This document shows, piece after piece, positions 1 to 64,000 of a stretch of 64,000 nucleotides of DNA. A program made the position numbers and the translations under genes. Within the stretch, counting starts at the first letter, position 1. Every line of letters starts with the position of its first letter. This DNA comes from an uncultured Candidatus Saccharibacteria bacterium (GTDB lineage Bacteria; Patescibacteriota; Minisyncoccia; Phycocordibacterales; JBBTRF01). Below the pieces are notes generated by a model. The model saw nothing but the letters and a program-made list of their open reading frames with translations. It was not told where the DNA came from and ran no database searches. Location of the stretch: contig CAZRTH010000001.1 in NCBI GenBank assembly GCA_964602975.1, positions 5,385 through 69,384 of the forward strand, written 5' to 3'.

Positions 1-185
1 TCGAGGAGTATATAAATATACGCGTTGCTATTTTTTGCATGAGTTCATTGTATCAAACGAGACTGGGAAAACAAAATGGTGTCGTTCCCGTAAACCCTCT
101 ACGCCAGTTTTGACAAAAAATAGAAATGACGTACCATGCGAATTAGTCGTAAAGGCACAAAGAAACAACAACATGGAGGTTCTAG

Positions 186-1238
186 ATGAATGACAAAGAA
201 ATACGTCTTCTCAGGCAGCGGGAGCAGGCATCATCAAACTTGGCTCGTAAGGCATTGGATAACGGTGATGCGGCTACAGCATTGTCCTTGATCAAGTGCG
301 CAACACAATTCTGGCCGCAAAACTTGGTCATCTTTATGAGCGTTATCGGATTCCACCAACATGATCGGATCCTGGTTACGCAGGCATATGCACTCTTTGG
401 GAAACAGCTCGAATTTTGCACAAAACCAAGCGCGCTTCCTCAAGTCGCTCTGTGGGCGAGAAACCCCTCGAGGAAAAAATCCATTCCCGATCAGTTGAGG
501 GATGCGATCGATCGGCGACGCCGAGAATTGGAGCCAACCTGGGACGGTGTTTGGTTTGACGGAGGGACCGCTCCAAGTAATCAAAGCTTGGCCAATCTAA
601 GAAAGCACCCCAACGATATCCATATCGCAAGCGACTGTCTGGTAATTGCCAATCAAGTGGCCGATTGGGGCCCTTGGGTGAATCGCTACTGCTCGCTTGG
701 TGGGAGTCTTCAGAATCCAGCATATCTGAAGCTGTTGGTGGCGAAAGCGGTGACTGCAAGCACGAGCCCCACGCCACGCATCAAGGGGTTACTGAAGAAG
801 TTTACTGCCCTTGGCGATGTTTCAGAGGTAAGGAGGTTTCTGAGGAGTATAACTCCCGCTCGTTCGGGTGCGAAAGGAATCAATCCAAATCTGGAACTTG
901 CGCGACATGCGCTGTATCTGTATGGCGAATGTGAGCGTCTGCAGCATACCGTTGAGGACTGGGTGCATATTGCCAGGAGCGCATTGTATCTTGAGGAAAC
1001 CGCATCTGCGCGAATCGCTCAACGCATACTTGCAGGTGTCCAAAAGAGTCCCGATGTAGAGAAGGTTCTCCAGCAGCTTACTCTGATGAACGGACCGATC
1101 CTGGTGACCCAATCCCCGCGTGACGATGTTGGGATTCGGAACAACCCAATTTGGGAGAGTCTTTGCAGTCGTATTCCTGTGAACGCGGACGCTGGGAAGA
1201 TCTTCTCCGCATACTCACGGAGTAAAATCAGCAGTTAA
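186..1238 (+). CDS. hypothetical protein (350 aa), no recognisable domain
   Basis: Long ORF with coherent protein-like composition, followed by a rho-independent terminator; no motif recognised. Confidence 0.5.
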   Translation: MNDKEIRLLRQREQASSNLARKALDNGDAATALSLIKCATQFWPQNLVIFMSVIGFHQHDRILVTQAYALFGKQLEFCTKPSALPQVALWARNPSRKKSIPDQLRDAIDRRRRELEPTWDGVWFDGGTAPSNQSLANLRKHPNDIHIASDCLVIANQVADWGPWVNRYCSLGGSLQNPAYLKLLVAKAVTASTSPTPRIKGLLKKFTALGDVSEVRRFLRSITPARSGAKGINPNLELARHALYLYGECERLQHTVEDWVHIARSALYLEETASARIAQRILAGVQKSPDVEKVLQQLTLMNGPILVTQSPRDDVGIRNNPIWESLCSRIPVNADAGKIFSAYSRSKISS

Positions 1239-1252
1239 ATGTTCTGTTCACC

Positions 1253-1276
1253 ACTGACCCGGGCCGAGGCTCGGGT
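1253..1276 (+). terminator. rho-independent terminator
   Basis: GC stem cccgggcc/ggctcggg followed by TTTTTT, immediately after the stop of ORF 186..1238. Confidence 0.6.
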
Positions 1277-1438
1277 TTTTTACTATAATTTTGCTCGCCT
1301 GGCAGTCCACGTTTCGAACCTTGGACTGGCCGGCGGCTTTGGGAGATGCGGAGGTGGCGAGTGGGGAGCTTAGGGGCTTGTTGAGCCTATGTGTATCAGC
1401 CTAGACGTTCACAATGTGCACATGTTCATGCTGACCTG

Positions 1439-2434
1439 CTAATTTTCTAAGAGGTGTTTAGTTTGAATGAGGTATGTCTGAAGATTTTGGATCATGTTCG
1501 TTTTTCCAATCTTGTGCCAGTGGGCAATTTTAACATAGCTATTTAGAAGTACTGATGCCTGCAGCGCTCGCTCAGTATGCGGCTGACCATTAAAGTATCC
1601 ATTTTTCAATTGCTCAGCCGCTTCTGTGATTTTTCCATGAGCTACGGCAATCACGATACTTCGGCCTAAGTCGATATAGCCGTCATTTAGAGAGGGGGTA
1701 GGATCAAACACGGTTATTGGCTCTGTGTCGAGTATATTGTAGGCAGAGAAGTCATTGTGACAGTAGCTACTCTCAGCATTTTCTCCAACATGGGCAAGTA
1801 GTGCCTCAAAGGCTTCCTCGGTTGAACCGTGTTCATTTCCAAGGAGCCCATATTTTTGCGCGTATGCGATTCGTTCTCGATATGGCCCATTCTCGAGCCA
1901 ATCCTTGAACTCAGCGTATTGGGGTACATCCTCGACAATGCGTCCGAAGCCAGTTGCTTTAGCTATGTGCATTTTCTGTAGTGTTCGGCCCATGTCGATA
2001 AAGGTGCCCTTCTCTACCATCTGTTCGTAGGTATTATTTTCCCTCAACGTTTTTGCGTCGACATGATTCATCAGTATGTACGGTCTGTCGCTCAAAGTGC
2101 CGGCCTCAATCACGTGCGGTACTGCCACACCTTGTGTCTCCCAAGCCTTAAGAAACTCAGCTTCTTTTTCTTGGTGTGTTCCTAGTGGGATTTTTAAAAC
2201 CAACTTTTCATTCGGGGTTTCTATGAATGAGACGAGAGATGAGACGCCGTTTTCAGAAAATGTGACGCTAACCTCCTGGCCAGCAAACCGTTCGCTCGCT
2301 GAAATATACTCTGCGATTTTAGAGACTAGGGCTGTCCGCAGCTCATTCGCTGCACGATCGATCTCGTGTTCTGAGAGTTTGGGTTGGTTACGTAGCGTTA
2401 TGCTTGGTGGCTGTTTGGCTGATTCAGGATACAT
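1439..2434 (-). CDS. aminoglycoside/choline-kinase-like phosphotransferase (APH family)
   Basis: 331-aa ORF; catalytic-loop-like CHNDFSAYNIL (cf. APH HGDxxxxN) and D-x-G (IDLGRS) typical of kinase-fold phosphotransferases. Confidence 0.6.
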   Translation of the reverse strand: MYPESAKQPPSITLRNQPKLSEHEIDRAANELRTALVSKIAEYISASERFAGQEVSVTFSENGVSSLVSFIETPNEKLVLKIPLGTHQEKEAEFLKAWETQGVAVPHVIEAGTLSDRPYILMNHVDAKTLRENNTYEQMVEKGTFIDMGRTLQKMHIAKATGFGRIVEDVPQYAEFKDWLENGPYRERIAYAQKYGLLGNEHGSTEEAFEALLAHVGENAESSYCHNDFSAYNILDTEPITVFDPTPSLNDGYIDLGRSIVIAVAHGKITEAAEQLKNGYFNGQPHTERALQASVLLNSYVKIAHWHKIGKTNMIQNLQTYLIQTKHLLEN

Positions 2435-2465
2435 GTCATGAGTATACCAAAAAAGTCTTTAACTA

Positions 2466-2485
2466 TGCTCCGGGAGTTGGGATCG
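2466..2485. repeat. 20-bp direct repeat of tRNA-Asn 3' end (tgctccgggagttgggatcg); second copy at 2639..2658
   Basis: Perfect 20/20 identity with the T-loop/acceptor 3' end of the tRNA, 153 bp downstream of the tRNA 3' end. Confidence 0.8.
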
Positions 2486-2601
2486 GTCACGGATAATTTC
2501 TTCGCCGCCGCTCAGAAATTTCCGCGACCCCGGCTCGCGGTTCGGCCTACTGGCCTCACATTCGCTCCGCCTTTCTCACCCTTACTCACCGGTAGGCAAA
2601 A

Positions 2602-2631
2602 CAAAAAGACGCCACTTTATGGCATCTTTTT
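2602..2631 (-). terminator. rho-independent terminator downstream of tRNA-Asn
   Basis: Minus-strand reading: AAAAAGAUGCCA-UAAAG-UGGCGUCUUUUU followed by GUUUU. Confidence 0.6.
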
Positions 2632-2678
2632 GTTTCGCTGCTCCGGGAGTTGGGATCGAACCAACGACCAATCGCTTA

Positions 2679-3268
2679 CGTTGAATCCATCATTACTGAT
2701 GGCACGGACTATATCATCTCCATGTTTGTCTCGGTCGAGACAAGGTTAGGAGCGAGGGGCTTCGTGGGCACTGGCACCTGCTTCATGCCGACTACTCTTT
2801 AAAAAGATAGTCTCTACACCTTCCGAATGTCGACGCTTCTCAGCATGTTCATTCGGCTCGGCTCGGGGTTGTCCTACTTAGACTGCGTAGGATTTCTCCG
2901 AATTCACCTCGTTTTTCATCCTTGCTTTCGCAGGGAAGCTGCATAATACCCGCTCCGACTTCTCTGTGGCAATTTGCACAAAGGAGTACGCATTTGTCCA
3001 ACTCTGCTCGTACTTTCTCCCAAGACCTTGTATATCCCTTGTCACCTATGCCAAAACTTTTTTGAGTTTTGTCCACGTGATGAAGTTCAAGGGCACCTTG
3101 GTATCGATCGTAGCTACAGATCTGGCATTTGCCTCCTTTATACTCAATGGCCATTGCTTTAACCTTCCGTCGCCTTTTGGCTACGGCTTTGATCAAAGCT
3201 TCTCGTCGGTCGGCGTATTTTCTTCTATCTGAAGACATAATGGAATTATATCAAGAAAGAAGACCGTC
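2679..3268 (-). other. group I self-splicing intron (590 nt) in the anticodon loop of tRNA-Asn
   Basis: 5' splice site follows U (cctgt|agac) and the intron ends in G (caacg|taa). R-like GUGUAGAGACUAUC and S-like GAUAUAGUCC (P7 strands) are present. P-like GAAUUCGGAGAAA and Q-like AAAUCCUACGCAG sit upstream of R. An internal HNH ORF is present. Confidence 0.75.
2849..3238 (-). CDS. HNH homing endonuclease (intron-encoded)
   Basis: 129 aa; CQIC...ELHHVDK...N...LLCANCHREV = CxxC / HH / N / CxxCH HNH motif; lies wholly inside the intron. Confidence 0.75.
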   Translation of the reverse strand: MSSDRRKYADRREALIKAVAKRRRKVKAMAIEYKGGKCQICSYDRYQGALELHHVDKTQKSFGIGDKGYTRSWEKVRAELDKCVLLCANCHREVGAGIMQLPCESKDEKRGEFGEILRSLSRTTPSRAE

Positions 3269-3388
3269 TACAGGCGATTGCTCTACCGCTGAGCTATCCC
3301 GGAATATGTGTGCGTCTGCGGGCTATCTTACCAGAAACACCAAAAAAGTGAAGCCTACGAGCGGTGCCGCCCATGCTACACTTTCCTC

Positions 3389-3622
3389 ATGTATATCAAG
3401 GTCCGCGTGAGGGCAGGTGCCAAGGAGGAATCGTTCGATAAGGTCTCAACGGATCACTTCAAGGTTGCCGTACGAGAGCCGGCCGAGCGCAATCTAGCGA
3501 ATGGCCGCATCATCGAGCTTGTCGCGCGGCATTTCAAAGTACCGACAGGGAAAGTGCGTATCGTGAGCGGACACCACTCGCCGTCGAAGATTTTGAGTGT
3601 CGATGTTCCCGATGCGGTGTAA
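3389..3622 (+). CDS. DUF167/YggU-family protein
   Basis: MYIKVRVRAGAKEESF...DHFKVAVREPAERNLANGRIIELVARHFKVPTGKVRIVSGHHS matches the YggU/UPF0235 pattern. Start moved to the ATG at 3389 so it does not overlap the tRNA exon. Confidence 0.6.
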   Translation: MYIKVRVRAGAKEESFDKVSTDHFKVAVREPAERNLANGRIIELVARHFKVPTGKVRIVSGHHSPSKILSVDVPDAV

Positions 3623-3766
3623 AAATTTGGATGTCTGACCGTCACCCTTCCACGTTGAACCCGTGTTGAGCGAAGCGATCGAATTTGGTAAAATAGGGGA
3701 GTAAGAGGCAGCGTCGGTCGCAGTACCTGTCATCACGGCAAGTCATATCCACTAACTAACACCCAT

Positions 3767-4147
3767 ATGCGTATCACGACAAAAGCGACGAACACAAGCC
3801 TAACTCCTGCGATCTCGGAGTATGTACAGAAGAAGATCGGTAATGTTGAAAAGTTGATCGACGGGAATCTTCGCGAAGCGGCTCGAGCTGACGTGGAGAT
3901 CGAGCTCACCACGCACCACCACAAAGCGGGTGATGCACTCTTTCGGGCAGAGGTCAGCCTCCATGCCGGTGATCTACATTTGCGAGCCGAGGAATTTCAT
4001 TCCGACCTGTACGCAGCGCTGGATCTCGTGAAGGACGAGCTCACTCAAGCGATCATTTCGAAGAAAGACAAGCGCCTCAGCTTGTTGCGCCGTGGTGGTC
4101 AAAAGGTGAAGGACATGATCAAAGGGTTTCCGTGGAAGCGCGGTTAG
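3767..4147 (+). CDS. hpf: ribosome hibernation promoting factor / RaiA family
   Basis: 126 aa; N-terminal MRITTKATNTSLTPAISEYVQKKI..., size and charge pattern of the sigma-54 modulation/HPF family. Confidence 0.75.
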   Translation: MRITTKATNTSLTPAISEYVQKKIGNVEKLIDGNLREAARADVEIELTTHHHKAGDALFRAEVSLHAGDLHLRAEEFHSDLYAALDLVKDELTQAIISKKDKRLSLLRRGGQKVKDMIKGFPWKRG

Positions 4148-5000
4148 TGTTCGCTAGAAAAGCGCTGTAGGGGATCTCCTTCTTTCCCTCAGGGATCACT
4201 TTCTTGATCTCGAGTCTGTCGCTCTCGAACGACGCGTCCGATATGATGACGCGCTCGCCGATGCTACTAATGAAATATGCTCCCGGCCAACCGGCAAAGG
4301 CTTGGATCTTTCGGAAGTTTTCATAGGCGTCAGCCGATAGGTCGATCAGTCCGTCTGTTTTGACGATCTTCTTGGTGTAGGTGGCCAGGTGGTGTTCTTG
4401 AGGTATCGCCTCGATCTTTCGGTCGATCCATTGCGGGATCAAACGAGCGAGAAGAGCGCCGCCTTTTGTAGCAAGCGTTCGTTCGAGTTCGTCTGCCTTT
4501 GGCCAGTCCTTCACTGTGTATGCTTCTTTTTCGATCACCGGCCCGTGATCCATTTGTTCATCGAGCAGCATGATAGATACGCCGGTGTGTTTGTCATCAT
4601 TGAGAATTGCCGATTGGATAGGTGAAGCGCCTCGAAACTTTGGCAACAGAGAAGGGTGTACATTGAGCGTTCGGTGCAGCGGCAGGTCGATGTATTCTTT
4701 TGGGATGATCTTGCCATATGCCGCCACGATGAATAAGTCCCAGCGCTCTTTGCGAAGCTCTTGAAGCAAATGTGCGTCTTTCAATGTCTCTGGCTGGAGG
4801 ACTCGGATACCGCGCGTGCTCGCCCATGTCTTGACCGGCGGTGGAGTGAGGAGGAGTTTTCGGCCCTTTGGCTTGTCTGGGTTGGTGATAATGAGAGAAG
4901 GGACGAGACCGGCTTTTTCAAGTTCGTCTAAAATAGAAACGGCGAAATCAGGGGTGCCAAAAAAAGCGATGTGCAGACGTGGGTCAGTGTGCGTGCTCAT
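4119..5000 (-). CDS. fmt: methionyl-tRNA formyltransferase
   Basis: IAFFGTPDFAV...SLIITNPDKPKGR... formyltransferase N-domain; located downstream of def. Confidence 0.9.
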   Translation of the reverse strand: MSTHTDPRLHIAFFGTPDFAVSILDELEKAGLVPSLIITNPDKPKGRKLLLTPPPVKTWASTRGIRVLQPETLKDAHLLQELRKERWDLFIVAAYGKIIPKEYIDLPLHRTLNVHPSLLPKFRGASPIQSAILNDDKHTGVSIMLLDEQMDHGPVIEKEAYTVKDWPKADELERTLATKGGALLARLIPQWIDRKIEAIPQEHHLATYTKKIVKTDGLIDLSADAYENFRKIQAFAGWPGAYFISSIGERVIISDASFESDRLEIKKVIPEGKKEIPYSAFLANTNRASTETL

Positions 5001-5571
5001 TGGAGGGTCGGGGCAGAGGCATTTCTTTTATATCTTTTGCTTTGTCTATGAAAAGTACGCCGTTGAGGTGATCGACCTCATGTTGGAAGATCTGGGCGAG
5101 GAGACCACTGGCGCCGCGCTCAAAGGCTTTGCCATTCGCGTCGAAGGCGCGAATAGTGGCCTTTGAAGCGCGGCGCACCTTTCCAAACAACGGCCGAACG
5201 CTCAAGCAACCCTCTTCCATGGATTTTTTGTCTTTTGAGGTGGCGACGATCTCTGGATTGATATATACCAATTCTCGTGAAGCGCGTTCACCGGTGGTTC
5301 CATTCTGATCTTCATTCTGATCTGCTTTTGCAACTTTCGCATCTGGACTATTTTCCGCGGAAAAGACGATTTCCGAAATGATAAACACACGAAGCGGCAC
5401 ACCGATCTGAGGCGCGGCCAATCCGACCCCGTCCGATTCCTTTGCGAGAGCCTCACGCATGTCTTTTAGTAGTGCTGTAATACGGGCGCTGCCGATATCT
5501 TTTATGGGCACCGGTTTCGCCACCTGTCGGAGCACAGGCGCGTCTTTCTGCAGAATGTCCTTCATGGCCAC
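4984..5571 (-). CDS. def: peptide deformylase (with low-complexity insertion)
   Basis: GVGLAAPQIG, EGCLSV, QHEVDHLNG motifs; about 30-aa acidic insertion. Confidence 0.9.
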   Translation of the reverse strand: MAMKDILQKDAPVLRQVAKPVPIKDIGSARITALLKDMREALAKESDGVGLAAPQIGVPLRVFIISEIVFSAENSPDAKVAKADQNEDQNGTTGERASRELVYINPEIVATSKDKKSMEEGCLSVRPLFGKVRRASKATIRAFDANGKAFERGASGLLAQIFQHEVDHLNGVLFIDKAKDIKEMPLPRPSNEHAH

Positions 5572-5592
5572 ATACTAGCCGATTTTGTCAAA

Positions 5593-5625
5593 AAAAACCA
5601 GCAGGCCGGGAGGGCACTGCTGGAG
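5593..5625 (-). terminator. rho-independent terminator (downstream of priA)
   Basis: Minus-strand CCAGCAG-UGCCCUCCCGGC-CUGCUGG followed by UUUUUUUUU; a second 10-bp stem lies at 5700..5738. Confidence 0.6.
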
Positions 5626-5863
5626 GGGGTTCGATTTCAGGTTCAAGAAAGCTGACGGACGGGAGTAGACAAGGTCCTTAACCCCGTCCGTCATTCGCTC
5701 AGGCAGTGGGGTGCCCGAGTTACTGATTTTCGATGTTCGCGGGCCGTAGTGTTGGCGGCCGGTCAAAACCATCCAACGCTCTACGGAGAGCACCGAGGCC
5801 GAAGTAAGCATAGCACCAAGCAATACTGCTGTCAAGCCTCTGTCGAGGGAGTTTTCCCCATTA

Positions 5864-7762
5864 TCATAGCAAGCTGTCCGGATCGATCTTTATAGTCCAT
5901 CGTGGCGAAAGACCTTGAAAACGAGCCGTCATCTCGGGGTTCGGCCATTTATGTTTCGGAATTTTGATAAGCGCATGCAGGATTGAGGTGCCATTTTTGC
6001 CCTTCACAAAAGAAGGAAATACGTCCATTTCACAGTCGCCAAACAGTGCCTTCGCCTTGCCCATTTCTGCTACAATTTCATCCTTCTTTCCTTCAATGGA
6101 GAGCTTGATGAGTACATTGAAAGGCGGATAATGAAAAACCCTTCTCAGATCGATCTCGTTGCGATAGAAATCGAGAATGTTGCCTTTCAAGGCATATCCG
6201 AACAACGCTTGCTTTGGATCTCGCGTCTGCAAGAGCAGGGTCTTATGGGTGCAGGAACGGATGTGTAGCAAAATGCTCAACACCTTTTCGCTGATCTTGA
6301 AATCGGGGATCGAAAACAGGGAGTCGATCGACGCAACGGCGCTATTCTGAATGGGAGTGTCGAGATAGAGGAGTGCCATTTCTGTGCCGATCAAAATACT
6401 ACCGGGAGTTTCATAAAATTGGGCGGCGATCTTCGCGCCTTGTTTGTGTGTGGCGACAGAGTCTTTGTTCAGTGAAAAAATGTGCGCATCGGGGACGATC
6501 TTCCGAATCTCTTCCTCAATCTTTTCGGTACCCGCGCCGAGAGTGACCAGCTTCCAGCTATCACAATTAATGCAGCGCTCTTCCGCCGAGCGTCGCTCTC
6601 CGCATTTGTGGCAGAGGAAGAACGGGCCGTTCTTGGATGAGTGCAAAACCACCGGACTTTGACATTCGTTGCACGCCACGATCGTGCCGCAGTCGCCGCA
6701 GATGGTCGTGGGCGAGAGTCCTTTGCGCGCGACGAAGACAAACAGGTGTTCGTTGTTCTTTTGATTTGTCCGGATCAATTCTGCGAATTCGTCACTGATG
6801 ATCTGATATTTTTTTGCGATACCATTGGCCGGCGCTTCGGTCTTGTATCGGCGCAGGTCTGCGATCACTGCTTCGCAAGTGGTGAGAGAACGAAATTTGA
6901 TCGGATACAGCTCTTGGAATTCGCCATTTTGGTGTCGATATACGGTCTCGGTCTGAAGAAAGATATCACCAAATACGATCTTCGCTCGCAGCTGCTTTGC
7001 GAATTGCTCGGCAAAAGTGCGAATATCGAGGAAAGGCCGCTGTTGGATCTTGTACGTTCGAGAACTCTCTTTTTCGACGATGATTGCGCCAATATCTTTT
7101 CGAGGAAGTGAGAGGAATGGTCCCGTGGCGATGATGAGTACTGGGTGATCCGTGGCGAGGAGTCTGCGGCAGCGTTCCAGGATCTCTTTCTTGCTGAGAG
7201 AGCTGTGTAGTACAAACGTATATTCCTCGATGCCTTTCTCGAGACGTTTTACTGTCGCTTGGATATCGTGGAGCGTCGGCAAGCAGAAAAACACGGATCC
7301 CTTGCGAGCGAATGTTTCGCGTATCAGGCTTTTGTAATGGCCGAAGCGTTCTTCCTCATCGGTCTGTACAATGTATGCTTCATGTAATGGCGATTGTCGC
7401 CGATCCGAATGTCTGATGACCAGCGAGTCGGCTCCCTCAAGCAGGGCTTTCGGGATCATGGAATTGAGAACGGCTCCGGTAGTGGCGGCGAAATGCGCGC
7501 CGGCGCGTTTGGCGGTCTCGATGAATTCCGGCAAAAGGAAGGGCGCACCGGCGGCCGACAGCTTCTTCAATTCAAATGACGCCGACTTTATCTCCGACTT
7601 TAGATCCTCGGCTTTTTCGCAAGAGACGACAAGGCCGGCCACCGTGCGTTTGTTGATCGGCACTTGTACCACCGAACCCGGAGCGATCGGTTCGATGCTG
7701 AAATATGAGAGTGTCTCTCGTCCAAGGCCTTTGGAGAAGGGGATAACATGAAGTACCTGCAC
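5864..7762 (-). CDS. priA: primosomal protein N' (PriA helicase)
   Basis: 632 aa; Cys-cluster zinc-binding region CGDCGTIVACNECQSPV...CHKCG...CINC; DEAD/helicase layout. Confidence 0.85.
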   Translation of the reverse strand: MQVLHVIPFSKGLGRETLSYFSIEPIAPGSVVQVPINKRTVAGLVVSCEKAEDLKSEIKSASFELKKLSAAGAPFLLPEFIETAKRAGAHFAATTGAVLNSMIPKALLEGADSLVIRHSDRRQSPLHEAYIVQTDEEERFGHYKSLIRETFARKGSVFFCLPTLHDIQATVKRLEKGIEEYTFVLHSSLSKKEILERCRRLLATDHPVLIIATGPFLSLPRKDIGAIIVEKESSRTYKIQQRPFLDIRTFAEQFAKQLRAKIVFGDIFLQTETVYRHQNGEFQELYPIKFRSLTTCEAVIADLRRYKTEAPANGIAKKYQIISDEFAELIRTNQKNNEHLFVFVARKGLSPTTICGDCGTIVACNECQSPVVLHSSKNGPFFLCHKCGERRSAEERCINCDSWKLVTLGAGTEKIEEEIRKIVPDAHIFSLNKDSVATHKQGAKIAAQFYETPGSILIGTEMALLYLDTPIQNSAVASIDSLFSIPDFKISEKVLSILLHIRSCTHKTLLLQTRDPKQALFGYALKGNILDFYRNEIDLRRVFHYPPFNVLIKLSIEGKKDEIVAEMGKAKALFGDCEMDVFPSFVKGKNGTSILHALIKIPKHKWPNPEMTARFQGLSPRWTIKIDPDSLL

Positions 7763-7841
7763 GTTCCTATAGTATCTTTTGCGTCGGCAAAAAGGAAGTT
7801 CTCCGCTTCACAAGAGCGGGATTAGGCCGTACAATCGGGAA

Positions 7842-9197
7842 ATGCACTCAGATCGATTTATTGTGGAGGGTTTGGCGGGGAAGAAAACGCTGCGCGGCCG
7901 TGTTCAGATCAACGGAGCAAAAAACGCTGTGCTCAAGGCAATGGCCGCAAGCGTACTTTTTTCCGATGAGGTTCTCATCGCCAACGCGCCAGATACCGAA
8001 GATGTGAAGAAATTGGCCCATCTCATGCGGCTTGCCGGCGCGGAAGTGTCGCTCGATAGTGCGAAAAAGGAGATTCGAATCAATGCCTCTAGTATTGTGT
8101 CGACTGATCTCGATCATGAGACTACAAAATCAATGCGCGGCTCCGTCATGCTCACGGGGCCGATCTTGGCTCGCTTCGGCAAAGTGTCTTTCAATGTACC
8201 TGGCGGTTGTGTTATCGGCGCTCGACCGATCGACCTCTATATTGATGCGTACAAAAAACTCGGCGCGAAGGTGAACATTCAGGGTGATCATCATGCGATC
8301 GAGATAGAAGAAAACGGAAAGTCAGGAAGCAAACTTGTCGGCGCGGAAGTTTTCTTCGCGCTTCAGACAGTCGGCGGTACCGAGACGATGATGATGGCAG
8401 CTGTGCTCGCCAAAGGCACGACGGTGTTGAAGAATTGCGCGATGGAGCCGGAGATCGTCAGCCTCGCAGAATTTTTGGTTCAGTGCGGGGCGAAGATCGA
8501 GGGTATTGGCACCCCGACAATGACGATCGTCGGAGGGGGTTTGCTAAAGGCGAATGGCAAGGCGTATCGCACTATTCCGGATCGTATTGAAGCGGGGAGT
8601 TTTCTGCTGTTGGGCGCACTGTGTGCCGACGATCTGCTCATCGAGCACTGCAATCCATCTCATCTCGAATCGGTTACTTCCGTTTTGAAAGATGCCGGAG
8701 TAGCTCTCGAGATCGGCAAAGATTCAATTCATATCAAAGAGAATGCAAAGACGAAATGGTTGGATGTTCGGAGTTTCAATGTTCGTACGCACGAGTACCC
8801 GGGATTTCCGACCGATCTTCAGCCGCAGATGGTGGCTTTTCTTGCACACACTGCCGGCGAGGGGATCATGTTCGAGACGATTTACGAAGGCCGATTTAAA
8901 TACGTCCAGGATCTGATCCGAATGGGAGCGCAGATCACCGAAATGAATCCGCGCGAGGTGTTGATTCGAGGGTTTGGCGACGAAAAAGTGGGAGATGGAA
9001 CCAAAACGCTGATTGCGCTTGGCGAGGATGAACCGTTGCAGGCACACGATATTCGCGCAGGCTTTGCGATCGTGATGGCGGCTTTGGCTGCGAAAGGCAC
9101 CTCGGTGATCCAGAACACTTACTACATCGATCGTGGATATGAAAAGCTCGAAGAGCGCCTCGCTTCGCTCGGCGCCATAATTCGACGGAATAAGTAA
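7842..9197 (+). CDS. murA: UDP-N-acetylglucosamine 1-carboxyvinyltransferase
   Basis: MHSDRFIVEGLAGKKTLRGRVQINGAKNAVL... typical MurA N-terminus; EPSP-synthase-fold length. Start chosen at the internal Met. Confidence 0.9.
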   Translation: MHSDRFIVEGLAGKKTLRGRVQINGAKNAVLKAMAASVLFSDEVLIANAPDTEDVKKLAHLMRLAGAEVSLDSAKKEIRINASSIVSTDLDHETTKSMRGSVMLTGPILARFGKVSFNVPGGCVIGARPIDLYIDAYKKLGAKVNIQGDHHAIEIEENGKSGSKLVGAEVFFALQTVGGTETMMMAAVLAKGTTVLKNCAMEPEIVSLAEFLVQCGAKIEGIGTPTMTIVGGGLLKANGKAYRTIPDRIEAGSFLLLGALCADDLLIEHCNPSHLESVTSVLKDAGVALEIGKDSIHIKENAKTKWLDVRSFNVRTHEYPGFPTDLQPQMVAFLAHTAGEGIMFETIYEGRFKYVQDLIRMGAQITEMNPREVLIRGFGDEKVGDGTKTLIALGEDEPLQAHDIRAGFAIVMAALAAKGTSVIQNTYYIDRGYEKLEERLASLGAIIRRNK

Positions 9198-9207
9198 CAA
9201 CAAAAAC

Positions 9208-9807
9208 ATGACCTTTTTCACCGGCAATTTTGCTGACACGCTCGGAATGCTCTCGGGCCTTTTTCTTGCGCTCGGCTACTTGCCGTATATCTACGAAGTA
9301 CTCAAAAAGAAGACAGTACCGAATCGTGCCAGCTGGTTCATCTGGTCTCTTTCGACCGCGATTATATTCTTTGGCGTGAAAGAAACAGGCACACACGAAG
9401 CGATTTGGGTGCCGATCGCTGATGCGATCGGCTGCGGACTTATCTTTCTTCTCTCGATCCCGCTTGGGGTGGGCGGCTGGAGCAGGACCGACCGCGTCTC
9501 TCTCGCGATCTGTCTCGGTAGTCTTGGAGTTTGGCTGGTCACAGGGAATGCGCTTGTTGCGCTGCTTATGAATTTGGCGATCTACGTGAGCGGCTATATT
9601 CCGACTATTCAGAAAGCTGCTGTCGATCCGAAAAGCGAAAGTCTTTTTGCTTGGTCACTTTTCTTTGTGGGTGTGCTTCTGAACCTTGTCACAGTCATCA
9701 TCGGTACCGATACCGGCTTTGCTGTTTGGCTGTATCCGATCGTGCTCGTACTCACTGTCGGTACTCTCTTTTTCTTCTTGTTGAGGTCAAATAAAAAGGC
9801 AGATTAA
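9208..9807 (+). CDS. integral membrane protein (possibly PQ-loop-like), 199 aa
   Basis: About 6 hydrophobic segments; no firm family assignment. Confidence 0.5.
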   Translation: MTFFTGNFADTLGMLSGLFLALGYLPYIYEVLKKKTVPNRASWFIWSLSTAIIFFGVKETGTHEAIWVPIADAIGCGLIFLLSIPLGVGGWSRTDRVSLAICLGSLGVWLVTGNALVALLMNLAIYVSGYIPTIQKAAVDPKSESLFAWSLFFVGVLLNLVTVIIGTDTGFAVWLYPIVLVLTVGTLFFFLLRSNKKAD

Positions 9808-9854
9808 GAGCAGTTTGATAATTCCCTCGGCTCGGCGTATGATAACGGCACGTT

Positions 9855-10868
9855 ATGGCGCTTTTCACGAAAAAGATCGGCATCGACCTTGGTACGGCTA
9901 ACACGCTTGTTTTTTTGCCTGGGAAAGGGATCGTACTCAACGAGCCTTCGGTGGTGGCAGTCTCTGAACAAGACAACCGTATTTTGGCGGTGGGTTTGGA
10001 GGCGAAAGCAATGATCGGTCGCACGCCGGATAATATCATCGCCTATCGTCCGATGAAGGACGGCGTCATTGCCGACTATCGAGTGACCGAGGCGATGCTT
10101 CGCTATTACATCAACAAGGCCCTCGGCAAGTGGAATCTGTTCAAGCCGGATGTGATGATTTCCGTGCCTGCGGGCGTGACTTCGACAGAACGACGAGCGG
10201 TGATCGAAGCGGCGATCAAGGCAGGCGCGAAAAATGCGTACGTGGTGAAAGAGCCGATCCTTGCGGCGATCGGTGCCGGTATTCCGATCTATGAAGCCCG
10301 CGGTCACATGGTCGTGGACATTGGTGGCGGCACTACTGACGTAGCGGTGATCGCTCTTGGCGGTATCGTGTCTTCGACTTCAGTGAAATGTGCCGGCAAT
10401 CGTATCGACGCGGCTATTGCTGATTATGTGAAGAAAACTTTCAATCTTTCGATCGGCGACAAAATGTCGGAGGACATCAAGATCAATATCGGCTCGGCGG
10501 TTCCGCTCGACGAAGAACTCGCAATGGTGATCAAAGGTCGCGATTTTATCACCGGCCTGCCACGCACCGCTGAAGTGAAGACCAATGAGATCGTGAAGGC
10601 GATCGGCAAAGAGCTGCGCGATATGATCAAGGCGATCAAAGATGTACTCCAAGAAACGCCGCCGGAACTTTCCGCCGACATCATCGACAATGGCATTATC
10701 ATGACGGGCGGCTCGAGCATGCTACGCAATTTTCCTGAGTTGGTGTATCGTCGCACCGGCGTGAAGGCTGTGCTTGCGAAGGACGCTCTCTACTGCGTCG
10801 CAAAAGGCACCGGCATCGCGCTCGAACACCTCGACACCTACAAAAAGTCGATCATCACGAAGCGGTAA
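9855..10868 (+). CDS. mreB: rod shape-determining protein MreB (paralog 1)
   Basis: IGIDLGTANTLVF...NEPSVVAV actin-fold N-terminus; 337 aa. Confidence 0.9.
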   Translation: MALFTKKIGIDLGTANTLVFLPGKGIVLNEPSVVAVSEQDNRILAVGLEAKAMIGRTPDNIIAYRPMKDGVIADYRVTEAMLRYYINKALGKWNLFKPDVMISVPAGVTSTERRAVIEAAIKAGAKNAYVVKEPILAAIGAGIPIYEARGHMVVDIGGGTTDVAVIALGGIVSSTSVKCAGNRIDAAIADYVKKTFNLSIGDKMSEDIKINIGSAVPLDEELAMVIKGRDFITGLPRTAEVKTNEIVKAIGKELRDMIKAIKDVLQETPPELSADIIDNGIIMTGGSSMLRNFPELVYRRTGVKAVLAKDALYCVAKGTGIALEHLDTYKKSIITKR

Positions 10869-10885
10869 TTGGAAGTCTAAAATAT

Positions 10886-11347
10886 ATGTCAAAGGAAAGA
10901 AACAAGGCTATTCCAGCATCATACCTCGTTTTAAAAAAAGGGAAGGAAGTTTTGTTGATGAGGCGTTTTAACACTGGTTACTGCAATGGTCAGTATTCAC
11001 TTCCGGCCGGACATGTCGAGGTAAAAGAGTCGCCGATTAGTTGTTTGATCAGAGAGTCCGCAGAAGAAATTGGCGTCGTCATTAAAAAAGAGGCTGTTGA
11101 TTTTGTTCATACGATGTACCGGCCGCTGTCAGATGCAGCAAATCAGCGAATCGATCTTTTCTTTGAAGTGTCTAATTGGTCAGGAGACATTAAAAATAAG
11201 GAGTCGCATAAGTGCGACGATATCCGTTGGTGTTCGCTCGACGCGCTTCCTGAAAATACTATTCCATATATACGCGCAGCTCTCACGGCTGTCCTTGAAA
11301 GAAGGCCCTATTCTGAATGCACACTTGGTGATAAGAATATCTCATGA
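10886..11347 (+). CDS. NUDIX hydrolase
   Basis: Nudix box AGHVEVKESPISCLIRESAEEIGV (GX5EX7REUXEEXGU). Confidence 0.8.
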   Translation: MSKERNKAIPASYLVLKKGKEVLLMRRFNTGYCNGQYSLPAGHVEVKESPISCLIRESAEEIGVVIKKEAVDFVHTMYRPLSDAANQRIDLFFEVSNWSGDIKNKESHKCDDIRWCSLDALPENTIPYIRAALTAVLERRPYSECTLGDKNIS

Positions 11348-12045
11348 TCAGTTTCCTAAAAGCACATATCTATCCCGGCGCTTTGCATCACGCGTACTGT
11401 ATTTCCGACTCAACGGTTTCAGATCACGTGGCAGGCACGCCACACGCGAGCTTTTTTGCTTTCCTCGAAAAACATCTCAATATCCCTACCCGAGGCAATC
11501 CGGATTTTTGGCACGGCCAATTTGAGTCGCTCGGTATCGATGAGGCGAGGCAGATAAAAGAGATGCAGTTGCGGTCGGCTGCGAATGCTGGAGCAAAAAA
11601 GATTTTCGTCATTTCGACGGGTACGATCACTCATGAGGCACAGAATGCTTTGCTGAAAGTGTTTGAGGAACCGACCGCTGACACACACTTTTTTTTGTTG
11701 ATGCCGTCCGCGGAAGTGCTGCTACCGACGCTTCGTTCGCGAGTTGTGATCGTGTCGATAGGGGAGATGGGAGTGGTTCCAGGATCGGAACAATTAGCGA
11801 AGAGTTTTCTTGGCGCTTCGAAAGGAAAACGGATGGCTATCGTGAAGTCACTGATTGAAGAAAAAGATAAGTCAGCGACGCTCGCTCTCGTCGACGGGCT
11901 TCTTAAGGCGCTCTCGAAAAATCCCAAAGAGACTTTGGTGCATCAGAAAGAATTGCAGGAACTACTCGCGATGCGTGGATACTTGAATGATCGATCCTCT
12001 AGCTTGAAAATGATCCTCGAGTACCTTTGTTTGGTCGTGAAGTAG
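11344..12045 (+). CDS. holB: DNA polymerase III delta' subunit-like
   Basis: Clamp-loader motifs NALLKVFEEP and TLRSRVVIV (SRC-like); 233 aa. Confidence 0.7.
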   Translation: MISFLKAHIYPGALHHAYCISDSTVSDHVAGTPHASFFAFLEKHLNIPTRGNPDFWHGQFESLGIDEARQIKEMQLRSAANAGAKKIFVISTGTITHEAQNALLKVFEEPTADTHFFLLMPSAEVLLPTLRSRVVIVSIGEMGVVPGSEQLAKSFLGASKGKRMAIVKSLIEEKDKSATLALVDGLLKALSKNPKETLVHQKELQELLAMRGYLNDRSSSLKMILEYLCLVVK

Positions 12046-12106
12046 TTTTTATAAAAGGGCTCTTTGGTGGTCAAGAGGGGGGTGTCCGTCAGTGTTTTTG
12101 AGTAGG

Positions 12107-12153
12107 TGCGGATTTGTCATACAAAAGTATGAGGAAAGTATGACAAATCCGCA
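12107..12153. repeat. palindromic intergenic repeat element, copy 1
   Basis: 15-bp arms gcggatttgtcatac / gtatgacaaatccgc around loop aaaagtatgaggaaa; related copies at 44259..44305 and 48728..48778. Confidence 0.8.
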
Positions 12154-12354
12154 GATGCTTGTTTTTGGCTCGCCGCCACCACCCCTCCCCAAGCCTCCTT
12201 AGCGGCGGTATTGACAAAACTTCCTATTTATGTAAGAGTACAGGAAGTTCGCTAGGCCTTGAAACCCTAGCTACTCAGCCAAAAACAAGGAGAATCACTT
12301 AAAAAGCCGATGTTCGGCTTGCTCTCTGTGGCGGTTGTTTGCGGGCTCTTTTCC

Positions 12355-12885
12355 ATGAAAAAACTCCTGTTCCTCTTGATCCTTGGCGCGGTCTTTGTCA
12401 GCAACTTCTTCACCACCGGCTGCCAGACGATGGCGACCGGAAAAGGCGAAGATATCTACATCTCGGTGGATCAGCCGAACAGCCGGATCTACCTCAACGA
12501 CGTCCTCCTGTCGGCGAGTTCTTACGCCACGATCCGGCTGAACAAGAGCGGCGGACCCTACAAGATCACCGCTCGCAAGATCGGCTACCTCGAGAAGGAG
12601 GTCAAAGTCACGTCCAAATGGAACTGGCGCCAGACAGGCGTCGCCTTCTTGGACAACATCTTCGGGGTGATCAAGATGGGTTCGTTTGTGTTTGAGGCCG
12701 CCACTGGCGGGCTCAAACAGCTGGATGCTCACGGCATCCGTCTCGAACTCACTCCGGTGACCGCCCAGGCTCAGCCGCCTCGGCTATCTGCGACCGAAGA
12801 TACACGACTCGATCCGGTTGGTGATCTCAAGCGCTGGCGTGCCGCCGGCAACAAGGGTTACCCGCCGAGCTTCGGTCCCCAGTGA
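12355..12885 (+). CDS. putative lipoprotein (PEGA-like beta segment)
   Basis: Signal peptide MKKLLFLLILGAVFVSNFFTTGC (lipobox); YKITARKIGYLEKEVKVT resembles PEGA; elevated GC. Confidence 0.5.
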   Translation: MKKLLFLLILGAVFVSNFFTTGCQTMATGKGEDIYISVDQPNSRIYLNDVLLSASSYATIRLNKSGGPYKITARKIGYLEKEVKVTSKWNWRQTGVAFLDNIFGVIKMGSFVFEAATGGLKQLDAHGIRLELTPVTAQAQPPRLSATEDTRLDPVGDLKRWRAAGNKGYPPSFGPQ

Positions 12886-13003
12886 GCGATTCAAATAACA
12901 CGGCTCGCTCCTCGCTGCCTCAGTCCTTCAGCCCCTTGCAACTGCGCGTTGCTGGGGGTTTTCTTTTGCGCGCGGTTACAAATTTTGTTATGATTGCTCC
13001 ACT

Positions 13004-13555
13004 ATGGCATACAATTTCGTCCCATTTAAAGACAAGATCAAACACACGGAAGACTGGCTTCGCAAGGAGTACACCGCGATTCGTACCGGTCAAGCAAGTC
13101 CTGCTGTGCTCGACGGCGTGATGGTGGAGTCGTATGGTTCGATGGTGCCGGTCAGCCAGGTCGGAAGCATTGCGATCGAGGATTCAAAATCGCTGCGTAT
13201 CGCCCCTTGGGATGCCACTTTGATCAAAGAGATCGAGAAGGCACTTATCGCTTCTGGTCTCGGCCTTTCCATTCGCACCGACGAAAAGGGTGTCCGCGCG
13301 TCGTTTCCGTCTCTCACTGCCGAGCGCCGAACAGCATTGATCAAGCTCGCAAAAGAGAAGCTCGAAGAAGCTCGCATCTCGCTACGGAAAGAGCGTGAAC
13401 CGGTAGTGAAGGATCTCGAAGCACAACAGAAAGCCGGCACAATGCAGGAGGATGAAGCGAAGCGTATGCTCAAGGAAGTGCAAAAATTGGTGGACGAAGC
13501 AAACAAGCGCTTCGACGAAATTCGCGCGAAAAAAGAAACCGAAATTCAGAGCTAG
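13004..13555 (+). CDS. frr: ribosome recycling factor
   Basis: 183 aa; full-length RRF-like sequence. Confidence 0.9.
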   Translation: MAYNFVPFKDKIKHTEDWLRKEYTAIRTGQASPAVLDGVMVESYGSMVPVSQVGSIAIEDSKSLRIAPWDATLIKEIEKALIASGLGLSIRTDEKGVRASFPSLTAERRTALIKLAKEKLEEARISLRKEREPVVKDLEAQQKAGTMQEDEAKRMLKEVQKLVDEANKRFDEIRAKKETEIQS

Positions 13556-13579
13556 AGATCAGGCTAAGCCTAGAGCTAA

Positions 13580-14788
13580 ATGACCATTATTATTTTCATT
13601 CTCATCCTTGGCGCGCTGGTGTTCGTGCACGAGCTCGGGCATTTTGTCGTGGCCAAGGCATTTGGAATTCGAGTGGATCAATTTGCACTCGGTTTCCCGC
13701 CGCGCCTCTTCAGTTGGAAACCGAAAAATTCTGAAACCACCTATGCGCTAAACCTGTTGCCGCTCGGTGGCTACGTGAAGATCTTCGGAGAAAATCCGGA
13801 TGAAGCTTCGCTGAAAGGCCCTGATCGCGGTCGAAGTTTGGTGAACAAACCAAAATATGTGCAGCTGCTCGTGCTCATTGCGGGTATTGTTTTTAATATT
13901 TTGTTTGCATGGCTTTTGTTGTCCGCCGGATTCATGGCCGGTTTGCCAGTCTCGGTCTCCGATCGTTATGCGGACGCAGTGAAGGATCCGGAGGTCATCA
14001 TTCGGGAAGTGGCCGTAAGTTCCCCTGCGGAACAAGCGGGCTTTTTGTCGGGAGATGCCATTGTGTATCTTGAGGCTGATCTAGCCGTTCCAATCGATGT
14101 ATCGGTTGCAGGTGGTGGTACTTCGAGAGAGGTGTTGCGCGGTGCGGGCGTGACACCATCGAGCGTTCGGCGTTTCATCTCCGAACATCCCGATGAGCCG
14201 ATCTCGGTGCTCGTGAAGCGTTCTGGCGACACTCAGAGCTCGACTGGCAATGCCTTGTTGCAAGTGACACCGCGGATTTCCGCCAATACCACCGGCTCGG
14301 GCGCCGCAGGAGAGTCGCAGTCGGCTCCTCGAGCCACGATCGGCGTAGTGATGGATCAAGTCGGGGTATTACAACTGCCATGGTATCGAGCGTTGTGGGA
14401 AGGAATCTTTTTTACAAAAGACGTGGTGGTCGTGACGAGCGAGCAGATCGGACATTTTCTCTGGCAGGCTGTCACCGGCAAAGCAGACATCAACCAAGTG
14501 AGCGGGCCGGTGGGGATCGCGAGCCAGGTGGGCGTTGCTCGAAGCCTCGGTTTCGCATACGTGCTGTCTTTCACCGCATTTATTTCCGTGAACCTTGCCC
14601 TACTCAACCTTGTGCCGTTTCCGGCGCTTGATGGCGGTCGTATTTTGTTCGTATTTATTGAAACCGTGATCCGTCGTCCGATCAAGCCGATAGTCGCGAA
14701 CTGGCTGAATGGCATCGGCTTCGTTCTTTTAATGATATTGATGATTGTGATCGCGTATCACGATATTGTGAAATTGGTAGTGAGATAA
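13580..14788 (+). CDS. rseP: RIP site-2 zinc metalloprotease (M50, RseP-like)
   Basis: HELGHFVVAK HExxH in the first TM segment; PDZ-like middle region; LDGG motif near the C-terminus. Confidence 0.85.
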   Translation: MTIIIFILILGALVFVHELGHFVVAKAFGIRVDQFALGFPPRLFSWKPKNSETTYALNLLPLGGYVKIFGENPDEASLKGPDRGRSLVNKPKYVQLLVLIAGIVFNILFAWLLLSAGFMAGLPVSVSDRYADAVKDPEVIIREVAVSSPAEQAGFLSGDAIVYLEADLAVPIDVSVAGGGTSREVLRGAGVTPSSVRRFISEHPDEPISVLVKRSGDTQSSTGNALLQVTPRISANTTGSGAAGESQSAPRATIGVVMDQVGVLQLPWYRALWEGIFFTKDVVVVTSEQIGHFLWQAVTGKADINQVSGPVGIASQVGVARSLGFAYVLSFTAFISVNLALLNLVPFPALDGGRILFVFIETVIRRPIKPIVANWLNGIGFVLLMILMIVIAYHDIVKLVVR

Positions 14789-14865
14789 AAATTTGCCAAA
14801 AGAAAAACCTCTGAGGGCGCCGAAGCGTCCCCAGAGGGTGTTTTTGAGTTTAGTCGAGCATTCGC

Positions 14866-16110
14866 TCAGTGTGCCGATGGGGCACTTCCTGAAGCGGCCG
14901 CCGTGACCAGCACCTTGAGGGTGCTCACGGTGTAGGACGGCTCGACCTTGAGGTGTTCCCAGCCCGGGTTGCCCTTGCGGACATCCGCGAGGACTTTGCT
15001 GAAGTCCAACACGAACGAGTCGTGCGTGGCTTTCAGCGTGGGGTCCTTTTTGGCGTATCCGCTTCCGTGCTTCTCATGGAAACGGAGGCTCGCGGCTTCG
15101 ACGATTCGCCTCGCCGTCGCCATGTCATCGTTCGGTCGGATCTTCCCGACGACCATGTAGATGATGGTGATGCCATCACGTTTGGGGATGAACCCCAACG
15201 TGTATGTTTTCACCAAGAACATGTTCGTAACGACGAACGCGACCTCTTGTGATGCCACAGGTGCCGGCGGGGCAGGGGCAGCCGGTGCCACATACGTCGG
15301 CGGTGGAGCTGGTGCCGGAACCGGATCCAGATACGCAGCCGGGACCGGAATCGCGTTGGTGGATTCCAGTAGGAGGATGATCCGATCGAGTTTGTCGCCC
15401 ATGTTGTTTGCTCGTTGCTCGAGCTGTTCGATCCGGCCAGTGTTTTTTCGGCCTGCTTCCAGCGCCGCGATGGCCGTCTGCTCGGCACGGATCGCGGCGC
15501 GTTGCGCGCCGCCCGATGCCTTCTTCGCCCGCTCCATCTGCGCGATTCGCGCCGCCCACGTCGCCTCGAGCTGTTGAAGCTGAGGGTTCGATTGGACTTG
15601 CGGAGCAGGCGGGGCTTGAGGTGTCGGATTGATCACTGCCGGCTGATCCCCGATGATAGGGATCGAAGCAAGGTTCGGACGCACCGCCGTTGCCTCGAGT
15701 TGCTCGATGCGAGTCAGCAGGTTCGTCATGCTTTTGCCGATGTGCGGCAGGGTGCTGATGAGTCGCACGTCGATCTCATCCAGCTTTTTGCGGATCGCGG
15801 CGTTCTCTGCTGCGGCCTTGTCGAACTGTTCGCTCTTGTCGAGGATCTCGTTTGCTCGGCGCTTGATCGTCGTGAGTTCGGCGATGGCCTCAGTGTTCGC
15901 GCGCGCCTCGTTGATCTCGGCACGGCCGGGGATCAATCCGAGGAAGTGCGCGATGTTCAAGGCGACAATCAATGCGAGGACGAGGATGCCAAGGCCGATG
16001 ATGGTGGGCTTTTTGCGCCGACCGGCGGTCCACGCGGACACGCAGGCCGTCCACAGTATGTAGATCAGGCTGACGGTGATCAGCACAGTGAAGATGTCGA
16101 GGATGTTCAT
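14866..16110 (-). CDS. hypothetical membrane protein with coiled-coil and Pro-rich linker; high-GC gene
   Basis: N-terminal TM segments, heptad-like ERAKKASGGAQRAAIRAEQTAIAALEAGRK, PAPAPPPTYVAPAAPAPPAP tract; about 62% GC versus about 51% background. Confidence 0.5.
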   Translation of the reverse strand: MNILDIFTVLITVSLIYILWTACVSAWTAGRRKKPTIIGLGILVLALIVALNIAHFLGLIPGRAEINEARANTEAIAELTTIKRRANEILDKSEQFDKAAAENAAIRKKLDEIDVRLISTLPHIGKSMTNLLTRIEQLEATAVRPNLASIPIIGDQPAVINPTPQAPPAPQVQSNPQLQQLEATWAARIAQMERAKKASGGAQRAAIRAEQTAIAALEAGRKNTGRIEQLEQRANNMGDKLDRIILLLESTNAIPVPAAYLDPVPAPAPPPTYVAPAAPAPPAPVASQEVAFVVTNMFLVKTYTLGFIPKRDGITIIYMVVGKIRPNDDMATARRIVEAASLRFHEKHGSGYAKKDPTLKATHDSFVLDFSKVLADVRKGNPGWEHLKVEPSYTVSTLKVLVTAAASGSAPSAH

Positions 16111-16261
16111 AGTTTTCTCCGTTTTTTGAGTTGCTATTTGACCGATTTCAACGGGGAGGCAACGTGCCGCCCCTAACAATTTGACTTGTGGTAAACGCTA
16201 GCATATTTCTAATATAAAGTCAAGCTCGCAGACAGGCCGTATTTCCTGTATTATTCAAGCC

Positions 16262-17554
16262 ATGAAGCAATCACAACTCTTCTCGAAAACCCGCAAAGAA
16301 GCCCCAAAAGACGAGGTTTCGAAGAATGCCCAACTCCTCATACGCGCTGGGTACATCAACAAGGAAATGGCGGGGGTGTATTCGCTGTTGCCGCTCGGTC
16401 TCATCACGCTGAACCGCATCAACAGGATCATTCGCGAAGAGATGAATGCGATCGGTGGACAGGAAGTATTTCTTTCGACGCTCCAAGACAAATCGGTATG
16501 GCAAAAGACTGGCCGATGGGACGACGCGGTGGTGGACAATTGGTTCAAGACAAAATTAAAGAATGATTCCGAGCTCGGACTCGGCTTTACGCACGAGGAG
16601 CCGCTCACGTTATTGATGAGAAATTTCGTGCAGTCTTTCCGCGATCTGCCAGTGTACCCATACCAGATCCAGACCAAGTTTCGAAACGAAATTCGCGCGA
16701 AGAGCGGTATCATGCGTGGTCGCGAGTTTTTGATGAAGGATCTCTACTCGTTCTCTCGAGATGAAAAAGAGCACCAAGCTTTCTACGAAAAAACCAAGCA
16801 GGCATATATGAATGTTTTTCGCCGAGCCGGCATCGCCGACCGAACACATCTCACCTTTGCTTCGGGTGGTTCGTTTGCAAAATATTCTCACGAGTTCCAG
16901 ACTGTCAGCGACGCTGGCGAAGACCTGATCTATGTCGATGAAAAGAGCGGCATTGCCGTGAACAAAGAAGTGCTCACCGATGAAGTGCTGGCTGATCTTG
17001 GTATCAAGCGCGGCAACCTTGTGGAGAGAAAAGCCGTGGAAGTCGGAAATATTTTCAGTCTCGGTACGCGATTTTCCGAGCCGCTCGAGCTTCGTTTTTT
17101 GAATGAAAAGGGAGAAAAGCAGAATGTGGTGATGGGTAGCTATGGCATTGGTCCGACTCGGCTCATGGGCGCGGTTGTCGAAGCCCTCTCCGACGCCGAT
17201 GGAATTGTCTGGCCGGAGGAAGTTGCGCCGTTTCGTGTGCATTTGATCGCGATCGCCGACAAGGCGGGAAAAGTGGCGGAGGAGGCTGCAAAGCTGTACA
17301 ATGCTTTCACCGAAAAAGGGATCGACGTTCTGTATGACGATCGAGATGCCCGACCGGGAGAAAAATTCGCGGACTCCGACCTGCTTGGCCTGCCACATCG
17401 AGTGGTGCTCAGCGAGAAAACACTGGCAGAAGGGGTGTTGGAATACAAGCCTCGCTGTGCGAATACTGCGGGTGAACGATCGGTAGAGAAGATCACGCAG
17501 GCAGAACTTCTGAAACGACTGTCACGAAATATAAAGAATGAAAAAATTTGTTAA
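16262..17554 (+). CDS. proS: prolyl-tRNA synthetase (short form, no INS editing domain)
   Basis: 430-aa class II aaRS with ProRS N-terminus; too short to contain the bacterial INS domain. Confidence 0.9.
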   Translation: MKQSQLFSKTRKEAPKDEVSKNAQLLIRAGYINKEMAGVYSLLPLGLITLNRINRIIREEMNAIGGQEVFLSTLQDKSVWQKTGRWDDAVVDNWFKTKLKNDSELGLGFTHEEPLTLLMRNFVQSFRDLPVYPYQIQTKFRNEIRAKSGIMRGREFLMKDLYSFSRDEKEHQAFYEKTKQAYMNVFRRAGIADRTHLTFASGGSFAKYSHEFQTVSDAGEDLIYVDEKSGIAVNKEVLTDEVLADLGIKRGNLVERKAVEVGNIFSLGTRFSEPLELRFLNEKGEKQNVVMGSYGIGPTRLMGAVVEALSDADGIVWPEEVAPFRVHLIAIADKAGKVAEEAAKLYNAFTEKGIDVLYDDRDARPGEKFADSDLLGLPHRVVLSEKTLAEGVLEYKPRCANTAGERSVEKITQAELLKRLSRNIKNEKIC

Positions 17555-18599
17555 AAAACTCAATCATTTCCTCTCTCACGATATCGGCATCGATCTCGGT
17601 ACTGCAAACACGCTCGTATATATGAGCGGGCAGGGGATCATTATCAATGAGCCGTCGGTGGTGGCGGTAAATGAAAAGACCGGCCAAGTGGTGGCGGTGG
17701 GAACGCAGGCCAAGCAGATGCTCGGTCGCACTCCCGCGCATATCAAGGCGGTGAAGCCGCTGGTGGATGGCGTAGTGTCGGACTTTGAGGTGACCGAGGA
17801 AATGATCTCGTACCTCATCAACAAAGCGCAGCAGTCGAAGAAAAAATTGCTCGGTCCGCGAGTAGTGGTGGGCGTGCCATACGGTATCACCAACGTGGAG
17901 ACGCGAGCAGTGCGCGATGCGACCAAAAACAGTGGCGCACGCGAAGTGTATATTGTCGAAGAGCCGATGGCAGCGGCGATCGGTATTCGTTTGCCGGTGA
18001 ATGACCCTGTGGGTAGCATGATCATCGACATTGGCGGCGGTACCACAGATATTGCCGTAATCTCTTTGGGCGGGATTGTTCGGGCGAAGACGCTCAAGAT
18101 CGCCGGCGACAAATTGAACAACGATATCATCAGCTATATTCGGGGTGAATTTAAAATTTTGATCGGCGAGAAGACCGCTGAGCAGATCAAGATCCAGATC
18201 GGTTCAGTGATCCCTGGCGATGTGCCGCTCGAGTCTTCGGTGAAAGGTCGCGATCTCATCACTGGCCTACCGCGCGAAGTGGTGATCACCGATGGTGATG
18301 TTCGCGAAGCAATTTCGCAGTCGATCGATGTTCTAGTCGAGTCGGTGAAAGAGGTGCTCGAGACCACGCCGCCGGAAATCGTCTCCGATGTGATGCATCG
18401 CGGGGTGCATGTCGTAGGGGGCGGTGCCTTGCTTCGAGGAATTGGCGAACTTTTCCAGCAGCATATCAATATTCCGGTGCACATCGCTGAAGATCCGCTC
18501 ACGGCTGTTGCCCGAGGTACCGGTATCATCCTGGAAAATCTTGTTTTGTATGAAGAGGTATTGATCCAAAATGAAGATGAACTCCCTCCGCAAAACTAA
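17538..18599 (+). CDS. mreB: rod shape-determining protein MreB (paralog 2)
   Basis: IGIDLGTANTLVYM...NEPSVVAV; followed by mreC. Confidence 0.9.
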   Translation: MKKFVKKLNHFLSHDIGIDLGTANTLVYMSGQGIIINEPSVVAVNEKTGQVVAVGTQAKQMLGRTPAHIKAVKPLVDGVVSDFEVTEEMISYLINKAQQSKKKLLGPRVVVGVPYGITNVETRAVRDATKNSGAREVYIVEEPMAAAIGIRLPVNDPVGSMIIDIGGGTTDIAVISLGGIVRAKTLKIAGDKLNNDIISYIRGEFKILIGEKTAEQIKIQIGSVIPGDVPLESSVKGRDLITGLPREVVITDGDVREAISQSIDVLVESVKEVLETTPPEIVSDVMHRGVHVVGGGALLRGIGELFQQHINIPVHIAEDPLTAVARGTGIILENLVLYEEVLIQNEDELPPQN

Positions 18600-19386
18600 T
18601 CTCGGTACCGGCCGCCGTTTTCAGCCCAGTGCCAAACGGCTGTTCGCGATCGTTCTGATCTTTGTTGCCGTTGTCGGATTGTCTTCCGGACTGACAGCCA
18701 CGCCTTTCAAGGAAATATTGTATTTGATAGCCAAGCCGTTCTGGTATCTTCAGGGATATGCGACCGAGACCGCATCTTCTGCTGTCACCAATCTCCGATC
18801 GAAGGGCGATTTGATCAACGAGAACGCGCAGCTGAACGAAAGAGTCCAAGCTCAGGAGGTCGATATCGCTCTGAATCGCCAATTGCAGGCGGAGAATGAC
18901 GAATTGAAGCTCGCCTTCGGACGGACGAACCAACGAGACCTTTTGTTGGCGGCAGTACTGAGCGCTCCGGGTATTTCCGCGTACGACACCAGCGTGATCG
19001 ATGTTGGGGAGAATATGGGTATCAAGCAGAACGCTCTCGTCTATTTTTCTTCTACGACGATCGCTGGCTATGTCGCTGAAGTGTATCGCTCGACGGCTTT
19101 GGTTCGCCTGTACTCCAACCCCGAAGAAGAGGTGAATGTGTACGGCGGCAAAAAGCGATTCTTCACCAAAGCGGTAGGGCAGGGCGGCGGCAACTTCACC
19201 GTGAAGTTGCCGCAAGATAGCGGCATCCAGGAGGGCGACGCGGTGATGGTGCCCGGAACGCCGGTGATGCTTCTTGGCACTGTTGGGACGATCGAAACCG
19301 ATGTCGCGAAATCCTTGCAGGTCGCGCGGCTGAGGAGTCCGTACAACGCTTCGCAAACTCATTTTTTGTATGTTCAAAGGAACTAG
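18571..19386 (+). CDS. mreC: rod shape-determining protein MreC
   Basis: N-terminal TM, coiled-coil ENAQLNERVQAQEV...QLQAENDELK, C-terminal beta domain; position after mreB. Confidence 0.8.
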   Translation: MKMNSLRKTNLGTGRRFQPSAKRLFAIVLIFVAVVGLSSGLTATPFKEILYLIAKPFWYLQGYATETASSAVTNLRSKGDLINENAQLNERVQAQEVDIALNRQLQAENDELKLAFGRTNQRDLLLAAVLSAPGISAYDTSVIDVGENMGIKQNALVYFSSTTIAGYVAEVYRSTALVRLYSNPEEEVNVYGGKKRFFTKAVGQGGGNFTVKLPQDSGIQEGDAVMVPGTPVMLLGTVGTIETDVAKSLQVARLRSPYNASQTHFLYVQRN

Positions 19387-19666
19387 AGAGCATGCCGCGG
19401 AAGCGCGCCGCGAGCTGCGGCGGCGAGCGGCGGTCGACATCCTGATCTTGGCGGCAGCGTTTTGGCCGCCGTGGTGGGTCGCGATCGCCTGTGGCGCTGC
19501 CGCCTTCTTCTTTTTCAACGACTACGCCGAGCTACTGCTCTGGGGTCTGGTGATCGATACTCTGTACGCTCCGCACCAGACGTTCGCTTTCGCTTCCTAT
19601 CAATACTTCGGTGTCTGTATCGCACTTTTCCTCGCATTTTCGATCATAAAGAGGCAATTGCGATGA
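19370..19666 (+). CDS. small membrane protein, MreD-like by position
   Basis: 98 aa, two or three TM segments, directly after mreC and before PBP2; no sequence-level proof. Confidence 0.4.
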   Translation: MFKGTREHAAEARRELRRRAAVDILILAAAFWPPWWVAIACGAAAFFFFNDYAELLLWGLVIDTLYAPHQTFAFASYQYFGVCIALFLAFSIIKRQLR

Positions 19667-19787
19667 CTGGACCGAATGATACAATGTCTCCATGCTGAGA
19701 TTTTCGATCAAGCAGCGCCGACTTTCGCGCCGCATTTCCCAAGGACGGGAGGTGTTTCCCGATGAGATCTTTTTGGATTCAAAGAAT

Positions 19788-21416
19788 ATGTCCGAATTGG
19801 ACACTCAACAATTCGAAGGTCGCATTGAGCACCCGATCCCCACGACAACCCTGATCCTCGTCGCGGTCTTTTTCGCGCTGTTCGGTATCGCCTATACCGC
19901 GCGCGCTTACTATTTGCAGATCTCTCAAGGCGATGCTTATTTGGCAAAAAGCGAGAACAATCGTTTGCAGAAGACGACAGTGTTCGCCGAACGTGGAGCG
20001 ATCACCGACCGAAACGACGTGCCTTTGGTATGGAACGCTCCCAATCCGGAGAACAACGATTTCGCCCTGCGCAAATACATTGCTTCGCCTGCCTTTTCGC
20101 ATCTGCTCGGCTACGTGAAGTATCCGTCTAAAGACGCCGGTGGCTACTACTATTCAAAGCGTTATGATGCCAAAGACGGCATTGAAGCATATTACGATGA
20201 CCTTCTTTCCGGCACCAATGGCGTGAAGCTGAGCGAGACGGACGCACTCGGAAAGGTGCAATCGGAAAATGTCATCCAACCGCCGAAATCCGGCCTACCG
20301 CTGACGCTTTCCATCGACGCTGACATCCAAGAGGAAATGTATCAAGCGGTGAAATCGGTGGTAGAGACCGCCGATTACAAAGGAGGCGCGGCGGGCATGA
20401 TCGACATCAAGACTGGGGAGATCATCGCGGTCACTAACTATCCTTCGTATAGCAGCAACATTCTCACGGACGGAAGCGACGTACGAAAAATCACTGCGCT
20501 CTTCAAGGATCCGGATAATCCATTCCTCGACCGGTTCGTCGATGGTCTCTACGCGCCGGGATCGACAGTGAAGCCGTTCCTTGCCATTGCCGCTCTCCAA
20601 GAAAAGGTGATCGATCCGTCCACTCAGATATTGAGCACAGGGTCGATCTCTTTGCAGAATATCTACGACTCCACACAGCAAACCGTATTCAGAGACTGGC
20701 GGGCCAATGGCTGGACCGATATGCGCATGGCGATCGCTGTCTCTTCCGATGTCTATTTTTACGAAGTGGGCGGCGGATACAAGGAGCAGAAAGGTCTTGG
20801 TATTTCAAATATCGAAAAATACATGCGGTTGTTTGGTTTCGGCGAGTCTGTGCAAGCCGGTTCCTTGTCTAGCAAGAAGGGCGTCGTCCCAAACCCTGAA
20901 TGGAAGCGGGAGAATTTCGGCGAAGATGAGGTCTGGACCATCGGCGATACGTATCATACCGCGATTGGTCAATACGGAACTCTGGTAGCGCCGATCCAAA
21001 TGCTTGTCGGCATCGCGACCATCGCAAACGACGGCATTGTGCCGAATGTCACGCTGCTGAAAGATGGCACTTCCGGCAACAATACATTCAAGCGGCTGAA
21101 TATTTCTCCGGAAGCATTCCGCATCGCCAAAGAAGGTATGCGCATGACCGTAACTGTCGGAACGGCGACCTCGCTCGACCTACCGGGCATTCAAGTAGCA
21201 GGGAAGACTGGTAGTGCCGAGATCGGCACGCTCAAGAAATTCACCAACTCTTGGTTCACAGGATATTTTCCGTACAAAGATCCTCGCTATGCCTTTGTAT
21301 TCGTGATGGAGAAGGGCCCGCGCACCAACACGGTGGGCGCCACTTCGGCAGCGTATCACTTCCTCCGTTGGCTCTCTGATACCCGTCCGGAGATCGCTGC
21401 TTTGACTTCTCAGTAG
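19788..21416 (+). CDS. mrdA: penicillin-binding protein 2 (elongasome transpeptidase)
   Basis: SxxK (GSTVKPF), SxD/N (SSDVYFY) and KTG (KTGSAE) motifs; N-terminal TM. Start set at the internal ATG 19788; the upstream in-frame extension is doubtful. Confidence 0.85.
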   Translation: MSELDTQQFEGRIEHPIPTTTLILVAVFFALFGIAYTARAYYLQISQGDAYLAKSENNRLQKTTVFAERGAITDRNDVPLVWNAPNPENNDFALRKYIASPAFSHLLGYVKYPSKDAGGYYYSKRYDAKDGIEAYYDDLLSGTNGVKLSETDALGKVQSENVIQPPKSGLPLTLSIDADIQEEMYQAVKSVVETADYKGGAAGMIDIKTGEIIAVTNYPSYSSNILTDGSDVRKITALFKDPDNPFLDRFVDGLYAPGSTVKPFLAIAALQEKVIDPSTQILSTGSISLQNIYDSTQQTVFRDWRANGWTDMRMAIAVSSDVYFYEVGGGYKEQKGLGISNIEKYMRLFGFGESVQAGSLSSKKGVVPNPEWKRENFGEDEVWTIGDTYHTAIGQYGTLVAPIQMLVGIATIANDGIVPNVTLLKDGTSGNNTFKRLNISPEAFRIAKEGMRMTVTVGTATSLDLPGIQVAGKTGSAEIGTLKKFTNSWFTGYFPYKDPRYAFVFVMEKGPRTNTVGATSAAYHFLRWLSDTRPEIAALTSQ

Positions 21417-21456
21417 GAAAAGCGTAAGATTGTGACACTATTTATTTTTTCACCAC

Positions 21457-21924
21457 ATGACCGACCAAAAAGAATACCTGACGAAAGAGCGGTATGACGA
21501 GCTGGTAAAGGAGCTGGACAATCTCAAGAAGATCAAGCGCAAGGAGGTGGCTGAAGATCTCGAGTACGCGAAGGCGCTCGGAGATCTCTCGGAAAACGCC
21601 GAATATCACGAAGCTCGAGACAATCAGGCTGCGACTGAAGACCGAATCAACCGTCTCGAAAATATCCTCACTCACGCGGAGATCATCGAATTGCATCACA
21701 CCGAAGCGGTGGGCATTGGTTCTACGGTGACCGTCCAGCAGGAAGGCGCGAAGGGCGCGCATAAGTTCGAAGTTGTCGGTTCAGAGGAGGCGAATATTAA
21801 TTTAGGCAAGATCTCCCTGCACTCCCCGATCGGTGAAGCAATGTTGGGCAAGAAGAAGGGCGAATCTTTCTCATTCCTTTCTCCGAAAGGCAAAATGACC
21901 TACAAGATCGTAGACATCGCGTAA
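21457..21924 (+). CDS. greA: transcription elongation factor GreA
   Basis: 155 aa; acidic coiled-coil tip DLSENAEYHEARD plus FKBP-like C-domain. Confidence 0.9.
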   Translation: MTDQKEYLTKERYDELVKELDNLKKIKRKEVAEDLEYAKALGDLSENAEYHEARDNQAATEDRINRLENILTHAEIIELHHTEAVGIGSTVTVQQEGAKGAHKFEVVGSEEANINLGKISLHSPIGEAMLGKKKGESFSFLSPKGKMTYKIVDIA

Positions 21925-21947
21925 GCAGTTCGTGGTACAATTTCCCA

Positions 21948-23429
21948 ATGGCATCTCTCGAAGAACTTCGCACAACTCGCATTCAGAAGATCGATCTGCT
22001 CAAAAAAGCGGGCATGGATCCGTATCCGAGCAAGGTTCCTCGAGACATCTCGCTCGCTGAGGCAAAAGCACAATTTGTAGAAGGGAAGGCTCTCTCGCTT
22101 TCCGGACGCATCATGGCTATCCGCGGCCAGGGCGCGATATTGTTTGCCGTACTTGACGATGGCACCGGCAAGTTCCAGGCAGTTTTCAAGAAAGATGTTC
22201 TTTCACCAGAACTTTTCGTGCTTTTTGTAGCGGCGATCGACATTGGCGACATCATTAGCGTGACCGGCACTTTGTTTACTACGCAACGCGGCGAGCAGAG
22301 CCTGCTTGTCTCATTGTGGACGATCGCTACCAAGGCTCTTCAGCCGCTGCCAGAGAAATGGCATGGCATTCAGGATGCCGATGAGCGCTACCGCAAGCGA
22401 TATCTCGACTTTGTCATGAATCCGGCGCTCCGCGAGCTTTTTTATAAAAAGGCAAAGTTCTGGGAGGTCACTCGACGCATGCTCAAGGAGCAGGGGTTTA
22501 TCGAAGTGGAGACACCAACCCTCGAAATCACCACCGGCGGTGCAGAAGCAACTCCGTTTCAAACTCATCACAACGATTTTGATCTACCGGTTTTTTTGCG
22601 CATTTCGGTAGGGGAGTTGTGGCAGAAGCGCCTTATGGCTGCCGGCTTCCCGCGCACCTTCGAGATCGGCCGCGTCTACCGCAATGAAGGCTCTAGCCCC
22701 GACCATCTCCAGGAGTTCACTAACATGGAGTTCTACGCCGCATATATGGATTTTGAGGAAGGTGTGGCTCTCAGCGAGAAAATGATCAAGACCTTGGCTC
22801 AGGAGACCTTCGGAACGCATTCTTTTGAATCACGCGGCCACAAGTTTGATCTTTCGGGTGAATGGCCTCGCATCGACTATGTTGAGACCGTGAGGAAAAT
22901 GACCGGCGTTGATGTACTCAAGGCCAGTGAAAAAGAAATGACTGCTGCGCTCGACAAGCTCAAGGTCAAGTATGATGGCACCAATCGTGAGCGTCTCACC
23001 GACACTCTCTGGAAATTCTGCCGCAAGCAGATCAGCGGTCCAGCCTGGCTCGTCAATCATCCTAAGTTGGTATCAGCACTCGCAAAGACCAACCCTGCCA
23101 ATCCTGAGGTCACTTTGAGGGCCCAGCTAATCCTCGCTGGCGCCGAAGTCTCTAACGGCTATTCAGAACTAAATGACGCGATCGACCAGAAAGCTCGTTT
23201 CGAGGAGCAGCGAAAGCTCATCGCTAGTGGTGACACCGAAGCCATGATGCCTGATGATGAGTTTGTTGAGATGCTCGAGCACGGCATGCCGCCGACATTC
23301 AGTGTTGGATTCGGCGAACGACTCTTCGCATTCCTAGCTGGCGAGCCAGCACGCGAAACTCAGCTGTTCCCGTTAATGAAACCGAAAGGCGCAAAAAGCG
23401 AATCGAAGAGCAAAACAGAAAACAAGTAG
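21948..23429 (+). CDS. lysS: lysyl-tRNA synthetase (class II)
   Basis: 493 aa; OB-fold N-domain and class II core motifs. Confidence 0.9.
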   Translation: MASLEELRTTRIQKIDLLKKAGMDPYPSKVPRDISLAEAKAQFVEGKALSLSGRIMAIRGQGAILFAVLDDGTGKFQAVFKKDVLSPELFVLFVAAIDIGDIISVTGTLFTTQRGEQSLLVSLWTIATKALQPLPEKWHGIQDADERYRKRYLDFVMNPALRELFYKKAKFWEVTRRMLKEQGFIEVETPTLEITTGGAEATPFQTHHNDFDLPVFLRISVGELWQKRLMAAGFPRTFEIGRVYRNEGSSPDHLQEFTNMEFYAAYMDFEEGVALSEKMIKTLAQETFGTHSFESRGHKFDLSGEWPRIDYVETVRKMTGVDVLKASEKEMTAALDKLKVKYDGTNRERLTDTLWKFCRKQISGPAWLVNHPKLVSALAKTNPANPEVTLRAQLILAGAEVSNGYSELNDAIDQKARFEEQRKLIASGDTEAMMPDDEFVEMLEHGMPPTFSVGFGERLFAFLAGEPARETQLFPLMKPKGAKSESKSKTENK

Positions 23430-23527
23430 GTTTTGAGGAATCTCTGCGCAGGGCTAGGCCCGAGCAGGAGGGAAAAATCTAGCAAGATTTTATCCCGTGT
23501 TCCGAACAAACCTACTTGTTTTCTGTT
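23414..23527. repeat. 20-bp inverted repeat (aacagaaaacaagtaggttt at 23414..23433 and its reverse complement at 23508..23527)
   Basis: Perfect 20-bp arms enclosing 74 bp; the arms cover the last codons and stop of both lysS and the convergent yciB-like gene. Confidence 0.8.
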
Positions 23528-24090
23528 CTTCGTAACCCCCACGGCGAAGCATCCGGTAGCCGCTCCTTTTTCGAAAGAGTGAATTGATAGAATGAAAAGA
23601 TGATCGTAACGACGGTGGCAATCTCCTTGTACTCCACCCAGCCCGAGGTGGAGAGGTTGATACGTGCAAACTCATTTGTCACTGCCAAAAGAGTGAAGAG
23701 GATCGCCCAGCGCCAGGAAAAGATGCGCCAGCCCCGGTCACTCATGGCGACGAGCTTGTGGAAAAGCGGCTTCATCCAACCCTTGCCACGAGCCAGGCCG
23801 ATGAACAACACAATCGCAAAAGCGGCATTGTACAAGGTGTCTTTGATGATCAAAAAGAACGGACTATTGAAAATGAGGGTGAGTACACCAAAAATGATGA
23901 TGGAACCGCCAGCGATGAGGGGAAACCAGGCAATTCGCCTCTGCTCATACAGGCCGACAACGAGCGAAATAACCGTCAATACGACGAAAATGAGAGTCGC
24001 TTTGAGAAAGCTCACCCTTTCCGCTATGAGAAAGAAGGCAACGATGGGGCCGAATTCCACCCCGATACCGACCACCAATTTGCGTACCAT
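23512..24090 (-). CDS. YciB/IspZ-like inner-membrane septation protein (tentative)
   Basis: 192 aa, about 5 TM segments, basic loops; architecture resembles YciB. Confidence 0.45.
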   Translation of the reverse strand: MVRKLVVGIGVEFGPIVAFFLIAERVSFLKATLIFVVLTVISLVVGLYEQRRIAWFPLIAGGSIIIFGVLTLIFNSPFFLIIKDTLYNAAFAIVLFIGLARGKGWMKPLFHKLVAMSDRGWRIFSWRWAILFTLLAVTNEFARINLSTSGWVEYKEIATVVTIIFSFYQFTLSKKERLPDASPWGLRRTENK

Positions 24091-24117
24091 ATAGCCGACA
24101 GTATACCAGAAAATCGT

Positions 24118-24651
24118 CTAACGGGCTGTGTACGAGGTTTCTACTGGAAAACCCGGAGGGAGAGCGACAGTTTGCCCTGTTTTGATGCCGTGCTTTTTTA
24201 TGAAGCCGGCATTTACCTCGATCACATATTGGATAGGAACGGGTGGTTTGTAATAGTGCGGATGCTTCAGATCGGTCTCCGGCATCATGGATTCTTCCGT
24301 ACCGACAATCTTGCCCGCGCTGTCTATCCAGAGAAGGTCAATGGGAAAGTTCATGTCTGGCATCCAGAAGGCATATATATCAGGAACAGGGAACGCGAAC
24401 AGCATTCCCTGTTTTGTTGGCAACCGAATACGGCCAGAAAGGCCGCTTCTGAGCGCGTTTGGGGTATCGGCGACTTCTACTGAAATGGTCAAATTGCCGA
24501 TTTCCACGGACGAAAGGTTCGGATGCTCATGAATATCGCTCGAAACCTGATGAATGAGGGCAAAACCAGCCGAAATACTGACTAAAATAGCAATAGAGGC
24601 GAATATCACTGCCCTTGGAATAAAGGCCTTTCTTGAATGTTCCATACGCAT
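24118..24651 (-). CDS. DUF192 (COG1430) family protein
   Basis: Signal-anchor then MPDMNFPIDLLWIDSAGKIVG resembling the DUF192 core; start at internal Met. Confidence 0.55.
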   Translation of the reverse strand: MRMEHSRKAFIPRAVIFASIAILVSISAGFALIHQVSSDIHEHPNLSSVEIGNLTISVEVADTPNALRSGLSGRIRLPTKQGMLFAFPVPDIYAFWMPDMNFPIDLLWIDSAGKIVGTEESMMPETDLKHPHYYKPPVPIQYVIEVNAGFIKKHGIKTGQTVALPPGFPVETSYTAR

Positions 24652-24899
24652 ACAAGTATGGCACATTGGCCGGAGGTGATTCGAGTCGGCTCTGTGGATA
24701 ACTTTGTTGTATAGTGGGATGAAGTGGTATAAAATGTTATCTAAGTGGGAAAAAGTGGTAAATAAATAAAAAAACATGAAACTCACCAAAAAAATCTTCG
24801 TCGTTCGATCGGGTCAGAGTTCGTACGCTTTCCTCTCAGCCACACTCGAAGTCACACCCCAAGAAAAGGTCGTAGTCAGAAAATAATTTTGCATCGTCT

Positions 24900-25334
24900 A
24901 TGTTTATCGGGCAATACACGCACACCATAGACGACAAAAACAGGCTCTCTTTGCCTGTGAAGTTTCGAAAGGAGATGGGGAAGCGGGTGATCATCACTCC
25001 CGGTCTCGATGGCTGCCTCTTCGTGTTCACGCCCACTCAGTGGCAGAACATTTCTGAAAAGCTTGGAGGTTCGTCTATGCTTCAGGCGGATACGCGAAGC
25101 TTCAATCGATACATGCTCGGCGGCGCGGTGGAGGCAGATGTGGACGCGATCGGTCGCGTGCTGGTGCCGGATTTTTTGAAAGAGAAAGCGCAACTGAAGA
25201 GGGAGGTCGTCCTCATCGGCGTGCAAAATCGTGTCGAGATCTGGAACGATCAGTTGTGGATCGAATACAAGGCTCGAGTCGAGAAGGAGGCGAATAATCT
25301 GGCCGAAAAGCTCGGTCAGATCGGTGTTTTATAA
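24900..25334 (+). CDS. mraZ: transcriptional regulator MraZ
   Basis: MFIGQYTHTIDDKNRLSLPVKFR; 144 aa; first gene of the dcw cluster. Confidence 0.9.
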   Translation: MFIGQYTHTIDDKNRLSLPVKFRKEMGKRVIITPGLDGCLFVFTPTQWQNISEKLGGSSMLQADTRSFNRYMLGGAVEADVDAIGRVLVPDFLKEKAQLKREVVLIGVQNRVEIWNDQLWIEYKARVEKEANNLAEKLGQIGVL

Positions 25335-25336
25335 AT

Positions 25337-26230
25337 ATGACCACCACTACTCACAGATCTGTGCTGCTGAAGGAGTCGATCGATTCGCTCGCTCTTCGTG
25401 CTGGAGCAACTTTTGTGGATGCGACACTTGGAGGCGGCGGGCACAGCTCGGAAGTGATCGCTCGTTTTGGCGACACGGTGAAGATCGTCGCTATCGATCT
25501 CGACCAATCTGCTATCGATCGCGCGATGAGCCGACTAGAGAAGGGCTCGGTGCGTTTCTATTGCGGCAGCTTCAGAAATATCGATCAGGCATTGGCAGGT
25601 GAGAAAGCGGATGCTGAATTGTTTGATCTCGGCTGGAATGCGGACCAATTTGAGGCTTCAGGCCGCGGCTTTAGTTTTCAGAAAGACGAGCCGTTGAAAA
25701 TGACGTTCTCGCTTGCTGACATTTCCGCTATGCGTTTCACTGCACGCGACATCGTGAATAGTTGGGAGGAGCAGAACATCGCCGATATTATTTTTGCGTA
25801 TGGCGAGGAGCGATACTCGCGCCGCATCGCCCGCTGCATCGTGGAAGCTCGACAGCAGAAGCCGATCGAGACGACGTTTGAATTGGTGAACATTATCGGC
25901 CGTGCTGTGCCGTTCTTCTACAAGAAGGGCAAAATTCATTTTGCTACCAGGACATTCCAAGCGCTTCGCATCGCCGTGAACGACGAGCTTTCCGCGCTCA
26001 AAGAGGGTTTATGGAAAGGCTTCGATTCGCTTGCGCCCGGAGGCCGCATGGCAGTGATCTCCTTCCACAGTCTCGAGGATAGGATCGTGAAGCGATATTT
26101 CAAAGAAAAGGCGGAGCAGGGCGAGGCAGAGGTGATGACCAAAAAGCCGATCGTCCCCAGCGCCGAAGAACAGCAGGAGAATCGCCGATCGCGCAGCGCC
26201 AAACTCAGAGTATTAAAGAAAAACCTATGA
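25337..26230 (+). CDS. rsmH: 16S rRNA (cytosine1402-N4)-methyltransferase
   Basis: HRSVLLKESIDSL...FVDATLGGGGHS SAM-binding motif. Confidence 0.9.
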   Translation: MTTTTHRSVLLKESIDSLALRAGATFVDATLGGGGHSSEVIARFGDTVKIVAIDLDQSAIDRAMSRLEKGSVRFYCGSFRNIDQALAGEKADAELFDLGWNADQFEASGRGFSFQKDEPLKMTFSLADISAMRFTARDIVNSWEEQNIADIIFAYGEERYSRRIARCIVEARQQKPIETTFELVNIIGRAVPFFYKKGKIHFATRTFQALRIAVNDELSALKEGLWKGFDSLAPGGRMAVISFHSLEDRIVKRYFKEKAEQGEAEVMTKKPIVPSAEEQQENRRSRSAKLRVLKKNL

Positions 26231-26562
26231 ATGCCATCCTCTACCACACCAACGAACTCAGCAAGAACGAACTCTTCATCCAGCGATGCTGCTTTGTGGT
26301 GATCGCGCTCATTCTCTGCTCGTTTCTATCATACGGATATTTGATCAATGCTACCATCGGCAATGTAGTAGCACGACAGCAGGCTCAATCCGCGATCGCT
26401 TCTCTCAGTGCTGAAATGGCAATGTTGGAGAGCGCGCATTTGGAGATCAAAAACAGCATCAACCCTGCGTTCGCCGCGGAGCTTGGCTTTGTGGAGGTGG
26501 CTGAACCTCATTTTGTGCCGTATAATCAGTCCCAAAGCCTGTCTCTCAACGCTTCTCGATAG
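26227..26562 (+). CDS. FtsL-like cell division protein (by position)
   Basis: 111 aa, single TM plus coiled coil, between rsmH and ftsI. Confidence 0.5.
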   Translation: MNAILYHTNELSKNELFIQRCCFVVIALILCSFLSYGYLINATIGNVVARQQAQSAIASLSAEMAMLESAHLEIKNSINPAFAAELGFVEVAEPHFVPYNQSQSLSLNASR

Positions 26563-26592
26563 AGATCCTGTCGGAATAGGCGATTACAACAC

Positions 26593-28299
26593 ATGAAGGA
26601 ACACCCGTGGAGAATTCGCAGCATCGCCATCGTGGTTCTCTGCGTTGCTTTTGTCTTGATCGGGAGGCTGTATATGGTACAAGTCGTGCGTGGCGCTACC
26701 TATTCCGACCGAGCAGACAGGCAGTACGTGCGGCCGAGCCAGCATTTGTTTGATCGCGGCGCCGTGTACTTCCGCAACAAAGACGGTAGCCTGTACGGCG
26801 CCGCGACGGTGAACGCCGGCTTCACCCTAGTGATCGATCCTACAAAGATCGAATCGCCAACAGCTGCGTATACCCAGCTGCAGCCCTTCATTTCAGTGGA
26901 CCGCGATACCTTCATGGCGAAGGCCGCGAAGAAGGACCAATATGAGGAGATCGCCAAGCGAATCGAAAAAGAAAAGGGCGTGCAGATCAGCGCGCTCAAG
27001 ATCCCTGGCGTCAGCCTCGTTCGGGATCAGTGGCGCATGTATCCGGGCGGAGCGCTCGCGGCGCAGACTGTCGGCTTCGTTGGGTACAATGGCGACGTAC
27101 TGGACGGCCGCTATGGCCTCGAGCGTTTCTACCAAGAAACCCTGCGCCGCGACTCCGACAGAGCGTACGTAAACTTTTTCGCCGAAGTATTTGCCGACCT
27201 GGGCAAGGTCGTTGACAAAAAAGAGGATCTGGAAGGCGATTTGGTGACCACTATCGAGCCGAGCGTACAAATGCGTCTTGAACAAGTGTTGGCAGGAGTG
27301 CAGAAGAAATGGTCTTCCGACCTATCCGGTGGCATCATCATGGATCCGAAAACAGGAGAGATCTACGCCATGGGCGCTTTGCCGACATTCGACCTAAACC
27401 ATTTTCAAAAAGAAAAGGATGTCCGCGTCTTCAGCAACCCGCTCGTGGAGAATGTGTATGAAATGGGTTCCATTATCAAGCCGATCACTATGGCATCGGG
27501 TATTGATGCCGGTGCGGTGACGGCGAAGAGCACCTATGTCGATACAGGCTCGGTCACTGCCGACAGCAAGACTATTTACAATTCCGACAAGACACATCGC
27601 GGCCTGACAACAATGCAGGAGGTGTTGAATAAATCGCTAAACACTGGCGCCTCTTTTGTTGTGCAGAAGATGGGCAAGGAGGCTTTTAAGGAGTACCTCA
27701 TTCGCTTTGGTTTCGACGAAGAGACTGGCATCGACCTGCCCAACGAAGCCCGCGGCCTGCTGAAGACATTAGTGGAGAGTCCGCGAGATATTGAATCCTA
27801 CACCGCCTCTTTCGGCCAAGGCATCGCTCTTTCTCCGATCGCCACCGTTCGTGCCCTTTCCGCACTTGGTAATGGCGGCTATCTGCCGAATCCGCATGTC
27901 GTGAGGCAGATCAACTACAAGATCGGTGTCTCGAAAAAAATGACATACCCAGACGGGCGACACGTGTTGAAGCAGAGCACCTCGGAGGAGATCTCCCGCA
28001 TGCTGGTGGAGCTGGTAGATGTCGCCTTGCGCAATGGCACCATGAAGCTCGATCGGTACAGCGTGGCCGCAAAGACCGGAACCGCCCAGATCTCGCAGGG
28101 TGGCACGAAGGGCTACTATTCTGATCGCTATCTTCACTCCTTCTTTGGATATTTCCCAGCATACGATCCGCGCTTTATCGTATTTTTGTACACGGTGTAT
28201 CCGAAAGAGGTGAATTTCGCTTCCGAGACTCTCACCGAGCCATTCTTTGATTTAACAACATTTCTGCTACACTATTACGAAGTCCCGCCAGACCGATAG
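26593..28299 (+). CDS. ftsI: penicillin-binding protein (FtsI-type transpeptidase)
   Basis: SIIKP (SxxK), SLN (SxN), KTGTAQ (KTG) motifs; N-terminal TM. Confidence 0.85.
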   Translation: MKEHPWRIRSIAIVVLCVAFVLIGRLYMVQVVRGATYSDRADRQYVRPSQHLFDRGAVYFRNKDGSLYGAATVNAGFTLVIDPTKIESPTAAYTQLQPFISVDRDTFMAKAAKKDQYEEIAKRIEKEKGVQISALKIPGVSLVRDQWRMYPGGALAAQTVGFVGYNGDVLDGRYGLERFYQETLRRDSDRAYVNFFAEVFADLGKVVDKKEDLEGDLVTTIEPSVQMRLEQVLAGVQKKWSSDLSGGIIMDPKTGEIYAMGALPTFDLNHFQKEKDVRVFSNPLVENVYEMGSIIKPITMASGIDAGAVTAKSTYVDTGSVTADSKTIYNSDKTHRGLTTMQEVLNKSLNTGASFVVQKMGKEAFKEYLIRFGFDEETGIDLPNEARGLLKTLVESPRDIESYTASFGQGIALSPIATVRALSALGNGGYLPNPHVVRQINYKIGVSKKMTYPDGRHVLKQSTSEEISRMLVELVDVALRNGTMKLDRYSVAAKTGTAQISQGGTKGYYSDRYLHSFFGYFPAYDPRFIVFLYTVYPKEVNFASETLTEPFFDLTTFLLHYYEVPPDR

Positions 28300-28302
28300 C
28301 GT

Positions 28303-29616
28303 GTGCGGACCGCAAAGCATATGAAAGCCCTGTTCAAAAAGATCATCATCGCCATTCTCCAATGGGAGGCCAGACTCGTGCTCAGAAGGCATCATCCGAA
28401 GATCGTGGCTGTCACCGGCAGCGTGGGGAAGACGTCGACCAAAGATGCCATCTACGCCGCTCTCGCTTCATCATTTTTTGTACGCAAAAGCCAGAAGAGC
28501 TTCAACGGCGACATTGGCGTACCTCTCACCATTCTCGGTCTGCAGAACGCTTGGTCCAACCCTTTGTTGTGGGCCGAAAATATTTGCAAAGGCCTGATGG
28601 CCGTATTTTCCTCGCATCCGTACCCCGCATGGCTGATATTGGAGATCGGGGCAGATCGGCCGAAAGATATTTCGCTCATCATGGAGTGGATCAAGCCTGA
28701 TGTCGGAGTGGTGACGCGTATTGGCGAGGTGCCGGTACATGTCGAATTTTTCAAAGATCGCGCAGAGTTGGTGTTTGAGAAAAGCCAATTGCCACGAGCG
28801 GTGAAGGCGGAAAGCGGAGGCGGCTTGCTGCTGCTCAATCTCGACGATGCCGATGTTGCCGGTTTCCGACCGCTTTCAAAAGCAAAGGTGATGACGGTGA
28901 GCCAATCCGGGCAGGCTGATTTTCGAGCAGATGCATCGGAGGTGTTGTATGAGGGTGGCAAACCGGTCGGTATTCGCTTCGCGATCCACCATCATGAGAA
29001 AACATATGAGGTGGTCCGCCGAGGCATTGCCGGCAGTCATCATTTGTATCCGGCACTGTTTGCGTTTGCTGTTGCTGTGACACAGGATGTGTCTCCGGAA
29101 AAGGCTCTTAAGGGGCTCTCAGATGAGATCAATACGCCTGGCCGAATGCGCATCTTGCCGGCGGTGAAGGGTGCCACCGTCATCGACGATTCATACAATG
29201 CCTCTCCGGTTGCTATGACCGAGGCGTTGAACACTTTGGCGGGGTTTGCTGCTCCGAAAAAGATCGTCATGCTCGGCGACATGATGGAGCTTGGCAAGCT
29301 TTCGGCTGAGGCGCATCACAAAGCAGGCATGCTTGCCGGTACGGTGGCAGATGTTCTTGTCACTGTTGGCGTACGTGCCCGCATGATGGCGGAAGGTGCT
29401 CTCGATGCCGGTATGGCCGATGCCAAAATCTTTCAGTTTGATCATGCTCAGGAGGCGGGGAAGTTTGTCGAGCAAATGCTTGGCGAGGGAGATATCGTGC
29501 TCGTGAAGGGTTCCCAATCGGTACGCATGGAGAGGGCGGTGCAGGAGATCATGGCCGAGCCTGAGCGTCGCGCCGAGCTCCTAGTGCGCCAGGATGACGA
29601 GTGGCAGAAGCGTTAG
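28303..29616 (+). CDS. murF: Mur ligase, probably UDP-MurNAc-pentapeptide synthetase
   Basis: P-loop VTGSVGKTSTKD; 437 aa fits MurF better than MurE/MurC/MurD; dcw position. Confidence 0.7.
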   Translation: MRTAKHMKALFKKIIIAILQWEARLVLRRHHPKIVAVTGSVGKTSTKDAIYAALASSFFVRKSQKSFNGDIGVPLTILGLQNAWSNPLLWAENICKGLMAVFSSHPYPAWLILEIGADRPKDISLIMEWIKPDVGVVTRIGEVPVHVEFFKDRAELVFEKSQLPRAVKAESGGGLLLLNLDDADVAGFRPLSKAKVMTVSQSGQADFRADASEVLYEGGKPVGIRFAIHHHEKTYEVVRRGIAGSHHLYPALFAFAVAVTQDVSPEKALKGLSDEINTPGRMRILPAVKGATVIDDSYNASPVAMTEALNTLAGFAAPKKIVMLGDMMELGKLSAEAHHKAGMLAGTVADVLVTVGVRARMMAEGALDAGMADAKIFQFDHAQEAGKFVEQMLGEGDIVLVKGSQSVRMERAVQEIMAEPERRAELLVRQDDEWQKR

Positions 29617-29658
29617 GAATGTGGTATATATTGAGGGCGCCGAGCGTGCCGTTTTTAC

Positions 29659-29730
29659 GGCCCTATCGTCTAACGGTTAGGACGGAAGCTTCTCAAGCTT
29701 TAAATCGGGGTTCGATTCCCCGTAGGGTCA
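29659..29730 (+). tRNA. tRNA-Glu(CUC)
   Basis: 72-nt cloverleaf. Acceptor GGCCCTA/TAGGGTC with G2-U71. D arm GTCT/GGAC. Anticodon stem GAAGC/GCTTT with loop TTCTCAA. T arm CGGGG-TTCGATT-CCCCG. Discriminator A. Confidence 0.85.
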
Positions 29731-29879
29731 CAGATTTTGAGCAAACGGAGTGCAGCGAAAAAGCGGTGACCCTAAGCTCGTACTTGAGCACGAGCGGCGG
29801 GGAATCGAAGGGGGTCTCCCATATTTTCGAGGAGTTCTGCTCCGAGAAAATGGGAAACCCGTACTGGTCCTGTAAGGAC

Positions 29880-29900
29880 CGATTCCCCGTAAGTCTCCAT
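29880..29900 (+). other. tRNA-like 3' fragment (cgattccccgtaagtctcca), shares a 12-bp core with the tRNA-Glu T-loop/acceptor
   Basis: cgattccccgta identical to tRNA-Glu positions 29713..29724; preceded by hairpin ggtcc-tgtaa-ggacc; part of a 445-bp structured non-coding stretch. Confidence 0.5.
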
Positions 29901-30175
29901 TTTACATGTTCTGGTGGTGGTTAGATAAGTGGCGGTCTGGGTTTGTGTGCGGAGATTTGGGGACGCGATTTGCGACGTCGGCTGGAGGACAGTGAGAAGC
30001 GGTAGGTCCAAATACAAAGCCACCCTCCGCGAGGAGGGTGGCCCTTGGATGTTATACCCTATCAGTTACGAGAACCGATAGACAGATACAATATAGCAAA
30101 ACCGAGCGAAAATGACAAGAATCTGGCGGATAGAGTTTTTTGTTTACCTCCGTTCAATATGATACGCTTTAACGC

Positions 30176-30793
30176 ATGTCCTCACTCCGGATGAATACTA
30201 AACCCGTAATCGCCATCGATATCGATGATGTTATTGCCGCAAACGCCACTGCGTTCATAGAATTCAGTAACAAAAGGTACGGTACACACCTGACCGTCGA
30301 TGATTACCATGAACACTGGGCCGAATTGTGGAAGGTCAGTCGTGACGAGGCCGAGCAGCGTGCAGTTGAATATCATGATTCCGGCCACATCGGAACATAT
30401 TCTGTTATCGAGGGAGCCGATCAAGCCCTTCGCCGACTAAAGAAACAATTCAAGCTCATTGCTTTGACGTCCCGCCGCAATTGCGTCAACCAACTAACAA
30501 GAGATTGGTTAGTGAAATATTACCCGAACATTTTTGAAGATATTGTGTTCTGTGGATTCTTCGATTCCCAAAAGGTAGGTATTCATTACACCAAAGGAGA
30601 GTTGGCCAAGTGTGCAGGAGCCGATTACATCATCGACGATCAGCTCAAGCACGTCTCGGCTGCCGCACAAAACGGTATCAAAGGACTTTTGTTCGGAAAT
30701 TATTTTTGGAATAAAGCCGATATTTTGCCGGAAAATGTTACTCGTGTTAAGGATTGGGAGGAGGTCTTGGATTATTTTAAGGTTGACAAATAG
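30176..30793 (+). CDS. HAD-superfamily 5'(3')-deoxyribonucleotidase-like (NT5C family)
   Basis: N-terminal VIAIDIDDVIA (DxDx[TV] HAD motif I); about 200 aa; typical NT5C size. Confidence 0.7.
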   Translation: MSSLRMNTKPVIAIDIDDVIAANATAFIEFSNKRYGTHLTVDDYHEHWAELWKVSRDEAEQRAVEYHDSGHIGTYSVIEGADQALRRLKKQFKLIALTSRRNCVNQLTRDWLVKYYPNIFEDIVFCGFFDSQKVGIHYTKGELAKCAGADYIIDDQLKHVSAAAQNGIKGLLFGNYFWNKADILPENVTRVKDWEEVLDYFKVDK

Positions 30794-30940
30794 GATCGAA
30801 TAGTGTTATTATACGACCGGTACTGGAGCTCTTTAAAAGCCGTTTTTTTCATTTTACTACAGCGGAAAGTCCCTCATGGAGCCAAGGTGGGCCTTCCTGC
30901 TGTAGTAAACCTTCTGCTAAGCAAGAATGACAAGAAGAAA

Positions 30941-31552
30941 ACTATGAAACACTTGGAATTAGTAGCACAGATTAAGTCTCTGCGTTGGGAGTTGGCGACG
31001 ATGCCTGATCTTCTGGGTCTCATGCTCCTCAGCGCCTGCGCGGCGACCGAGTTTGCGGAGTCACTCAGGCTGGCTCGCACGCTCTACCCGGGCAATCTAG
31101 CCTTCGAGGCTCTGATTGCAGGGGAGCTGGAGGTGGACAACATCCATTTCGCAGACTACCAGCGCCGCGGCGACCACAGCGCTTTCCTGTGGCATTTCAT
31201 CGAGAAGCACAACATTCACGTCAGGTGTCCTCGAGGAGTAAGAGAGGCTGGTGAGGTCTATCTTCGCTCAGTTCGCGCGCTTCCAGGTCACACTCGGGCC
31301 ATGAGCATTGTCTCTCGTGAGCGGGAGCTCCCTGGAATCTTCAGTGCGATACTGACTGCTCCGGGTTGGAATATGGAACCAGAACTGGAGGCGTTCGAAT
31401 ACTACCTCCAGCAACACATCGCCCTGGATTCTGGCGAAGGAGGGCACGCAGAGTTACTCTCGAGCTTCTCCGTGGATGACTCCGTCACCCCGTTTTACGA
31501 GGCTCGCCTGGAAATGTATCGCATTCTGCCTGTCCTCTTCACCGCACGCTAA
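30941..31552 (+). CDS. hypothetical protein, possibly DUF3050 / haem-oxygenase-like fold
   Basis: YYLQQHIALDSGEGGHAELL resembles the DUF3050 signature; weak. Start at internal Met. Confidence 0.35.
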   Translation, partial: TMKHLELVAQIKSLRWELATMPDLLGLMLLSACAATEFAESLRLARTLYPGNLAFEALIAGELEVDNIHFADYQRRGDHSAFLWHFIEKHNIHVRCPRGVREAGEVYLRSVRALPGHTRAMSIVSRERELPGIFSAILTAPGWNMEPELEAFEYYLQQHIALDSGEGGHAELLSSFSVDDSVTPFYEARLEMYRILPVLFTAR

Positions 31553-31653
31553 GTCATCTGAACCGCATTCAACACATCACCGGCAGCCTCCTGGAGGACT
31601 GCCGGTTCTTTTATTCCCTGGAGCCCGCGTACTAATTTGCTATACTTATCTAA

Positions 31654-32049
31654 ATGGAAAATCTCCCAACACCTCCTAAAGAGGCGATTCTGTATGAGGA
31701 TGCAAAGCTGTACATCTGCCTTGCTTCGTTCCCGATCACAAAAGGTCATACAGTGATCGTGTGGAAGACTAAGGCAGAGGACATACACTTGCTTTCTCGT
31801 GAGGACTACGAGTATTTGATGGATGCAGTGGATGTGGCCCGCGATGTTCTGTTGGAAAAACTGCAAGTTCAGAAAGTGTACTTGATGTACATGGACGAAG
31901 CTCGGCAGGTGCATTGGCATCTCATTCCTCGTTATGAAGAGCAAGGATTCAATTTACTTTTACATACTCCGGTCGAGACGACTGACTTTTCTCTTGCGTC
32001 GGTGTTGGAGGGCGATCTTCAAATCAAGATGGGGCAGTTTATTCAATGA
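31654..32049 (+). CDS. HIT-family hydrolase
   Basis: Histidine triad QVHWHLIPR (HxHxHxx) near the C-terminus; 131 aa. Confidence 0.8.
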   Translation: MENLPTPPKEAILYEDAKLYICLASFPITKGHTVIVWKTKAEDIHLLSREDYEYLMDAVDVARDVLLEKLQVQKVYLMYMDEARQVHWHLIPRYEEQGFNLLLHTPVETTDFSLASVLEGDLQIKMGQFIQ

Positions 32050-32052
32050 AAA

Positions 32053-32078
32053 AACGCGGCAGTTGCCTGCCGCGCTTG
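32053..32078 (-). terminator. rho-independent terminator for paralog A (hairpin cgcggcag-ttgc-ctgccgcg plus U-run on minus strand)
   Basis: 8-bp stem; the minus strand reads ...GCAACUGCCGCGUUUUUU; homologous hairpin at 34324..34345. Confidence 0.6.
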
Positions 32079-32113
32079 CGTGTTTGGTTCAAACCGCCCC
32101 AGGGGATCGGTGC

Positions 32114-32839
32114 TTAGTTCAACGGATTGCCATTCGCCGTAACGTCTTTCGCGGCATTCCGCCGGACGATGACGAAGTCGTGGCCGTGTTCGATCTCGAA
32201 GAGCTGCGGCGCCTTGCCGTTGTCGTGCTCTGTTTCGGTGGCATCCTCGGCAGGGAACTCGCGTTTGACGACGATCTTCCAGCCTTCACGGATTCCGACT
32301 TGGGTGCCCGTCTCGTGACGTTGAGGCATGTCGGCCAACAGGTGCTGACTGAAGAGAGTTGCAGCTAGGGTCGAGAGCGCCTGCAGCCGTTCCTGTCGCT
32401 GTTTGCGAGGCTCGACCTCGCTGCGATTTTTCGCGCGGGGCAAGGCGCCTGCTTTCTCAGCGAATTCGTTGCTCAGTCGGAAGAGTTCCATGGTGACGCG
32501 AGAGGTCACGACGCCAATCTCACGCTCGGTGTGAGGATCCATCGCCTGGAGGGGATGGAAGAGTTGGGAGTCTGCCGACTGTTTGCCTTGGTAGATGCCG
32601 GCCAGCGCGCGGAGGAACTGTCCCTTGTCCTGTTGGACCAAGGTCCTGCCGGGGAGGGTGATCACCTCCTCGTCCTGTGGTTTTTTGACCGCCCGACTTC
32701 CGTGACTTCTCAGCCTTGTGGGCTTGGTTTTCGGTGCCGTCGATGTCTTCATGGTGTGTCCTGTGTTTTGGTTTTTTCTCGGCCAAACTTCCGGTTGGCT
32801 CTCGGGTGCGGTACTCCTAGACGAGGAGCACGAATTCAT
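32114..32839 (-). CDS. hypothetical protein, paralog A of a two-member family (high GC)
   Basis: 241 aa; shares LRALAGIYQGKQSADSQLFHPLQ...MELFRLSNEF...KIVVKREFPAEDATETEHDNG with ORF 34378..34893. Confidence 0.55.
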   Translation of the reverse strand: MNSCSSSRSTAPESQPEVWPRKNQNTGHTMKTSTAPKTKPTRLRSHGSRAVKKPQDEEVITLPGRTLVQQDKGQFLRALAGIYQGKQSADSQLFHPLQAMDPHTEREIGVVTSRVTMELFRLSNEFAEKAGALPRAKNRSEVEPRKQRQERLQALSTLAATLFSQHLLADMPQRHETGTQVGIREGWKIVVKREFPAEDATETEHDNGKAPQLFEIEHGHDFVIVRRNAAKDVTANGNPLN

Positions 32840-32875
32840 AAAAACTTAACATTTCAAAGCGCTTGTTGTCAAATC

Positions 32876-33589
32876 ATGCGTAGTATCCTATTTATGTCTG
32901 AGACTTCGACATCCTACTTTGGTATACTTCTCCAAATGAGCAAGAGACTACTCCATACCCTCCACTGCCTCTGGCGCGGTGAAACAATGACACGGATCTT
33001 GATGCACGAGGGCCTCTCCCGCGAAACCCTGAAGGGGAAGGTGGTGGATATTGGCGGTGGCCGCAATCCTGCGTATTTCAACTATCTTCAGAAAGATGAG
33101 AGAGGCAAGACTGCTGTCTCGATAGAAGCCCTAGACGCCTCCATCTCTGGGATCGATTTTGAAAAAGACATATTGCCATATCAGAACAGCTCGATCGACA
33201 CTGTCCTGCTCTGCAATGTGCTCGAACACGTATACAACTACCGCTTTCTGCTCGGCGAGATCCTTCGTATCATGAAACCCTCGGCTCAGATGATCGGCTT
33301 CGTGCCGTTTTGGGTGGGATACCATGCCGACCCGCACGACTATTTTCGGTACACCGATGAATGTCTGCATCGTATCTTTTCGGAGGTTGGTTTCAAGAAT
33401 ATCCGCATCGTCCGTATCGGTCGGGGACCGCTCCTTGGCAATTTCAACACCGTCGTCCTTTCTCTGCCACGCTTTCTTCGCCCGATTCTTTTCTTGCTGT
33501 ACGAGAGTGCGGACCGGATCTTCGTGTGGCTACGTCCGAATAGCGTGAAGCGCAACCCGCTCGGATATTTGTTTGTAGCGGAGCGCTAG
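32876..33589 (+). CDS. class I SAM-dependent methyltransferase (Methyltransf_11-like)
   Basis: Motif I VVDIGGGRN, post-II LLCNVLEHV, IMKPSAQMIG; start set at the ATG at 32876. Confidence 0.75.
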   Translation: MRSILFMSETSTSYFGILLQMSKRLLHTLHCLWRGETMTRILMHEGLSRETLKGKVVDIGGGRNPAYFNYLQKDERGKTAVSIEALDASISGIDFEKDILPYQNSSIDTVLLCNVLEHVYNYRFLLGEILRIMKPSAQMIGFVPFWVGYHADPHDYFRYTDECLHRIFSEVGFKNIRIVRIGRGPLLGNFNTVVLSLPRFLRPILFLLYESADRIFVWLRPNSVKRNPLGYLFVAER

Positions 33590-33685
33590 TCGCCGACGTT
33601 GACAAAATTACAAAAACTGGCATAGTGTTGGAGGTTTCGGATCGACTTGCATTCACGCAAGAGTCCGAGTTTCGCTATTTGATTC

Positions 33686-34222
33686 ATGAAAACGTTCACT
33701 CCCATCACTGCGGCCGTTTTGGCCATGCTCGCTTTTGTCGGATCTACTTGGCGAGCTGGCGCCCAGCAAGCGCCTGCTCAGCCGGCCGCTGCAGCAGACA
33801 GCTTTTACGTCCTCACCAACAAGATCGAGTGGCTGTGCTCGCCGGCCATCCTCGGACCGCTCGCGACGAACGACGTGGCCTACACCGTGAAGAACATCCA
33901 AAGCAATGTCTGCGGGGTCTTCGTGATCTCCTATCCGACAAAACTGCCGGCGAAGACGCCCATCATCGTCGAGCGGCTGGATGACCTGCGAAGCTTCAGC
34001 TTCTATTTGAAAGTGGTGAAGGAAGCCAGCATTCAAGGCGGTCCACCGAGCGAATATGTTGATGGAGCGATTGTCGTTCTAGAACCTTCCAAGCCGGAAG
34101 AGGGAAAGAACATTGCCTACGTGAAGGTTGGGAAGATCTTCTACACCGGCCCGACTGGCATTCAATTCGGCCGTATTTCCAGCGAAACCTTCCATCTTCG
34201 ACGATACGGCACCAAGCCGTGA
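33686..34222 (+). CDS. secreted hypothetical protein (signal peptide), high GC
   Basis: MKTFTPITAAVLAMLAFVGSTWRAGAQQ signal peptide; no domain recognised. Confidence 0.55.
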   Translation: MKTFTPITAAVLAMLAFVGSTWRAGAQQAPAQPAAAADSFYVLTNKIEWLCSPAILGPLATNDVAYTVKNIQSNVCGVFVISYPTKLPAKTPIIVERLDDLRSFSFYLKVVKEASIQGGPPSEYVDGAIVVLEPSKPEEGKNIAYVKVGKIFYTGPTGIQFGRISSETFHLRRYGTKP

Positions 34223-34323
34223 TCAAGGACATTTGGTTCGCTAAGTCATACAGTCTGCGCCGCTCGCTCCCCGCGAGCGGCGCTTCTTTTTTTGCTTCAG
34301 CCAAATAAGAAAATAAGAAAAGC

Positions 34324-34345
34324 CCGGCAGTTGCCTGCAGGGCTT
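34324..34345 (-). terminator. terminator hairpin homologous to 32053..32078 (shared core ggcagttgcctgc)
   Basis: 9-bp stem with one mismatch; the minus strand is followed by a UUUUCUUAUUUU tract. Confidence 0.55.
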
Positions 34346-34377
34346 CGAGTTGTCGGACCGATTATTCGCTTCGAGGG

Positions 34378-34893
34378 TTACTCTTCGCAACCATTGCCGC
34401 CGTTACGGGCCAGACGCTCGCGTTCGCTCTGGATGCGCCGGGCCAGCACCTCGCCGAAGGAAACCGCTGTGCCGCCATTGAGCATACGAAGCATGGCCGC
34501 CATGGAGTCGGTCTCCTCGTTGGACTCGTGCTCGATGACGATGTGCCAGTCCACACGGAGGCCCAAATCGTCCTTCTTGAGCTTCGCGCCGATCTCGCCT
34601 TCGACCTCGACCCAGAAGAGCTGCATGGCAGTTTCGGTGAGGTTTCCCAGGTGCTTCCGTAGGTGGTTGTAGGCCTCCATCTCGGACGGATCTTTCGGCA
34701 ACGGCACTCCGAGAGCCCGCTGCTTGAACTCCATGCCGAGCCGGAAGAGTTCCTTCGCCATCTGGGAGGTGACGATGTGAACACACTTCTCGCCGAGCGG
34801 GTTGATGGGCTCGAGCGGGCGGAACAAGGCGCGGCCTTCGGAGGTCTTGCCCTTGTAGATGCGCGCGATCTCGTCGGCGAAGTCCTTTGAGCC
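34378..34893 (-). pseudogene. 5'-truncated paralog B of ORF 32114..32839 (possibly still expressed from the TTG at 34827)
   Basis: In-frame homology to paralog A (GSKDFADEIARIYKGKTSEGRALFRPLEP...) starts at the first sense codon after a TGA stop at 34894..34896. There is no ATG, only a TTG at 34827. The region further upstream is unrelated. Confidence 0.5.
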
Positions 34894-34973
34894 TCATTTT
34901 AAGGCTCCGTATTCCCGCTCTTTTATCCCCACTCTCCCTGCTCTGATTGGCGGATATTCGGTACAATGGAGGC

Positions 34974-35435
34974 ATGCGGAACACCTCAGGCTTGACTCTT
35001 GTTGAAATAATTCTCGTAGTAGCTATCGTGGGCATGATTGCCGCCCTCGGGAGCGTCTCTTTCAGCACAGTGACAGCGCGGCAGGCTCTGGACAAAAATA
35101 CCGACGCAGTGGTAGCGGTACTCGATCAGGCTCGCTCCTACACCACTTCTGCCAAAGCCGCCACCGTCTATGGGGTGCGCCTTCTTTCGACCGGCCCAGT
35201 ACTCTTTACCGGCACCACCTACAACTCCTCCGATACTTCAAACGCGCCCTTTGTCCTCGACCCGCGTCTTTCGATCTCCAATATCTCGCTGAATGGGGCA
35301 GGGCAGGATGTGATCTTCAACAAACTCACCGGTACGACCACCCAGTATGGCTCTTTCCGTGTCACTCTCACGAACACCCCGACATCATACCGAACCGTCA
35401 CTATTTATCAGACCGGCATTGTTGAGGCGCAATAA
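34974..35435 (+). CDS. type IV pilin-like / pseudopilin (prepilin N-terminus)
   Basis: N-terminal SGLTLVEIILVVAIVGMIAALG (G-[FL]-TLxE hydrophobic helix). Confidence 0.7.
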   Translation: MRNTSGLTLVEIILVVAIVGMIAALGSVSFSTVTARQALDKNTDAVVAVLDQARSYTTSAKAATVYGVRLLSTGPVLFTGTTYNSSDTSNAPFVLDPRLSISNISLNGAGQDVIFNKLTGTTTQYGSFRVTLTNTPTSYRTVTIYQTGIVEAQ

Positions 35436-35436
35436 T

Positions 35437-36000
35437 ATGTCGAATATACTGAATATGCCAAATTTCCAAAACACCGAAATCAAAACTGCAAAGCTGCGCC
35501 CAGCCCACCCCGCTTGCACGACCCGATCAGCAGGCTTCGGCTTGGTAGAGGTGATGGTCGCCGTCGGCATCATCGGCATCACTTCAGTCGCCATTTTCAA
35601 TGTGTATACAGCATATCTGCGCGCTGAATTGAACAATGTAAAAGCAGTGAAAGCGGCCTTTCTGATGGAAGAGGGGCTCGAAGCAGTGCGCCTGCTCCGC
35701 GACACGAGCTGGTCCTCCTTGATCGCGCCTGTCACGGCGAGCACTACGCAATATTTGAATTGGACCGGATCGGCTTGGCAATTCACCAGTACTCCGCAAA
35801 TGATCGATACGCGCTACGCTCGCACAGTAGTATTCACTTCTGTTTATCGTGATAGCAACAATCGCATTGCCGCCACCGGTACACTGGACCCAAACACTCG
35901 CGGCTTCACGGTGACGGTCGCTTGGCCGGATGACAACACCTTGCTCTCCACTTCCACGAAGCAGATCTCGAGCTATATCACCAACCTCTATGGCAATTAA
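35437..36000 (+). CDS. type IV minor pilin-like protein
   Basis: AGFGLVEVMVAVGIIGITSVAIF prepilin-type N-terminus; start moved to the internal Met ahead of the motif. Confidence 0.7.
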   Translation: MSNILNMPNFQNTEIKTAKLRPAHPACTTRSAGFGLVEVMVAVGIIGITSVAIFNVYTAYLRAELNNVKAVKAAFLMEEGLEAVRLLRDTSWSSLIAPVTASTTQYLNWTGSAWQFTSTPQMIDTRYARTVVFTSVYRDSNNRIAATGTLDPNTRGFTVTVAWPDDNTLLSTSTKQISSYITNLYGN

Positions 36001-36505
36001 CCCTCAAAAAATGTGCGGCTTCTCGCTGGTGGAAATGATCATCTACCTCGCGATCCTTACCGTCGTCACGATTTTTTTGGTGAATGGAATCTCCGCACTC
36101 ACCAAGAGCTACGCGGATATTCGCCTAGCGAAGGCCGTGTCGTCGTCCGCCGGAGTTGCTCTGCAGCGTATTGTGCACGAGACTCGCCAAGCGACCTCGT
36201 TCGATCTCGGTCAAAGCACCTTCGGATCCAATCCAGGTCAGCTCACTCTTGTCACCACCAACGGCAGTGGCGCCACCAGCACGGTCCGGTTCTTTGTGAG
36301 CAACGGGCTGCTGCGAGTGAGTGTTGCCGGCGTCGATCAGGGGCCGCTCACCCTTTCGGGAGCTTCTGTTACCAATTTCACCTTGTCGCTGCTCCAGAAC
36401 AGCATTTCCAACGGCGTGCGAATCACCCTCACGGTGCAGAGCAGCTTCGGCAACAAGACGCGCACCGAGACTTTTTACACTACCGCTGTCACCCGGAATA
36501 TGTGA
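35990..36505 (+). CDS. type IV minor pilin-like protein
   Basis: CGFSLVEMIIYLAILTVVTIFLV prepilin-type N-terminus. Confidence 0.7.
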   Translation: MAINPQKMCGFSLVEMIIYLAILTVVTIFLVNGISALTKSYADIRLAKAVSSSAGVALQRIVHETRQATSFDLGQSTFGSNPGQLTLVTTNGSGATSTVRFFVSNGLLRVSVAGVDQGPLTLSGASVTNFTLSLLQNSISNGVRITLTVQSSFGNKTRTETFYTTAVTRNM

Positions 36506-36517
36506 TGATTATCTAGC

Positions 36518-38845
36518 ATGAAAATGTTCTTAAAAATGACAAAGTCCTGTCGCCCCCACCCAAGCCACCAAGCAGGGCAGGTAATGATCGCCTCGGTCAT
36601 CTTTTTCCTTGGTATTGGCTTGGCGATCGTTGCCGGAGTGTCGCAGACGACTCTTCGAGATATCCAGTCTAGCCAAAATCTGCTGAAATCTCGCGAGAGC
36701 TACGCAGTGGCCGAAGCATTGCACGAGGATGTTCTCTATCGTTTGCAAAATGGCATGACCGTCAGCACAAATGAGAGTCTATCGCTCAATGGCTACAGTG
36801 CCTCCACTACGATCGCCGATGTATCAGGTGGCAAGCAGGTGACCAGTGCCGGCGACCGGGACAATTTTATTAAAAAGGTGAGCTCCTTTGTGCTCACCGG
36901 CAGCGGAGTATCCTTCAATTACGGCGTGCAAGCAGGGGAAGGGGGAATCGAACTGCAAAACACTTCTTCTATCCAAGGCAATGTCTATTCAAACGGCCCT
37001 GTCACCGGCTCGGCAGCAGTGAACAACGGCAACGCCTCGAATCCCGGTCTTTCCGGATCGGTGACCGTTTCAGGTGCTTCGCAGGGCGGCGCGGCCAGCT
37101 TTGATTTTTCCGCCGATGGTCGCTATGCCTATGTTCTGAGCTCGAATAGCTTTCAGATCGTGGATCTCAATGATCCAACCAATCCGGCAGTCGTTGGGTC
37201 GGTAACCACCAACTACACCTCGAATCCGTACCACAATACCTTGATCACTTCCGGAAATTATTTGTATATCACTTCTCTCAACTCAAGCAATGTGGATATC
37301 TACAACATCGCTTCGCCGACCAGCCCTTCGCTCGTGAGTCAGCTACCGCTCGGCAGTCCAGGAAAGAATCCGCGCATCGCCAACGGCTACCTCTACGTGC
37401 CGAATTTCAACAGCAACACGACAAAGATCGTCAATATTTCCAATCCACTCCAAGCAAGTGTTGTAGGCACGATCACCACCGTCAGCAGTCCAGTATGGGT
37501 GACTATTTCCGGAAATTATCTCTACATCGGGCATGACCTGAACGGCAACTATGGCAGCATTTACGCGTACACGCTCGACAATCCAGCCAGCCCCACATAC
37601 GCAGGGGTGATGCCTGCCGGTACGATGTATAGCCGCACCTATCCGCCCTATATCGCCAGCTCGTACATGTACGTGATGTCATATATTCTGAGCGGCATGT
37701 ATGTGGTGAGCCTATCGAATCCGGCTGTGCCGACGGTGGTGTACGCTACTGCCGCGAATAGCATTTTGGAGCCGCAATCTATCGACGGTAATGCCGGCTA
37801 TCTGTATATTGGCGTCTACAATAGCCACAACACCAACCAGCGTTCGCTCGATACCTGGAGCTTGTCTTCTCCGGCCGCACCAGTGAAAATTTCCAGCAAT
37901 GGTATCTCCAGCAGCAACGGCGGACCTACGACGGTGAAGGTGAAAAACGGTGCAGTCTTTCTACTCAACGGCGCAAACAATGCTTCTAGCGCCTTCCAAT
38001 CCTACGGCGCGATGGGTTCTGGTGGAAATACGATCACAGGCACAGTGGTTTCGGCTGGGCCAACAGGTAGCGTGACTCGTATCAACGCCGCGAGCACCGC
38101 CGGTTCTATGTACGCCAAGACGATCACCGATTCGGTCATCACCAAGGACGCCTACTATCAAACCATCTCTGGTTCGAGTGTGGGAGGCGTGTCCTATCCG
38201 GGCAGCGCCAATCAAGCGACTTCGAGTTTTCCGATCTCCGACGAAACGCTTGATCAGTGGGAAGCTGATGCTGCCGCTGGAGGAGTGATCACAACTCCGT
38301 GCCCGTATCAGGTGACTTCGACGGTGACCCTCGGTCCAGTGAAGATAAACTGCGATCTGGAGATCAGCAACGATGGCGTGGTGAACTTAGCAGGGATGGT
38401 CTGGGTGAAGGGGGATGTTTCCATGAAGAATACTTCGACGGTTAACATCAGCCCCTCCATCTCCAGCCATACCGCCGCGATTATCTCCGATGATCCCGCT
38501 AATCGCAACACTAAAGGAAAGATGGATCTCTCGAACTCAGCGACCTTCCTCGGTTCCGGAAATAATTCGTATGTCATGCTTGTCTCGCGCAACACAAGCG
38601 CCTCGGCCGGCGGCGGGGAAGTTGGCATTGAAATCTCCAACTCCATCAATGGAAAGGCCCTCATGTACGCTCCTTATGGCTTGATCGAGATTCAAAACAA
38701 CGTCAGCTTGAAGGAGGCCACCGGCTGGAAGCTTCGTTTAAAGAATAGCTCTTCAGTGATATACGAATCCGGCCTAGCCAATCTGCTCTTTACCTCTGGC
38801 CCGTCTGGCGGATATCAGATCGATTCGTGGCAGGAGATTCAATAA
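36518..38845 (+). CDS. large pilus-associated surface protein with LVIVD-type beta-propeller repeats (PilX/PilY1-like position)
   Basis: 775 aa; N-terminal TM; at least 5 repeats of GNYLYI...(V/I)D..N(I/L)SNP..P..V (LVIVD-like); Ser/Thr/Asn-rich. Confidence 0.7.
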   Translation: MKMFLKMTKSCRPHPSHQAGQVMIASVIFFLGIGLAIVAGVSQTTLRDIQSSQNLLKSRESYAVAEALHEDVLYRLQNGMTVSTNESLSLNGYSASTTIADVSGGKQVTSAGDRDNFIKKVSSFVLTGSGVSFNYGVQAGEGGIELQNTSSIQGNVYSNGPVTGSAAVNNGNASNPGLSGSVTVSGASQGGAASFDFSADGRYAYVLSSNSFQIVDLNDPTNPAVVGSVTTNYTSNPYHNTLITSGNYLYITSLNSSNVDIYNIASPTSPSLVSQLPLGSPGKNPRIANGYLYVPNFNSNTTKIVNISNPLQASVVGTITTVSSPVWVTISGNYLYIGHDLNGNYGSIYAYTLDNPASPTYAGVMPAGTMYSRTYPPYIASSYMYVMSYILSGMYVVSLSNPAVPTVVYATAANSILEPQSIDGNAGYLYIGVYNSHNTNQRSLDTWSLSSPAAPVKISSNGISSSNGGPTTVKVKNGAVFLLNGANNASSAFQSYGAMGSGGNTITGTVVSAGPTGSVTRINAASTAGSMYAKTITDSVITKDAYYQTISGSSVGGVSYPGSANQATSSFPISDETLDQWEADAAAGGVITTPCPYQVTSTVTLGPVKINCDLEISNDGVVNLAGMVWVKGDVSMKNTSTVNISPSISSHTAAIISDDPANRNTKGKMDLSNSATFLGSGNNSYVMLVSRNTSASAGGGEVGIEISNSINGKALMYAPYGLIEIQNNVSLKEATGWKLRLKNSSSVIYESGLANLLFTSGPSGGYQIDSWQEIQ

Positions 38846-38934
38846 TTGACAGATCATGTAAAACAAAAGTCCGGACCTCCCACTGGAGTCCGGAACTAGA
38901 AAGAATACTGATCTTTTGACCGAAACCGTGCTGA

Positions 38935-39318
38935 CTATCGCCGACTTCCGGCAATGACCGTGCCGTGGCGGTAGAAGCGCTTCATCGCACCCTTGTGCCG
39001 ATCGCCATTGTTACGGAATGGCTCCCTGACCTTCTTCGGCCCGATACTGACCTTTCCGCCGCCCATGCGGCGCTGTTCGAGCCGTTCTTGGTGACGTAGC
39101 CGCTTCGCCTTTTCGTGAGCCTTGCGCCGCATTTTCGCCATGTTGGTCTTGAGGCCGTATTTGCCCTGTGGAAGTTCAGGGCGGGGGACCTGCTTGTGAG
39201 CCCGCGAAGGTGCCGGCGGCGTATTCTGCCGCGACTTCGCCTTGATCGGGCTGTGCGAGGTGTGCATGATGGCCGAGTCGGAAGACCCGCTGCCGCTGTC
39301 AGTTGCCGAGATGCTCAT
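38935..39318 (-). CDS. hypothetical highly basic protein (127 aa)
   Basis: Lys/Arg-rich; high-GC region with ORFs on both strands, so the call is tentative. Confidence 0.35.
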   Translation of the reverse strand: MSISATDSGSGSSDSAIMHTSHSPIKAKSRQNTPPAPSRAHKQVPRPELPQGKYGLKTNMAKMRRKAHEKAKRLRHQERLEQRRMGGGKVSIGPKKVREPFRNNGDRHKGAMKRFYRHGTVIAGSRR

Positions 39319-39394
39319 AATCTATTGTGCCTTGATGCGTGGCTTGTTTACTGCTCGCATCTATTGTGTAGCCAATGAAAATGCTATCACAGTG

Positions 39395-39721
39395 TTATCT
39401 CTCTGACAAATCGGAACGATCGGCGGCTGGACCGTACCGTTCCGGCCGCTCGTCTTGGCGGTCTTCGTGATCCTTGGTCCAATCCCTTCGTGTGTCCGGC
39501 TCACGCAGTTTTCGAGCGAAGCGATTCCTTTCCGGACTCGGTTCGGAACTCGTTTCTGAATTCGCTAAGGGCTTCCGGTACTCAGGAGCATTTTTGACTA
39601 CTTCTCGCATGCGCTCGAACGCCTCTTTTGCTTCAGTGGCCTTTCGAGCTGTTTCGGCCGCTTTCGCCGTCTTTTTATCGGCGTTTTCGTCAAACAGCAG
39701 GATTTGTTCAGCTCCGGACAT
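39395..39721 (-). CDS. hypothetical charged protein (108 aa)
   Basis: Between the yqeY-like gene and the basic ORF on the same strand; no domain. Confidence 0.35.
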   Translation of the reverse strand: MSGAEQILLFDENADKKTAKAAETARKATEAKEAFERMREVVKNAPEYRKPLANSETSSEPSPERNRFARKLREPDTRRDWTKDHEDRQDERPERYGPAADRSDLSER

Positions 39722-39735
39722 GTGTGTATTGAGAA

Positions 39736-40194
39736 TTATTTCACTAAGCTCTCAACGACTTCCTTCACCAGTGCGCCGTCTGCTTTGCCTTTGAATTCTT
39801 TCATCAACGAGCCCATGAATTGACCTAGCTTTGCCTTGTCGAGTGTGCCGACACCGACAAAATCGATCTTTGCTTTGACGATTTTTTCGATCTCCGCACG
39901 GCTCATCATCTGCGACAGAAAGGTTTCGAGGATCGCAAGCTCGGATTTTTCCGCGGCCACCAGGTCCTGACGGCCGCCTTTGCCAAATTGCTCGATCGAA
40001 TCTTTGCGCTGTTTCACTGCTCGTTTGATCAGCGCCATTACCTCCTCGTCGGGGAGGTGTGGTCCGGTGAGTTTCTTCGCGACGAGTTCGTTCATAAAGG
40101 AAGCCAGTAGCCCGCGGAGCACGGAGAGCCGCACTGCATCCTTCTTCATCATCGCCTCCTTCATCTTTGTCTGAATGGTTTCGTGTATGTTCAT
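39736..40194 (-). CDS. GatB/YqeY-domain protein
   Basis: MNIHETIQTKMKEAMMKKDAVRLSVLRGLLASF...KQRKDSIEQFGKGGRQDLVAAEKSELAILETFL matches the YqeY family closely; start at the internal ATG 40194. Confidence 0.8.
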   Translation of the reverse strand: MNIHETIQTKMKEAMMKKDAVRLSVLRGLLASFMNELVAKKLTGPHLPDEEVMALIKRAVKQRKDSIEQFGKGGRQDLVAAEKSELAILETFLSQMMSRAEIEKIVKAKIDFVGVGTLDKAKLGQFMGSLMKEFKGKADGALVKEVVESLVK

Positions 40195-40273
40195 GGTGAT
40201 CTCAGTATACCGCCGTTCCTGAAAATGGGGAATATCCTTCCGATTTTGTGCAGATATTTGATATACTAGTGCC

Positions 40274-41389
40274 ATGTCGCAGACATTGGTCGTCTTGTTG
40301 GTTGCGGTTGCCGTTCTTTTGCTGGCCGGCAACGGTTTTTTGATCTGGAAATTGCTGAAGGGCAAAGAAGAGGCCGATGAACCAAAAGAAGACACCGGTC
40401 TCAAGCTGCTTCTCCAGCAGATGAACGAGCTTTCTCGGGTGGTGGACAGCAAGGTCACTGAGCTGAACCGCACGGTGGACTCAAAGATGAACGAAAGCGC
40501 GCGGCATATGAACGATTCGATCCGCAATCAGTTTGGCGAGTCGGCCAAGCTCATCCGCGAAGTCACGCAAGGCCTCACCAAGCTTGATGAGACCAATCGT
40601 CAAGTGGTCTCGTTTGCTGATCAGCTCCAGGGCTTGCAAGATATTTTGAAAAATCCGAAGCAGCGAGGTGTCCTCGGCGAGTATTATCTCGAGACGTTGC
40701 TGAAGAATGTGCTGCCGCCTGGGCAGTACCAGATGCAGTATGCTTTTGCCAACGGCGAGATCGTGGATGCGGCTGTGTTTGTGAAAGACAAGGTGATCCC
40801 GATCGACTCTAAGTTTTCACTTGAGAACTACAACCGCATGGTGGAGACACGCGACGCTGCAGAAAAGGAGCGCTTGAAGAAGTTGTTTGAGAACGATCTG
40901 AAACTGCGCATCCAGGAGACCTCGAAATACATCCGGCCGAACGAAGGCACGATGGACTTTGCCTTCATGTTCATCCCGCACGAAGCCATCTACTACGATC
41001 TGCTGGTGAATACGATCGGTGCAGGCACAGGCGGCGCAGATGGTGATGAAAATCTCATCCAACGCGCGGCAGGGAAGTACAAGGTCATCATTGTCTCGCC
41101 GACTTCCTTCCTAGCCTATCTCCAGACGGTTTTGCAGGGTTTGAAGGCAATGCAGATCGAGGAGCAGGCTAAGGACATCGTGAAGCGCGTGTCCGAGCTC
41201 GGCAAGCATTTGAAGGGGTATGAGGAGTATCACGCCAAGATCGGGAACTCTCTCGCTACCGTGATCAATCATTACAACAACTCTGGAAAGGAATTCAAGA
41301 AGATCGACAAGGACGTCATGCGTATCACCGGCACTGCTGTGGGGATCGAGACATTAGTCCTCGACAGGCCTGAGACTGAGGAGGTATAA
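40274..41389 (+). CDS. rmuC: DNA recombination protein RmuC
   Basis: N-terminal TM, long coiled coil, conserved FMFIPHEAIYYDLL region. Confidence 0.8.
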   Translation: MSQTLVVLLVAVAVLLLAGNGFLIWKLLKGKEEADEPKEDTGLKLLLQQMNELSRVVDSKVTELNRTVDSKMNESARHMNDSIRNQFGESAKLIREVTQGLTKLDETNRQVVSFADQLQGLQDILKNPKQRGVLGEYYLETLLKNVLPPGQYQMQYAFANGEIVDAAVFVKDKVIPIDSKFSLENYNRMVETRDAAEKERLKKLFENDLKLRIQETSKYIRPNEGTMDFAFMFIPHEAIYYDLLVNTIGAGTGGADGDENLIQRAAGKYKVIIVSPTSFLAYLQTVLQGLKAMQIEEQAKDIVKRVSELGKHLKGYEEYHAKIGNSLATVINHYNNSGKEFKKIDKDVMRITGTAVGIETLVLDRPETEEV

Positions 41390-41578
41390 TACTGACAGTC
41401 TGGTCTCGTCGGGCTCCTAAGTAAGGGGCCAGCAGGGAGGCGATTCACGAGGCATGCAGTCATCCCCGCCTCATTCGTCAGCTAAGTTGTAAGCGCGAAA
41501 AATCAGACATAGACCCATAGAAATCCTGCGACCTGTCGCTCGCCATAGTGACTGGTTCGAGGAGCCCGACACATCGGT

Positions 41579-41623
41579 GCCCGCAAGCGCGCGACCCACT
41601 CGCGCTTGCGGGCCTTTTATTTT
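41579..41623 (+). promoter_or_regulatory. strong hairpin plus U-tract (terminator/attenuator) 62 nt upstream of rplU
   Basis: gcccgcaagcgcg-cgacccact-cgcgcttgcgggc then cttttatttt; lies in a 290-bp leader. Confidence 0.5.
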
Positions 41624-41685
41624 GGTCGCCAGTCACCGTATACGCCACTTGCCTTTATTCCGCTTTTGTGTAGAATAGTGAAACT

Positions 41686-42003
41686 ATGAACGAATTTGCA
41701 GTAATCCAGACGGGCGGCAAGCAGTACAAGGTCTCTGTCGGAGACGTTGTTTCTATTGAGAAGCTCGACGCCGTAAAAGTAGGCGACAAGGTCACTTTTG
41801 ACAAGGTTCTGCTTACCGACAACGGCAAGGAGACTGTCGTAGGTGCTCCATTTATCGCTGGCGCGAAGGTTACTGGCGTTCTCGCCTCAGAAGGCCGAGC
41901 GAAGAAGATCGACGTCATCCACTACAAGCAGAAGAGCCGATATTTCAAGAAAAATGGCCACCGACAGCCGTTCGTGACCGTGAAGATCGAGGCGGTAAAG
42001 TAA
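41686..42003 (+). CDS. rplU: 50S ribosomal protein L21
   Basis: MNEFAVIQTGGKQYKVSVGDVV...; 105 aa. Confidence 0.9.
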   Translation: MNEFAVIQTGGKQYKVSVGDVVSIEKLDAVKVGDKVTFDKVLLTDNGKETVVGAPFIAGAKVTGVLASEGRAKKIDVIHYKQKSRYFKKNGHRQPFVTVKIEAVK

Positions 42004-42009
42004 AGCGTG

Positions 42010-42735
42010 TTACTCACTCTTCTGCCTCCCGCGCAACGCGTTTTTGACGGTTTCGGTGTCGGAATATTCGAGCTCGAGACCGGTGGACAAACCACGGCCG
42101 AGCACGCTCACAGTAAGGCCATATTTGGCCACCAATGGGGCTAAAATGCCCTGTATATAATGCTGAGTGTGCTCACCCTCAGGCGTAAGATTGAAGGCCA
42201 AAATCACCTCCTTGAGCCTTTTTGAGGCTTCTGGCACAGCAGGGCTGGCTTGTCCTGGGCCTCCTTGAACAGGGCCGTCGTCATCAAAATTATCGGGGTC
42301 GAGAGGGTCGTATTCCGGTTTTCCCGCAATCTTCTCCACACGCTTTGCCAGCTCACGGGAGCGCACACGCTGCTCGGGATCTTTTTCCAAGATCGGCACT
42401 GAGCCACCGAGAATAAAATATTTACCTTCATAGGTGTGACTCTTTTCGATATTTTCAAAATCCACATCGCGGCCTACCACCAACAATGTTTCTTCGGATC
42501 GACGCGGATCAGCGCAAATCACGCAGATATCGGATACTTTTGCGCCAAGGGGAAAGAAGCGGTAGCAGGCAGAGCAAACACGGATCTGCTTTTTGAGCTC
42601 GAGCACCAGGGTGGCGAGCTGAGAACGATACGCCTCGCTCTGTCCGAGCAAGAAATACACAAAACGCTTCGCTTGCCGCGGGCCAATGCCGGGAAATTGC
42701 CGAAATTGCTCGATGAGTTTACTAATAGTGTCCAT
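42010..42735 (-). CDS. recR: recombination protein RecR (with about 60-aa low-complexity insertion)
   Basis: HhH QFPGIGPRQAKR, C4 zinc finger CSACYRF...CVICAD, Toprim; acidic/Pro-rich insert. Confidence 0.85.
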   Translation of the reverse strand: MDTISKLIEQFRQFPGIGPRQAKRFVYFLLGQSEAYRSQLATLVLELKKQIRVCSACYRFFPLGAKVSDICVICADPRRSEETLLVVGRDVDFENIEKSHTYEGKYFILGGSVPILEKDPEQRVRSRELAKRVEKIAGKPEYDPLDPDNFDDDGPVQGGPGQASPAVPEASKRLKEVILAFNLTPEGEHTQHYIQGILAPLVAKYGLTVSVLGRGLSTGLELEYSDTETVKNALRGRQKSE

Positions 42736-42751
42736 TGAGGACGATTATACC

Positions 42752-44125
42752 TTAAAAGTCGTTCCCTCCGACAGCCGCACCGAAGTCCCCGAAATCAGAT
42801 TTTTCAATACTCTGGAATGTCGTCTTTTTGTCGTCGAAGTAGAGCTCCACAACACCAGTCGGACCATTTCGATGCTTCTCGATCATGATCTTCGCGATAT
42901 TTGGCCGGCCGGAATCTTTGTTGTACTTGTCTTCGCGATGGATGAACAAAACGATGTCCGCATCCTGCTCGATGCTTCCGGAATCGCGAAGGTCCGACAA
43001 CCGAGGCTCGCCACCGCGCTGCTCCACAGCTCGAGAGAGTTGGGAAAGAGCGATCACTGGCACCCTGAGTTCCTTGGCAAGCTGTTTTAGAGAGCGGGAG
43101 ATCTCGGTGGTTTGTTGGACGAGATTATCGTTGTTCTTGGTCTGTGTCGGGGTCATCAGCTGGAGGTAGTCGACGATGATGAGGCCGAGTCCTTTTTCTT
43201 TTTTCAGCTTGCGAGCTACCGAGCGCATCTTGAGAATATTGTTTCCAGCTTGGTCGTCGATATAGATCGGCGCACGGGAGAGGCGGTCCATCGCTTCGCG
43301 GAGACGGACAAAATCTTCTTCAGCAGCGATGCGGCCGTTGCGCAAGCTCCAAGAATCGATCTGAGACTCCGCAGACAACATACGATCCACGAGAGACTGT
43401 GCCGACATTTCGAGCGAGAAAATGGCGACAGCAGTGTTGTGATTGATCGCGGTCTTGCGAGCAAAATCGAGCGCCAACGATGTCTTACCCATCGAAGGTC
43501 GTGCTGCGAGGATGATCAGGTCGGATTCCTGAAAGCCGGAGAGCTTGTTGTCGAGCTCTCTAAAGCCGGTCGGCACACCGCGCAGTTCGCCTTTGTTGTG
43601 AGACAACTTGTCGAAGCGCTCCCAGGCTTCATTCAGTGTGTCTTTGATGGCCACCACTTTGTGGCCATTGTCAAAACTCGTCACTTCAAAGACCCGCTTT
43701 TCTGCTTTGTCGAGCAGTTCATTAATTTCCGATGATTCGTCGTATCCGAGGCCGGAGATGAATTCCGAAGCATCGATGAGTTGGCGCATCATGAATTTGT
43801 TCTTCACCGCAGTGCCGTAGTGGACAATGTTGGCGGAGGAGGGCACGGCGTTTGCGAGCTCGGCGATATAACTGGCGCCGCCCACTTGGTCGAGCTGGTT
43901 GTTCTCACGCAGGCGGGTGGTGAGGGTGAGCATGTCGATGGGCGTGTTCTTGGTGAAGAGCTCCATCATCGAGCGGAAGATGATGCGATGCTTTTCGGAA
44001 TAGAAGACGCGGTCGTTGATCGAGTCGTTGATCTCGTGCATCGCGTCGGAGCGGAGCATAATCGAACCGAGCAACGCTTTTTCAGCGTCGAGGTTCTGTG
44101 GAGGCACGCGAAGGTTTGTGGCCAT
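42752..44125 (-). CDS. dnaB: replicative DNA helicase DnaB
   Basis: 457 aa; Walker A ARPSMGKTSLAL; RecA-like C-domain; no intein. Confidence 0.9.
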   Translation of the reverse strand: MATNLRVPPQNLDAEKALLGSIMLRSDAMHEINDSINDRVFYSEKHRIIFRSMMELFTKNTPIDMLTLTTRLRENNQLDQVGGASYIAELANAVPSSANIVHYGTAVKNKFMMRQLIDASEFISGLGYDESSEINELLDKAEKRVFEVTSFDNGHKVVAIKDTLNEAWERFDKLSHNKGELRGVPTGFRELDNKLSGFQESDLIILAARPSMGKTSLALDFARKTAINHNTAVAIFSLEMSAQSLVDRMLSAESQIDSWSLRNGRIAAEEDFVRLREAMDRLSRAPIYIDDQAGNNILKMRSVARKLKKEKGLGLIIVDYLQLMTPTQTKNNDNLVQQTTEISRSLKQLAKELRVPVIALSQLSRAVEQRGGEPRLSDLRDSGSIEQDADIVLFIHREDKYNKDSGRPNIAKIMIEKHRNGPTGVVELYFDDKKTTFQSIEKSDFGDFGAAVGGNDF

Positions 44126-44258
44126 TGGGCTATTCTACCTTTTGGCGGTGGGGCAGGGCAATGGGCGATCGATAGGCAAAATGGAATAACGTGTGGAGAG
44201 GGTGGGGATAGGGTGGCGTGCCCATGGACAGGGGTGGCGCGCAGATAAAAAGAGTAGG

Positions 44259-44305
44259 TACGGATTTGTCATACTTTCCTCATACTTTCGTATGACAAAT
44301 CCGTA
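44259..44305. repeat. palindromic intergenic repeat element, copy 2 (inverted relative to copy 1)
   Basis: cggatttgtcatac-tttcctcatactttc-gtatgacaaatccg; the loop is the reverse complement of the copy 1 loop. Confidence 0.8.
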
Positions 44306-44365
44306 GGTACTCCAAAATGCCGGCAGACACCCCCCGCAGCTTAAAAAACAGCTTAATATATAGCA

Positions 44366-45850
44366 CTACTTCTTCTCTAACTTGCTTCCCTCGTTTGTGT
44401 CTATAACATCGTAGCCTTTTTCCTTCAGCATCGCTCGAAGTTCATCTGAACGCTTGAAATCTTTTTGCTGACGAGCGAGGTCGCGGTCTTTTTGGAGCTG
44501 GAGAATATCAGGCGGAGCAGTGAGTGGCTGAACTGTCGAGGTCGCCAAAAGCTTGAGGCCGAGCGCGTGATTGAATTCTTTGATCGCACTCAATTTTTCT
44601 TCGTTGCTGATCGAGACGTCTTTCAACATATCCCACATAGTCGCGATCGCTTTTGGCGTGTTGAGGTCGTCATTAATCAAGTCGACGAAAGCAGTTTTGT
44701 AGGTTGCGGCAGTTGCCGTAGCTGCTGTAGGTGACCGTAATGCCTGTACCTGCTCAAGTAGTCTTTCATACGCCGTCTGCGCGCCTTTGACGGCCTCCCA
44801 GGTGAAATTCATCTGCGTGTGATATGAAGCGCCGAGTAGCCAATAGCGAAAACCGAGCGGCGTGACGTCGTGTGAGGTAAGGTCTTTCAAGTAGATAGTG
44901 TTGCTAAGCGACTTTGAGATCTTTTGTCCGTCAATGAGTAGATGGGCGTTGTGGAGCCAGAAGCGGGCGAATGGCCGGCCGGTCGAGGCTTCAGATTGAG
45001 CGATCTCGTTGTTGTGATGAGTGGGGATGTGGTCGATACCGCCGGTGTGGATGTCGATTGTCCGGCCGAGCAGCTTCATGGCCATCGCCGAACACTCGAT
45101 ATGCCAGCCTGGAAAGCCGACGCCCCACGGCGATGGCCATTCCTGATCGCGTTTCTGTGTGACGGTTCCGCTTGTCGCCGTTTCATTTGTTGTATTTGAA
45201 AACTTCCATAACGCAAAGTCGGTCAGATTTCGCTTTTCTGCGTTTGTGGCGACGCGATGACCTTCAGCTAGGCCCGCAAGGTCGATATTGCCAAGCCTGC
45301 CGTATTTGGGAAATTTGACCGTGTCGAAATAGATACCGTCCGAGGTTTTGTAGGTGAACCCGTGCTTCTCGAGCTGTTCGATGAGGGCGATTTGCTCGGG
45401 AATATAGCCAGTTGCGCGAGGGAATAGGGTAGCAGGGGAGTGGACACCGTTTTTTGTTGGATCGCTTTCGATATTTAGCTCCTTCAACCCCTCAAAAAAC
45501 TCTCGTGTGTACTCATCCGAAATTTCTTTCGAAGATCGCTGTTGTTTTTGAGCGGCGAGCTGCATTTTGTCTTCGCCCTCGTCGCCGTCGCCGACAAGGT
45601 GGCCGACATCCGTGATATTGATGACCTGCTTCACCGCATACCCATTGAGTTCAAGCACGCGCTTCAATGTGTCGGCAAAAATATACGAACGATAGTTGCC
45701 GACATGGAGTGACTGGTACACCGTCGGTCCGCAGTTGTACATCGTGACCGTTTTCGCGGCGAGACCGATCCTGCTCAAAAAGCCTTTGCCTAAAGGGGCA
45801 AATGTTTCTTTCTGTTTGCTCAGTGTGTTGTAGAGGCGAATGTCAGACAT
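44366..45850 (-). CDS. cysS: cysteinyl-tRNA synthetase
   Basis: HIGH (SLHVGN) and KMSKS (KISKSLSN) motifs; 494 aa. Confidence 0.9.
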   Translation of the reverse strand: MSDIRLYNTLSKQKETFAPLGKGFLSRIGLAAKTVTMYNCGPTVYQSLHVGNYRSYIFADTLKRVLELNGYAVKQVINITDVGHLVGDGDEGEDKMQLAAQKQQRSSKEISDEYTREFFEGLKELNIESDPTKNGVHSPATLFPRATGYIPEQIALIEQLEKHGFTYKTSDGIYFDTVKFPKYGRLGNIDLAGLAEGHRVATNAEKRNLTDFALWKFSNTTNETATSGTVTQKRDQEWPSPWGVGFPGWHIECSAMAMKLLGRTIDIHTGGIDHIPTHHNNEIAQSEASTGRPFARFWLHNAHLLIDGQKISKSLSNTIYLKDLTSHDVTPLGFRYWLLGASYHTQMNFTWEAVKGAQTAYERLLEQVQALRSPTAATATAATYKTAFVDLINDDLNTPKAIATMWDMLKDVSISNEEKLSAIKEFNHALGLKLLATSTVQPLTAPPDILQLQKDRDLARQQKDFKRSDELRAMLKEKGYDVIDTNEGSKLEKK

Positions 45851-45877
45851 AAAAATATGCGTGCGGTAATTATACTG

Positions 45878-46864
45878 CTAGAGCCATTTCTTGTACTTGA
45901 AAAATCCGAGCAAGCCGAGTGCCGCCGCACCGATAACGATGAGCGTAATAGCGTAATTGCCGGTGGCTAAAAGGAAAGGGTTCGATTGAATATTGATAGT
46001 GAGGATAGCGATGATCAATTCGACAGAGAAAATGATCGACGTTATCACAGTGAAGAATTTCATCACTTCGTTTTGCTTCGTGCTCAAAAGTGAGTCATTT
46101 GTCGAGCGGAGTTCGTCGAGCAGTTCGAACTGGCTGCGAATCGTCTCCTCGATCTTGCCGTATTCATCAAGCAGCCGGCGAGCATGCGATCCATATTCGG
46201 GGCCGAAGAATTTTGCGCTCATTCCGGCGTACGCAGTGAGGATGACATGGTGATGCGCGAGCGCTTTTTTGAAATCGAGCAGGGACCGGCTGACCGTGGA
46301 CAACTCGAACACCATCTCTTTTTCGCGCTCGGCAAAAATATCTTCCTCAATGCGCATTAGCTGATCGTCGATCACTTCGAGTTCACTGCGAAGTGATTCG
46401 TAGATCTTCTCGATCATATAGAAGAAGATATAGCCGGCATGTTCGCCCATCTCGCCTTTGTCGAGTAGGGAATTAACCTCGAAAACCTTGGCAAAGTGAT
46501 GCAGCGGATCGATCGTGTCGTATCGTGCCGTGATGATCACCTCCTTTCCGACCAGAAAGTCGATCTCCTGGAGCCGCCCCTTGCCCGCGGCATCGGCCCT
46601 CGCCTTTTTAGATGTTTGTTTGGCGGTGGGAAAATTGAGAATGAGGTACAAGAAGTTGGAAAGGGTCTCGATCCGGGGCTTGAGATTGGGACTGAGAAGC
46701 TCCTGAGCGACCAAAGGGTCGATGCGATGCTCGTCCATCACTCTCTTCACCTCATCGCGCGTTGGGGACTCAAGATCGATCCATGTGAGCTTCTTGTACG
46801 TATACGTGTTGATCATTCTGGATAGTATACCGCGGCTTTTCTTCGTTGACCACGGGGTGCGCAT
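45878..46864 (-). CDS. CorA-like divalent cation transporter (GMN motif degenerate)
   Basis: 328 aa; cytoplasmic domain plus 2 C-terminal TMs ending ...FFKYKKWL as in CorA; GMN replaced by INI. Confidence 0.5.
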   Translation of the reverse strand: MRTPWSTKKSRGILSRMINTYTYKKLTWIDLESPTRDEVKRVMDEHRIDPLVAQELLSPNLKPRIETLSNFLYLILNFPTAKQTSKKARADAAGKGRLQEIDFLVGKEVIITARYDTIDPLHHFAKVFEVNSLLDKGEMGEHAGYIFFYMIEKIYESLRSELEVIDDQLMRIEEDIFAEREKEMVFELSTVSRSLLDFKKALAHHHVILTAYAGMSAKFFGPEYGSHARRLLDEYGKIEETIRSQFELLDELRSTNDSLLSTKQNEVMKFFTVITSIIFSVELIIAILTINIQSNPFLLATGNYAITLIVIGAAALGLLGFFKYKKWL

Positions 46865-46882
46865 TTGCGATAATGTTCCGGT

Positions 46883-48133
46883 ATGAAATCATTTTCCGCA
46901 TTTGCGAAAAGCCGGCTCGCGCTCGGACTGTATATTGTGGTGGTGCTCGCCGCTGTGTTCAGTGCCGGCGTTTTGGCGGGGTACACCGACCGACCCGAGG
47001 TGTCGAAGATCAGCGGGCTTTTGAATTCCCGGAACGAGATCTCCGATAAGACTGACTTTGAGGCTTTCTGGCGGGCGTGGCGTATTTTGAACGAGAAGCA
47101 TGTCTCGGCAAAAGAGATCGCTCCTCAAGAGAAGGTGTGGGGTGCGATCTCAGGTCTCGCCAGCTCTTTCAAAGACCCATACACGGTCTTTATGCCTCCT
47201 GTACAGACGAAGGATTTTGACAGCCAAGTGAGCGGCAACTTCGGCGGAGTCGGCATGGAAATCGGCATCAAAGACAATGTAGTGACTGTCATTTCGCCTC
47301 TCAAAGGCAGCCCTGCGGAAAAGGCGGGGATCCGTAGCGGCGACAAGGTGTTGAAGATCGGTGACAAGATCACTTCGGGAATGTCTGTGGAAGAAGCTGT
47401 ACATCTTATCCGCGGCGAAGTCGGTACCGATGTCAGATTGATGTTGTTCCGAGAGGGTCGCAAGACGCCATTTGAGGTGGTCGTCACTCGCAATGTAATC
47501 CAGATACCGACCATTGATACAGAGAAGCGTGCCGATGGCATCTTCGTCATCCGCCTATACAACTTTTCTGCTCCTTCGGCAGGCCTGTTTCGGGGTGCTT
47601 TGCAGGAGTTCATTCAATCTGGTTTCAACAAACTGATCCTCGACTTGCGTGGTAATCCGGGCGGCTATCTTGATGCCGCTGCCGACATGGCGAGCTGGTT
47701 TCTGCCAAAGGGTGCCGTAATCGTCCGTGAGAACTATGGCGACAAGCAGGTGGAAGATACCTTGCGAAGCGCTGGCTATGATGTCTTTGCCGACCGGCCT
47801 CTCCACATGGTGATACTGGTGAACGGCGGTTCAGCTTCTGCTTCCGAGATCCTCGCCGGCGCGCTCGCCGAGCATGGCGTGGCGAAATTGGTAGGAACCA
47901 AGACTTTCGGCAAGGGTTCAGTGCAAGAATTGATCAAACTCACCCCGGACACCAACTTGAAGGTGACGATCGCCAAGTGGTACACACCGAACGGCGTCTC
48001 CATCTCCGATATGGGTATCACGCCGGACTATATAGTTGACATGACAGAGCAGGATGTGAATAATCTAAAGGATCCACAGATGGACAAGGCGGTGCAAGTA
48101 GTGCTTGGCAAGGTGCCGGCGAAGAAGAAATAA
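46883..48133 (+). CDS. ctpA: carboxy-terminal processing protease (S41 family, PDZ-containing)
   Basis: PDZ GGVGMEIG...; S41 core LDLRGNPGG; signal anchor. Confidence 0.85.
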   Translation: MKSFSAFAKSRLALGLYIVVVLAAVFSAGVLAGYTDRPEVSKISGLLNSRNEISDKTDFEAFWRAWRILNEKHVSAKEIAPQEKVWGAISGLASSFKDPYTVFMPPVQTKDFDSQVSGNFGGVGMEIGIKDNVVTVISPLKGSPAEKAGIRSGDKVLKIGDKITSGMSVEEAVHLIRGEVGTDVRLMLFREGRKTPFEVVVTRNVIQIPTIDTEKRADGIFVIRLYNFSAPSAGLFRGALQEFIQSGFNKLILDLRGNPGGYLDAAADMASWFLPKGAVIVRENYGDKQVEDTLRSAGYDVFADRPLHMVILVNGGSASASEILAGALAEHGVAKLVGTKTFGKGSVQELIKLTPDTNLKVTIAKWYTPNGVSISDMGITPDYIVDMTEQDVNNLKDPQMDKAVQVVLGKVPAKKK

Positions 48134-48195
48134 GGCTAAAATGAATCGGAATTTTCGAAGAAAAAACTTTAATCCACTTTAAAACCTAAAATCTC

Positions 48196-48636
48196 ATGAA
48201 AGTCGTATTACTGAAAGACGTACCGAAGCTCGGCAAGAAATTCGATATCAAAAATGTCGCTGACGGCCACGCGCTGAACAGTTTGATTCCGCAGGGGTTG
48301 GCCGCTGTTGCCACCGATGGCGTGGTGAAGCGCATTGAGGCTGAGAAGGCTGTCTTGGAGGAGAAACGCAAGAAGGAGGAAGCTGAGCTCGCAAAGAATC
48401 TCGATGCGGTGAAGGCGCTGCAGCTCACGATTGTTGCGAAGGCAAATCCAAAAGGCCATTTGTTTTCGGCGATCCACAAGGCGGATATCGCTACCGAGAT
48501 CCGCAAAGCCGGCATCGCCATTGGCGCCGACTTCATTTCTCTCGATAAACCGATCAAGGAAGTAGGTGAACACACTATCGAGGTAGTAGCAGGAGGGAAG
48601 TCTGCGAGATGTAAGTTGAATGTAGTTGCGGCGTAA
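48196..48636 (+). CDS. rplI: 50S ribosomal protein L9
   Basis: MKVVLLKDVPKLGKKFDIKNVADGHALN...; 146 aa. Confidence 0.9.
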   Translation: MKVVLLKDVPKLGKKFDIKNVADGHALNSLIPQGLAAVATDGVVKRIEAEKAVLEEKRKKEEAELAKNLDAVKALQLTIVAKANPKGHLFSAIHKADIATEIRKAGIAIGADFISLDKPIKEVGEHTIEVVAGGKSARCKLNVVAA

Positions 48637-48727
48637 GTAACGGAGTAAATAGTGAATGAGAGACGCAACAGGAAGGTAGGAGGCGCCGAGCTATAGTAGG
48701 GAGAGTGTCCGCCGACATTTTCAGGTA

Positions 48728-48778
48728 CCCGCGGATTTTGCATACGAAAGTATGAAGAAAGTATGCAAAATCCGCGGG
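48728..48778. repeat. palindromic intergenic repeat element, copy 3 (variant arms ...ttttgcatac)
   Basis: cccgcggattttgcatac-gaaagtatgaagaaa-gtatgcaaaatccgcggg; same loop motif as copy 1; downstream ccccgcagctt shared with copy 2. Confidence 0.75.
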
Positions 48779-48829
48779 GTCGAAAAAACCCCGCAGCTTG
48801 TGCGTGGTTTTTAGCGCTGTTTTTACCCC

Positions 48830-49135
48830 TCAGGCTTTTAGAAAGTTCCCCTTCCTGAGGACTTCGGTGACATCGTTATCAATGTGGGGAAGGGCCTCTT
48901 CATTCGTTAGCTCGAGGGCATCCATCCCTAAACTTACTGACGACAATGGTGCTCCGGTGCCGAGCGTTGACCGTTGCACATCCCAAGGTGCTTTCATGAT
49001 GGCTGCTACTGATTCGGGAAATTCCCTCATCCCCTCAACCCTCAAAAAGATATCTGCGTTGGGAAGTTGCACGTAGTTGTGGCCCAAGACGAAAAGCGTC
49101 CCGAGCGGAATGTCTCTGACAGTAGTTGCTTTCAT
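48830..49135 (-). CDS. hypothetical small protein downstream of the AAA ATPase
   Basis: About 101 aa from MKATTVRDIPLGTLFVLGHNY...; no domain; co-oriented 66-130 bp after the ATPase gene. Confidence 0.35.
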   Translation of the reverse strand: MKATTVRDIPLGTLFVLGHNYVQLPNADIFLRVEGMREFPESVAAIMKAPWDVQRSTLGTGAPLSSVSLGMDALELTNEEALPHIDNDVTEVLRKGNFLKA

Positions 49136-49263
49136 AAGGTGCCGTTTCGTGAGTTCTGAACGTTGCTGGTTGGCTGTGTTTGTTGGAGAGCCTAGCACAT
49201 TCTAAGAAAAAATAAAAGACCCTTTTGAAGGCTCTCTCTAAAGGCGATGGTCCGAGGGAAGCC

Positions 49264-50037
49264 TCAGTCTTTAAATAGTCGATTTAGGTACTGGGGTGGA
49301 TTGTCCAAGAATGACTTGGTGATCTGATACTGCTTTGTTTCTTCGTAACTCACATTTTCTAGTTTTTTGCCATCGCAGGAGTAAATTGTCGAATTCGGGT
49401 AAGCAAGAAGAATAGGCGAGTGTGTGGCAATAATGAATTGAGACTCTGGATTACGACATATCTCATTAATAATAACCAGCAAGGCAAGTTGCCGTTGCGG
49501 AGATAGTGCAGCTTCCGGCTCGTCAAATAGGTAAAATCCTCCGCCGCCTATCCTGTTCTTAAAGAACGACAAAAAACTTTCCCCGTGTGATTGTTCATGG
49601 AGAGATTTTCCTCCGTATGGAGCGTAGGTAAGATATCTTTGTCCCGGCTGTTTTGACGTCTCGTCGATAAAGTTTGCGACATTAAAAAAACTTTCCGCTC
49701 GAAAGAAGTAGCCGTCACGAGGCTTTTTCCTCCACGAAAGCGTCATGCTCGAAGCAAGTTGTTCGGTTTGAGAATAGAAAGTATCATCAGCCGTAGTGAA
49801 GCTGATATTCTTGCTGCCACCCTCTTTTCCAAAACCAGTTCGTGAAGCTATTGCTTCAAGAATCGTGGATTTACCTGTTCCGTTTTCACCCACAAAAAAT
49901 GTAACCTGTGTCGGAAATGTAATGTCCGTCAAGTTCTTTACGATCTCCAGAGAAAAAGGGTACTTTGAAAAATCGAGTTTACTATCCTTCGCGAGGCTGA
50001 CTTTCACCTTGTCTAATATAGGTCCGTCTAATTTCAT
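49264..50037 (-). CDS. stand-alone ABC/SMC-type P-loop ATPase (AAA_21-like, 257 aa)
   Basis: Walker A GENGTGKST, signature-like SHGESF, Walker B FYLFDEPEAALSP, H-loop IIATHSP; gene about 42% GC versus about 51% background. Confidence 0.7.
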   Translation of the reverse strand: MKLDGPILDKVKVSLAKDSKLDFSKYPFSLEIVKNLTDITFPTQVTFFVGENGTGKSTILEAIASRTGFGKEGGSKNISFTTADDTFYSQTEQLASSMTLSWRKKPRDGYFFRAESFFNVANFIDETSKQPGQRYLTYAPYGGKSLHEQSHGESFLSFFKNRIGGGGFYLFDEPEAALSPQRQLALLVIINEICRNPESQFIIATHSPILLAYPNSTIYSCDGKKLENVSYEETKQYQITKSFLDNPPQYLNRLFKD

Positions 50038-50148
50038 AAGAGATATAGTTTATGGTATCACAAAACAAAATTCCCGACCCGAGAGCGTGTGCCGAGTAGG
50101 GAGTTTTGTCTTTTCTGTTTTTAGCTTTCCGCCTTTCTCTTTCTTTAG

Positions 50149-50421
50149 CTAGATAACATTCGCCACCTTCTTCACTGTGTTGCTGCCATCGAAATTCACT
50201 TTGCGCTTGTTTGAGAAAGACACTTTTCCTTCCTTGATCGCAAAAATAGTGTGGTCTTTTCCAGTGTCGACGCCTTTGCCTGCAAGGATCTTGGTGCCAC
50301 GCTGTCGAACGATGATCGAACCGATAGAAGCTTTTTCACCAGCAAAAAGCTTGATACCGAGGTATTTTGGGTTCGAATCTCTGAGGTTTTTGGCCGCACC
50401 GCCGGCCTTTTTGGTTGCCAT
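50149..50421 (-). CDS. rpmA: 50S ribosomal protein L27
   Basis: [24 protein letters not shown]...; 90 aa. Confidence 0.9.
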
Positions 50422-50544
50422 AGTCTTTTATATCGTTATGTAATTTAGATTCAGAGTATACCGAAATTAGTGGAAAAAGGCAAGAAGCCTTCAAAATAAG
50501 GGTTTTTGCGGAATCAGCGTGTCATTTTAGTGCCCTGTGCCAAT

Positions 50545-51009
50545 TTAGCGCGCCATTCGGCAAATCTCCTCGAAATGTTTCTCGAGTAGTGGCTGAACGG
50601 AGAGCCGACTACCTGTTTGAGTCAATGGAATACCCTTGAGCTTCGAATTCGCTTTGATGAGCGAGATCGATACCGGCTGGACAAATTTCTCAACAAAAGC
50701 CATATCCACCTGCATCCAAATCGGATTCTCTTCGCTAGACTTCGGGTCGTAGTGGTCGTCTTTTGGATTCAGCGCGGTCGCATCTGGATACGCTGCACTC
50801 GCCACCCTCGCCACGCCAACAGCCGATGGCGGATTGGTGCTGGAATGATAGAAGATCACCAGATCGCCGACCTGCATGCTGTCGCGCATGAAATTCCGCG
50901 CTTGATAGTTGCGCACGCCTCCCCAAGCTGTCTTTTGATCCTGCTTCAAATCGTCGATCGAGTAACAGCTCGGCTCGCTCTTTATCAGCCAGTATTTTTT
51001 GAGATTCAT
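50545..51009 (-). CDS. EVE (PUA-like) domain protein
   Basis: KYWLIKSEPSCYSIDDL...WGGVRNYQARNFMRDSMQVGDLVIFYHS matches the EVE-domain consensus. Confidence 0.75.
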   Translation of the reverse strand: MNLKKYWLIKSEPSCYSIDDLKQDQKTAWGGVRNYQARNFMRDSMQVGDLVIFYHSSTNPPSAVGVARVASAAYPDATALNPKDDHYDPKSSEENPIWMQVDMAFVEKFVQPVSISLIKANSKLKGIPLTQTGSRLSVQPLLEKHFEEICRMAR

Positions 51010-51034
51010 TCGCGCGGTTTTTTGACGCCGTCAG

Positions 51035-52042
51035 TTATTTCTTCTTACTCAACGCCACCAACCCATATCCTGCCGCCAAAAGCGCAATGCCGGCAACGAT
51101 GAGTGCGATCGGCCAACCCAAACTATCTACAAAGTATTCGCTGGTGAAGCGGATGATGAGGATGAAAACAAACAAAGCGCTGGTCTTGAGCAGAGTACGA
51201 TTGCCGCTCTTGCTTGCTAAATATAGACCGCCGAGGACTGCCAACACACTCGCCAATTCCCATCCAATATTCTGATTTGGACTCCAATCGCTGAGCGCGA
51301 TGAGCGCTCCGAGGATTCCGGAAGCTCCGACAAACGACAAGAAGCTGTCGAATGCCTGTTCATCGCGAGCCTCTGGGGTATCAGTACCTCGGGCGCTATT
51401 CAAGGTCGATTGGATCAATAGATATCCAACACCAAGAGCTATCGTGAGGTATTTGTACGCGTCGGAAAGCATTCGCAGACCACCAGAAAGATCGAGGAAA
51501 TATCCCACCAAGGAATAGATAGCCCATGTGGTGAATACGACGGTAAAGAAAGCAAACTCCACTGCGCGGAAGAAGAACAGGGAAGCGCCGTATACCGCTG
51601 CGAGAAGCACCGCAATCATTGCCGACCAGCCAAAATTGGCATAATCGACCCCAAGAGTATCAAGAGAAACAAAGGCGCCGATCGGAGCTAGGATTCCACT
51701 GATGAAAAAGAGGATGCGACTGATCTTGCCGTGATCGGCATCGCCTCTAAGCATTGCTGCGGCAACATAAGCTGCAACAGCGAGGCCGAGTGTGATGAGC
51801 ACGCGTACGACACCGCCGAGCTCCTGCCAGAAGCGGAATACAAACGAGCCAACGCCGATGACCAGCACGAGTCCGCCAATGGTATAGAGGATCGATGTTG
51901 CGGTAATACGTCGCCCTGTTGCGGCCCCAGAAGCGTTTCGGCCACCGGGAGTATTGGCGAGTGCTGCCTCGATCTCACTCAATGAGACCGCGCCTTCGGC
52001 TACCTGTCGAGCGATGAGATCCAAAAGTGCTTGTTTTTCCAT
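51035..52042 (-). CDS. polytopic membrane protein (DUF2157-like), 335 aa
   Basis: Cytoplasmic N-terminus then about 9 TM helices; no catalytic motif. Confidence 0.5.
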   Translation of the reverse strand: MEKQALLDLIARQVAEGAVSLSEIEAALANTPGGRNASGAATGRRITATSILYTIGGLVLVIGVGSFVFRFWQELGGVVRVLITLGLAVAAYVAAAMLRGDADHGKISRILFFISGILAPIGAFVSLDTLGVDYANFGWSAMIAVLLAAVYGASLFFFRAVEFAFFTVVFTTWAIYSLVGYFLDLSGGLRMLSDAYKYLTIALGVGYLLIQSTLNSARGTDTPEARDEQAFDSFLSFVGASGILGALIALSDWSPNQNIGWELASVLAVLGGLYLASKSGNRTLLKTSALFVFILIIRFTSEYFVDSLGWPIALIVAGIALLAAGYGLVALSKKK

Positions 52043-52094
52043 GGTGCGTGTTTGTTTTATGTTTTATTGAATAAAATTTTTACCACTTTACACT

Positions 52095-52712
52095 CTACAA
52101 CTGAAGGTATTCGACCCAGCTGATCAGCCTGAAACCGTTGTAATCATAATAACGATCTGGTGAGGCTGAGTTCTGGATGGTTATTTCCTTGCTCCAGGCA
52201 CCGTTCTTTAGGTAGAGTTTGTCGTAATTGTAGTAGCCGCCGCCAAAGAGTTCTCCGAAGAGACCTCGGCCGCCATAACCATATCCATTGGAGACGACGG
52301 TGCCGTCTGGCGCTGAGCCGTCTCCGGTGAGTCGGCCGAGGGAGTTGGCCTTCTCAAAGCTGATCTCGCTGAAGCTGTTTGTCCTTGCTTGATACAGGTA
52401 CAGCTTTGGGTAGTGAGGATTTGCGCCTTTCGGTACCGCAGGAGGCTGTATCATCCCGTCCGCTCCAGGCGAGGCTATCTCGGGGAGTGGATTTTTTTGT
52501 AATGAGCCAAGGGTGCCCGTGCCGGCAGTGGTCACTGAGTAGGGAAGCCAGCCGTTGCCGTTGCAAGCGTACCCGCAACCGCTCTCCAAGGTGTAGATGA
52601 AGTCGTATTGAGGGGTAAAGAAGAGCCGTGGTAGGAGTACTGAACCCACCACAAAGAGCAGGATAAGCACAGGTAGCGCCACCGCGATGATGATTTTTGT
52701 CTTGTTTTGCAT
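52095..52712 (-). CDS. hypothetical signal-anchored/secreted Gly/Tyr-rich protein
   Basis: MQNKTKIIIAVALPVLILLFVVG signal anchor; YGYGGRGLFGELFGGGYYNYD. Confidence 0.5.
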   Translation of the reverse strand: MQNKTKIIIAVALPVLILLFVVGSVLLPRLFFTPQYDFIYTLESGCGYACNGNGWLPYSVTTAGTGTLGSLQKNPLPEIASPGADGMIQPPAVPKGANPHYPKLYLYQARTNSFSEISFEKANSLGRLTGDGSAPDGTVVSNGYGYGGRGLFGELFGGGYYNYDKLYLKNGAWSKEITIQNSASPDRYYDYNGFRLISWVEYLQL

Positions 52713-52835
52713 AGATAAAGTATGCGCTCGAAAGGAGGGGATGTAAAGAGGGCGAAACAAAAACACCCGAGCTTTTGATGGCTGCGGGCGTTTTTGTTTT
52801 GTATTGCGAGACAGAGTCCCGAATACTGGTCGTCT

Positions 52836-53078
52836 TTACATTGCCGCTGGAGCGTCTGCTCTGCAGGTTGCGCACTTGCACTTTACAAGCTTTACAACTG
52901 CCGCAACGCCAACCAAGACGTAGACAACTGCTTCTACCTTAGGCCATGAGCCCAAGAGCATGTTTACCACGTTCCAGTCACCGCTAAAGAGGGTTCCAAG
53001 ACCGACGAGGCCCCAGTTGAGGGCGCCGATGATCACGAGAACATATGCCACCTTAGATACTGAACATCCTGTATTCAT
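52836..53078 (-). CDS. DUF378-family small membrane protein
   Basis: VAYVLVIIGALNWGLVGLG matches the DUF378 signature; about 80 aa; start set at the internal ATG (MNTGCSV) rather than the first ATG of the ORF. Confidence 0.55.
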   Translation of the reverse strand: MNTGCSVSKVAYVLVIIGALNWGLVGLGTLFSGDWNVVNMLLGSWPKVEAVVYVLVGVAAVVKLVKCKCATCRADAPAAM

Positions 53079-53402
53079 ATAAATAATGAAAATAAAAGCG
53101 AATAAAAACGACCTCCTACTTGATAAAGTATAGCATTTTTGCGGATGCGCAAAGGTTTTTTGGCGGAAAACTGGGGAAAACGTTGGCGAGACGCGACTAG
53201 GCAAAAACTGCCTTGCGATCAGCAAAAAGAGTGCTGGAAACCAGACCGTCAATTTGGCCGATAGTCAAGCAAAAAGCCCTTATTTAGAGCCGTTTTATAC
53301 CGTTTGACATAGAAGTCTAGGTGTTGTCTACTCTTGACAAAGTGTATCCAAATGTGCTAGTATACAGGAAATCAGAAAGCCTCTGGTTTTTCTTTAACTC
53401 CC

Positions 53403-53894
53403 ATGTTTCAATTCTCAACAATCATAGTCACCCTCTTTACCGCGGCCTCCGTCCAGGGTGCGAACATGTCTGTTCTCGCCTTGGCGCAACAGAACACCTC
53501 CACTACCAGCGGCATTGGAAAGGAGCTCAGTCTTATTAATACACCTGTAGCTTCAACAGACCGGGCATCTGAAGTGGAAACTTCGGTCCGCGCGTACTTC
53601 TCGGATATTCCGGCACTTATCGAGATCGCTCGTTGCGAGTCTGGCTTTCGCCATACCGACAAGAGCGGCAACATTCTCCGAGGTACCCAAACTACTGATG
53701 ACATCGGAGTCATGCAGATCAACGAGTACTACCACGGCGAAAGCGCCAAGCGTCTTGGCTACGACATTACCAGCCTCAACGGCAACATGGCTTTTGCTCG
53801 ACATCTCTATGGTGTCTATGGCACCGATCCATGGAAGGCTTCAGCGAAGTGCTGGAAGAAGCCGACTCCCGGTTTACTCGCGGAGCGTAAGTAA
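53403..53894 (+). CDS. secreted lytic-transglycosylase-like (SLT/lysozyme-like) protein
   Basis: Signal peptide; IARCESGFRH...DDIGVMQINEYYH resembles the SLT ES-x-F / GLMQI motifs. Confidence 0.55.
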   Translation: MFQFSTIIVTLFTAASVQGANMSVLALAQQNTSTTSGIGKELSLINTPVASTDRASEVETSVRAYFSDIPALIEIARCESGFRHTDKSGNILRGTQTTDDIGVMQINEYYHGESAKRLGYDITSLNGNMAFARHLYGVYGTDPWKASAKCWKKPTPGLLAERK

Positions 53895-53950
53895 AAGCCG
53901 CAAAAGCGATGCGTGAGGTGGGGTAGGCAAGCCTATCATCTTTCACAAAA

Positions 53951-53978
53951 CCACCCGACTGGGTGGTTTTGTGTTGAA
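53951..53978 (+). terminator. rho-independent terminator
   Basis: aaaaccaccc-gact-gggtggtttt then gtgtt. Confidence 0.65.
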
Positions 53979-54078
53979 AGCAAAAGTATCGATCGGTGTA
54001 TAAATTGTTTCGCAGTAAAATGTTCTAGGTCATTGGTCGAATTGGTTAAGCGAGTAATGCTATAAGTATAGAAAATCA

Positions 54079-54155
54079 GTGATCAAGAAATCGCAAAGAA
54101 AGTATCAAGAAAGGGAAAAGATTTGATCAAGAACTGATAAAGATTTAATAAAGAA
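54079..54155. repeat. iteron-like short direct repeats (ATCAAGAA x3; AAGATTTnATnAAGAA x2) in an AT-rich gap
   Basis: tgatcaagaaatc / gtatcaagaaagg / tgatcaagaactg spaced about 23 bp; aagatttgatcaagaa and aagatttaataaagaa 22 bp apart. Confidence 0.4.
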
Positions 54156-54203
54156 AATCTCGGCCATCTTGAGGCTACTCTCAGAGGGAAGTGCTATTGA
54201 TGA

Positions 54204-54229
54204 TGTCGCACAATATATCTTTTGCGACA
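54204..54229. other. 26-bp imperfect palindrome with 6-bp AT spacer (dif/recombinase-site-like or operator)
   Basis: tgtcgcacaa-tatatc-ttttgcgaca; arms 9/10 complementary. Confidence 0.3.
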
Positions 54230-54387
54230 TAGAGCCTAAGGGGCCGAAAGAGCGGCCTTCGGTTGGAGCGAATGAATCTTTAAAAATAAAAAAGCGCTGG
54301 ATACTTCCCTTGCTTTGGCCGCTAGGAAAATATTCAAACGCTGTTTGTTCGCCCCGATCGAACCAATACGTGCACTTTCGTCCTCAA

Positions 54388-55101
54388 TCATTTCCACCAG
54401 CGTTGATACATCAGGTCCGCCAGCCAGTAGATCTGCCGATTGAACACAAATGCCATTGCTGACAGGACGATGCCGCTCAGATACATCTTGGCGGCCACTT
54501 CGCTGTTCATGTAGCCTAGGGCGCGGATATTGAACAGTGGGATGCTCAACATGGCGGACGCCTGAAGGAAGAACACCAACATGGGCCGCAAGGACACGAT
54601 CTCCCAGGCCTTTTCCACGATGGCGGAGACGGAGTTGGTGGTCGGAGCGACGAATGAGCCGATCAAAGGGGTCAGCACCGAGTGCTTTTCAAGGAACCCT
54701 TGAATTTCTTTCCCGAAGAGGGTAGTGACGACTCCCCCGCCGGCCATTACGACAAACAGCAGGGTCAGCAGTGGCATAAAGTTGTTCCAATAGACCAGCG
54801 ACCTGCTTCCCCATTGCTCAAAGTCTTTTTTCTCGCCGAAGGTGCCGACGAGCGCGAGAATGATCGCGAGCATCAACAGAAGCGGACCGTTTTGGATCCA
54901 GAAGCGTCTGTCGATGTTCAGCGGCATGATCCGGAACAAGCCGGTCAGCAGCAGGACAAAGCTGGTTACAACCAACATGAGATTTGTTGCAGTAATATTG
55001 GGTTTCAAGAAGAGCCTTTCGCGTGTTTTTACAGTGGTTGCGGTTCTAGGATGTTTCAAATGGACTGCCGAAACTATAGCCGAAAAGCCCCACCCCGTCA
55101 C
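54388..55101 (-). CDS. hypothetical polytopic membrane protein
   Basis: 237 aa, 6-7 TM; no motif recognised. Confidence 0.5.
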   Translation of the reverse strand: MTGWGFSAIVSAVHLKHPRTATTVKTRERLFLKPNITATNLMLVVTSFVLLLTGLFRIMPLNIDRRFWIQNGPLLLMLAIILALVGTFGEKKDFEQWGSRSLVYWNNFMPLLTLLFVVMAGGGVVTTLFGKEIQGFLEKHSVLTPLIGSFVAPTTNSVSAIVEKAWEIVSLRPMLVFFLQASAMLSIPLFNIRALGYMNSEVAAKMYLSGIVLSAMAFVFNRQIYWLADLMYQRWWK

Positions 55102-55172
55102 TTGACAATATGTTATAAATATGAAATAGTTATAGCCTGTTTCGGTTCTGTAGCTGTTGCTACAAGATCGGA

Positions 55173-55670
55173 ATGGTCAAAAACCGCAGTTCCTTGCGCA
55201 TCCTTATCGATATTATGCAAAACCTCAGCTGGTTTCCCTTGTCCCTCGCCGCCGGCCTCCTGATGGGCATCGGCATGATCCTCGCCCGCACCGGCGCTTC
55301 GGGCATGCCCTCCTACATCTTTGTCGGTATCCTCGGCATCGTCTGGGGTGCAGGCTCGATGAGTTTCGCCGTCGTCCGGCATGAGCCGTTCAACTACGCG
55401 ACGACGATCATCGTCTTCGCTGTCCTGGCCGGCATCTTCTTCTGGCTCGAGAACATCTTGCGTTTCAACGCGGTACCCAAAGCGCCCGTGACCGCCTACG
55501 TGCTTCTCACCATCGAGGTCGTCGGCGTCACCCTCACGCTCATCTACGACTTCGTCCGCCTCTACCGGGCCGGCAAGCTCGACACGGTAAGTAGCCATGA
55601 GATCATCGGACTGCTGTTGGGCGCCGGAGCCGTGACAATGTTTGCCCTCGCGCCAAAGCATCAGCTATAG
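55173..55670 (+). CDS. hypothetical small membrane protein (4-5 TM)
   Basis: Hydrophobic ORF; the antisense ORF 55113..55661 is Asp/Glu-rich, typical of the antisense of a TM gene. Confidence 0.45.
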   Translation: MVKNRSSLRILIDIMQNLSWFPLSLAAGLLMGIGMILARTGASGMPSYIFVGILGIVWGAGSMSFAVVRHEPFNYATTIIVFAVLAGIFFWLENILRFNAVPKAPVTAYVLLTIEVVGVTLTLIYDFVRLYRAGKLDTVSSHEIIGLLLGAGAVTMFALAPKHQL

Positions 55671-55777
55671 GTTGACGACCATGTCGCCCAAGGCTTTCCG
55701 GCTTTCGCAAACGAAACAAAGGCAGAGAAACCCTCTGCCTTTTTCCTTTTGATTATTTTTTCTTTATCCTTATATTC

Positions 55778-56080
55778 CTACCGATTCGCAAACGTTTGCA
55801 ACAAATGGATGCCTGGCTTCAGGAGCTGCTCCCACACGATGCCAACCAAGATCGTATTCCAAATAAATGTTGCCGGTGTCACCAAGAAATGCTCCCACAC
55901 ATAGGTCAAAAAGTTCCAAACGTACGAGAAATTTGACTTCGAGGTATCGGACTCGGCAATGGCTTTCAGATTGAAACCAAAATAGCTCAAGATAAGGATT
56001 GCGACGACGATCACGACAATCATTTTGAGCAGTCCGCTCGACTTATTCATGAGGTGTATTGTATCAAAGCTCTGCCGCAC
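55778..56080 (-). CDS. hypothetical small membrane protein
   Basis: MNKSSGLLKMIVVIVVAILILSYF TM; 90-100 aa. Confidence 0.4.
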   Translation of the reverse strand: MRQSFDTIHLMNKSSGLLKMIVVIVVAILILSYFGFNLKAIAESDTSKSNFSYVWNFLTYVWEHFLVTPATFIWNTILVGIVWEQLLKPGIHLLQTFANR

Positions 56081-56117
56081 GGTACAGTTTATAAGTCACG
56101 AGTCGGTACTATTGGAC

Positions 56118-57440
56118 TTATAGATATAGCAGCGGATTCAGATAGGCGCGCAGGTCCGCCACCGGCATAGTGTAGGTGCCGCCGCAGACCTTGCTTGGTC
56201 GTTGGACCACTTGTACGCCGTCGCTCGCGAGTACGGAGAAATGCAGGTGCGGACCAAAGGCGTAGCCGCTGTCGCCGCTCAAAGCGATGGTGTCCCCCTT
56301 CGCTACTCGTTGATCTTTGGACACACGGATGAGCGAATTGTGGCCATATATAGTGGAAAGTCCATTGTCATGGCGAATGAGGATCCACTTGCCGTATGAG
56401 GCGCCCTTGCACACAAGGTCAGTGTCTCCCGTTCCCACAACGATGCCGCTCTCGGCCGCCTTTACCGGCGTACCAAATGCGGCACGCAGGTCGATGCCGT
56501 TGTGTCCATTTCCGTTGTACACTGCCCCAGCTGCGGTTTTCGAAAATTCGGTCTGTCCGAAATACTGCGTCACAAATACGGAATCGAGTGGCCAACCGAT
56601 CACTCCCTTGCCAATGGTCGGCAGTTTGCTCAGGTCGATGGCAAATTTCAGCTGCGCTTCGTAGGCGATGAGCTCGTTGGCGAATGCTTTTCGTCGAGCC
56701 TCTTTTTCAGCCAAAATCCTCGCGTAGGCAGACTCCTGGTTTTTAGTCTCGGCGAGCAGATTTGCTTTGTTCTTTCGGTTCGCCTCCAAGATCGTCTTTT
56801 GGTCAGACAGGTCGCGCTTCAACGCCAGCAGGCGCTTTTGTTGATCTGCATTCTGCTGACGTTTCTTTTGCAACTCAGAACGTAGCTCGCGCAACGCATC
56901 GAGGTGCTTGCGGATCGCGTTTCGTAGCTCCACGATGCGCTCCGCCTCATCCCAGACTGTCGAAGTTTTCGACGAACTGAGTATCGCCTCAACCGTGCTG
57001 ATCTGGTCCTCTTCGTCCAATCTCATCAAACTTTCCTTCACCACACTGACACTGTCGCCGATCTGCCGCTCCTTCACGGCAATATCTTTATCGAGCTGCT
57101 CGATAGTGAGAGTCGTCGCTTCGATCTTTTTCGTCGTGAGCTGAAGATCGACGGCTAATTTTTTCTGGGTGAGGTCGAGCTGCTTTATCGTATTCTGCAG
57201 CGTCGTTTTCTGCTTGCCGACCATATCGAGCTGCACTTTGTATTGGCCGATCTCGGCTTCGAGTTGGCGAATACTTTCGTTGCGCTCGTCGATCTTTGCC
57301 TTCAGCTCATCGACTGTCGCAGCCTCCAAGATCGGAGTTTGCATTATTTCAAACCTTGCGCAGCCGCTAAAAACCAGCAGGAAAAATACCAACAAAAAAA
57401 GTTTCGCGCAGTTATTTTTTGAGCAAGCGGATCGCATCAT
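56118..57440 (-). CDS. M23-family peptidase with N-terminal coiled coil (EnvC-like)
   Basis: LytM core HNGIDL...GTPV...DNGLSTIYGH...GDSGYAFGPHLHFSV; long coiled-coil N-domain; lipobox-like LLVFSGC. Confidence 0.8.
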   Translation of the reverse strand: MMRSACSKNNCAKLFLLVFFLLVFSGCARFEIMQTPILEAATVDELKAKIDERNESIRQLEAEIGQYKVQLDMVGKQKTTLQNTIKQLDLTQKKLAVDLQLTTKKIEATTLTIEQLDKDIAVKERQIGDSVSVVKESLMRLDEEDQISTVEAILSSSKTSTVWDEAERIVELRNAIRKHLDALRELRSELQKKRQQNADQQKRLLALKRDLSDQKTILEANRKNKANLLAETKNQESAYARILAEKEARRKAFANELIAYEAQLKFAIDLSKLPTIGKGVIGWPLDSVFVTQYFGQTEFSKTAAGAVYNGNGHNGIDLRAAFGTPVKAAESGIVVGTGDTDLVCKGASYGKWILIRHDNGLSTIYGHNSLIRVSKDQRVAKGDTIALSGDSGYAFGPHLHFSVLASDGVQVVQRPSKVCGGTYTMPVADLRAYLNPLLYL

Positions 57441-58782
57441 TGATTCGAACGAGCGTCTCCTTTTTTCCGAGCACCGCGGCGAGAGTGAATGGATCGGGTG
57501 ATTTTTGAGCTCCGGAAAGGGCATAGCGCATCGGCCACAAAACGCCTCCCCTCCCCTGCTCCTCTGCATATTTCCAAACAGCCTGCTTCACGCTTTCTTG
57601 GTCAAACGGCTCGGCCGGCAATGTCTCGATGAGTTCGGCGACGTGCTGCAATCGAGCGGCTGTTTTTTCTTTGCTCGACTCGTCCTTCCAGAGCAACTGC
57701 TCCGCTTTGTATGATGGCTTGGCGAAGAAATATCCAAATTCACCAGCGGCAAAAAGTGTCTTGACATCGCCAATGGTATCGATGCGCTCCAATACGATCG
57801 GCGCGACTTTTTTCAGCAACTCCTTGTTTTTCGAACCGCATGCCGTCTCGATCGTGGACTCGATCACTGAGATCGGCTGTTGCTTCAAATATTCTTTGTT
57901 GATCCAACGCAGTTTCTTTTGGTCGAAAATGGCGCCTCCCTTTTGGATCTTGGAGAGGTCGAATAGTTTAAGCAGATCGGCTTTCGAGAGGATCTCCTGG
58001 TCGGTGCCGGGATTCCACCCCAACAAGGCCATGCCGTTCACGAGTGCTTCTGGCATGAAGCCTTGCTCGCGGTATTCGGTGACAGCGAGCGCACCTTTGC
58101 GTTTCGAAAGTTTGGAACGATCTTCTCCGAGCACGAGCGGGAGATGTGCGTAGATCGGCTCTGGCGCACCGATCGCTCGCTGGATGAGGATCTGGCGTGG
58201 TGTGTTGGAAATGTGATCCTCACCGCGGATGATATGTGTGACGGCTTCGGTGAAGTCATCGACGACAACGGCCAAATGGAAGAGCGGGGTGTCAAGATTT
58301 TTGGCGATGACGAAATCTTTTAGATCCGCCGTCTCCATCTCGATGGTTCCTCGAATGAGATCCGTGAACGCCACTTTCGTGCCCGGATTTTTGAATCGGA
58401 CAAGATCGTTCATCTTCTGCTGCCCGCTCGCCGGATCGAGTACGGGGTTCCCCTCCTTGTCCCTGGCCGGCTCGCGGGACACATACGCTTTCCCCTCAGC
58501 GATCATCTGCTCGAGATACTTTCGATGCGTTGGCGACTGCTCGGATTGGCGATACATTTCGTCGTATTCCAAACCCATCCACGCCAAGCTGTCCAGGATG
58601 TTCGCCTCGTATTCTGGCTTCGAACGAAGCTTGTCGGTATCCTCGATACGCAGGATGAATTTGCCACCATGCTGCCGCGCGTACAGATAACTGAACAAGG
58701 CGGTGCGATAGCTGCCGACATGAAAAAGGCCGGTCGGCGATGGGGCAAAACGAGTGACGATTTTAGACGCGGAAGTGCTCAT
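57412..58782 (-). CDS. gltX: glutamyl-tRNA synthetase
   Basis: HIGH-region FAPSPTGLFHVGSYRTAL; KLSKRKG (KMSKS); 456 aa. Confidence 0.9.
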   Translation of the reverse strand: MSTSASKIVTRFAPSPTGLFHVGSYRTALFSYLYARQHGGKFILRIEDTDKLRSKPEYEANILDSLAWMGLEYDEMYRQSEQSPTHRKYLEQMIAEGKAYVSREPARDKEGNPVLDPASGQQKMNDLVRFKNPGTKVAFTDLIRGTIEMETADLKDFVIAKNLDTPLFHLAVVVDDFTEAVTHIIRGEDHISNTPRQILIQRAIGAPEPIYAHLPLVLGEDRSKLSKRKGALAVTEYREQGFMPEALVNGMALLGWNPGTDQEILSKADLLKLFDLSKIQKGGAIFDQKKLRWINKEYLKQQPISVIESTIETACGSKNKELLKKVAPIVLERIDTIGDVKTLFAAGEFGYFFAKPSYKAEQLLWKDESSKEKTAARLQHVAELIETLPAEPFDQESVKQAVWKYAEEQGRGGVLWPMRYALSGAQKSPDPFTLAAVLGKKETLVRINDAIRLLKK

Positions 58783-58824
58783 AAAGTCCCTATATTATAT
58801 GGCAAAATCGCGGTTTCGGAGGTA

Positions 58825-58853
58825 TTGACTAGATTTATACAAGATGATATAAT
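58825..58853 (+). promoter_or_regulatory. sigma70-like promoter (TTGACT-17-TATAAT)
   Basis: Exact -35 TTGACT at 58825..58830 and -10 TATAAT at 58848..58853 with a 17-bp spacer, upstream of the gene at 58947. Confidence 0.55.
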
Positions 58854-58909
58854 GTGGCCCGCTGTAATTGGATCGTTTCCAATTGAATAAGCTCGGTCAA
58901 CCAAAACCC

Positions 58910-58928
58910 GCGTGAACCCTGTTCACGC
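58910..58928. promoter_or_regulatory. perfect 8-3-8 palindrome gcgtgaac-cct-gttcacgc (operator-like)
   Basis: Lies between the predicted promoter and the start codon of ORF 58947. Confidence 0.35.
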
Positions 58929-58946
58929 ATCAATGAAAGGTCTTGT

Positions 58947-59648
58947 ATGGAACCCGGAGATGATGGAATGATGAAAAAGACGATCGTGTTGGCTCGCGCC
59001 GCCGAAAGCGATCCGATGGGTCGTGAACTCGCCCCGCTCGGTGACCTTCAGGCGAACCTGCTCACAGAAGCCATTCAGGCCAAGGGGCTCCGATTTGATC
59101 GCGTGCTCATCGCTGTCCATGAAACCGATTCGTGGATCACCGCGGCGCGCGTCAAGGAAATGACCTCGGAAGTCGGGGAAAAATTCCTGAAGGAATTGGC
59201 GCTACGGGAGGGTTACCCGTGCGATGACGAGATCCTCAAACTGATCGGGCAGTATCCGAGCTTTCCGCTCGCGACCTACGCCGGCCAGCCGGGGTATCAA
59301 GCCCTCTGTTCCCACACCGCGAAGGCGCTGCGCGAGATCAAAACCCTCATCTCGGCGGAACACAACAACATCCTCATTTGTTCGCGCCATGCCCATGTGC
59401 TGAGCAGTCTCGCCCTCGCTTGGGTGAGCGACATGGTCTTCAGTGGCTTCAAGCTCTGTCCCTCACCTCATCTGCCGTCATTTCCCATTGACCGCGGCGA
59501 CCTCTGCTACGGCGCCACGGAGTTCTTCCTGGGGAATGGGCAGGCGCTCGTATTCCAATACGACGCCTCAGACCCCGCCAATCAAATGGTCGGCGCGATC
59601 CAATACCTGAATCCGGAATACTTGGCGCAAAGTCAGCCGCAGCGTTAA
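58947..59648 (+). CDS. hypothetical protein, weak histidine-phosphatase-like features
   Basis: TIVLARAAESDP resembles a degenerate RHG motif; 233 aa; assignment weak. Confidence 0.35.
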   Translation: MEPGDDGMMKKTIVLARAAESDPMGRELAPLGDLQANLLTEAIQAKGLRFDRVLIAVHETDSWITAARVKEMTSEVGEKFLKELALREGYPCDDEILKLIGQYPSFPLATYAGQPGYQALCSHTAKALREIKTLISAEHNNILICSRHAHVLSSLALAWVSDMVFSGFKLCPSPHLPSFPIDRGDLCYGATEFFLGNGQALVFQYDASDPANQMVGAIQYLNPEYLAQSQPQR

Positions 59649-59720
59649 GGCAGCCAGTAATCGGCCTCAATTCCGAGCAATTCTTCGCACCTCTCCGGTC
59701 CAATCCCGAGGAGGTGTTTT

Positions 59721-60848
59721 TTATTTCTCATGCTCCAACGCAAGACCGAGGATCTCTTCGGCGATCAGGCGTGCGGAATCCAAACGGCTAAATTTTTTCG
59801 CTGAAGCAGCCATCGTACCCAAAAGACCGACAGTCTCAAAGAGACGATCTATCTCAGTTTGCAAAACGTGTGGCGACAGATTCCCCTCCTCGATCACAAT
59901 GCATCCGCCGGCATGAGCATAATTAAAGGCGTTGTGCACTTGGTCGTGCGAGACCGTCTCATTGATCGGAATAATAATGCTCGGAATCCCCCACGCCGCC
60001 AACTCAAAAATAGTAGAACCGGCCCGCGAGATCGCCAGCTGCGAAATACCGGCTGACATTCGTAAATTCAAATCATTCAAATAATCAAAAGCCTTGTATC
60101 GGCTGCGATACTTGCTGTCGGTGAGCACCACCTCGGCCGTTCGTTTCACCGCCTCGATATTGGCCTTGCCCGTCTGATGGATGATCTGATACCTCTCCAC
60201 AAGCGCCGGCAGAATATCCATGAGATTTTCATTGATCGTCACCGCGCCCTGCGAACCTCCCAAAATGAGAATAGTTGGCACGTCCTTCTGAAAACCAAAA
60301 TATTCGTATGCACCATTGCTCAAAGGCTCGCGGATCTCCTGCCTGATCGGATTGCCGGTGTAGGCAGTTTTGGCGGCAGGGAAAAATTCAGCGCTCTGTG
60401 GATAGGAAATTGCAATGCGCTTGGCAAATTTTGCCGCCCACGCATTCACCCGTCCCGGCTTGCTGTCCGATTCGTGAATAATGACCGGAATACGCAACAA
60501 TCGCGCTGCCAAAAGGGTCGGAAAGCTCACATAGCCGCCCTTGCCAAAGACAACATCGGGGTATATCTGAAACAATTTCACCAACGTGATACACACTCCC
60601 CAGGCCGTCTTCACTGCATCCACGATATTGAGAAGAGAAAAGTATCGGCGTATCTTCCCTGCCGGTGTGGCAACAAAACGGATCCCCTTTGAAAAAAGGA
60701 GATTTTCGTTGTATGGCACGTTGGCCATATAGATGAGTTCCGGATCCAGCAAGCGCTTCTCTTTGCTCAAAGTCATCACCTCTTCGGCCACCGCGATGAT
60801 GGGATAGAAGTGTCCGCCTGAGCCGCCGCCGGTGAATGCGATTTTCAT
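59721..60848 (-). CDS. murG: UDP-GlcNAc:lipid I N-acetylglucosaminyltransferase MurG
   Basis: MKIAFTGGGSGGHFYPIIAV N-terminus; GT28 layout. Confidence 0.9.
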   Translation of the reverse strand: MKIAFTGGGSGGHFYPIIAVAEEVMTLSKEKRLLDPELIYMANVPYNENLLFSKGIRFVATPAGKIRRYFSLLNIVDAVKTAWGVCITLVKLFQIYPDVVFGKGGYVSFPTLLAARLLRIPVIIHESDSKPGRVNAWAAKFAKRIAISYPQSAEFFPAAKTAYTGNPIRQEIREPLSNGAYEYFGFQKDVPTILILGGSQGAVTINENLMDILPALVERYQIIHQTGKANIEAVKRTAEVVLTDSKYRSRYKAFDYLNDLNLRMSAGISQLAISRAGSTIFELAAWGIPSIIIPINETVSHDQVHNAFNYAHAGGCIVIEEGNLSPHVLQTEIDRLFETVGLLGTMAASAKKFSRLDSARLIAEEILGLALEHEK

Positions 60849-60851
60849 GGG

Positions 60852-61946
60852 TTATGTTCGGTATTTAGAAATGTTACAGAGGATGCCGAGCTCGGCCAAT
60901 GCGCAGAAGAGCGCGGTGCCGCCATGGCTCACAAAGGTGAGCGGCAGGCCGGAGAGCGGTATAACGCCCAACATTGAGGCGATATTCACAAACGACTGCG
61001 ACACCATCAGTATACCAATTCCCACGGCTAACAGTCCACCGAACATATCGGGTGCACGAGTGGCGATCTTGAACACCTGCAGAGCGAAGAAACAGAAAAT
61101 GAGAATGATAGCGACCCCTCCTGCAAAACCGAACTCCTCTCCTGCCACAGCAAAGATAGAGTCGCCGATCGGCTCCGGCAGAAAATTGAACTTTTGGATA
61201 CTTTGGCCAAAGCCTCGGCCAGTTAGTTGACCTGAGCCGATGGCAATGAGCGATTGTTGGATCTGATAACCAGAACCGGTGGCGTCTTTGGATGGATGAA
61301 TAAAGGTGTCGACGCGTTGCATCAGGTACGGCCGCTGAAAGACAAGTATGGCCAGAATCGCCAACCCGCTTGTTCCCAGCACGATAAGATGTCGCACTCG
61401 AGCGCCAGCCGCGATGTACATTGCCAGGCCGGCAAGTACCATCATGCCAAAGGTTGCAGTATCAGGTTGCGATAGCATCACCAATCCCACAATGCCAGTG
61501 ATGACGATGAACGGTATCAAACCTCTTTTCAAAGTGGCAACTTTTTCTTTTGCTCCCGAAAGCCAGGCGGCGAGATAGAAAAGATAGCCAATCTTCAGAA
61601 GCTCCGATGGCTGAAAGGAGACGAATCCAAGATTGATCCAACGACTCGCGCCCCCGTGTTTGAAGCCAATCCCCGGCACGAACACGAGCAAGGTCACGAG
61701 CAGTGACAGCGCAAAAATATGGAAAGAATATTTTCGCCAATTGCGATAGTGAATGTTCGAGGTGAACAAAAAGGCGATGGTACCGAGGCCGAGGCCGAAG
61801 AAAAGATGGTTGAAGACTACCGACGAATACAACACGTCGGATCGGCTCAAGAGACCAAGCGATGCCGAGATAAATATAAAAATGCCGGCCGTCACGAGCG
61901 TGAGCGATGTCAGCAAAAAGAGCTTGTCGATTTTCCCGCCCCTCAT
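60852..61946 (-). CDS. ftsW: SEDS-family peptidoglycan polymerase (FtsW/RodA)
   Basis: 364 aa, about 10 TM, SEDS conserved loops; adjacent to murG. Confidence 0.85.
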   Translation of the reverse strand: MRGGKIDKLFLLTSLTLVTAGIFIFISASLGLLSRSDVLYSSVVFNHLFFGLGLGTIAFLFTSNIHYRNWRKYSFHIFALSLLVTLLVFVPGIGFKHGGASRWINLGFVSFQPSELLKIGYLFYLAAWLSGAKEKVATLKRGLIPFIVITGIVGLVMLSQPDTATFGMMVLAGLAMYIAAGARVRHLIVLGTSGLAILAILVFQRPYLMQRVDTFIHPSKDATGSGYQIQQSLIAIGSGQLTGRGFGQSIQKFNFLPEPIGDSIFAVAGEEFGFAGGVAIILIFCFFALQVFKIATRAPDMFGGLLAVGIGILMVSQSFVNIASMLGVIPLSGLPLTFVSHGGTALFCALAELGILCNISKYRT

Positions 61947-61998
61947 GCCGATATCATATCACACCGTCTCTAAGGCTTCGCAGCAAAATGCTGCTCAA

Positions 61999-62934
61999 TT
62001 ATCGCTGGAAATACGCCAAAGTCGAGCTCGCAAGTGCCTCCACATCGGAGAAACGCCCGTCCTCCGTAGAGCCAAGCACGGCGATCACGACGGGGTGATT
62101 GAAGCCGATATCGATCCCCACCACGAGATTGCCGCCGGCCAGATCGGTGAGTCCGGTCTTGGAGCCGATGATGCCGGGGATCGCATTTATGGCCTCATTG
62201 GTATTTTTTGCTGGATGTCGAAAATCATCTATCGAGGTGAAACTGGCACGTTCGTAGCTAGTCGCTTCGGCGATCTCAGGATGGTTTCGCAGAATGTATG
62301 CGAGCAGCGCAGCGACATCTTTCGCCGATCCGTAACCGCCGGCAGTGCTTGAGCTGACATCGAGCCCGCTTTCATTAATAAAAGTGCTGTCCGACAAGCC
62401 GATACGTTGAGCGTTTTGATTCATCAGGCCGATGAATTCGGCTTTTTGTGTTTCGACATCGGTGGTACTAGTGCTAAAAGCCATACTTGCTGAAGCGAGC
62501 GCACTGGCGCCATCGTTGGATGAGACGAACAAGGTGAAATTAACGAGATCTTTTAGGCTCCAGCGCTCATTGGCATAGAGGCCGCTGTCGCCTTCTTGAA
62601 CAATGTCACTGCTGCGAATAGTGGCCACTGTCGAAGGCGGAACCTGCTCTGAAGCAGTGAGAGCAGTCATCAGCTTGGTGACAGAGGCGAGCGGCAGACT
62701 GGTGGTGGCGTTGAGGGCGTAGAGCACCTCGCCGGTGATGGTGTCGACGACGTAGGCGGCCTTTGTCTCGAGGGTTGGTGGCACGACAAATTGCCGTACG
62801 ATCGGAGCCGGCTCAGGCGGCTTCTGCGCGAAAGAAGCGGCGATCTCCGGAATGAAGGAGTAGCCCGAAAAGGCACTTCCTGCGATGAGGAGGGTGCCGA
62901 AAGCTGCCATCTCGATTTTTCCGGTGCGGATCAT
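61999..62934 (-). CDS. D-alanyl-D-alanine carboxypeptidase (S11, PBP5/6-like)
   Basis: SVTKLMT (SxxK), SSN (VSSNDG), KTG (SKTGLT); signal peptide. Confidence 0.8.
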   Translation of the reverse strand: MIRTGKIEMAAFGTLLIAGSAFSGYSFIPEIAASFAQKPPEPAPIVRQFVVPPTLETKAAYVVDTITGEVLYALNATTSLPLASVTKLMTALTASEQVPPSTVATIRSSDIVQEGDSGLYANERWSLKDLVNFTLFVSSNDGASALASASMAFSTSTTDVETQKAEFIGLMNQNAQRIGLSDSTFINESGLDVSSSTAGGYGSAKDVAALLAYILRNHPEIAEATSYERASFTSIDDFRHPAKNTNEAINAIPGIIGSKTGLTDLAGGNLVVGIDIGFNHPVVIAVLGSTEDGRFSDVEALASSTLAYFQR

Positions 62935-62945
62935 GTAAAATTATC

Positions 62946-63545
62946 CTACTCTGTTGCAGGCTCCGGCGCAACCGGCTCGGCAGACGCCAATTCCGCCGGC
63001 TCATCATGTGCCACGATCGCGCTCTGCCGCATCGCCTCGTACTCGGGCAATTCTTCCGGCTTGGTGAGACCCATGAAAGTGATGAGCTGCATGGTCGGCT
63101 TGTACAAAAAGGAGCGCTGATCTTCAGGAGAGTTCACTTTTTCGACCAGACCGCGGATGAGCAGGTTGCGTAGGATGAACGTCGAATTGACGCCGCGAAT
63201 ATTGTCGATCTCGCGACGGCTGATCGGCCCTTTGTACAGGACGATCGAAAGCGTTTCCAAGCCGGCTTTTCCGAGGTCGCGAGTGAGCTCTTCTTTTGTG
63301 AGTTGCTCGATAAGACCGGCTGCCTCCGGCGAGGTGCCGAGCATAAGTTCGTCATCTTTTTGTACTAGGACGAGACCGCGAGCGGCAACGCCCGCCCCGA
63401 CGGCAAGATTTTTCTCGAGCTCCGTGACTGCCGCATTCAGAGCCGATGTGTCGACTTTCAGTATCTCCGCGAGTCGCTTACGCGTCACCGGCTCCCCTTT
63501 CCAAAAGAGGATGGCTTCGAGTTGTGCTGAGAGTGGGAGAGACAT
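62946..63545 (-). CDS. scpB: segregation and condensation protein B
   Basis: LEAILFWKGEPVTRKRLAEIL... tandem wHTH; 199 aa. Confidence 0.85.
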   Translation of the reverse strand: MSLPLSAQLEAILFWKGEPVTRKRLAEILKVDTSALNAAVTELEKNLAVGAGVAARGLVLVQKDDELMLGTSPEAAGLIEQLTKEELTRDLGKAGLETLSIVLYKGPISRREIDNIRGVNSTFILRNLLIRGLVEKVNSPEDQRSFLYKPTMQLITFMGLTKPEELPEYEAMRQSAIVAHDEPAELASAEPVAPEPATE

Positions 63546-63581
63546 GTGATTGAAATTCCGCGCCTTTCGCCGCGCTGTTTG

Positions 63582-64000
63582 TTAATTATACCTCGGAACG
63601 CCGACAGCCTGCGTCTCGATGGTGATATCCTGGAAATGCGCATCCTGGGTGACATCGACGATCCCCTGCTTCACCAGCTCGAGCATGGCGAGAAAACTCA
63701 CGATAACATGCACGCGCTCCTGTTTGCCGACCTGTGCGAACTCCTTGAAACTCATTTTGATATTCGACTGGATACGCGCGGTGAGGTTCACGATCATTTC
63801 CTCGAGACTCATCACTTTCTTCACCACAGCTTTTGGGATGAATTCTTTTTTCGGCAGATTTCGAATAACCTCTTTGATCGCGGCGAGCAGGTTGGTTGGC
63901 GTGATCTCCGGTTCAGGTGAAAACACCGGAACGACTGTTTTCGATTCGGTCTTGGCGAAGATCGGCGTCGCGCCAAAACGTTCTTTCACGTGGAGCGAAA
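63582..64000 (-). CDS. scpA: segregation and condensation protein A (3' part; 5' end beyond window)
   Basis: C-terminal ScpA region ...VSFLAMLELVKQG...; ORF runs off the window edge. Confidence 0.8.
   Translation of the reverse strand, partial: SLHVKERFGATPIFAKTESKTVVPVFSPEPEITPTNLLAAIKEVIRNLPKKEFIPKAVVKKVMSLEEMIVNLTARIQSNIKMSFKEFAQVGKQERVHVIVSFLAMLELVKQGIVDVTQDAHFQDITIETQAVGVPRYN

Follow-up and report, generated by a model that had tools for sequence, protein, structure and literature searches.

Among the characterised proteins closest to the ATPase described here are PtuA (of Septu and retron systems), AriA (PARIS), GajA (Gabija) and OLD, which belong to the same branch of the ABC-ATPase superfamily and share with it a similar P-loop and a Walker B/D-loop/H-loop block that can be written as DEPExxLxP...THSP. 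At 450-650 aa these proteins are larger, their two lobes being separated by a helical or coiled-coil insertion, and they work with a nuclease, either a fused Toprim domain or the product of an adjacent gene (PtuB, AriB, GajB); the present ATPase, at 257 aa, has neither the insertion nor the nuclease. The heads of SMC, Rad50 and RecF proteins bear a coiled coil at the position where it has a short, low-confidence loop (residues 124-153), and it has no kleisin-like or Mre11-like partner. ABCE1/Rli1 and the ABC-F proteins are, like it, soluble ABC ATPases without a permease, and ABCE1 gives a match at the nucleotide-binding motifs (E ~6e-8), but they are tandem proteins, whereas the ATPase has one nucleotide-binding domain (though natural tandem fusions occur in its family); FeS domain, linker and P-site tRNA-interaction motif are all lacking.

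The family to which it does belong was already known before this study. It comprises solitary proteins of 240-265 aa, named "predicted ATPase", that are monocistronic and partner-less, have full-length homology to the ATPase at 47-77% identity with the same invariant motifs, and differ from it in nothing substantive. The family is possibly COG3910, an assignment that the JGI name "predicted ATPase" allows without being specific to it. COG3910 was found in one paper, which does no more than list it among ABC-like COGs that are not transporters, and our search turned up no characterisation of, or experiment on, this solitary family.

The gene lies between the convergent genes rplI and rpmA in the window (the whole stretch of DNA analysed, 64,000 nucleotides); the genome is Patescibacteria-like and poor in accessory genes. 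The features of the locus are:

48196..48636, plus strand: rplI (ribosomal protein L9), with Pfam Ribosomal_L9_N and Ribosomal_L9_C, convergent with rpmA
48728..48778, no strand: palindromic repeat copy 3, between rplI and the small ORF, with a 15-nt loop
48772..48796, minus strand: terminator-like hairpin 3' of the small ORF, 10 pairs (7 of them G-C), then a T-rich tail
48830..49135, minus strand: small ORF, 101 aa, acidic (pI 5.0), lineage-restricted
49136..49263, minus strand: spacer from the ATPase stop to the small-ORF start, homologous to the relatives' rpmA-to-small-ORF spacer
49225..50149, no strand: genome-specific block of 925 bp, comprising the 111-nt spacer upstream of the ATPase gene, the gene itself and a few bases beyond its stop
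49264..50037, minus strand: ATPase gene, 257 aa, ABC/SMC-head-type, AAA_15/AAA_21 group
50038..50148, minus strand: spacer from the rpmA stop to the ATPase start, 111 nt
50149..50421, minus strand: rpmA (ribosomal protein L27), Pfam Ribosomal_L27 (E 1.8e-29), the upstream flank of the insertion

The ATPase and its family

The first-pass annotation, made from the sequence before any database search, had described a stand-alone, minimal ABC/SMC-type ATPase of 257 aa, and the ORF, Pfam, motif positions and structural matches bear this out. Walker A (GENGTGKST, residues 50-58), a signature-like motif (SHGESF, 150-155; SHGES, 150-154), Walker B (FYLFDEP, 168-174) with the catalytic Glu within DEPE (172-175), the D-loop and the H-loop (ATHSP, 204-208) are all conserved, as expected of the ABC superfamily. 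Pfam AAA_15 (55.5 bits, cutoff 32.1) and AAA_21 (54.2 bits, cutoff 27) each align in two stretches, one N-terminal and one C-terminal, with ~90 residues between the lobes. SMC_N (36.8 bits) stays under its cutoff of 40, as does ABC_tran (23.1 bits under the 25-bit cutoff, and over residues 42-67 alone), and Pfam finds no nuclease domain. The fold is that of an ABC/SMC head, with SMC heads as the best structural matches; the AF2 model has a pLDDT of 78, falling below 50 in residues 124-153, which run into the signature motif. The protein keeps every catalytic motif; what its characterised relatives have in addition (a coiled-coil or dimerisation insert, a nuclease domain, a permease partner) is missing.

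Resemblance to defence proteins is at the level of motifs. PADLOC matches the ATPase to its AriA, mad3, GajA and PtuA models (E 1e-16 to 1e-10), with the best stretches at residues 159-212 or 37-65 only; coverage by defence models amounts to ~30 N-terminal and ~55 C-terminal residues, namely the P-loop and Walker B/H-loop segments, and no PADLOC model matches over the full length. The NCBIfam scores are 46 bits for PtuA (cutoff 500) and 26.7 for MAD3 (cutoff 420). Profile matches to the PDB are likewise limited to two motif blocks, in chains of 456-552 aa, where the second block begins near residue 380 as against residue 155 in the ATPase. With OLD, too, the match is motif-level only, and neither a nuclease domain nor a nuclease partner is present, so the defence role first suggested for the locus is not upheld. 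The Pfam label of AAA_21, "putative AbiEii toxin", invites over-interpretation here.

Full-length alignment, length and invariant residues all place the protein in the solitary ~250-aa family. More than 8000 clusters at 90% identity were matched, along with 425 clusters at 50% identity with E <= 1e-30, nearly all of 235-270 aa, and at least 562 relatives were confirmed in species-representative genomes. Bacillota, Actinomycetota, Pseudomonadota, Myxococcota, Chloroflexota and Methanococcoides are represented among the matches listed. Against 120 listed members the ATPase aligns with 97-100% coverage and 64-77% identity; among Patescibacteria and Babeliales identity is 65-77%, and it drops to ~50% with Firmicutes, Proteobacteria and one archaeon. 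Alignment of 30 diverse members from many phyla leaves 53 invariant columns, and G50, K56, S57, T58, S150, H151, G152, E153, D172, E173, P174, E175 and H206 are the same in all 30. The family motifs can be written as GENGxGKST, FxRxE, YGGxSLHxxSHGESF, DEPExxLSPxRQ and ATHSP, plus C-terminal Y-x2-T and FL. The Patescibacteria/Babeliales subclade, which includes the window copy, is marked by ~10 extra residues at the N-terminus and by five residues inserted after position 84.

The only domain fusions in the family are self-tandems: two proteins (P0134, 590 aa, and P0136, 544 aa) join two complete copies, with the motifs intact in each half. Member names are all generic ("AAA family ATPase" or "predicted ATPase" at NCBI and JGI). 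Across 79 loci from many phyla, a given neighbouring family is seen five times at most, and among 121 adjacent ORFs twice at most. The genes adjoining the homologues have, in their great majority, metabolic or housekeeping roles. In none of the 79 loci does a relative of the small ORF lie beside a homologue, and the 121 adjacent ORFs show no recurrent mobile or defence Pfam family. PADLOC, run on the immediately flanking (±1) ORFs of up to 450 aa (n = 121), matched 20 models in one ORF each, as raw counts. Family members turn up in plasmids (57 records) and phages (4 records); this patchy, transferable distribution is also what would be expected of a conflict gene. The family, very large, strongly conserved and partner-less, is a reasonable target for biochemistry.

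The rplI-rpmA interval in the window and its relatives

Comparison by blastn with the closest syntenic relative (L001) shows synteny up to 50150 that resumes at 49224; this is the sole break, and L001 has 94 bp in place of the 925-bp block. The boundary is likewise at 50150 in comparisons with L092/L093 and L094. Gene order in L001 is DUF2157, EVE, rpmA, the 101-aa ORF, rplI, S41 and CorA, with no ATPase, and L003 also carries the small ORF without the ATPase, behind an upstream spacer of the relative type. In L092/L093, L094 and L095, rplI and rpmA are directly adjacent, with spacers of 257, 117 and 3 nt, respectively, and neither gene between them. The ATPase is missing at this site in every relative examined (the comparison covers the site, and copies may exist elsewhere), and is an accessory gene. 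By the identities of five proteins, the window falls outside the group (L001,(L093,L094)), and therefore the small ORF is shared by descent while the ATPase is unique to the window.

The block interrupts a structured, terminator-like element that is intact in relatives. Downstream of the ATPase, the spacer at 49136..49263 aligns with the relatives' spacer at a local score of 86, where shuffled sequences score 15.5 ± 2.2. Of their terminator-like element it retains the 3' half, T-run included; it also has a TAGAAT -10-like box and a leader of ~60 nt, the leader being near-identical in L001 and L003. Upstream, the spacer at 50038..50148 contains a terminator-like hairpin (50084-50072), then a T-run, then an AT-rich stretch before the ATPase ATG, with an RNA fold z-score of -2.9. 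Local alignment finds no homology between this spacer and that of L001 (the score was reached by 40 of 500 shuffles), nor does comparison of the upstream with the downstream spacer reveal flanking sequence common to both sides of the ATPase, such as a target-site duplication (177 of 500 shuffles). The ATPase and the small ORF share a strand, and the 128 nt that separate them contain the T-run relic of the ancestral terminator and the conserved promoter-like box and leader; from these elements we infer that the small ORF is probably transcribed separately from the ATPase.

Composition also separates the two genes. The ATPase gene is compositionally foreign: its GC content is 42.4% (42.2% at third codon positions), while the 70 window ORFs of at least 100 aa have 52.3 ± 3.5% (60.3 ± 7.6% at third positions), and it ranks 70th of 70 in GC. 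The small ORF has 51.0% GC (55.9% at third positions), so the "AT-rich" label that the first-pass annotation gave to the pair fits the ATPase gene only. The nearest homologues of the ATPase (69-77% identity) sit in genomic flanks of 28-46% GC and in differing housekeeping contexts, and blastn against their loci gives similarity confined to the coding region, with no sign of co-transferred flanks.

The small ORF, which had been listed as 122 aa with a GTG start (48830-49198), has a conserved product of 101 aa starting from the ATG at 49135. Its lack of any recognisable domain was noted early and holds up: there is no match in Pfam, NCBIfam, PADLOC or PHROGs, and no fold match. A search of 5.8 billion clusters gave just two homologues, both of 101 aa, with identities of 73% and 71%, and both come from close relatives; a scan of metagenome contigs confirmed no further ones. 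The dN/dS of 0.23 against L001 points to purifying selection. An ORF of 101 aa in L094 was considered as a relative and rejected as unrelated, and when the L092 and L094 spacers were searched by tblastn for remnants of the small ORF, there were none. The small ORF is a resident gene older than the ATPase insertion, and not a partner of the ATPase.

Origin and function of the ATPase

We consider it probable that two unrelated genes of different age lie between rplI and rpmA, the ATPase being the later arrival, a recently transferred single gene of a widespread solitary family and a putative ATP clamp. The 101-aa ORF, older and lineage-restricted, would have been present already, with a promoter-like region and a conserved leader to itself. 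The ATPase gene would then have been acquired horizontally, as a single gene from a lower-GC donor, and inserted into the structured terminator-like element downstream of rpmA. The locus records stepwise gene gain at the convergent rplI/rpmA junction. The juxtaposition could also have made a new functional link between the ATPase and the small ORF, though nothing indicates one.

As to mechanism, analogy with ABC ATPases and the natural tandem fusions suggest that a dimer is the working unit. The ATPase may be a soluble homodimer in which Walker A of one head and SHGES of the other sandwich two ATP; hydrolysis would reopen the dimer, and this clamp cycle would act on a conserved cellular ligand. 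Identity stays at ~50% from Firmicutes to archaea despite frequent transfer, from which we infer a universal target (nucleic acid, ribosome or nucleotide) rather than a fast-evolving phage component.

There is an outside chance that the whole solitary family has a single undiscovered function of the bare, ATP-driven dimerising head. It might, for instance, be a portable factor that guards or rescues a universally conserved machine (ribosome, tRNA or DNA end), or else a one-gene conflict element. Such a reading draws on a highly conserved family that is found in bacteria by the thousand, and in some archaea too, and that has been repeatedly transferred as a single gene; if it is true, the window and its syntenic relatives form a natural gain-of-gene pair for testing function.

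Could the ATPase gene be a conflict system all of its own, acting without a partner against phages or plasmids, in abortive infection, or as a selfish, addictive element? Its accessory status and horizontal transfer would suit this, as would the plasmid and phage records in the family, the kinship to the AAA_15/AAA_21 clade, rich in conflict systems, and the MmeI-type methylase and resolvase that lie ~3.5 kb from the homologue in L004. We think it unlikely, however: there is no effector domain and self-tandems are the sole fusions, neighbours are mostly metabolic or housekeeping (a handful of the 121 match PADLOC models, as a raw count), no PADLOC model is matched full-length, and the identities given above, 65-77% within Patescibacteria and Babeliales and ~50% beyond, would be unusual for defence genes.

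It is very unlikely that the ATPase is instead ancestral to this ribosomal-protein neighbourhood, with a translation-linked housekeeping role, and was deleted in relatives. The window is the outlier of four genomes, and within that set a single loss explains the pattern no less economically than a single gain; the outgroup L095, however, has rplI and rpmA 3 nt apart. In other Patescibacteria, homologues do at times have translation genes in their vicinity (RluD and L19 in L004, LepA in L086), but such genes are dense in these small genomes, so occasional proximity is expected, and the homologues' positions differ in every genome examined. Nor does loss fit an ATPase gene whose GC and third-position GC are not host-like, whose upstream spacer has no homology to relatives, and which sits within an element intact in those relatives.

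Still less probably, the protein serves an ABC transporter as its nucleotide-binding subunit, orphaned from a permease gene at some other locus. NCBIfam does return weak matches to transporter ATPases, but ABC_tran remains below its cutoff, the signature is SHGES and not LSGGQ, the Walker B and D-loop sequence (DEPEAALSP) is of the AAA_15/21 type, and the best structural matches are SMC heads. No permease recurs beside the homologues: ABC2-type membrane proteins account for 1 of 121 adjacent ORFs each, and none lies beside the window gene.

Weakest, and already largely refuted, is the two-gene defence or toxin-antitoxin-like module first proposed for this locus, in which the ATPase would sense infection and the small protein would be effector or antitoxin (compare PARIS AriA/AriB, Septu PtuA/PtuB and Gabija): the shared strand with a 128-nt gap, the AriA, mad3, GajA and PtuA matches and a small protein with no known domain all invite it, but L001 and L003 have the small ORF and no ATPase, the GC of the small ORF resembles that of the backbone and its upstream region is conserved and its own, the two genes differ in composition, the ATPase occurs without the small ORF and without a conserved partner in all of the at least 79 other loci, two homologues from close relatives stand against an ATPase family of thousands, and the defence matches cover the two short motif segments only. 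Same-strand adjacency and an AAA_21 match are not, by themselves, enough to call a defence module.

Flanking gene order and repeat

The gene upstream of rpmA in the window is an EVE-domain gene, not rplU, and the same holds in L001, L092/L093 and L094; in the more distant L095, rplU is also not beside rpmA. The arrangement is therefore ancestral, unrelated to the ATPase insertion. In the window rpmA is indeed apart from rplU, as had been remarked, but its "displacement" is not an effect of the insertion, since relatives show the same.

Rfam gave no match at E <= 1 for positions 48000-51000, and sub-threshold, implausible matches only for the L092 spacer. On the rplI side, repeat detection and alignment confirm the palindromic repeat copy that had been reported to flank the pair. 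Copy 3 has perfect 18-nt arms (48728-48745 and 48761-48778) and is absent at the equivalent position in L001; its sister copies in the window lie at 12107-12153 and 44252-44312.

Two genes at the junction of rplI and rpmA

The ATPase gene and the small ORF lying between the convergent rplI and rpmA genes, which the first-pass annotation had read as one AT-rich, defence-like module, were inserted independently of each other at a junction that is permissive.

Features of the junction (window coordinates)
48196-48636, plus strand: rplI
48830-49135, minus strand: small ORF downstream of the ATPase gene, conserved product of 101 aa, start codon ATG at 49135
49136-49263: relic of a Y-shaped structured element
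49264-50037, minus strand: ATPase ORF, 257 aa
50149-50421, minus strand: rpmA
50545-51009, minus strand: EVE-domain protein gene (Pfam E 1.4e-53)

A second ORF on the ATPase strand, 3' of the ATPase, was confirmed; its mechanical call is 122 aa with a GTG start. It had no match in Pfam, NCBIfam, PADLOC or PHROGs, and only two homologues were found among 5.8 billion clusters, each of 101 aa (73% and 71% identity). One is on L001, a 356-kb contig and the closest syntenic relative, where the gene order is that of the window: DUF2157, EVE, rpmA, the 101-aa ORF, rplI (convergent), S41 peptidase, CorA, CysRS and DnaB. The ATPase is absent from this otherwise matching order. By blastn the two are collinear at about 72-76% identity except for one block, where 925 bp of the window (49225-50149) stand against 94 bp of L001. 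The 128 nt from the ATPase stop to the small ORF are clearly homologous to the L001 spacer (local score 86 vs 15.5 ± 2.2 shuffled), and the locus of the second small-ORF homologue, L003, has an L001-type spacer 5' of the small ORF; local alignment against shuffles gave no clear homology to the L001 spacer for the 111 nt 5' of the ATPase. The label of an AT-rich gene pair holds for the ATPase gene (42.4% GC, 42.2% at third codon positions, the lowest of the 70 window ORFs, whose means are 52.3 ± 3.5% and 60.3 ± 7.6%), but not for the small ORF (51.0%, third positions 55.9%). Occurrence of the small ORF without the ATPase in L001, together with the differing ATPase spacers and GC, speaks against a single module.

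Deeper relatives were retrieved through the S41 peptidase. In L092/L093 and L094, which have the whole neighbourhood in common with the window, rplI directly adjoins rpmA (spacers of 257 and 117 nt), and in the more distant L095 the gap is 3 nt. Both the ATPase and the small ORF are absent from these loci, and tblastn shows no relic of either. Divergence from L001 gives a dN/dS of 0.23 for the small ORF (rpmA 0.12, rplI 0.06, S41 0.08); since this indicates purifying selection, the small ORF is a real, resident gene. Judged by the identities of five flanking proteins, the window falls outside the group (L001,(L093,L094)), so the small ORF dates back to the split of the window from L001 or further. 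The ATPase occupies the junction in the window lineage only, and because of the outgroup and the foreign composition of the ATPase gene, its gain is a better reading than its loss elsewhere.

The structured element at the insertion site

The junction spacer of L001, L092 and L094 forms a Y-shaped element, about 115 nt long, with two conserved inner hairpins and closed by an outer stem of an A-run and a T-run (MFE -51 to -68 kcal/mol, z-score near -8). No Rfam family matched this element, which probably is either a terminator working in both directions or a small mobile palindrome.

Positions of the Y-shaped element
L001, 7819-7935
L092, 6760-6875
L094, 6745-6861, opposite orientation
window, 49136-49263, relic

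In the window, the element's 3' half and T-run start right after the ATPase stop codon, so the ATPase gene sits inside the element. Neither a target-site duplication nor a co-transferred flank was found around the ATPase. A terminator-like hairpin with a T-run lies 3' of rpmA at 50084-50072, and the ATPase is followed by the relic of the T-run, by a TAGAAT box and by a leader (about 60 nt) near-identical in L001 and L003; from these we infer that the ATPase and small ORF form separate transcription units.

The leader, ...AACGTTCAGAACTCACGAAAC[A/G]GCACCTT-ATG (window 49136-49200, minus strand; L001 7935-8000; L003 90-155), is near-identical in the three genomes vs about 75% identity for coding DNA. 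It has no obvious Shine-Dalgarno sequence, and may be a regulatory RNA element.

A solitary ATPase family

All the motifs named from the sequence are present in the ATPase: GENGTGKST (residues 50-58), SHGESF (150-155), FYLFDEP (168-174) and ATHSP (204-208). Pfam scores pass the thresholds for AAA_15 (55.5 bits vs 32.1) and AAA_21 (54.2 vs 27) and fall slightly under those for SMC_N and ABC_tran. It consists of a complete ABC ATPase head, with no coiled coil, nuclease or permease, and is one of a family of solitary ATPases, about 250 aa long, in the AAA_15/AAA_21 branch. This family is already known, solely under the generic source names 'AAA family ATPase' and 'predicted ATPase', and the window copy is an additional member. 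At 90% identity, more than 8000 clusters matched; the members listed have 97-100% query coverage, 64-77% identity and 250-280 aa. Searched exhaustively with HMMER, 1.84 billion representatives gave 425 clusters (50% identity) at E <= 1e-30, almost all of 235-270 aa, and species-representative genomes hold at least 562 confirmed relatives. Those listed come from Patescibacteria, Babeliales, Bacillota, Actinomycetota, Pseudomonadota, Myxococcota, Chloroflexota, Verrucomicrobiota and the archaeon Methanococcoides, with identity of about 47-52% beyond the first two among matches listed; 57 plasmid records and 4 phage records also carry members of the family. The catalytic residues and a C-terminal helix motif are invariant in 30 diverse members. 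Longer members are self-tandems or carry domain-free extensions, and none has an effector fusion.

The closest homologues have different surroundings in each genome: between PilM-like genes and RluD plus L19 (L004), among NUDIX, GNAT and Ham1 genes (L005), after LepA, an ABC exporter and glutaredoxin (L086), before PurD (L087), near Fpg and a Mur ligase (L088), and on a 35%-GC contig (L096). When the neighbours of the ATPase at 79 loci were clustered, three genes to either side, no neighbour family recurred in more than five loci, and those few were generic. Of the 121 ORFs directly next to the ATPase, at most two shared any Pfam family, and the 20 PADLOC models matched had one ORF each.

A conflict role for the solitary ATPase gene alone is unlikely. 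The protein does match AriA, mad3, GajA and PtuA in PADLOC, PtuA and MAD3 in NCBIfam, and solved PtuA, AriA and OLD structures, but these matches are confined to two blocks, the P-loop and the Walker B/H-loop, and score far under curated cutoffs. With motif blocks only, no partner and no recurrent defence neighbours, the proposed defence role is not supported, and no test here favoured a conflict role. The window ATPase lacks those defining features of PARIS, Septu, Gabija and OLD that were tested, and likewise those of ABC transporter subunits. By the general ABC ATPase mechanism, the solitary ATPase would homodimerize head-to-head in an ATP-dependent manner and be reset by hydrolysis, a minimal nucleotide-driven clamp. 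High conservation despite frequent transfer suggests that its ligand is a universal one.

Natural tandem fusions of two complete copies occur (P0134, 590 aa; P0136, 544 aa), each half with intact Walker A, SHGES, DEPE and THSP; one example is from a Methylacidiphilales MAG.

Repeats and accessory genes of the neighbourhood

The palindromic repeat reported beside the small ORF is real, with two sister copies in the window.

Intergenic palindromic repeat (window coordinates)
12107-12153, copy 1
44252-44312, copy 2
48728-48778, copy 3

Its arms are about 16-23 nt (core CGGATTTGTCATAC), separated by exactly 15 nt in every copy, and the loop sequence is reverse-complemented in copy 2 relative to copies 1 and 3. 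Copy 3 (MFE -47 kcal/mol, z -6.9) is absent at the equivalent L001 position. The EVE gene lies immediately 5' of rpmA, at the usual place of rplU, and this is conserved in L001, L092/L093 and L094. In L095 a gene for a PemK-family toxin (5924-6319) is found close to the junction of rplI and rpmA, which suggests that accessory genes are tolerated here in other lineages as well. The DnaB proteins of L001 (12737-15418) and L094 (443-3142), with lengths of 893-899 aa, contain an intein with a LAGLIDADG endonuclease; the window ORF at the syntenic DnaB position (457 aa; 42752-44125, minus strand) and the 457-aa DnaB of L092 (541-1914) are intein-free, a presence/absence polymorphism of the intein within the clade.

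What the first reader, a model, noticed from the sequence alone, without database searches (positions are those of the whole stretch)
53900..54390. 500-bp AT-rich non-coding gap between convergent genes with iteron-like repeats and a dif-like 10-6-10 palindrome
A gap this large is unusual between two gene 3' ends. It contains a clean terminator (53951..53978), three ATCAAGAA boxes and two AAGATTTnATnAAGAA boxes at about 22-bp phasing, and the imperfect palindrome TGTCGCACAA-TATATC-TTTTGCGACA (54204..54229).

The 10-6-10 layout with an AT spacer resembles XerC/D dif sites or other tyrosine-recombinase cores. Phased short repeats resemble iterons or regulator arrays. A small RNA gene is another possibility.
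- Inference: the dif or iteron function.
Basis: partly seen in the sequence, partly recalled or inferred. Interest (0 to 1): 0.5.

Follow-up and report, generated by a model that had tools for sequence, protein, structure and literature searches.

The report
Chromosome dimer-resolution (dif) site of Patescibacteria
The palindrome in this gap is very probably the chromosome's dif site, where recombinases untangle sister chromosomes at the replication terminus, and the same 28-bp sequence marks that spot in hundreds of candidate-phyla-radiation bacteria; the nearby "iteron-like" repeats are a private quirk of this lineage.

Summary
The gap is 493 bp (53895-54387, GC 0.42 against 0.52 for the window) and lies between two convergent genes, each with its own terminator.

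The palindrome is really a 28-bp 11-6-11 site at 54203-54230. The 7 bases the search left free complete the palindrome, and the DNA outside the 28 bp is not conserved.

The site sits where GC skew flips from + to - (74 of 78 genome loci, 32 of 39 metagenome loci, and the window). Genes converge on it. A polar heptamer, AGGG[GA]AG, also switches strand there (20 of 21 copies in the window point at the site; 421:30 pooled).

In one related contig a 5.4-kb inovirus-like element with no integrase lies between two copies of the site. The site shares 17 of 28 bases with E. coli and B. subtilis dif.

Verdict: a Xer/dif site at the replication terminus. The dif reading is supported. The iteron and sRNA readings are not: the 22-nt repeats are real but specific to this lineage. 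No paper in the library describes dif for this phylum.

The parts
54203..54230 (.). dif site, 28 bp. On the + strand it reads ATGTCGCACAA | TATATC | TTTTGCGACAT. In the phylum consensus orientation (- strand) it reads ATGTCGCAAAA | GATATA | TTGTGCGACAT.
   Evidence: The 11-6-11 layout has 10/11 self-complementary arm positions and is unique in the window. The 21-mer is exact in at least 120 species genomes. It shares 17/28 bases with E. coli and B. subtilis dif.
54203..54213 (-). Better-conserved arm (consensus TTGTGCGAC[A/G][T/C]); provisionally the XerD-type arm.
   Evidence: with the other arm fixed, positions GCGAC are 92-99% conserved and only 3/119 sites have a wholly different arm. The rule that the XerD arm is the more conserved comes from PMC3025954. 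The assignment is an inference.
54214..54219 (-). 6-bp central region GATATA (TATATC on +), the presumed strand-exchange region.
   Evidence: It was fixed in both scans, so nothing is known of its variation among the retrieved sites. Its role is inferred by analogy with dif (PMC5357621).
54220..54230 (-). More variable arm (consensus [A/g/t][T/a/c]GTCG[C/T]AAAA); provisionally the XerC-type arm.
   Evidence: GTCG is present in 92/119 sites and 27/119 lack it, several with an unrelated arm. Window against L002: C->G at one position.
54185..54191 (+). Last KOPS-like motif (AGGGAAG) of the left replichore, 11 nt before dif and pointing at it.
54304..54310 (-). First KOPS-like motif (AGGGAAG) of the right replichore, 73 nt from dif and pointing at it. 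It lies inside the terminator hairpin and is conserved in L002.
53940..53980 (+). Intrinsic terminator of the SLT-like gene. It looks bidirectional, with an A-run before and a T-run after a 13-bp perfect stem.
   Evidence: -22.4 kcal/mol, z -4.8. The stem is conserved and the loop changed in L002.
54281..54342 (-). Intrinsic terminator of the minus-strand membrane-protein gene: hairpin 54342->54293, then UUUUUUAUUUUU.
   Evidence: The equivalent hairpin plus U-run is in L002 (-29.1 kcal/mol, z -5.6), with both arms changed between the two sequences.
54080..54161 (+). Degenerate tandem repeat, 22 nt x about 3.5, purine-rich on the leading strand. It holds the three ATCAAGAA boxes (54082, 54104, 54126). 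Function unknown; specific to this lineage.
   Evidence: L002 lacks exactly 22 nt here. No counterpart is seen in the other loci tested.
53403..53894 (+). Left flanking gene: secreted SLT-like lytic transglycosylase, ending 308 bp before dif.
   Evidence: PF01464, E 0.0017, below cut-off. Homologues lie near the site in several other loci.
54388..54978 (-). Right flanking gene: 196-aa membrane protein with no known family, ending 157 bp after dif.

Best explanation
Window 54203-54230 is the chromosomal dif site of a Patescibacteria (CPR) bacterium, and the gap around it is the junction of the two replichores.

Proposed mechanism (inferred by analogy with XerCD/dif-FtsK, not shown here):
- Xer-family tyrosine recombinases encoded elsewhere in the genome bind the two 11-bp arms and exchange strands across the 6-bp centre. 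This turns a chromosome dimer back into monomers at cell division.
- A septal FtsK-type translocase is steered to the site by the polar heptamer AGGG[GA]AG. In the window that heptamer is almost always on the + strand to the left of the site and always on the - strand to the right.

The rest of the gap is ordinary:
- the intrinsic terminators of the two convergent genes;
- AT-rich spacer;
- a lineage-specific 22-nt tandem repeat with no demonstrable function.

Shown here: the sequence, its conservation, its single-copy status, its position at the skew, gene-orientation and polar-motif switch, and its use as an integration site by an integrase-less phage in a relative.

Inferred: which proteins act on it, which arm binds which recombinase, and the dependence on FtsK.
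For: 1. Conservation.
All named ones but one (a MAG labelled Pseudomonadales) are Patescibacteria lineages, and each has one locus. My estimate of the chance expectation in 596 Gb is about 0.3.
- The 7 bases not fixed by that search complete the inverted repeat (GTCG in 92/119), while the flanks show no conservation.

2. Terminus position.
- GC skew is higher on the left than on the right in 74/78 genome loci (means +0.057 and -0.061, p = 1e-17) and in 32/39 metagenome loci.
- In the window, cumulative G-C peaks at 54.2-55.2 kb. Skew is +0.039 left of the site and -0.020 right of it.

3. Gene orientation. In 88 loci the site is intergenic in 83. The flanking genes are convergent in 59/86. Coding is 90% on + to the left and 80% on - to the right.

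4. Polar motif.
- AGGGGAG is 196:9 and AGGGAAG 211:21 leading:lagging in 895 kb of pooled flanks. They are the most skewed heptamers beyond what base composition predicts.
- The skew follows replication rather than transcription: 38:4 inside counter-oriented genes. Only 2 of 421 copies lie just upstream of a start codon.
- It is replicated in metagenome loci at 301:23.
- In the window, 15/16 copies left of the site are on + and 5/5 right of it are on -. The switch falls between 54191 and 54304.
- This meets the two dif-region criteria of PMC3384302: at least 1 per 40 kb and at least 90% skew.

5. Architecture. It is 11-6-11 = 28 bp, as dif is defined (PMC5357621, PMC2958812). It shares 17/28 bases with E. 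coli and B. subtilis dif (reference sequences from PMC3025954).

6. A natural recombination event. In L129 a 5.4-kb element lies between a 27/28 copy and a hybrid copy of the site. It encodes a Zot-like protein and a rolling-circle Rep but no integrase. The related contig L132 has the flanks joined at one intact site.

7. Recombinases. XerC/XerD-like recombinases exist in genomes carrying the site (L029: E = 5e-68 and 2e-67).
Against: - No xer or ftsK gene lies in the 64-kb window, and the rest of this genome is not available. The presence of the enzymes in this organism is therefore assumed.
- Only about 10 kb lies to the right of the site in the window, and there is a local skew reversal at 34-40 kb. 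On its own the window's skew is suggestive rather than decisive.
- The invariance of 21 of the 28 positions among retrieved loci is partly by construction of the searches.
- The inner palindrome (positions 7-12 against 17-22) has 4 complementary pairs. Kono et al. required more than four. Here the symmetry lies mainly in the outer arm positions, unlike classical dif.
- Position relative to oriC could not be checked in any closed genome, because only 8-kb pieces could be fetched.
- No biochemical or genetic evidence exists.
Confidence: 0.9

Rival explanations
1. The site is mainly an attachment site or end of a mobile element (for example the attB or att remnant of filamentous phages) and has no role in resolving chromosome dimers.
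For: An inovirus-like element is integrated at it in L129. Nine IMG/VR contigs carry the 21-mer. 27/119 sites have a divergent left arm, as hybrid att sites would.
Against: Most sites, including the one in the window, have no second copy and no element nearby. The site is single-copy, is found across distant lineages with unrelated flanks, and always lies at the skew and gene-orientation switch. That is the behaviour of a host site which elements exploit (IMEX), as with CTX-phi at V. cholerae dif (PMC5357621).
Confidence: 0.04
2. The palindrome is an operator for a dimeric transcription factor that regulates a neighbouring gene or an unannotated small transcript in the gap.
For: It is a nearly perfect inverted repeat in AT-rich DNA. 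Several short blocks in the gap (53974-54075) are conserved with L002 and include a weak -35/-10-like pair (read by eye).
Against: It lies between two gene 3' ends (59/86 loci convergent). The neighbouring genes differ completely between lineages while the 28 bp stay the same. There is one copy per assembly and none elsewhere in the window. No operator is known to track the replication terminus.
Confidence: 0.02
3. The gap encodes a small structured RNA, with the palindrome and neighbouring hairpins as its helices.
For: The 331-nt region folds somewhat better than shuffles (z about -2.3). The region lies between two terminators.
Against: The z-score is the same on both strands and is accounted for by the terminators and the palindrome. 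There is no Rfam match, even at E<=10. Conservation across the phylum stops sharply at the 28 bp. The only substitution in the palindrome in L002 disrupts a pair. The 41-aa ORF starting at the palindrome has a stop in L002.
Confidence: 0.02
4. The 22-nt repeats are iterons or a phased protein-binding array, belonging to a replication origin, plasmid remnant or terminus-organising protein.
For: Three exact ATCAAGAA boxes at 22-nt spacing, out of five copies in 64 kb. AA/TT autocorrelation peaks at lags 11, 22 and 33 in this flank. L002 keeps a similar A(A/G)GAAA periodicity.
Against: Skew and gene polarity are those of a terminus, not an origin. There are no DnaA boxes in the gap and no Rep or recombinase gene nearby. 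L002 has one unit fewer and degenerate boxes. No shared repeat family appears next to the same site in 112 other loci, and no phasing in 235. Slippage in non-coding AT-rich DNA explains the pattern.
Confidence: 0.05

Closest known systems
XerC/XerD-dif of Escherichia coli, and CodV/RipX-dif of Bacillus subtilis
   Same: The site is 28 bp with two 11-bp arms around a 6-bp AT-rich centre. It is single-copy, intergenic and at the GC-skew shift point. One arm is better conserved than the other. The recombinase genes are unlinked. It shares 17/28 bases with both reference sites, with shared core CGCA.AA / TATA / TT.TG..A..T.
   Different: The outer arm sequences differ (TGCGACAT instead of GTTAAAT). 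The arms are almost perfectly symmetric, 10/11 against 6/11. Whether one or two recombinases act here is unknown.
Archaeal XerA-dif (Thermococcales)
   Same: Highly symmetric 11-6-11 site (9/11 in P. abyssi), conserved across a large clade, unlinked to the recombinase gene, and found at the switch of skewed words. Some tyrosine recombinases near the site (L009, L062) score best against the XerA model.
   Different: Only 9-11/28 bases are shared with the P. abyssi site. XerA works without FtsK, whereas here a KOPS-like polar motif converges on the site.
Single-recombinase systems XerS-difSL (streptococci and lactococci) and XerH-difH (Helicobacter, Campylobacter)
   Same: They perform the same function. 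Their sites depart from the canonical consensus.
   Different: In those systems the recombinase gene is adjacent to the site, and difSL is 31 bp. Here the site is 28 bp and a Xer-like gene lies within a few kb in only about 5 of about 240 loci, which is roughly the chance rate.
KOPS / SRS FtsK-orienting polar sequences (GGGNAGGG in E. coli, GAGAAGGG in B. subtilis, GAAGAAG in L. lactis)
   Same: AGGG[GA]AG is a G-rich purine 7-mer with 93-96% leading-strand skew near dif, a frequency of about 1 per 2-3 kb, a strand switch exactly at dif, and a skew independent of gene orientation.
   Different: The sequence is not identical to any described KOPS. Genome-wide over-representation and binding by the FtsK gamma domain were not tested. 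A copy tends to lie within 60-80 nt of one particular arm.
IMEX: integrative mobile elements exploiting Xer (CTX-phi, VGJ-phi, TLC-phi, gonococcal GGI)
   Same: In L129 a 5.4-kb element with a Zot-like protein and a rolling-circle Rep, but no integrase, is bracketed by a full and a hybrid copy of the site.
   Different: This element is in a related metagenomic contig, not in the window. The window's site is clean.

Membership tests
Xer/dif chromosome dimer resolution site | 28 bp: two 11-bp arms in imperfect inverted repeat around a 6-bp central region | tested here: met
   54203-54230 is 11-6-11 with 10/11 complementary arm positions. Definition from PMC5357621 and PMC2958812.
Xer/dif chromosome dimer resolution site | Sequence similarity to characterised dif sites | tested here: met
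   17/28 identical to both E. coli and B. subtilis dif. Archaeal dif was accepted with 14-18/28. The inner-palindrome criterion of Kono et al. (more than 4 pairs at positions 7-12 against 17-22) is only borderline, at 4 pairs.
Xer/dif chromosome dimer resolution site | Single occurrence per chromosome | tested here: inconclusive
   Unique in the 64-kb window at up to 3 mismatches. One locus per assembly in 120 assemblies. The complete genome of this organism was not available, and the scan was for an exact 21-mer only.
Xer/dif chromosome dimer resolution site | Location at the GC-skew shift point / replichore junction (terminus) | tested here: met
   Window: cumulative G-C maximum at 54.2-55.2 kb. 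74/78 and 32/39 loci show a + to - switch at the site. Genes converge on it. Distance from oriC was not testable.
Xer/dif chromosome dimer resolution site | Conserved across related genomes while the flanks are not; one arm more variable than the other | tested here: met
Xer/dif chromosome dimer resolution site | Cognate Xer-family tyrosine recombinase(s) encoded in the same genome | tested here: inconclusive
   None in the window. XerC/D-like ORFs are present in several site-bearing loci, e.g. L029, L032, L148, L160, L241. The rest of this genome was not seen.
Xer/dif chromosome dimer resolution site | Site-specific recombination actually occurs at the site | not testable with these tools
   Indirect only: an integrase-less inovirus-like element is bracketed by full and hybrid sites in L129, against an empty site in L132. 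It needs in vitro or in vivo assays.
KOPS-type FtsK-orienting polar sequence (AGGG[GA]AG) | At least 90% leading-strand skew and at least 1 per 40 kb in the dif region, converging on dif | tested here: met
   421:30 pooled, 301:23 in the replicate, 20/21 in the window; about 1 per 2-3 kb. Criteria from PMC3384302.
KOPS-type FtsK-orienting polar sequence (AGGG[GA]AG) | Genome-wide over-representation and skew; recognition by the FtsK gamma domain | not testable with these tools
   Only a window-level count is available: 21 observed against 13.3 expected, with 1 of 100 shuffles as high. No whole genomes and no protein assay.
Iterons (origin or plasmid replication repeats) | Array of direct repeats of about 17-22 bp | tested here: met
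   22 nt x 3.5 at 54080-54161.
Iterons (origin or plasmid replication repeats) | Adjacent rep gene and/or DnaA boxes; skew and gene polarity of an origin | tested here: not met
   No Rep or recombinase gene nearby. No DnaA box in the gap. Polarity is that of a terminus.
Small non-coding RNA gene | Match to a known family, or conserved structure with compensatory changes and own promoter and terminator | tested here: not met
   No Rfam match. Fold z-scores are strand-symmetric. The change in the palindrome breaks a pair. Transcription was not testable.

The most novel reading that the evidence does not exclude
This is the first description of the chromosome dimer-resolution apparatus of the Patescibacteria/CPR. 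It would comprise:
- a phylum-wide, unusually symmetric dif (ATGTCG[C/T]AAAA-GATATA-TTGTGCGACAT), whose near-perfect dyad could mean that a single Xer recombinase acts on both arms, as in archaea and epsilonproteobacteria;
- a new FtsK-guiding motif, AGGG[GA]AG, often placed within about 60 nt of one arm;
- filamentous-phage-like IMEX elements that exploit the site;
- in about 10% of lineages, a perfect DnaA box (AAGTTATCCACAG) beside it, hinting at an unknown link between DnaA and the terminus.
Probability: 0.35. Interest if true: 0.6.

Novelty: new member of a known kind. Interest (0 to 1): 0.45.

Why it matters
dif sites are expected in any bacterium with a circular chromosome, so its existence here is not a surprise.

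What is useful is a defined 28-bp marker for the replication terminus, together with a polar motif that reveals replichore direction. This applies to a huge, mostly uncultured phylum known almost only from fragmented metagenome-assembled genomes. These markers can:
- help check and orient assemblies;
- locate termini where GC skew is weak;
- reveal phage-like elements that integrate without their own integrase;
- give a concrete substrate for the first biochemical study of Xer/FtsK in these reduced, episymbiotic bacteria.

The high symmetry of the site raises a testable question: does one recombinase act here, or two?

Tried and rejected
- Small protein. The 41-aa minus-strand ORF 54105-54230, which starts at the palindrome, is interrupted by a stop in L002. 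The 97-aa + ORF 54169-54462 has no Pfam hit and overlaps the neighbouring gene. Both rejected.
- Known RNA. Rfam at E<=10 on the gap and at gathering threshold on the whole window gave only noise (a sub-threshold RNAI-like hit on the terminator hairpin) and one tRNA. ARAGORN found no tmRNA.
- Exact-protein look-up of the SLT-like gene found nothing. The membrane protein has only two relatives in 5.8 billion proteins, which gave L001-L003.
- Sigma-70 and terminator consensus scans missed both real terminators and gave nothing above shuffles.
- ATCAAGAA as a polar, KOPS-like word: only 5 copies in 64 kb and no skew. Rejected.
- AGGGRAG as a ribosome-binding site: only 2 of 421 copies lie within 20 nt upstream of a start. 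Rejected.
- Linkage of a recombinase gene to the site (XerS/XerH style): about 5 of about 240 loci, roughly the chance rate. Rejected.
- General DNA-bending or tandem-repeat feature next to dif: not found.
- Second dif-like site or IMEX in the window: none.
- Position of the site relative to oriC in the closed genome CP060229.1 could not be judged, because only an 8-kb slice was available.
- Literature searches for the sequence itself, and for dif/Xer/KOPS together with Patescibacteria, Saccharibacteria or candidate phyla radiation, found nothing relevant.
Full report
**1. The observation**

The non-coding gap runs from 53895 to 54387 (493 bp). Its GC content is 0.42 against 0.52 for the window, and 0.376 in the core.

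The flanking genes are:
- a + strand gene for a secreted SLT-like lytic transglycosylase, 53403-53894, with a weak PF01464 hit;
- a - strand gene for a 196-aa membrane protein of no known family, 54388-54978.

- The hairpin at 53944-53973 is a perfect 13-bp stem with a T-run (-22.4 kcal/mol, z = -4.8).
- The three ATCAAGAA boxes lie at 54082, 54104 and 54126, exactly 22 nt apart. They are three of only five copies in 64 kb.
- TRF reports the repeat as 22 nt x 3.5 copies.
- The palindrome is exact at 54204-54229. It extends one pair on each side to an 11-6-11 unit, 54203-54230, ATGTCGCACAA-TATATC-TTTTGCGACAT. Ten of eleven arm positions are complementary.
- It is unique in the window at up to 3 mismatches. 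Apart from the terminator stem it is the only such palindrome in the window.

It is a hairpin at 54342->54293 followed by UUUUUUAUUUUU.

**2. Close relatives**

The membrane protein has only two relatives in the large protein collection. Their contigs gave a syntenic gap in a relative with 86% amino-acid identity (L002/L001) and a 100%-identical fragment (L003).

In the alignment:
- The gap is patchily conserved, but the palindrome block is 27/28 identical. The single change (C->G) breaks a stem pair rather than compensating. This argues for a DNA-sequence constraint rather than an RNA-structure constraint.
- Both terminators are kept, and both arms of the minus-strand hairpin differ between the two sequences.
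- L002 lacks exactly 22 nt inside the repeat array, which is one repeat unit.
- The 41-aa ORF that begins at the palindrome is stopped in L002.

**3. Phylum-wide conservation**

Every hit came from a different assembly.

Apart from one MAG labelled Pseudomonadales (L032), every named assembly belongs to a Patescibacteria/CPR lineage. These include Saccharibacteria, Paceibacteria, and the Nomura-, Kaiser-, Taylor-, Yonath-, Zambryski-, Harrison-, Vogel- and Moraniibacteria. I estimate that chance would give about 0.3 hits in 596 Gb.

After orienting the loci, the seven positions not fixed by the search complete the inverted repeat ([A/g/t][T/a/c]GTCG[C/T]; GTCG in 92/119). Nothing outside the 28 bp is conserved.

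A mirrored scan of metagenome contigs fixed the other arm (ATGTCGYAAAAGATATATTGT).

The consensus is therefore ATGTCG[C/T]AAAA-GATATA-TTGTGCGAC[A/G][T/C].

Wholly divergent arms are roughly ten times more common on the left (27/119 sites lack the GTCG core) than on the right (3/119 have a wholly different arm). The right arm is thus the better-conserved one. By the general rule for dif reported by Kono et al. (PMC3025954), that points to the XerD-type arm. This assignment is an inference. Known IMEX attP sites usually keep the XerC side (PMC5357621), which would point the other way.

Caveat: the invariance of the searched positions is by construction. The evidence is the number and taxonomic coherence of the hits, the free positions, and the unconserved flanks.

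**4. Position at the replichore junction**

- In 78 genome loci with at least 1.5 kb on both sides, GC skew is higher on the left than on the right in 74. The means are +0.057 and -0.061 (binomial p = 1e-17). This test does not depend on which strand is read, and its polarity is that of a terminus.
- The independent metagenome set gives 32/39.
- In the window, cumulative G-C rises from 0 to a maximum at 54.2-55.2 kb and then falls. Skew is +0.039 over the 54 kb to the left and -0.020 over the 10 kb to the right.
- Across 88 loci the site is intergenic in 83. The immediately flanking genes are convergent in 59/86. Coding capacity is 90% on the + strand to the left and 80% on the - strand to the right.
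- The median gap holding the site is 524 bp (IQR 358-747).
- No DnaA boxes occur in the window's gap.

**5. A polar motif converges on the site**

C-rich pentamers are enriched 8-11-fold in the first 80 nt beyond the right arm, with a peak at 0-60 nt. This led me to a strand-skew survey of 895 kb of pooled leading-strand flanks.
- The most skewed heptamers beyond what base composition predicts are AGGGGAG (196:9) and AGGGAAG (211:21). AAGGGAAG is 71:2.
- The skew follows replication rather than transcription: 257:10 in co-oriented genes, 38:4 in counter-oriented genes, and 126:16 in intergenic DNA.
- Only 2 of 421 copies lie within 20 nt upstream of a start codon, so this is not a ribosome-binding site.
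- The metagenome set replicates the skew at 301:23.
- In the window, AGGGRAG occurs 21 times. Of the copies left of the site, 15 of 16 are on the + strand. All 5 copies to the right are on the - strand.
- The last + copy is at 54185-54191, 11 nt from the site. The first - copy is at 54304-54310.

This meets the dif-region criteria used to predict KOPS: at least 1 per 40 kb and at least 90% skew (PMC3384302). The motif is also related in composition to GGGNAGGG, GAGAAGGG and GAAGAAG. Genome-wide over-representation and FtsK binding remain untested.

**6. Evidence that recombination happens at the site**

Nine IMG/VR contigs carry the 21-mer.

In L129, a 27/28 copy (TTGTCGTAAAAGATATATTGTGCGACAc) and a hybrid copy with a foreign left arm (TGTACAAAAAAGATATATTGTGCGACAT) bracket a 5.4-kb insert. 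In the related contig L132 the same left and right flanks meet at one intact site.

The insert encodes a Zot-like protein and a rolling-circle replication initiator, and it has no integrase. This is the signature of an integrative element exploiting Xer, like CTX-phi at V. cholerae dif. The window itself has no second site.

**7. Enzymes**

No tyrosine recombinase or FtsK-like ATPase is encoded in the 64 kb.

Xer-like recombinases do occur in some site-bearing loci. L029 scores 5e-68 against XerC and 2e-67 against XerD, both below the equivalog cut-offs. L009 and L062 score best against archaeal XerA.

A Xer gene lies within a few kb of the site in only about 5 of about 240 loci, roughly the chance rate. 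The system therefore resembles the unlinked XerCD or XerA arrangement rather than the linked XerS or XerH one. Whether one or two recombinases act could not be tested.

**8. Comparison with known dif sites**

The site has the defining 11-6-11 architecture. It shares 17/28 bases with E. coli GGTGCGCATAATGTATATTATGTTAAAT and with B. subtilis ACTTCCTAGAATATATATTATGTAAACT. For comparison, archaeal dif was accepted with 14-18/28.

It differs in two ways:
- The outer arm sequence is TGCGACAT.
- The dyad symmetry is 10/11 against 6/11 in the two model sites and 9/11 in P. abyssi.

**9. The repeats and the rest of the gap**

The 22-nt array (54080-54161) is real and purine-rich on the leading strand. 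It shows AA/TT autocorrelation at lags 11, 22 and 33.

Against a function:
- Its copy number differs between the window and its nearest relative.
- No shared repeat family is found beside the same site in 112 other loci, and no phasing in 235.
- Its context is a terminus without a rep gene or DnaA boxes.

I regard it as a lineage-specific slippage product in dispensable DNA. A local architectural or protein-binding role is not excluded (about 5%).

An sRNA is not supported. Rfam is negative, the fold scores are strand-symmetric, and there is no covariation. RNA-seq would be needed to exclude it.

**10. Organism**

The gene content and the shared synteny place the window in the Paceibacteria-type Patescibacteria. 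In many site-bearing loci gltX, an M23 peptidase gene, murG and an SLT-like gene lie near the site, at 45-60% amino-acid identity to the window's genes.

**11. Novelty**

Searches of the paper library found nothing relevant. I searched for the sequence itself and for dif/Xer/KOPS together with Patescibacteria, Saccharibacteria or candidate phyla radiation. The large 2011 dif survey predates these genomes.

The thing itself is a member of a well-known kind. What appears to be new is its sequence for this phylum, together with the associated polar motif and the IMEX element. Interest is moderate.

Noticed in passing
window 1-64000 (e.g. 2932, 3695, 10939 ... 54185 on +; 54304, 57546, 57551, 60654, 63492 on -): The heptamer AGGG[GA]AG points at the dif site in 20 of 21 copies and switches strand exactly there. 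The one exception is at 44385-44391 (-). In pooled flanks of about 120 genomes it is 421:30 leading:lagging and independent of gene orientation. It is a candidate FtsK-orienting (KOPS) motif for Patescibacteria.
   Followed up: yes
L129:2060-7519 (IMGVR_UViG_3300006564_000119), compared with L132: A 5.4-kb element encoding a Zot-like protein and a rolling-circle Rep, without an integrase, is integrated between a full and a hybrid copy of the dif site. L132 has the empty site, plus a further partial site about 5 kb away. This suggests arrays of inovirus-like IMEX elements in CPR bacteria.
   Followed up: partly
L004, L008, L021, L030, L048, L072, L076, L096, L109 (7-45 nt beyond the right arm); L020, L044 (left side, inverted): A perfect DnaA box, extended motif AAGTTATCCACAG, lies within 120 nt of the dif site in 11 of 119 genomes (0.5 expected). 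The surrounding sequence is otherwise mostly unrelated (only L004/L008 and L048/L072 share a short weak match several hundred bp away). It is absent from the window's gap. Unexplained.
   Followed up: partly
L014, L045, L108 and sites with left arms CCTACCG, ATTACCC or TAATGCA (e.g. L008, L056, L062, L116, L119, L061, L088): Some genomes have a half-site just upstream of the full site, or a completely foreign left arm. They look like hybrid att sites left by elements integrated at dif.
   Followed up: no
window 34000-40000: There is a local reversal of GC skew (-0.03 to -0.09) inside the otherwise positive left replichore. No AGGGRAG copy lies between 31126 and 41071. This may be an inverted or recently acquired segment.
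   Followed up: no
window 53974-54075: Short blocks conserved with L002 between the + terminator and the repeats: GAAAGCAAAAG.ATCGATCG.TGT.TAAA, AAAATG.TCTA.GTCAT and AAGTATAGA. They include a weak TTGAAA-N19-TATAAA pair. Their meaning is unknown. The two genomes are close, so this may be plain relatedness.
   Followed up: no
L148, L160, L241, L029, L032: In a few lineages a XerC/D-like recombinase gene lies within 0.3-2 kb of the dif site. Overall this is about the chance rate, but it may be clade-specific.
   Followed up: partly
L032 (CAZCUC010000003.1): This contig is labelled 'uncultured Pseudomonadales'. It carries the Patescibacteria dif and a Xer gene nearly identical to that of L029, so the bin is probably mislabelled or contaminated.
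   Followed up: no
L157 and one other metagenome locus: A variant site, ATGTCGCAAAAGATATATTGTATTAAAT, has a right arm (TTGTATTAAAT) that resembles the canonical bacterial XerD arm TTATGTTAAAT.
   Followed up: no
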